A stretch of 63,960 nucleotides of DNA, counting the filler, from Reclinomonas americana ATCC 50394 (Eukaryota), in the NCBI GenBank assembly GCA_048213135.1. It is 15 parts of 15 records of this genome, joined end to end, with 100 filler letters (N's around TTAATTAATTAA, not from the genome) between each part and the next. Parts side by side here need not be neighbours in the genome. Positions count along the whole stretch, not along the records: positions 37,073 to 43,093 come from AFZH01022430.1; 14 more parts are not named here. One strand, given 5' to 3'. Below, piece by piece: positions 1 through 63,960 of the stretch. Under the pieces are notes generated by a model. The model was given only the letters and a program-made list of their open reading frames with translations, made no database searches and had not been told where the DNA came from. Position 1 is the first letter of the stretch, and every line of letters begins with the position of its first letter. A program made the translations under genes and the position numbers.

Positions 1-254
1 AAGCCGCAGAGTGACGCGAACATGTGCCTGAACACCTCGTCACTGTTCTCCGGTAAGCAGGCATTCTCGGGCGGGAGAAGATGAGTGTGAAGAGAGTTGG
101 AGTGCAATGACTGCCTCCATTCTTTCGCGTGAACAACAGCCAGCGTGGAAAGGGCGGGAGTGCTCGCATTTCCTTTTTAAGTGTTTTTCCTTTTTTGTCG
201 GAGCTGAACAGGCTGACTGTGCAATCTTCATCGCTGCGATCCACAAAAAACAGC

Positions 255-378
255 AAAAGAGAGGAGTGCGGCAGCGCCAGGGGTTCAGAATGCATCGCGT
301 TCACGATCACCCGAAAATGATGTGACCACGACGCTTCCCGAGAAGAAGTCGATGAAGGCGCTTACCTATGCCTCTCTC
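255..378 (-). ncRNA. Candidate small structured ncRNA, copy A (Pol III-like; vault/Y-RNA-like architecture)
   Basis: Minus strand reads GAGAGAGG-CAUA-GGUAAGCGCC-UUCAUCGA...CAUUCUGAACCCCUGGCGCUGCC-GCACU-CCUCUCU-UUUU. The 5' and 3' ends pair in two stems, followed by T4 and T6 runs. Ends are conserved with copy B while the middle differs. Confidence 0.55.
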
Positions 379-437
379 GAAGGATACAGAGTGGGACGGA
401 AGCCCGTCAAATATGCACCACCTCGAGTGTTCAGCCT

Positions 438-449
438 CGATTGTGGGAC
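438..449 (-). promoter_or_regulatory. snRNA-type upstream element GTCCCACAATCG for ncRNA copy A
   Basis: Lies at -71..-60 from the GAGAGAGG start, same spacing as in copy B. Matches the Dictyostelium DUSE (WCCCAYAA) and resembles the plant USE (RTCCCACATCG). Confidence 0.55.
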
Positions 450-567
450 GCGACAATGTTCGCCAAGTCGATTGTGAGTTCGACGGACTGTGCATGCATG
501 CGCAAATGATCGCGAAGCCGGTGCCTCCGCGACGTACATACGGGTGATCGCCAGCCAAAAAAGCAAC

Positions 568-667
568 AAAAGAGAGAGGAGTGCGGCAGCGCCAGGGTGT
601 TGAATGTGCCGTCCGGAGACAATACTTTCGTGGGATCTCGATGAAGGCGCTTACCTTAGCCTCTCTC
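568..667 (-). ncRNA. Candidate small structured ncRNA, copy B
   Basis: GAGAGAGG-CUAA-GGUAAGCGCC-UUCAUCGA...CAUUCAACACCCUGGCGCUGCC-GCACU-CCUCUCUC-UUUU, with an internal GAAA-capped hairpin and a T6 run at 557-562. Confidence 0.55.
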
Positions 668-726
668 GGGGTACGGATGCAATGGCACGAGCCCCTCATA
701 TGTGCACCGCGGCGAGTGTTCGGCCT

Positions 727-738
727 CGATTGTGGGAC
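727..738 (-). promoter_or_regulatory. snRNA-type upstream element GTCCCACAATCG for ncRNA copy B
   Basis: Identical 12-mer and identical -71..-60 spacing to copy A. Confidence 0.55.
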
Positions 739-1263
739 GAGAGTTGTCGTTCTCTGTGTTCGGATCGATATGAAATTCGAACACAAGCATTGTCGCTCCT
801 GCAGCACCTGATCATCGTGGGCCGACAGCGCAATAGGCTCTCTCTGCATACGACGTGAAACAAGCATCCCATGATCATTTGATCATGACGCTGTCACGCA
901 CACTGCCTCTGTGGGACTTCTCCTTTTTTCCTCATCCTTTCTCCTTCTCCGACACAAATGCGTGCACTCTTTCTCACTTTCTCTCTCTCTCTCTATAGCT
1001 ACCACTTTCTTTGGCTGTGATCAGCAAAGTTTTGTTACACGAGAGGTGCCCTCGCTGCCGACGTCCCGCACTGAAACCAAGCATTTCGGTCTTGGCCACT
1101 CATCCTCCACTGGACACACACAAACACACAAAAAACCAGCAGAACAAACGAGCGGCCACTTTCATTCGTTTTGTGAGCATCCAAGTGACCGCTTGACTGC
1201 GGAGTTGAAGGCAGAATCGCGCGCGCGCGCGCGGCGGGGGGGGGAAGGCTTCGACTCACGGCA

Positions 1264-2813
1264 TCACACCAGCAGGATTCGCAAACCGATCGCGAACGTC
1301 TGCACGTGTCGATCCATAGCCAACTGCGACCGGGGGCAGTTGTCGCGGTTGGCGACAATGCTGTAGGCCTTGGGCCGGAACACTGTGTTGCCCGTGACTT
1401 GGGGAGCAAACCTTCCGTCGTCTACCGAGATGTGGCCGACGGAAGACAGCAGGGCCAGGTAGCCGTTCGACGCGTTCACGGTGGTGTAAGAAGCGTATGG
1501 GGACACAGCACACCAATAGATGGGAAACTGGTATGGAATCCTGACTTTGGCACCAGTGCCGGCGAGGCTGTAGCCAGGTGGCACGTCAAGAAGCTCAGTT
1601 GGTGCCGCAGCTGGACTGTACAGGCTCGCGGTGGAGCTGAACGAGACGTCCAGCCTCCGTTGTGACAACTTACTGTTCACGCTGACCGTGTACGCACGGA
1701 AAGAGCAAACCGGCTATTGAGGCGTGGGCACAGTGTCAGGCAACAGAAAGAATTTGAAAAAAATACTCCTCCGCGAAAGTTCACGTGCACGCAACACGAA
1801 AACCTGATGCCGTCAATGTGACCGCAATCTCCCAGCGAGTTGGCCTGAAACTGCTGAGAAAGGTGAAGACCGGGTACGATCCGGCAAGGTAGCAGTTTCC
1901 TGCAAACTCTGAGTTCGCGGCGCGACTGACCATGCCACCACCACCAGTGAGGAAATAATTAGCAGGAGCGGCGGACGCGGTAGCCTGCATCCGGATATAT
2001 ATAGCCGTGTGCAGCACATCAGCAAGGCTTCAGGGCACGAACTGGAAGCAAGTGGCAGTGCAACGTACATCATATTGTGAAGTATATGGAGCCAGGTGAT
2101 CGGGGAAGACTGCCTGTGCAGTGGTTGCGGGCCCAACGGTGATACTCGACACGTACAGCCGTCGGCCAGGATCGTACAGGCCGTAGGCGACGCAACGCAA
2201 AAATGCTCTGCACGATCCGCTCTCGGCCTGAGAGGTAACACGCGTGAGGAGAACTATACGTATACGGGAGAGGGAAACACAAGTGAGTCTCTCGCTATCA
2301 ACTCACCATCGCCGATCCTTCCCAGCCGTTTCCATCAGACTTTGGCACAGTCTTAACAATCACGAATGCGTTCTGACCTGAACACTCCGGGCCAGTGGAG
2401 AGCGGGACAACCTCCACGCCACCGCTGACAAGCGCAAACTCGTACCCCGCTGCAGTGGGAAGGGCAGCCGAGCAAGTGATGTAGACTGGCCGCAATATGG
2501 ATGCAACCCTCGTGGCAGTCCAAGCGGCGCCCTCATCATAAAAACCGTTGACGCTAGGAGCGATGCTGGGGGTTGTAGCGTCCGTGGCCAGTGCCTCGAC
2601 GAGGCTCTCCACCTATGTGCGTATGTTAAAAAGCTATAGCATGCGATAATTGATTGCGATGCTGAACACCACACGCACGGCATCCATGTTGAGCGCGTTC
2701 AAAGCCTCTTTATCCTGCACAGGGTCGGCGGCGACGTGCACCACTGTCATGATCAGTGCGACAAGCAGCAGCAGCAGCAGCGATGCAGCTGAGACAAGAA
2801 CAGAAACACGCAT
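1264..2813 (-). CDS. Multi-exon secreted protein of unknown function
   Basis: Signal peptide MRVSVLVSAASLLLLLLVALIMTVVHVAA|DP. GT..AG introns link ORF pieces at 2612-2306, ~2240-1790 and ~1690-1264. No family recognised. Confidence 0.6.
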
Positions 2814-3542
2814 GGTCTTCTCTCTCAACAAGCGAAGAAATATAATTTGAGCGCGAAAACCAAGAATTCGCGCGCCAAAACCATGATGAACGCTTATTTC
2901 CGATCTCGTAACGGCAAGTTTTCGCGCGTGGAGTCGACATGTTTCGCGCGCACCGTAGGATCCTGGAGTCGCGGCCATGTGCACACTGGCAGGCGCGTGT
3001 GGGTCTCCTGCATGCGCAGGCAATCCAGTCCAGCGTCGGCAGTTGCTTCGGCTGCAGCTGGCTGTCGCGCGCGGACCACCGGTACCAGCAACCGCATGCG
3101 CATGCACGCCACAACGAAAAGCGGACAATGCATCGCAGTGTTGTGACAAAACAAGTGCACGCTGCGCTGCGTGCACGTGCACATGTACAATACAATCTAC
3201 CACAGCGCAGCCACAAAATAATAATAGAAACTTCACTGATCCATACACAACAATGAGCATCTACCAGTGATCGCCAACAAGTCTCGTGTGCTTTCCGGAT
3301 CCTTCTACCAACTAAAACTGTCATTGAGTGTCATCAAGCCAAAGCCATCAAGCCAGCGAGCCAGCAGCTGGTGGTGTCTCGCAGCCTCTCGTTGACCGAT
3401 CGCGACATCTCCACTCTCGATTGCCGCCTTCAAAGGTGCGTCCGTCACATGTGCCACCGACATGATTCCACGACCCTCGACACACTGCCAAATTTGGTGC
3501 ACGTGCACGTGACTCATACCTCGGCCTCCACCTCTTGCACAC

Positions 3543-6500
3543 ATGAGCCGCGGCGACTACGACGAGCGCATCACGCTCATCGGCGGCGCACACAACGACG
3601 GCACGTCCCCACTCCCCTCCACACACACAAACAAACAAACAAACGCACATGTCGCGACATCTCACTCTATTCCTTCTCTCGCGCGTGCACAGGCCACCTC
3701 TCCGCCGGCTCTGTGACCACCGACGACGAGAAGCCAGTGCGCACCAACACTGGTGGTGGTGGCGGAGGGCGCACGGAGTTGGAGGAGCACGAGGCACCCA
3801 AGTGGGTCAGCAACTGGCGACTTTTCCTCACCACCATTTGCTTTGCCGGAGTCCAGTTTGGATGGGTGAGAGCAAAGAGAGAGAGAGAGAGAGACACACA
3901 GAGAGACACGCATGTGCATTCGTGATGTGATTCATGATTGAGTGGGAAAACTCCGCATCTCCCTCATTCTCTTTCTTTTCTCACTCTCTTTTTCTTTCTC
4001 TCTCTGTGTTTGTGTGGTACAGGCGCTTCAGATTGGTCAGATGACGCCCTTCTTGCAAGAAGACATCAAGCTGCCGAAGGCCATGTCGACATTGGTGTGG
4101 CTTGTCGGACCGCTGTCAGGTGAGAGACTCATGCGTTTCACTGCCTCCCTCCCTCACAGTGCTGCACTCTCGGAGCACTCAGCACTCTCCACTCTGTTCC
4201 CTGTCTCATTACTCAGTGGCTTCCTTCACTGTGATCTCTGCGTTTATCATCAGCAATCGCTGGCATCTCTTGTCACTCTCAGCGCCCTGCTCCTTTGCTG
4301 TTGGGGACTCTGCACACTTACTTTCTCACTCTTTCTGTACTCGCTTGGCTTCCTTCATGCGTTGAGTCACTGCTTCTCTCACTCCTTTCTCAGCTCCTCT
4401 CCCTTGTTCACCCGAGAGCTTCTCTTGGTATCTTTACACACTGTCTCCCTCGCTCCTTCAGTTCTCACAGGCAACACTTGTCACTGTGTTCACTACCTCA
4501 CTCACTCCTTCCGCACTCGCTGGAGTCACTGCTTCTCTTTCTCCTCACCTTCTCTCTTCCTCTCTTCTGCGCTTCCCCTTTGCTCTTTTGGTGTCTTCAC
4601 ACACTGTCTCCCTCGCTCCTTCACATCTCGCAAGCAACGCTCATCACTGTGTTCATTACCTCGCTCTCTCCTTCACACTCGCTGGCGTCACTGCTTCTCT
4701 CACTCCTCACCTTCTCACACTCTGTCTCCCTCGCTCCCTCTCTTTCTCGCAGGCGTAGCCATCTCTCAGTTTACTGCCTCGCCCACTCATCAGTACTCGC
4801 TGGAGTCACTGCTTCTCTCTTCCTTTCTTCTGCTCTTCCCCTTTGTTTTCTTTGTCTCCCACGCTATCTTCTCAATTCGTTGGCAACGCTCATAACTCTG
4901 TTCACTGCTCCGCTTCTCTCTCTCTTCCTCTCTTCTGCGCTTCCCCTTATCTCTCTTGGTTACCCTCCACACTGCCCTCCCTCTCCCACCCGTCACTGCT
5001 CTGGAGTTCTTCGTGCTCCTCTCATTCTGCATCCTTCCACCGCCCTTTGCTCGTTGTGATCCCACTGTCAAGACATTCTCCTCCTTCCTGTACCCTCCCT
5101 CCCCCTTCACCCCTCTCACTTGCCTCACCCCACCAGGTCTCATTGTGCAACCGACTGTCGGCGTGCTCTCCGATAAGTTGCGATTTGAACAAGTGCCTTG
5201 TCGCGCACAATCACCACCAGCTCACTCTGTCTCCTGCACAGCTGCACGAGCAAGTTTGGTCGGCGGCGGCCTTTTATTGTCGTCGGAGCCATCTGCGTCG
5301 GTGTGTTACTCGGAGTGAGGGAAACACGCTGTTTGCTGCTGGCGTGGTTGTTCACTGTTGCGCAGCCATGGCCCTGCTGTTGATCCCCAACTCTCCGGAC
5401 ATTGGACGCGCGTGGGGTGACAAGCCAGGCGAGGGTAACAACCCAGCCGCCGTGGCGCTTGCAGTTTCGTGATCATCCCGATGCCTTTCGCTTGATGTAC
5501 TACCCTCCTCTCCTGTACTTGTTAAGCGCAATGCACTGTTGCCAATGATCCTCGCTCACACGCTATCCGTTGGCACTCTTCCGCCTTATCCTGTGTACTT
5601 GTCTCTCTCCATCTTTTCTTCTCTTTTGTACGCTTCTCACCTCTTCTCTTCTCNNNNNNNNNNNNNNNNNNNNNNNNNNNNNNNNNNNNNNNNNNNNTTA
5701 ATTAATTAANNNNNNNNNNNNNNNNNNNNNNNNNNNNNNNNNNNNNNNNNNNNTCATCTCTTCTCCTCTCTCTTTCCTTCTCTTCCCATTTCTTGTTCTC
5801 CTTCTCATCCCATTACTTCTCTCCGCTTCTCTCCCCTTCTCGGCTCCTCTCATCTCTTCTCCTCTCTTCTCCTCTTCCCCCCCATTTATTCTCTTCTCTC
5901 CACTTCTCTTGTCTCTCTCCTCTCTGCTTCGGCTCCTCTCATCTCTTCTCCTCCTCTTTTCCCCCATTTATTCTCCTCTCTCCACTTCTCTTATCTCTCT
6001 CCTCTCTGCTTCTCTCCTCTTCTATCCCTTCTTGACTCTTCTCCCCCATTTATTCTCTTCTCTCCACTTCTCTTCTCTCTCTCCTCTCTGCTTCGGCTCC
6101 TCTCATCTCTTCTCCTCCTCTTCTCCCCCCTCTTTTCCTCCCTCTTTTCCTTCTCTTGTCTCTCTCCTCTCCGCTTCTCTCCTCTTCTATCCCCTCTTGA
6201 CTCTTCTTCTCTCTTCTCCTCACTCTTCTCCTCCTTCTTTTCCTTCCCTTTGCATTTCTTCTCATCTCTCATCTTCTCGCCCTCCGTTCCCCCTTTCCCC
6301 TTCCCCCTCTTCCCCCTCCTTCCCCTTCCCCCTTATCCCCCCTTTCCCCTCCTTCCCCTTCCTTCCCCCTTCCCCCTCATCCAGGTCATCGGCTTCGCTC
6401 TCTTGGACTGCAGCAACAACATGCTACAGGGACCGTGCCGTGCACTTTTGGTGGACGTGGCACATCCAGAACAGCAAGAGATCGGCAACGCATTCTTCTC

Positions 6501-8093
6501 CGTCGCCCTCGGTGCGTGCCGCCGACTCACCACCTCTCAAGCACTCCCTTTCCCTTCCCTCATTTCCTCCTCCCCCAGGCATCGGCAACGTGGCTGGCTA
6601 CCTGGCCGGCACCGTCAAGTGGTCCACCATGATGCCGTGGCTCAACACATCGGCGTGCCTCTCTGCCTGCGGCAGTGCACGCTTTGCATTCAGTTTCGTC
6701 AACCTTTTCTTCCCTCCCCTTCTCTCTTCCTCTTTCCTGACTCTCGCGCAGGTCTTTCCGTGATCTTCCTGTCGGTGACCGTATTCATCACCGCGTGGAC
6801 CACATCGGAGAAGCCGCTGAAGAAGTTGCCGGGCCCCAAGCCGCACTGCTGCCGCAGCACCGCCAAGGTGTTTATCGACATTTTCCGGTCCATTCGACAC
6901 ATGCCGTCGGCCATGATTCGCATCTGCCTCGTCCAGTTCTTCTCGTGGTTTGTATCTCTTTCGCACCCGTTCCCTTCCTTCGCTCGCCTTCCTCGTCGTC
7001 GCTCACTCCTCTCCGCAAAGGATTGGCTGGTTCGCCTTCCTCATCTCCATCACGGATTGGGTGGGCCAAGACGTCAACGGCGGCAACCCGCAAGCCGATC
7101 CCGGCACGAGCGCCAGGGAAAAGTACGAGGAAGGTGTACGCATGGCGCAGTACGGCCTGGCTGGCTACGCCGGCCTTTCGCTCGCCGTGTCGCCACTCAT
7201 CGCCAAAGCATCGAAGAAGTTTGGCGAGCGTACCGTGTGGTTCTTTGGTCAGATTTGCATGGCTGTGGCCCTCGGCGTCACGCCGCTGGTCAACTCCATC
7301 GCATGTTACTTTTTCTCCTGTGCTCTATGTGCATCTCGCGACGCTTTGCATGTACTCATGCTTGGCGTGCAGCTGCCTGCATCGTGATCACGGTCTTTGG
7401 CATCCCGTGGGCGGTCACCATGATCATCCCGTACGCCATGACAGCCAGCGTGTCTCCGCTGCAAGACCGCGGGCTGTTCATGGGTTCGTGTATAGCAGTC
7501 GGGGATTGTGTGCGTGTGAGAAGAGAGAGAGAGAGAGTGAGTGAGAGGGGAGAACTCACGCCTCTCTGGTTTTCCTCTCTCGCTCCATCCCTTTGCCTCT
7601 TTCCTCTCATCTTTGTCTCACATCCCCTCCGTTTCCGGTTGTCTCTTGCACTCTTATTCTCACTCCTCACTCACCTTTGTTACATTTTGCATTCCGCTCC
7701 TGTCCTTCACACTTTTTGCTCTCCTTCTTGTTCCCGTTCTGGGCGTGTCTGTGCACTGCAGCTGGCTGACACACAGTTGGCGCGCAGGCACACTGAATAT
7801 CTTTGTCGTGCTGCCGGAGTTCCTGATGGCCCTCGTACAAGGTCCACTGGTCACCAAGTTCAACAAGGTGTACGCCGGACTGCTGCTCGGTGCCGGTGCC
7901 TCCATCATTTGTTGCGTCGCCTTCGCTCTTTCTCCTCCCTCTTCTATTTCCTGCCACTAACGCTTGAAAATCAGCCGCCCTCTGCTGCTTCTTGCTGATT
8001 GTGCGCAAGGGCAAGGGCGAACTGACGAGAGAGACGCGCGCCGAGTACGGCACCCTGCACTCCGACGTCGAGTCAACGAGCTCGAAGCACTAA
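3543..8093 (+). CDS. Sucrose/H+ symporter-like MFS transporter (plant SUC/SUT, SLC45 family), multi-exon, spans a gap
   Basis: Spliced motifs AGVQFGW|ALQ, WLVGPLSG|LIVQPTVGVLSD, SKFGRRRPFI, LLDCSNNMLQGPCRALLVD, FFSW|IGWFAF, GLFMG|TLNIFVVLPE. Confidence 0.92.
4130..5030. repeat. Degenerate intronic minisatellite / pyrimidine-rich repeat
   Basis: Recurrent units such as gctggagtcactgcttctct and cacactgtctccctcgctcc inside a transporter intron. Confidence 0.7.
5654..5753. other. Artificial scaffold gap spacer (first of 14)
   Basis: N44-TTAATTAATTAA-N44 with six-frame stops. Others at 8597, 16388, 20876, 23142, 29353, 33163, 35837, 36973, 43094, 44299, 48420, 60821 and 62021. Genes continue across several of them and true gap sizes are unknown. 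Confidence 0.98.
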
Positions 8094-8715
8094 AGAAATC
8101 CACCGCAAGTGGACACGATAGGAGAGTCCCCACGTGGGGGCGAGAAGAAGAGCTTGTGTTTTTCCTTTATGAAAGTTTTGTTTGCGTTTCATCATCGCCG
8201 AGTTGTCCTGCAGGCAGTTCGAAATCGAGTTGCCGGCAAGTGCACAGCCGCGCTCGTCCCTTCTTCTCTCTGTCTCTTCTCCTCTGTGTCTCTCTCTCCT
8301 ACCATCCGTCGACGAAAATGTCGTTTTCCAACGCGGGTGCGCCACCAGATCGCTCTGGCGGGAATCCCTCCTTCTCCATCTCCTCCTCCTCCCATTCCTC
8401 TTCCTCCTCTTCTTCATCATCGCTGCGCCACCTCCTCACCTCACACGCGGCCTCTCTCGCCAAACACTCTCTCCACCGGCGATTCCGTCACAAGAGGCGC
8501 GTCTCGCCCGACCATCTCCAACACATGCTCGCCACCGCACGACGCCGCCGCCTCCACGGTGACTCACCTTCCTCTCCACCTCCACCTCCTCCACCTNNNN
8601 NNNNNNNNNNNNNNNNNNNNNNNNNNNNNNNNNNNNNNNNTTAATTAATTAANNNNNNNNNNNNNNNNNNNNNNNNNNNNNNNNNNNNNNNNNNNNTCCG
8701 TCGTCGACTCTACCG

Positions 8716-8808
<93 letters not shown>

Positions 8809-8813
8809 CACAG

Positions 8814-11800
8814 GTCTTTCTGGGGAGCTATAGCGCATACGTGTTGGTGCACAAGATCCTCCGACAGGTGTTGGACGGTTCGCTCGACGTGAAGGAGGTC
8901 TTTGACATTCTCGTGGACTCGGGCACCAGCAACAGCAGGTGCTGTTTGTCGCGCATCTCCTTGCCACCGGCGTGAATCCGTTTGTTGATGCATGTGCGTG
9001 GATGCAGGTGTCGACTGAGTTGGTGGTCACTGTTCACGCAAGTGGGTGCTATTCGTCGCAATCCGCTCTCCGACATGACCGATGCCTACCTGGCCAGCCA
9101 TCGCATGACGGGTGGTGCTCCGTTCGAACCGAGCCTGCAGAGCCACATGTCGGACGATCGCGTTTCCCTTCACGATCCTTCAGTGCAGGTGTGTTGGTGA
9201 TGACAACAGTCGGTGAATGCGCAACTGCTGACTGGTGCCGCAGTGTTTGGAGCCACACGGTGGCCACACGTACTGGTTGGAGGAGAATCTGCTGCATGAA
9301 GTGCTGGAACGATTCCCCTTCTTCCACGCGGTCACCAAGGTCACTCTTCCTTTTCTTTCTGTTCTTCTCTTCCTGTCTGACACTGGGGAGTTCGCAGGTG
9401 GTCGGAAGCTTTCACACCAGTCACGGCCAGTACGAGCAGCGCATGGCCCGTTTCCGCAGCTTTCTCGGCTACCGCGGTACGGAACACATACGTTATTGGC
9501 CACTGTGCGCTCGCGCTCACTTCCAGATCATGTACAGGAATCACCAGCGGTCTGTTCCCGGCCACGTCACGCATCTCGGTCAAGGTGCAGGGACATTTGC
9601 AGGCGTTTATGAGCTGCACGAACAAGTTGATGTCAGAGGTCGGTTGGCCTTCACTTGCTCGCTTTTGCAACCATAAGACCAACGTGGTTTCTTCCGTTGC
9701 CGTGCACAGCTACTCGGCACCTCGGACGAGTTCTTCTTCTTCATTCAGCGCAACAACAGTGTGGCCGAATCGGGTGTGCAGTCGCTATTGCACGGGTTGC
9801 GCCTGCGGGCCGCCTCCCAGCACTTTGTGCGATTTGTTCAGCACGATGATTCCGGGTGCAAGGAAATGGTGCGCACACGCCCATCCCATCCCAACTCCGT
9901 CAGTTCTAACTCGCTTTTGTCACTTGTGTTTTGCAGTCAAGTGCATGCCCTTACTGGTTGCAGATGGATCCGCCTGCATTCCGCGCTGCAGTCGTCACTC
10001 GTATTCATGAACTCATCAAGACCGAAGGTCTCCCCACCCACCCTCGTGCAGTTGGTTTGCGGACTACGTGTATGTATGCTCATCAATGCGTCGATCCAGA
10101 TTCGGCGGTGGCGGACCTGGAAAAGAAAACCACCGTTCTCAACATTCGCGCCCTCACCATTTCACCGTGGTCTGGCTGGCTCGTACTGTGTGAGCAGGTG
10201 TACCACGCGCTGGCGTCGCGGTTTGTTGCTATTGTTGTTGTCTCACCACTGTTCCCGTTGATGCCTCCCTTGACTCACGTGCCTCCGTCTCAGCATGGTC
10301 AACATGTACGACTTGCTGTTTGACATTCTCGACTCGCCCGTGTTTCGTCGCCGCCATGCATTCGTCTTAACGTTCTTCATACTCACTCACTTGTGCGATG
10401 TCACAGAGTCCGCGGACTGAGGAATCGCAGCACTCTGTACTGGTTCATCCTGCAGCTGCTGGGCATGGTGTGCGAGCCGAGCGAGGCACGGGAGCGCGGT
10501 GCTCGCGAAAACAAGATGTTGCTGTTCACGAGGATTGCCGATCTGTTTGAGCTGGCATTCAGCGGCAGCGATACGGGCATGGGATCGTCATCGTCGGCGG
10601 CTGCTATGTCGATGGTCGGCGGCTCCATGCATGCGCCTGGGCACCCGCTTGCCATTCGCGACAAGGCGTTGGAGTACTTGGTTGCGTACTCCTTCTAAGG
10701 CCTGCGTGACGTAATCAATTCTTTCGTTGACGTGCTCCGTTCTCGGCAGATTGTGCGCCGCGTCTCGCCGCACGCTGGACAGGCGTTCTTCGATGTCCCC
10801 AGCACGTATGAACGGGTTGGCCAGGAATCGTTGCGCCGCGCCGACAAGTGGATTGGTGCGTATCCTGCAGTGTTATTCTTGCCGTCTCGTGCCGTGACGC
10901 TCAGATCCTCGCTCTGCAGAGGCACACATGAACTCCAACTTCAAGACGCTGTTCGAGTCGGATGAGAAGCGATCGATGCTGTCGCTGCTGGCAAACAGCC
11001 ATCCGACACAAATTCTGGACCTGGTGATACGCAGCGTTGACAGTGCGGTCTGTTTGCGTCCGAGTTGTTCATGAGGGTTCTAGTCGCGACGATTCACCGT
11101 CTGTTGCGCAGCAAATATTACCGCCCACCGAGTTGCTGATGATCCTCGGTCCAGCCATTTGCAATCGGTGCGTCCATTCTCTTCTCTTCACTTCGTGTGT
11201 CCGTGCGTATATGTGTCTCATTTGATTCGAGCAGGCTGGTCGAAAAGTTGATTGAACGCCTGCTGCAACAGTGCACCACGTTGCACCTGGAGCTTTTGGC
11301 ACGCCTCCTGTACATTACGTTTTCCACAAAGTACGCATTCACATGGCCTCGCATGAGTCGATGCAGCTCGTCTCACCTTCATGCGTGCGTTGTGCAGTGG
11401 TGTGCCGCATGCCATCATGTCATGCCTGGCCAGTCGGTCGCCGAAACTGCTGTCCGTGCTCGACTTGATCTCCTATCGCATTTTGCGCTTGTTCTGGTGC
11501 GGTACCTCTCTAGCCACGAGCCATTATGTGAGCCACGCATCTCACTCTGGCACACCTGCAGGCATGCGGACGCTGGTGACGATTTGCTGTACGCGCACGT
11601 GCTGCCTATGATGATGACGCAGGCGACGGACAGTGTGATCTACCAGTCGGCCTTGCAATTGGGTGCGCGACATTCTCGTTAAGTTCACAAACTTCATCCT
11701 CCTTCTACGCTGACTTGCTTTCGTGTAGTGTGTCGACTCTCGTCGTCGCTTCTCGGGCCACCGACCGATGCTTCGGTGTTGAACTGCGTGGCACCGGGTG

Positions 11801-25158: not shown

Positions 25159-27673
25159 ATGTCTTCTCTGCAAGAGACTGTGGTGTTGGAAGGCATGACG
25201 GCCATGTCCACTGTCGCTGACGTGGCACGCAACGCTCAGCGCGCGCTTCAAGCCACTGCGCGCAGAGGCAGTCGTGTGAAGGTGATGTCTGTGAATGGCC
25301 TGACACGCGCCAATTGGCGTAAGACTTTGGCGGAGTGCGGATGGGATCCGCAGGCGCGAATGGATGTGTGCTTTTGGTGAGTGCCTCTTCGGCCCCCCAC
25401 TTCGCTGCGCGCGCTTTTGTGACTCACACATACTCTCTCTCTCGCTCGCTTGCTTACACAGCAGTGGGGATGGCGTGACGGCAGCTAGAATGCGCCTTCG
25501 TGCATTCTATTGTGGGGGACAAGAGGTTGAGGATCGAGATCGCGTGTGTGCGTGGGGAATGTTCAGTGCAATTAGAAGCGGTGCTGTGCGAGCGGGATAT
25601 GATCATCTAGAGTGTGGAGGCGGAAGGAAGCGCGAGGCGGTGACGAAGCGCAACAAGAGAACTCGCGGCAAGACGTATATCCAGGTTCGTGGTGTCGCTC
25701 TTTACCCGATCTCTTTCACTGAGGTGTGTGCTTACTTTCCCTTCTCGACAGGTGCCAGCTGCGCACGACTATGAACTGATGATCGATGCAATGATGCCAT
25801 TGACACTGTCTCACTCGCGTTGCCGAGCTTCAGAGGCGTCGTGTGACTCTTGTGAACAATTGTTGGATCTCGACCATGTTGCGTCCGTTGGTGACGACGA
25901 CTCTGAAGCTATGGACTACGACGATGAGTGTGGTTGCGGTGTCGGTGGCGGAGCTGGTTGCAGCAGAGCACACTCGGCGGGTTGCGACCATGCTCACCAT
26001 GGTCATCTGGCGGAAACAGTCTCGAGCGTACGCCTTGTATTGGGTGAAGACGGTTCATCTTGGGAGTCGCACTGCGATCACTGCGGAGATTGTGTTTACG
26101 GTCGTGGAAGAACTGTGACTCTTCCGATGGTGCCTGCGTGTGCTGGGAACGATGGTCCTGTGGGCGTGCTTCCGCCGGCAACTTGGACTACGACGGTGTA
26201 TGAGGCACCTGTGATGAAGCCCACCATGCCCATGCCTGTGAGCAGACCGACCGCGATCTATGTCCCCACGGTCTCCCGATTCCCAGCTCTCAATCTGCCG
26301 CCACCTACTCTCCCGCCACCTATTCTGCACCCGCCGCCACCGCCTGCTTACCCAGCTCCCGAACTTCGACCATTGACAATGCAGCAAGAACCACAACAAC
26401 AACCACCACCAGCATTTCCAGCCCCCGAGCTACCGCCACCGGCATCGACTGTATCATCGGCTGATCGGTAAGCATTGTGCCGTGTTCTTTATGTAGACAG
26501 AATATTACTGTCAGTCGTGTTCCATTTCCGGCAGTGGCATGTTTTCAGAGATACAGTGTCGTATGTCGTATTCTAAATCCTGTCGTCTGCACAAACAGGC
26601 TTCCGGCATTTGAGTTGCCATACAGCCCCTACGCACTGGCCGCCTTCCGGAGAGCCGTGGACTTGCTTCAGGTTTGTTTATGCTGCTTCTGCTTTTATTA
26701 GTTTGTTATTTTTGCTAATATTTTTCTGATGATCAGCATGCCCCGAACCCCGTTTTCCCGCTCTCGCAACTGGCCAAGCGCAACTGCGAGACACACCTCG
26801 ATGTGGACGCCGGCCGCCAGCAGATCATGTTTGACTTTATGCGGCGGGCGGGCTGCGGCCCGCACGTGCAGCACCTCAAGCCGGAGGACTTGCAAATTCT
26901 CTTCGAGTTGTACGATCGAGTCTTCTTTCAGGACCTGATCTCCCGGGTGTTCAAGTACCACAATCGGACGTTGAAATTCACTGTGGCATCGAGCGGCGAT
27001 CGTCGTGCCGGCCACTTTTCTCGTCGCGGTGTGGCGCACGAGATTTCGATTTCATTCGCCCTCATTGCCACCGCCGTGCCACGGCCGTTTTTCGCAGCTG
27101 AGCAACCGGTTTGTGTGCTCGTCGCCAAGCTTTCTTTTCTGTTGTTCTGCTGCTTCTAGTGCCACTCACTTTTCTGGTGTGTGTCAATGTCAGCAGTCGC
27201 AGGCCGTTCCGATTGTCGAGTCGTCGGGCGACCTCTTTTCTCCGGAGCCTGGCACCCCGCAGACTTGGAATGCGGAACCAGTGTTCCCGCCCTCCGAGAC
27301 CGCAGTGCCGTACGCCACAGGCGTGCTGGTCGGCGAACTGCAGCAGACCGCCACAGGCTTCAACACCTTTGAGAAGGCGGTGGTGGAGGAGGAGGAGGCG
27401 GCGGCGGCGGAGAAGCTGCAGCAGGCGACTGCCGAACCATCACCGTTCTCTATCGGATCGGTGTCTGTGTGTGGCCACGACTGTCACTCGCGCCTGGCCG
27501 CGCTCATGCGTGTGTTTGAGCACGAGCTTGCGCACTTGCTGTGCTTTTCGAATTATTTCACCCTGGAGGACAGCCACGGACCGGAGTTCAAGGCGATTGT
27601 GTTTGCCTTTTTCCGACACGGCGATGTGACGCATCGGCTTGCGTCCTCGGTTCCTCCGTGTGGATCTCGGTGA
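25159..27673 (+). CDS. Ubiquitin-like header + Cys/His-rich + Pro-rich linker + SprT-like zinc metalloprotease
   Basis: LFELYDRVFF...RRAGHF...EISIS, then FEHELAHLL (HExxH, 27521-27535) and SHGPEFK. The N-terminus VVLEGMTAMSTVADVARNA matches the header exon of the NLR-like genes. Confidence 0.8.
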
Positions 27674-28415
27674 TGTGTTGCTTAAAAATCAAGTACGAAA
27701 TGAGTGGCATTGATGTGTGGGGTGCTGAATATCTCTTCTCTTGCGATGTAGAATTGATGGGAGTGGAGCCTTTGATGAACGCGAGCGGAGGGTTGCGCGG
27801 AGGTTGCTGGTGGGGGGGGACGGGCTGCTGAGCGAGGGGGTGTGCAAAATGGCACAGGCCCACGTTGTGCACTCTGATTGCTGTCGGCTGGGTTGATCCG
27901 CGTGCGTTTTGTTTGCTTGCGCCACGGTTAACCCCCGGCAGTCAATCAGTTGTGCACCGTGGGTAACTGTTTTTTTGGCCAAGTCGCCACACGGTAGCTC
28001 ACGCTGCACTCTTTGATTCGATGTGGCCCGGGTTAGTGCGCGTGCATTGTTGCTGTTACGCGCATCAACCCCCGCCAGTCGGTCAAAAGTGCTGCGTGGG
28101 CTACTGTGTGTGCACTCGGGATTGTTCCTGCCATTGTTGCACACCTCGCTTGCGCACGGGCTCGCCCTCCGACCAGCCATTGACGATCTTCCAGACGTTT
28201 CGGAGTTTCTGGAGGCTTCCACTGCCCAGGTTTGCTCGTTTCACACACAACAACACTACACACGAGAGAGCACAGCGTAGTTGATTACGGAAACATAGGC
28301 ACACTTGCATTCGCACAACCATCCCAGCGAAAGAGGAGCAGGGGGACAAAACACACACACACACTAGATGTGTACACCAGCGCAGCGATTTGCGCGCTGA
28401 TTCCCAGTGGCACAC

Positions 28416-29054
28416 TCACGGAGAGTTTTCTTGGCTACACACGAGGAGAGAGAGATAGTTAGTGAATGCACGCAGAGAATTGAAGAGGGGAGGGAAGGGG
28501 GGTGACTCACCACTGCGAGGGAAGACCGACGTCGGTGGGTCCGACGTTGGTCGACAGGCCCATCCACTGACGCATGGCCTTGATGATGGAGAGGTCGCGG
28601 TGGGTGCGGGTGTAGACACCCTGCGCCCATGAACCGTTGCTGTACACGGTGTAGCCGCACGCATTCGGGTCGTGAGCAGTGGCCTTGGCCATGCTACGGC
28701 ACGAGCCGCAGTCGGGACCCGTGCACAGCTTGCCTGCACGCGCGGTGTGAGACGGTTGAAGGGGGGAGGGCAAGGATTAAAAACAAAAAAGTGTTGGGGA
28801 AAGACACGCAACAGTCGGAGAAACCGTCCGGGAAGCCCTGCACACACAATACACACAAAGAGTTCAGCATGCACCGTGTCACCTGTCTCTGTTTCTCAAT
28901 CTCGAAAGGGAACACGAAACGTAGGCGCCATAGTCCATGAACGTGTAGCTGGAGAGCAGAAGCTTGATCTTCCAGTTGCCGTCGGTGCGCGTAAACAGCT
29001 GCGTCTCGAAGTAGCGGTGCGAGTGCACATCCTTTTGCTTCACCAGCACGGAGC
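28416..29054 (-). CDS. 3' exons of a GH13 alpha-amylase-like protein (type recalled from Trichomonas and anaerobic fungi); 5' part in gap
   Basis: WKIKLLLSSYTF, GFPDGFSDC, AHDPNACGY and GVYTRTHRDLSIIKAMRQWMGL. Confidence 0.65.
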
Positions 29055-29293
29055 CTGTTGAGAGAGGGAAGGGTGAGGAGAGAGAAGGGAGGAAGTACGA
29101 CACCAGAAAGTGGCGAAGATGACAACACAAACGACAACGGTGGAAAGGAGAGAAAAAGGAGGAGGTGCGACACCAAAAGGTGGCTAAAAAGACAGCACAA
29201 ACGACAAAGGTGAGGAGAGAGAAGGGAGGAGGCGCGACACCAAACGGTGGCTATAAAGACAACACAAACGACAAAGACGGGGAATCGTTCGTG

Positions 29294-29345
<52 letters not shown>

Positions 29346-29452
29346 GACGACGNNNNNNNNNNNNNNNNNNNNNNNNNNNNNNNNNNNNNNNNNNNNTTAA
29401 TTAATTAANNNNNNNNNNNNNNNNNNNNNNNNNNNNNNNNNNNNNNNNNNNN

Positions 29453-36930
<7,478 letters not shown>

Positions 36931-37098
36931 TGCGTTTGCTTGTGGACTGGACACGCGTTTTTCTTGTAACACNNNNNNNNNNNNNNNNNNNNNNNNNNNN
37001 NNNNNNNNNNNNNNNNTTAATTAATTAANNNNNNNNNNNNNNNNNNNNNNNNNNNNNNNNNNNNNNNNNNNNCACGCACGCTGCGGAGAAGTACGGTC

Positions 37099-37142
<44 letters not shown>

Positions 37143-37293
37143 AAGTGTGTGATGTGTGTATTGTGGGCCTTTACATTCTCTTCCAATGGTATTCCCCACT
37201 CACTCGCTTTAAATTTCTCTTCTCTTTCACCCTCTCTCCCTCTCCCTCGCCCTCTGCCGGTCGTTTTCTCACTCACCACCATCGCTGACAGGT

Positions 37294-37552
37294 TTGCGCA
37301 CACACATGAGTGCATCGCATGCTTCGCCGCTGGCATTTATGGTGGAGGGCTTGGCGGCCGAGTCAGCTCCTTGTTATTTGCAGTCTGAGTCCACTTGCTC
37401 ATTGTGGACGAATAGTGAGGTCGAAGCAACGGTGATTGTGGGGGTGGATAGGCGAGTCGAACTCGTGTTTGACAGTCGCACGTCATGCGAGGCCTCGTTT
37501 GGAATGTGTGGACCTGTCATCGAATCCTGCTGGCAGTCTTCGTTTTCTTCCA
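37294..37552 (+). pseudogene. Diverged extra copy of the ubiquitin-like header exon
   Basis: THMSASHASPLAFMVEGLAAESAPCYLQSESTCSLWTNSEVEATVIVGVD aligns without gaps to VHVSAAHDSSLSVVVESMSALSTLADLLREATRLLREKSGDEGVEIVGVE. It could also be a live upstream exon. Confidence 0.55.
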
Positions 37553-37962
37553 GGTTGGTTTGTCTTCAGACATCCTTCGCTCTGTAATGCTTTCTGAGTT
37601 CGCGTACCAGGTGCGTCTTCGCGCGCATGTGTTCTTCTTTGTATGTTTGTGTGTTGCCGATTGATGGAGAGGACAAAGCTTTACGCTTGCTGAACATGAG
37701 CGCCTATTGTCTGATCTTTTGCATGCATGCTGACGTAAACCTCGCAGGCTCTTCTTCAAACGGTATCTGTGCCTGCATCGTCGTATTGCTCTTGTGGGCG
37801 GTGGGTGTTGTTCCTCGCGTCAGGCTGCGGCAGACAATAATGGGCGTGCACGTTCCTCCTATTCTGCATCTGCATCTTCCGATGTGTCCACAACTGTGGT
37901 GCGTAGACATCATCCAATGTGTTTCAGGTTTTTTTCTGACAGCATGTATTTTTCACAAACAG

Positions 37963-40900
37963 TTTCCTGTTCGCGTCAGCGCGTTGCACGATACATCGCT
38001 ATGGGTGGTGGTTGAGGGCATGTCGGCCGTGTCGACTCTCGCGGACTTGCTGCGCGAGGCCACACGCTTGCTGCGTGAGAAGAGCGGAGATGCGGAGATG
38101 GAGATTGTGGGAGTGGAGAAACCAATGGAGTTTGACATTGTGGACGGTGGCGACACTCTGCTGCGCACTTTGGAAATTAAGGCCACCACCCATTTGTTTG
38201 TGCGCGTTACCATGCCGTCTGCGACCCCTTCTCCGGCTGTGGGTGGATTCGCAAGGTGACTATTGTTGTTCTGCATGTTGCTGTGTGCACACTTGAGAGA
38301 GCGAGCTCATCTGCACTCTCTGTGTCAAGCGCTCCCGGATGGACGGAGCGGTTTGTCGTCATTCAACGTCACAACTGACTTGTCTGCATTCGTTCCAACT
38401 TGCATGATGTCTCTGCAGAATGGCCCTTTCGAATCGTATCGACGTGGCGTGGGAGGCCGTTGCTGACGCCATACGTCTGCGATGTAGACACACACTGGCA
38501 CAGTTCAGTCGCGATCATCCCGACTTTGACGTGCGGGCTTGGACTCCCGATGTATACACTCCGCCTTTGTTCTGGCATCCTTTGACGATGAAGGCGTGGT
38601 ACGATCAACATGCGCCACTCCACCCTGGTCGAGTCAAGCTATTTGCACCACAACAGCAACACTTGCTCGACTGGAAGACTGCCTTCGATGCCGATCCCGC
38701 CTCTGACCCTCCGTGTGACGCATTTGATGTGACAGCTTTGACGTCGATCCTGCTTTTTGGTGGCTTTGTGCGTGATGGCGGTTGCAAGATGATGTTGATA
38801 GACGATGCCGTTGAACGCAAGACGGTGGAACAGTTGCGAGAGGTGCGTAACACGCTAAGCCATGAATCGTCGGCGTTCAGCGGGGCCTCTGTGCAAGAAT
38901 ATCTCGGTGACCGTGGCGCGTTCCTCGCCCTTGTTGGCAAGTTGCAGCTGCCTGCCGATGCGCTCGATGGATTTGTTTCACGGATTCGCGAAGCACGCCA
39001 TCTGGACGTCAACGTCAGTACATTTGTAGTGCGACTGCATCGACTGGCTGTGCGTGAGCTCACTTTCTACCAGCACGACGAGAGTGTGCACAAGGACATA
39101 CAAACGTATGTGCCGTTACTGTGCTCACGTGAGCGTGACATCTCATCGAGAGACAAGATGACGGATCTGTTGACAGAGGTAGATGCCTTCCTCTCCGACG
39201 CCAACACCACCCATCATGCACTGGTGCTGTTTGGCAACAGTGGTGCTGGCAAGACCACCACCATGTCGGTCCTGGCTGAGCGAGCATGGCGACAGTGGCA
39301 GATTGGAGCAAGCGGACGTGTGCCTGTGCGTGTGCCTCTTGGTGCATTGCGCAATGCCGATGAGCGATTGTTGGAGGAGGCACTGGAACGATTGTCACCC
39401 GAGTTGGGATTCAGTGAGGCGGATGTGCGACGATTGAAGGAGGAACCACTGCTGTTGTTGCTTGACGGGTATGACGAGTTGTACCGTGGTGTGAACCTGT
39501 TTGTCAAGAACCAGCTGGATGTGTGTCGCGATGTGAAGGTGATTATCACCTGTCGAGGCGATTATGCACTGACTGCACTGGGTGGAGCGGCGCAGTATCG
39601 ACGGTACTTTGCGCCAGTGGATGCACGCGGACAGTTATGCATGCATCAGCTGATGGAGAGACACATTGCACCATTCAATAAGGAGCAGATTGAGGAGTAC
39701 TTTGTGAGATTGGTGCAAGCGAGCGGCGAGGACGATGACGGTGGAGTGCAGTGGTCGACTGCCCAGGAGTACATTCGTGCACTGAGGAGTGTACGCGGAC
39801 TGGATACATTGGTGTCGAATCCATTCCTGCTGTCGGTGGTGGCTCGTGTGTTGCCACAGTTGGTGGCGAGTGGCATGCAGCGACCGACTCGGCGAGATGT
39901 GTTTGACCAATTTATTCGGCAGTGGATTGATAGGGAGCAGGAGAGACAGACGCGTCTCGCAGCTGAGCGTTTGCCGAGTGAGGAGACATGTGTCTCATTC
40001 TGTGAGGGACTGGCACGGTTGATGCATGAGAGGAATGTGGTGCGTGTGTCTGTGCTGGAGAGTCGACCAAAGGATAATGGAGAGGAGGATGACTTTGGTG
40101 GTGCGCCACATGGTATTCCACGACGGGAGGAAGAACCGTTTGACAAGTTCCTCGGCCGCAAGAACCAGCATGTGCGAGTGTGCTGTCCGATCGTGCGACG
40201 GTATGGCACGACACAGTGGGGATTCGTGCATCTGTCGTTGTTGGAGCACTGCGTGGCACGGCATGTTTTCGCATGGGAGTCATGGGATGAGGAGAGGAGG
40301 TTGACGATGGAAGATGTGCAACAGCATGTGTTGGCAGTGCGACTGCTGAATGATCGACCTTCGCTGGTGGAGCAGATGGCCGAAGTGGTGCGACGGTCTC
40401 CTCGATTGCAAGCGAGACTGTGGGAGGTGATTGAGTTGTCGAGAAAGATGGATGAAGAGCGAGTGGTGACGGCAGCCGCGAATGCAGCGACGGTGTTGAG
40501 TTTGGCACAAGTGTCGTTCAGTGGGCGCGATCTGTCGGGTGTGCGAGTGCGGGGTGCGGATTTGAGGGATGCGGTGATGCACAAGACGGTGTGGCGAGGG
40601 GCGGATTTGCGTGAGGTGAATGTGTGCATGGCGTATGCGAGGGAGGCGGATTTCAGGGGGGCGGATGTGACGGGTGTGAAGTGGCCGAGGAAGCCTCTGG
40701 TCGGTCATACTGGCTTCGTGAATGCAACTGCCGTTACTCCCGACGGTCTTTGCATTGTAAGCACCAGCCATGATACAACCGTGCGTGTGTGGTCACTGGC
40801 ACATGGTGAAGAAGTACAACGGTTTGAGGGACATGTTGGGTGGGTGTGGGCTGTTGCCGTCACGCCCGATGGGCTACACATTATCAGTGGGGGTCAAGAC

Positions 40901-42169
40901 TCGTCAGTACGTGTGTGGTCACTGGCGAGTGGAAATGAGGTGCGACGGTTGGTTGGACACGTTGGAGCTGTAAATTCTGTCGCTGTCACTCCCGATGGTC
41001 TACATGTTGTAAGCGTGAGTTGGGATAAGACCTTGCGAGTGTGGTCGCTGGAGAGTGGTGAGGAGATGAAACGGCTGGAGGGGCATGAAGGTGTCGTATG
41101 GTGCGTTGCCGTTACTCCTGATGGCCAACACGCTGTGAGTGGGAGTGGAGACAAATCCATTCGGATGTGGTCTCTGGTCAGTGGAGAAGAAGTTCGACGG
41201 TACTACGGACACGCCGATAGCGTACAGTCTGTTGTCGTCACTCCTGATGGTCAGTACATCGTGAGCGGGAGTAATGACAAAACAGCGCGTATTTGGTCAC
41301 TTACAAGCGGGCAAGAAGTGCGGCAACTGGTGGGACACGCTGCCGCTGTACTCTCGGTAGTTGTAACAGTCGATGGCCATTGTGTTGTTAGTGGAAGCGA
41401 GGACATGACCGTTAGAGTATGGTCGCTAGCGAGTGGAGAAGAATTGCGACGGCTGGAGGGACACACGGGATCAGTGAATGCTGTCGCCGTCTCTCCTGAC
41501 AGTAGGCACTTTGTAAGTGGAGGCAGAGATGAAACGGTGCGAGCGTGGTCTGTCGCAAGTGGGGAAGAAGTGCGACGATTGGAGGGACATACTGCTGAGG
41601 TGACCGATGTGGCTCTTGCGTTTACTGCGTGTGGTCAGCTCCTATCTCTCGGTGAGCGCGAATATCCATCTCCACCTGACTACGTTGTTAGTGGGAGCTG
41701 GGACAACTCAGTGCGCGTGTGGTCCTTTGCGAGCGGGGAGATACTGCAACATTTGGTGGGTCACAGTGCCTCTGTACTGACTGTTACAGTCACTCACGAC
41801 GGCAAGTACATTGTGAGCGGAAGTGTTGACAAGAGTGTTCGAGTGTGGAATCTGGCGAGCGGTGCGGAAGTCCGACGGCTGGAGGGGCACACCAGCTCAG
41901 TGTTTTCTGTCACGATCACTCCTGACGGGCAGCACATCGTAAGTCAAAGTGTTGACAACATTGTGCGAATTTGGTCACTGGCGAGTGGCAATGAAGTGCA
42001 TGAGGGCACGCCGGATGCCGTTTCCTTCGCCCATCGCGCCGTCGCAGTCGCGGCAGACTTGACCATTCGAGGATTGGGCAAGTCAATTATCGTGATGCGA
42101 GAGCAGCTGCACGAGCGGATATTTGGTTCATTTATGCCAGACTTTACTGACGTCGTGTATGATGAGTAA
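37963..42169 (+). CDS. NLR-like protein 1: Ubl header - HEPN - NACHT - pentapeptide - 10x WD40 (start exon not located)
   Basis: Exons 37963-38255, 38330-38350 and 38419-42169 splice in frame. HEPN motifs FDVTALTSIL and RNTLSH (38846-38863). Walker A GNSGAGKT (39233), Walker B LLLLDGYDE, pentapeptides FSGRDLSGVRVRGADL, then GH..WS repeats from ~40696. Confidence 0.88.
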
Positions 42170-42239
42170 ATAAGGAGCGAGGGACAAGGCGAGGGGACAG
42201 AAAAGGGTCCAGGGGAAGGGTCAAGAGTTGAGGGTGGAG

Positions 42240-42960
42240 AGAGAGAGAGAGGCAAGAGAGACGAGAGAGGAAGACGAGGCAATAGAGGCGAAAGAGGCAA
42301 GATAGGCAAGAGAGAGGCAAGAGAGAGGCAAGAGAGGAAGAGAAGCAAGAGAGAGGCAAGAGAGGCAAGAGAGGCAAGAGAGGCAAGAGAGGCAAGAGAG
42401 GCAAGACAGGCAAGACAGGCAAGAGAGGCAAGACAGGTAAGAGAGGCAAGAGAGGCAGGAGAGGCAGGAGAGGCAGGAGAGGCATGAGAGGCAAGAGAAG
42501 CAACAGGGGCAATAGAGACAAGAGAGGCAAGAAAAGCAAGAGATGCAAGAAAGGCAAGAGAGGCAAGAGAGGCAAGACAGGCAAGACAGGCAGACAGGCA
42601 AGACAGGCAAGACTGGCAAGAGTGAGGCAAGAGTGAGGCAAGAGTGAGGAAAGAGTGAGGCAAGAGAGGCAGGAGAGAGGCAAGAGAGGAAGAGAAGCAA
42701 GAGAGGCAAGAGAGGCAGGAGAGGCCAAGAGAGGCAAGAGAGTCGAGAGAGGCAAGACACAAAAGAGAGGCAAGCGAAAGGCAAGTGAGACAGGAGAGAC
42801 AAGACAGGCAAGACTGGCAAGAGAGACGAGAGAACCAACAGACTCATGACTCCTGGAGAGACAGACAAGAAGGGCAAGAGAGGCGAGAGAGGCTAATAGT
42901 GCAAGACAGACAACACAGGCAAAAGAGAAATAGGCAAGAGAGGCAGGTGAGGCAAGCGAA
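42240..42960. repeat. 9-nt minisatellite (AGAGGCAAG)n
   Basis: Dozens of agaggcaag/acaggcaag units immediately downstream of the AKR exon donor site on the minus strand. Confidence 0.9.
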
Positions 42961-42966
42961 AGTCAC

Positions 42967-43093
42967 CTGCAACACGCTCTCCTCCATCTGCGCTCCGCCG
43001 AGGGGCACATACGAGCCAGCACCCAGCGGCGAGTATGCCGTCACACGCACTCCCTCCTCGCGGCAGAAGCGCAGGAGGCGCTCTTGTGTGAGA
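42967..43093 (-). CDS. Internal exon of an aldo-keto reductase
   Basis: QERLLRFCREEGVRVTAYSPLGAGSYV followed by a GTGACT donor. The 5' side runs into a gap. Confidence 0.8.
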
Positions 43094-43483
43094 NNNNNNN
43101 NNNNNNNNNNNNNNNNNNNNNNNNNNNNNNNNNNNNNTTAATTAATTAANNNNNNNNNNNNNNNNNNNNNNNNNNNNNNNNNNNNNNNNNNNNTGCGAAG
43201 GGGACGAAGCGGAGGGGGAAGTGAGGTGAGATAGAGAAGAAAGGGAAAGGAGAGGGAGCCAAGGAGAGAGAGGTAAAAGAGAGAGGGTAGGAGGGAACCA
43301 AGGAGAGGGAGGGAAAAAGAGAGAGCTAAGAAGAGAGAGGGAACGAGAGGGGGCCAAGGAGAGAGCGCGAAGGAGAGGGAGTACATTCTCAAGGAATGTA
43401 TTCTCTCCTTCTCCTTCTCTCTCCCTTCCCATTCCCCTTTTCCCACCCTTTCCCTTCTCTCTCCCTCCCTCTCTCTTGTTCAC

Positions 43484-43650
43484 CTGCTGATACAGCTGCA
43501 ATCGATGCGCGGCTACCCACTCGCTCAGCGCACGCACATCGCCCTCGGCTGAGCTCTCAGCAGCGGGAGTAAGGGTCAGCGGGAAGGGTCGGCCGCGCAC
43601 GATGCGGTCGCCGGGAACGCGAGTGGCGTGACGGTGAGAGGCATGCACGA
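43484..43650 (-). CDS. 5' exon of a TauD/clavaminate-synthase-like dioxygenase
   Basis: VPGDRIVRGRPFPLTLTP...LSEWVAAHRLQLYQQ followed by a GT donor resembles the N-terminus of this family. The remainder would be in the gap. Confidence 0.5.
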
Positions 43651-43889
43651 AGTTATCCGTGAGTGAGACAAACGCAATGCGCCACGTCATCCGCAAAAAA
43701 GACAAACACCGCACGCTTGCTGGAGTCGCAGCGTGCAGTGTTTGCGCAGCGTTGATTGCGGAGGGTGTGACTTGAGGTACGCGAGCTCTTCTGCGAGGAA
43801 AAGAGACAGCGTGCGATAGCGCCAAACCGATCTTGTTGTCTCACTCCGCTCACCAACAACCTCTCTCTCATGCTGTAGCGCAGGCGGAG

Positions 43890-44413
43890 ATGGCGGCGAG
43901 TGGCTCCGGGTCGCGTTCCGTCCTCGACCTTGACAACCCAGAGTTCTGTTGTCCGTGTGTGATTGATGTTGTCAGATGTCGCACTCACATCTCTGCTCGG
44001 CCGTCAGGTGTGCCAACTATGTGCGGTTCATGGCAGCCACGTTTGAGATGACCAAGGCACTGCAGCGCGAGTGTCATCATCGCCTCGCTGCCCTTCGTCG
44101 CATGTCGCCGGAATTTGATCCGCGTGAGTGGCTGAAGGGGGAGAAGAAGGCCAAGGCGAGGTATGTGTTTGGAAGTTGTGCGTTGAGGGTGCGAGTGCGA
44201 AACAAGAAATGTGTGCAGACGGGAGCTGAGAGAATAGAAGTGGAGGAACCGAGGGTTTGCGTGCAATAAGGGATTCAAACGAAGAGAGAGAGAGAGAANN
44301 NNNNNNNNNNNNNNNNNNNNNNNNNNNNNNNNNNNNNNNNNNTTAATTAATTAANNNNNNNNNNNNNNNNNNNNNNNNNNNNNNNNNNNNNNNNNNNNTC
44401 TTCTTTCTTTCTT

Positions 44414-44452
<39 letters not shown>

Positions 44453-63960: not shown

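Follow-up and report, generated by a model that had tools for sequence, protein, structure and literature searches.

A NACHT-pentapeptide-WD40 gene pair with a weakly HEPN-like N-terminal domain in Reclinomonas americana

Results

Gene structure

The window, by which we mean the whole stretch of 63,960 nucleotides of Reclinomonas americana DNA that was analysed, carries two paralogous genes on different contigs, here called gene 1 and gene 2. Their features, and a relic piece of the same family, are given below.

37963..38255, + strand: gene 1 exon 2, Ubl-like, about 97 codons and 2 bases of a split codon
38256..38418, + strand: predicted gene 1 intron 2, 163 nt, GT...AG, phase 2
38419..42169, + strand: gene 1 exon 3, split-codon base, 1249 codons and stop
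38570..38944, + strand: HEPN-like domain, aa ~51-175, with RNTLSH at aa 143-148 (38846-38863)
38945..39199, + strand: pre-NACHT helical linker, aa 176-260, common to relatives
39200..39739, + strand: NACHT NTPase, aa ~261-440, with Walker A at 39233-39259 and Walker B at 39452-39478
39740..40474, + strand: post-NACHT helical region, aa 441-685, conserved with relatives (invariant columns)
40475..40687, + strand: AANAATVL motif, aa 686-693, and pentapeptide-repeat beta-helix, aa ~694-756
40697..42004, + strand: WD40 repeats, aa ~760-1195, 10 Pfam stretches
42005..42169, + strand: C-terminal tail and stop, with an end motif also found in gene 2
51386..51643, - strand: relic copy of the exon 3 start (aa 14-74 of the N-domain), an 86-aa short open stretch
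54226..58991, + strand: gene 2, the paralogue
54226-54231, + strand: candidate exon 1 of gene 2, ATG TCG, followed by GTGAGT
54336-54628, + strand: gene 2 exon 2, Ubl-like
54812-58991, + strand: gene 2 exon 3, 14 WD40 stretches, with the RNKLRH motif

The open reading frame at 38420-42169 (+) is real and intact and encodes 1249 aa, and that of gene 2 is also intact, with about 1390 codons. Translation of gene 1 probably does not begin at ATG 38420, because the upstream Ubl-like exon is joined to the frame via a GT-AG intron that is conserved in both paralogues. Position 38419 is the base directly 3' of a CAG acceptor, and exon 2 is flanked by an acceptor CAG (37960-37962) on its 5' side and a donor GTGACT (at 38256) on its 3' side. 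The matching intron of gene 2 is 183 nt and has the same codon position and phase; in both paralogues the intron ends in CAG before a shared S-N-R-I, and the phase 2 frame is kept. In both upstream segments the similarity at the protein level begins directly after the CAG acceptor and stops at AG/GT. The search for exon 1 of gene 1 gave nothing convincing upstream, the sole candidate being 37587-37610, read by eye.

Genes 1 and 2 are 71% identical over 1216 aligned residues. The identity is 88% in the NACHT, 82% in the post-NACHT region, 56% in aa 51-175 and 64-65% (protein) in the Ubl-like exon. The dN/dS between the paralogues is 0.25 for the HEPN-like domain, 0.14 for the NACHT and 0.28 for the Ubl-like exon, with a range of 0.14-0.38 across all segments. 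The N-terminal module is fast-evolving yet selectively maintained. The two contigs are separated by artificial linkers in the window, and tandem duplication is therefore not claimed.

The relic copy at 51386-51643 lies about 3 kb upstream of gene 2 on the opposite strand, and was found by tblastn with 51% identity over 61 aa (E 2e-13). It was also possible to observe broken WD40 pieces of the family on the last contig of the window. The 112 other ORFs in the window gave fragments only with Pfam, and a search of Rfam found no family in it. A trypanosomatid origin, to which CT/GA tracts and long ORFs free of introns had pointed, was rejected on account of the conserved GT-AG introns.

The NACHT-pentapeptide-WD40 core

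Behind the N-terminal module, gene 1 and its paralogue both have an intact STAND ATPase, a pentapeptide beta-helix and a WD40 array. The sequence-only reading had described such a core with intact Walker motifs, and both points are confirmed. Walker A is GNSGAGKTT (aa 272-280 in gene 1) and Walker B is LLLLDGYDE (aa 345-353 in gene 1), intact in both genes. The NACHT model (Pfam PF05729) scores 32.8 bits in gene 1 and 37.7 in the paralogue, above the cut-off of 26.7, and the Pentapeptide model (Pfam PF00805), with a cut-off of 20.2, scores 29.9 bits in gene 1 and passes in both genes. The repeat region of gene 1 is matched by pentapeptide proteins in the PDB at E-values as low as 1.3e-8. About 10 WD40 repeats follow, and one blade in gene 1 has an 18-residue insertion.

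Many of the tblastn matches to Mycoavidus loci begin in or close to the helical linker ahead of the NACHT, at query aa 170-250, the earliest at 147, and weak profile alignments of aa 226-260 lie just ahead of the relatives' Walker A.

Relatives of the core

Database searches gave 34 relatives with the same domain order, with E from 3.5e-53 to 6e-4 and 25-33% identity. The named matches from Mycoavidus, Glomeribacter, Linnemannia and Mortierella have E from 7e-43 to 4e-16 and 25-32% identity, and cover 51-100% (mostly 85-100%) of aa 240-760. The columns of A-A-N-A-x-T-x-L are invariant across the relatives. Of the 74 prokaryotic loci, 72 were in Mycoavidus MAGs. The likeness of the core to Mortierellaceae and Mycoavidus proteins, which had been suggested, thus holds at about 30% identity, but the ciliates named along with them were absent among the 34 matches.

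The domain lists of the relatives include kinase, TIR_2 or Peptidase_C14, and from the position of the Walker A sites, at residues 326-487, we infer that these effector-type domains precede the NACHT. When 31 N-termini cut from the 34 relatives were searched with hmmsearch, nothing matched before the pre-NACHT linker.

A NACHT phylogeny had also been proposed, and was made as a quick ML tree of 33 of 36 proteins, leaving out P0021 (no Walker A pattern match) and P0032 and P0034 (matched 11-12% of the query). The pair sits on a long branch of its own (length 1.07), outside a clade of Mycoavidus and Mortierellaceae proteins that makes up 19 of the 33 rows (SH-aLRT 99). By this placement, the two genes belong to no more than the wider family, as remote members.

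The N-terminal module

Both paralogues have an Rx4-6H motif in which the R is followed by a polar residue, as had been stated, RNTLSH at aa 143-148 in gene 1 and RNKLRH in gene 2. The motif alone is unspecific, because R[NHD]xxxH recurs elsewhere in both proteins, a second time at aa 716 in gene 1 and with three occurrences in all in gene 2. That its retention would point to selection on catalysis is too strong a conclusion from two paralogues, since the joint retention of three given residues at 56% identity is expected with a chance of about 0.18, although the dN/dS of the domain is 0.25.

In gene 1 the domain matches HEPN_Swt1 (Pfam PF18731) with 15.3, 17.3 and 18.6 bits for pieces of 760, 250 and 137 aa (E 0.024, 0.0059 and 0.0023), scores that fall below the curated cut-off of 27.5 bits. 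The match covers profile positions 74-111 of 115, motif included. In gene 2 the N-domain had no Pfam match at all, and hmmscan left PF18738 unreported even at E <= 10. A local HMM of bacterial Swt1 domains gave 9 bits, in gene 1 only.

A comparison by hhalign of the two-paralogue alignment with 24 Bacteroidota Swt1-like domains gave a score of 26.6 (P 5.7e-4, 105 columns, probability 30%), pairing FDVTAL with the D-x3-L column of the family and RNxxxH with RNxxAH. The probability was no higher when 11 Pseudomonadota domains were added (range 23-30%, P 5.7e-4 to 8.8e-4, 105-108 columns). In a column-shuffle control 0 of 200 alignments reached 26.6, their scores averaging 11.7 with a maximum of 24.3. 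Reversing the sequence gave 11.1. Gene 1 alone, at 26.3, exceeded 68 of 68 natural helical 166-aa stretches from the relatives' N-termini, and gene 2 alone, at 19.1, exceeded 67 of the 68; one unrelated natural stretch reached 22.2. In a blind MAFFT alignment of 26 sequences, the 24 bacterial Swt1-like domains and the two paralogues, R143 and H148 were the only invariant columns. The upstream acidic residue D103, in the FDVTAL motif, aligns with the D-x3-L column in both MAFFT and hhalign, at an alignment identity of just 11-22%. The nearest language-model clusters of the N-domain were HEPN_Swt1 (0.81) and HEPN_DZIP3 (0.79), where scores below 0.9 are leads only.

Other searches for the N-domain were negative. 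No relative was found among 1,835,955,588 representative proteins with exhaustive phmmer, among the 2486 candidates of a word-indexed search or among 805 candidates in an alignment search (E <= 10), and the pattern matches were confirmed in 0 of 332 cases in metagenome contigs and 0 of 132 in viral contigs. The alignment of the core in metagenome contigs gave 0 of 275. PADLOC, NCBIfam and PHROGs gave no HEPN-type match on the N-domain, and a PDB profile search with it gave one chance-level row (E 0.98).

The AF2 models of the domain were poor, with a pLDDT of 40.6 from an alignment of three rows and 61.8 when bacterial HEPN rows were added, which bias the model. Both models put the motif where a long helix ends, followed by a loop and two short helices and with a hairpin insert ahead, which is the placement described for HEPN helix 3 in the relevant part of PMC3710099. 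Foldseek found 0 matches in the PDB at E <= 0.001, and a wide structural search gave generic helical matches only (Z <= 5.3). In a homodimer prediction with two copies of aa 50-215 the chain's own fold was uncertain, and evidence for pairing went neither way. Taken together, the N-domain appears to resemble a HEPN RNase weakly but consistently. The HEPN identity given by the sequence-only reading is thus partly borne out, as a consistent sequence likeness in hhalign, MAFFT and the language model, but the Pfam match is below the cut-off and in gene 1 only, and the poor models gave no fold match.

The Ubl that had been placed at the N-terminus exists as a Ubl-like segment, but on the separate upstream exon at 37963-38255, outside the coordinates 38419..42169 that had been given, and with no profile match. 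Pfam (E <= 10), NCBIfam and a PDB profile search found no Ubl family on this exon. Among the language-model matches listed, the sole named clusters were ubiquitin/Rad60-SLD (0.87-0.88). The strand/helix pattern and these leads make the exon a putative Ubl.

Discussion

The reading that we favour, with a rough probability of 0.55, is that the two genes of this eukaryote, which has introns, each code for an NLR-type switch contained in one protein, a member of the NACHT-pentapeptide-WD40 family with a HEPN RNase head. The WD40 and pentapeptide part would bind a trigger, and the NACHT would oligomerise with ATP and gather the N-terminal domains. The N-domain (aa ~51-175) would be a very divergent Swt1-like HEPN domain, in which R143, N144 and H148 together with D103 may form a metal-independent RNase site when two domains pair. 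Cleavage of RNA would then halt growth or kill the cell, and the Ubl-like exon in front may function as a regulatory or docking cap. We also propose, tentatively and at somewhat less than even odds, that the N-domain is an unrecognised, lineage-restricted HEPN family, capped by the Ubl, with which a NACHT-pentapeptide-WD40 receptor in a eukaryote is armed as its RNase.

The same NLR-type switch could instead carry a helical domain particular to its lineage that serves as an adaptor or in oligomerisation and has no RNase activity, the R-N-x3-H being fortuitous or a relic, which we regard as a serious possibility, if a rather doubtful one. It would agree with the missing profile match at the curated cut-off, with gene 2 having none at all, with the lack of a relative among the 1,835,955,588 representatives and with the lack of a fold match. 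The motif pattern arises 2-3 times per protein by chance, its retention in two paralogues is not significant, and the N-termini described in the relevant part of PMC9815663 for the Mortierellaceae and Mycoavidus relatives are alpha-solenoids of > 500 aa, long and helical and of unknown function. However, the Swt1-like alignment covers 105 columns, well beyond the motif, and beats 200 of 200 shuffles and, for gene 1, 68 of 68 natural stretches. The R and the H fall on the sole invariant columns of the family, and an independent method, the language model, likewise favours two HEPN families.

It is unlikely that the gene model is wrong. If it were, the Ubl-like frame would be either a small gene of its own, upstream, or conserved non-coding sequence, and the proteins would start at ATG 38420 and, in gene 2, at ATG 54792. 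There is an in-frame ATG at or just before the start of each exon 3, and exon 1 of gene 1 is a by-eye candidate only (37587-37610). But the limits of similarity coincide with the splice sites in both paralogues and both junctions are in frame, in phase 2. Furthermore, the codon opposite the gene 1 ATG is GTG in gene 2, and the gene 2 ATG, 7 codons upstream of this GTG, lies where the sequence is not similar to gene 1. It seems very improbable that the two genes are copies in decay, contamination from a bacterial endosymbiont, or recently transferred and functionless in this genome. Endosymbiotic bacteria are among the nearest named relatives, there are broken pieces of the family nearby (the relic at 51386-51643 and the WD40 pieces on the last contig), and the assembly is highly fragmented. 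Against this, the ORFs are intact (1249 and about 1390 codons), with dN/dS of 0.14-0.38 in every segment, the GT-AG introns are at conserved positions, and the flanks are of eukaryote type and rich in microsatellites. In the tree, moreover, a long separate branch holds the pair apart from the Mycoavidus and Mortierellaceae clade, at about 30% identity.

If the head is an active HEPN RNase, the protein would be a compact sense-and-cut immune or cell-death switch. A receptor family so far described with helical, kinase, TIR or caspase heads would then have been independently armed with an RNase in a eukaryote outside the animals that are known to have HEPN-NACHT fusions, which would join the receptors of Mortierellaceae and their endosymbionts with the NLRs that carry an RNase in bacteria and some invertebrates. 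Also new would be a HEPN family so divergent that searches by sequence miss it, and a Ubl-HEPN pairing whose regulatory meaning is open to experiment. If the head is not a HEPN domain, what remains is an intact pair of genes that belong to a published receptor family and have an orphan head domain, a finding of modest interest.

A Ubl and a HEPN domain in one polypeptide are listed for sacsin in the table text of PMC3710099. There, the two domains sit at either end of a chaperone-like protein that is very large and lacks a STAND NTPase, whereas in the window genes the HEPN-like domain comes directly after the putative Ubl, neither of them backed by a profile.

Bacterial proteins with an N-terminal HEPN and a STAND or NACHT module are described in parts of Anantharaman et al. 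2013 (PMC3710099) and Kibby et al. (bioRxiv 10.1101/2022.07.19.500537). The likeness is in the use of a metal-independent RNase, here putative, as the effector of an NTP-driven sensor, and the best profile likeness of the N-domain is to the mostly bacterial Swt1/Abi2-type clade. Contrary to the systems in those accounts, the window genes are eukaryotic and have introns, and no bacterial protein like the N-domain was found. Among animals, N-terminal DZIP3-like HEPN domains are reported on bivalve NACHT proteins (Takeuchi et al. 2022, PMC9646362), and CXorf38-type HEPN on NACHT proteins of cephalochordates and cnidarians (Anantharaman et al. 2013, PMC3710099). According to the sections of these papers concerned, they share with the window genes a HEPN, putative in the latter, with Rx4H and N after R, placed N-terminally on a NACHT protein; in some of them the C-terminus is of WD40 or TPR type, and the families are expanded and fast-changing. 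They differ in belonging to another NACHT clade, a pentapeptide segment is unmentioned in these sections, and their HEPN domains pass Pfam PF18738, whereas the N-domain of genes 1 and 2 passes no HEPN model and has PF18738 as no more than its second language-model neighbour. The view of an RNase-armed NLR as unusual was therefore overstated, since an N-terminal HEPN on a NACHT or STAND protein has been published for bacteria, cnidarians, cephalochordates and bivalves. As far as these sources extend, the HEPN-NACHT combination is known in bacteria and some animals, and not on the NACHT-pentapeptide-WD40 family.

NOD-like receptors carrying NACHT-PPR-WD40 are known from Mortierellomycota and from Mycoavidus cysteinexigens (Ciach et al. 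2024, PMC11291939, in the part describing them). Compared to these receptors, the window pair is on its own branch and its N-terminal module is dissimilar to theirs. The order of NACHT, pentapeptide and WD40, the AANAxTxL motif and the occurrence in multiple copies, with 72 loci in Mycoavidus, are alike in both.

Gene models and domains

The protein of gene 1 has a variable head, then an intact STAND ATPase and then repeat arrays. Its features and those of its paralogue, gene 2, are:

38420-42169 (+), open reading frame of gene 1, 1249 codons in a single uninterrupted frame
aa 268-430, NACHT of gene 1 (Pfam, 32.8 bits, cut-off 26.7)
aa 272-280, Walker A of gene 1, GNSGAGKTT
aa 345-353, Walker B of gene 1, LLLLDGYDE
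aa 686-693, AANAATVL motif of gene 1
aa 695-723, pentapeptide repeats of gene 1 (Pfam, 29.9 bits, cut-off 20.2)
WD40 of gene 1, 10 stretches (Pfam)
37963-38255 (+), Ubl-like exon of gene 1, 97 codons, preceded by CAG
37587-37610, exon 1 of gene 1, read by eye and a candidate only
54812-58991, gene 2, with 14 WD40 stretches
54336-54628, Ubl-like exon of gene 2, bounded by CAG and AG/GTGCAT
54226-54231, candidate exon 1 of gene 2, two codons (ATG TCG), then GTGAGT

The sequence-only reading had called both Walker motifs intact, and both were found. Solved pentapeptide proteins matched aa 691-756 of gene 1, with E down to 1.3e-8. The two proteins are 71% identical across 1216 aligned residues and have a C-terminal tail motif in common.

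A CAG acceptor stands immediately before base 38419, where the sequence-only reading had started the gene, and the open frame upstream terminates at AG/GTGACT (38255/38256). The Ubl-like exons of the two genes are 64-65% identical at the protein level, and the introns behind them, 163 nt in gene 1 and 183 nt in gene 2, lie at the same codon position and phase, four codons ahead of the shared residues S-N-R-I. In gene 2 a GTG stands where gene 1 has ATG 38420. Given the conserved junctions and this GTG, ATG 38420 is read as an internal codon, and the protein would consist of a short exon 1, then the Ubl-like exon, then the 1249-codon exon. The Ubl-like exon shows short hydrophobic strands in alternation with a single long amphipathic helix, a pattern that would fit a beta-grasp fold and that we treat as a lead. 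Among its 30 language-model neighbours the named clusters shown were ubiquitin or Rad60-SLD only (0.87-0.88) and the top neighbour (0.91) has no name; profile searches of Pfam, NCBIfam and PDB gave no Ubl family.

Relatives of the NACHT-pentapeptide core

The search with aa 240-760 found 34 proteins at E <= 0.001, from 7,999 candidates scored. At the top were kinase-NACHT-pentapeptide-WD40 proteins from metagenomes (E 3.5e-53, 32% identity), followed by proteins of Mycoavidus, Glomeribacter, Linnemannia and Mortierella with 25-32% identity. The likeness to Mycoavidus and Mortierellaceae, proposed in the sequence-only reading, was right, but the ciliates it also mentioned are not among the names of the 34 matches. 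Across prokaryotes, taking a single genome per species, relatives are encoded at 74 loci: 72 from Mycoavidus cysteinexigens MAGs, one from a Chlamydiae MAG and one from a Bacteroidota MAG. A NOD-like receptor family, 'NACHT-PPR-WD40', is reported as common to Mortierellomycota and Mycoavidus, and going by the passages that describe it the core of genes 1 and 2 belongs to this family (PMC11291939).

Of the 36 proteins, 33 went into a quick maximum-likelihood tree; P0021 was left out, having no Walker A match by the pattern used, as were P0032 and P0034, which matched only 11-12% of the query. Genes 1 and 2 pair on their own long branch (1.07), outside the clade of Mycoavidus and Mortierellaceae (19 rows, SH-aLRT 99), and are distant members of the family.

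Extent and evolution of the head

At the Mycoavidus loci the tblastn matches begin at query aa 147-250, and an N-terminus profile found nothing significant in the 31 N-termini taken from the 34 relatives; the part specific to genes 1 and 2 is therefore aa 1 to about 175. Weak profile alignments of aa 226-260 land just ahead of the relatives' Walker A. Relatives of the head were not detectable among the protein representatives, metagenome_contigs or viral_contigs. The precomputed domain lists of the core relatives contain kinase, TIR_2 and Peptidase_C14, which from the positions of Walker A would lie ahead of NACHT, and the N-termini of fungal and Mycoavidus members are described in passages of PMC9815663 as long helical solenoids. 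With other domains or solenoids at the N-terminus of the relatives, the position of the head is thus a swappable one.

At 56% identity, aa 51-175 is the least conserved segment between the paralogues (NACHT 88%, pentapeptide 89%), and dN/dS (Nei-Gojobori) is 0.25 in the head as compared to 0.14-0.15 in NACHT and pentapeptide. The head is therefore held by selection in both copies. It changes faster than any other part of them, which is common for effector heads of NLRs. The sequence-only reading took the retention of R-N-x-x-x-H (RNTLSH at aa 143-148 in gene 1, RNKLRH in gene 2) as a sign of selection on catalysis, for which two paralogues are too few. The chance of keeping three given residues is about 18% at 56% identity and about 8% at 43%, the identity by eye of the 30 residues round the motif, and chance occurrences of R[NHD]xxxH are found at other places in both proteins.

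The head as a possible HEPN domain

We consider it probable, at roughly 0.6, that the head has the HEPN fold; that it is catalytically active as an RNase seems somewhat less likely. In Pfam, HEPN_Swt1 aligned aa 131-169 of gene 1 with profile positions 74-111 of 115. The match was 9-10 bits short of the curated cut-off (E 0.0059 with a piece of 250 aa, 0.0023 with one of 137 aa), and gene 2 had no HEPN match in this search. Nearest to aa 1-250 by language model are two HEPN clusters, HEPN_Swt1 (0.81) and HEPN_DZIP3 (0.79), both under the 0.9 below which similarity is a lead only.

Swt1-like HEPN domains were gathered from 30 of 401 Bacteroidota genomes, and 24 of the 30 loci were used; L080, L082-L085 and L096 were dropped as apparently redundant by inspection (four near-identical, two similar to kept rows). 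An HMM built locally from these bacterial domains gave 9 bits, for gene 1 only. Aligned with hhalign against the 24 domains, the two-paralogue alignment (aa 50-215) scored 26.6 over 105 columns (P 5.7e-4, probability 29.6%), pairing FDVTAL with the Swt1-like D-x3-L helix and RNTLSH with RNxxAH. With shuffled columns the score stayed lower in all 200 trials (mean 11.7, sd 2.5, max 24.3), and with the alignment reversed it was 11.1. Four further windows of gene 1 gave 10.9-14.1. As a natural null, 68 windows, each 166 aa long, were taken from the relatives' helical N-termini; their mean was 11.8 and their maximum 22.2. As single sequences gene 1 scored 26.3 and gene 2 19.1. Adding 11 of 12 Pseudomonadota domains (L116, a partial match, was dropped) did not raise the score (25.2, P 8.8e-4, probability 23%). 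In a blind MAFFT alignment of genes 1 and 2 with the 24 domains, R143 and H148 were the sole invariant columns. The three sequence tests are not mutually independent, because all use the same family and motif.

The top window of the natural null was residues 167-332 of P0031, a relative from Mortierella sp. (probability 10%), which by its score might be another divergent HEPN-like head of this family.

Both AF2 models place the motif at the end of a long helix, with a hairpin insert ahead of this helix; behind the motif come a loop and then two more short helices. Passages of PMC3710099 give this as the position for HEPN helix 3. With a pLDDT of 40.6, the model from a shallow alignment could not be used. 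The second (pLDDT 61.8, 49 of 126 residues at 70-90) is not independent, because bacterial HEPN rows were in its alignment. Foldseek of the model against PDB gave 0 matches at E <= 0.001, a wide structural search gave generic helical pairs only (Z <= 5.3), and the homodimer prediction gave no answer either way. The observation behind the claim of an RNase-headed NLR is real, and the HEPN call gains from the 105-column alignment and the invariant residues, but its motif argument is weaker than claimed, and the sub-cut-off Pfam score, the lack of a Pfam match in gene 2 and that of a Foldseek match count against it; the interpretation is supported in part.

Contig joints and other sequences in the window

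The window is split into 15 contigs by 14 joints (44 N, TTAATTAATTAA, 44 N):

5654-5753, 8597-8696, 16388-16487, 20876-20975, 23142-23241, 29353-29452, 33163-33262, artificial joints
35837-35936, 36973-37072, 43094-43193, 44299-44398, 48420-48519, 60821-60920, 62021-62120, artificial joints
37073-43093, contig of gene 1, 6,021 bases
48520-60820, contig of gene 2, 12,301 bases

The two genes are on separate joined contigs, and therefore their order and distance are uninformative on a tandem arrangement. The same holds for any neighbourhood or distance that spans a joint. About half of the 15 contigs end at or beside GA/CT/CA/GT microsatellites, and very long (GA)n/(CT)n microsatellites, of hundreds of bases, were seen at contig ends (32834-33162, also 29296-29352). 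GC and AT skews are strong in several 2-kb bins.

Further pieces of the family were observed. A relic of the start of exon 3 (first ~60 residues; 51386-51643, -), which resembles gene 2 more than gene 1, stands some 3 kb upstream of gene 2 and on the opposite strand; similarity to the remainder of the gene was not found beside it. The last contig has two WD40 pieces (62349-62600 and 63697-63960, +), the second cut at the window end, with repeats up to 58% identical to those of gene 1 (71% in one short match). They are probably a third member or a fragment of one; a NACHT part is absent from this contig. Protein-kinase fragments (45532-46121, +) include an open stretch of 142 aa that matches Pfam Pkinase (E 1.6e-9). 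They are weakly similar (24%) to the kinase head of one metagenomic relative with the order kinase-NACHT-pentapeptide-WD40 and may represent exons, or debris, of a further member.

A 715-codon ORF of glycine/asparagine-rich repeats (30350-32497, +) has a weak match to the Chlamydia PMP repeat (E 0.0034), which suggests a beta-helix surface protein; its final ~50 codons are G/E/R/K-rich, in an AG-rich stretch just upstream of the long GA microsatellite. The sole RNA gene found was a tRNA-Leu (CAG) at 1861-1945 (-), and the Rfam search of the whole window gave 0 matches. Short open stretches gave sub-threshold Pfam matches to SprT-like (27005-27670, +, E 1.7e-4) and MFS_1 (6917-7384, +, E 2.5e-4). 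Such weak matches, with no others on 112 ORFs, suggest intron-split genes or much non-coding DNA.

Proposed mechanism

By analogy with the general logic of NLRs and the action of HEPN RNases, the most likely working is that the WD40/pentapeptide part would keep the protein off until a ligand binds, and that NACHT would then oligomerise with ATP. The heads would thereby be brought together, and paired HEPN domains would make a metal-independent RNase site of the R, the following N, the H and an upstream acidic residue. Cleavage of RNA would lead to arrest or death of the cell, and the Ubl-like cap might serve to bind a partner or to hold the head back. This proposal draws in part on passages of PMC3710099.

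Comparison with known HEPN-NACHT proteins

HEPN at the N-terminus of a NACHT protein, or of another STAND NTPase, is already in print for several groups. Passages of PMC3710099 describe bacterial HEPN-STAND proteins and CXorf38-type HEPN-NACHT proteins in cephalochordates and cnidarians. According to passages of PMC9646362, the pearl oyster has more than 50 NACHT proteins with an N-terminal DZIP3-like HEPN, and NACHT proteins of its genome can terminate in WD40 or TPR repeats. HEPN is also among the effectors listed for bacterial NACHT proteins (passages of bioRxiv 10.1101/2022.07.19.500537), and it has 0 occurrences in the main text of a survey of fungal NLR N-termini (PMC9815663). In the passages covered, the four-part order HEPN-NACHT-pentapeptide-WD40 is not described. 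The sequence-only reading regarded Ubl and HEPN on this core as the unusual part; the principle of a HEPN-headed NACHT protein is known, and as far as these passages go it is the joining of this receptor family to both a HEPN-like head and a Ubl-like cap that appears undescribed.
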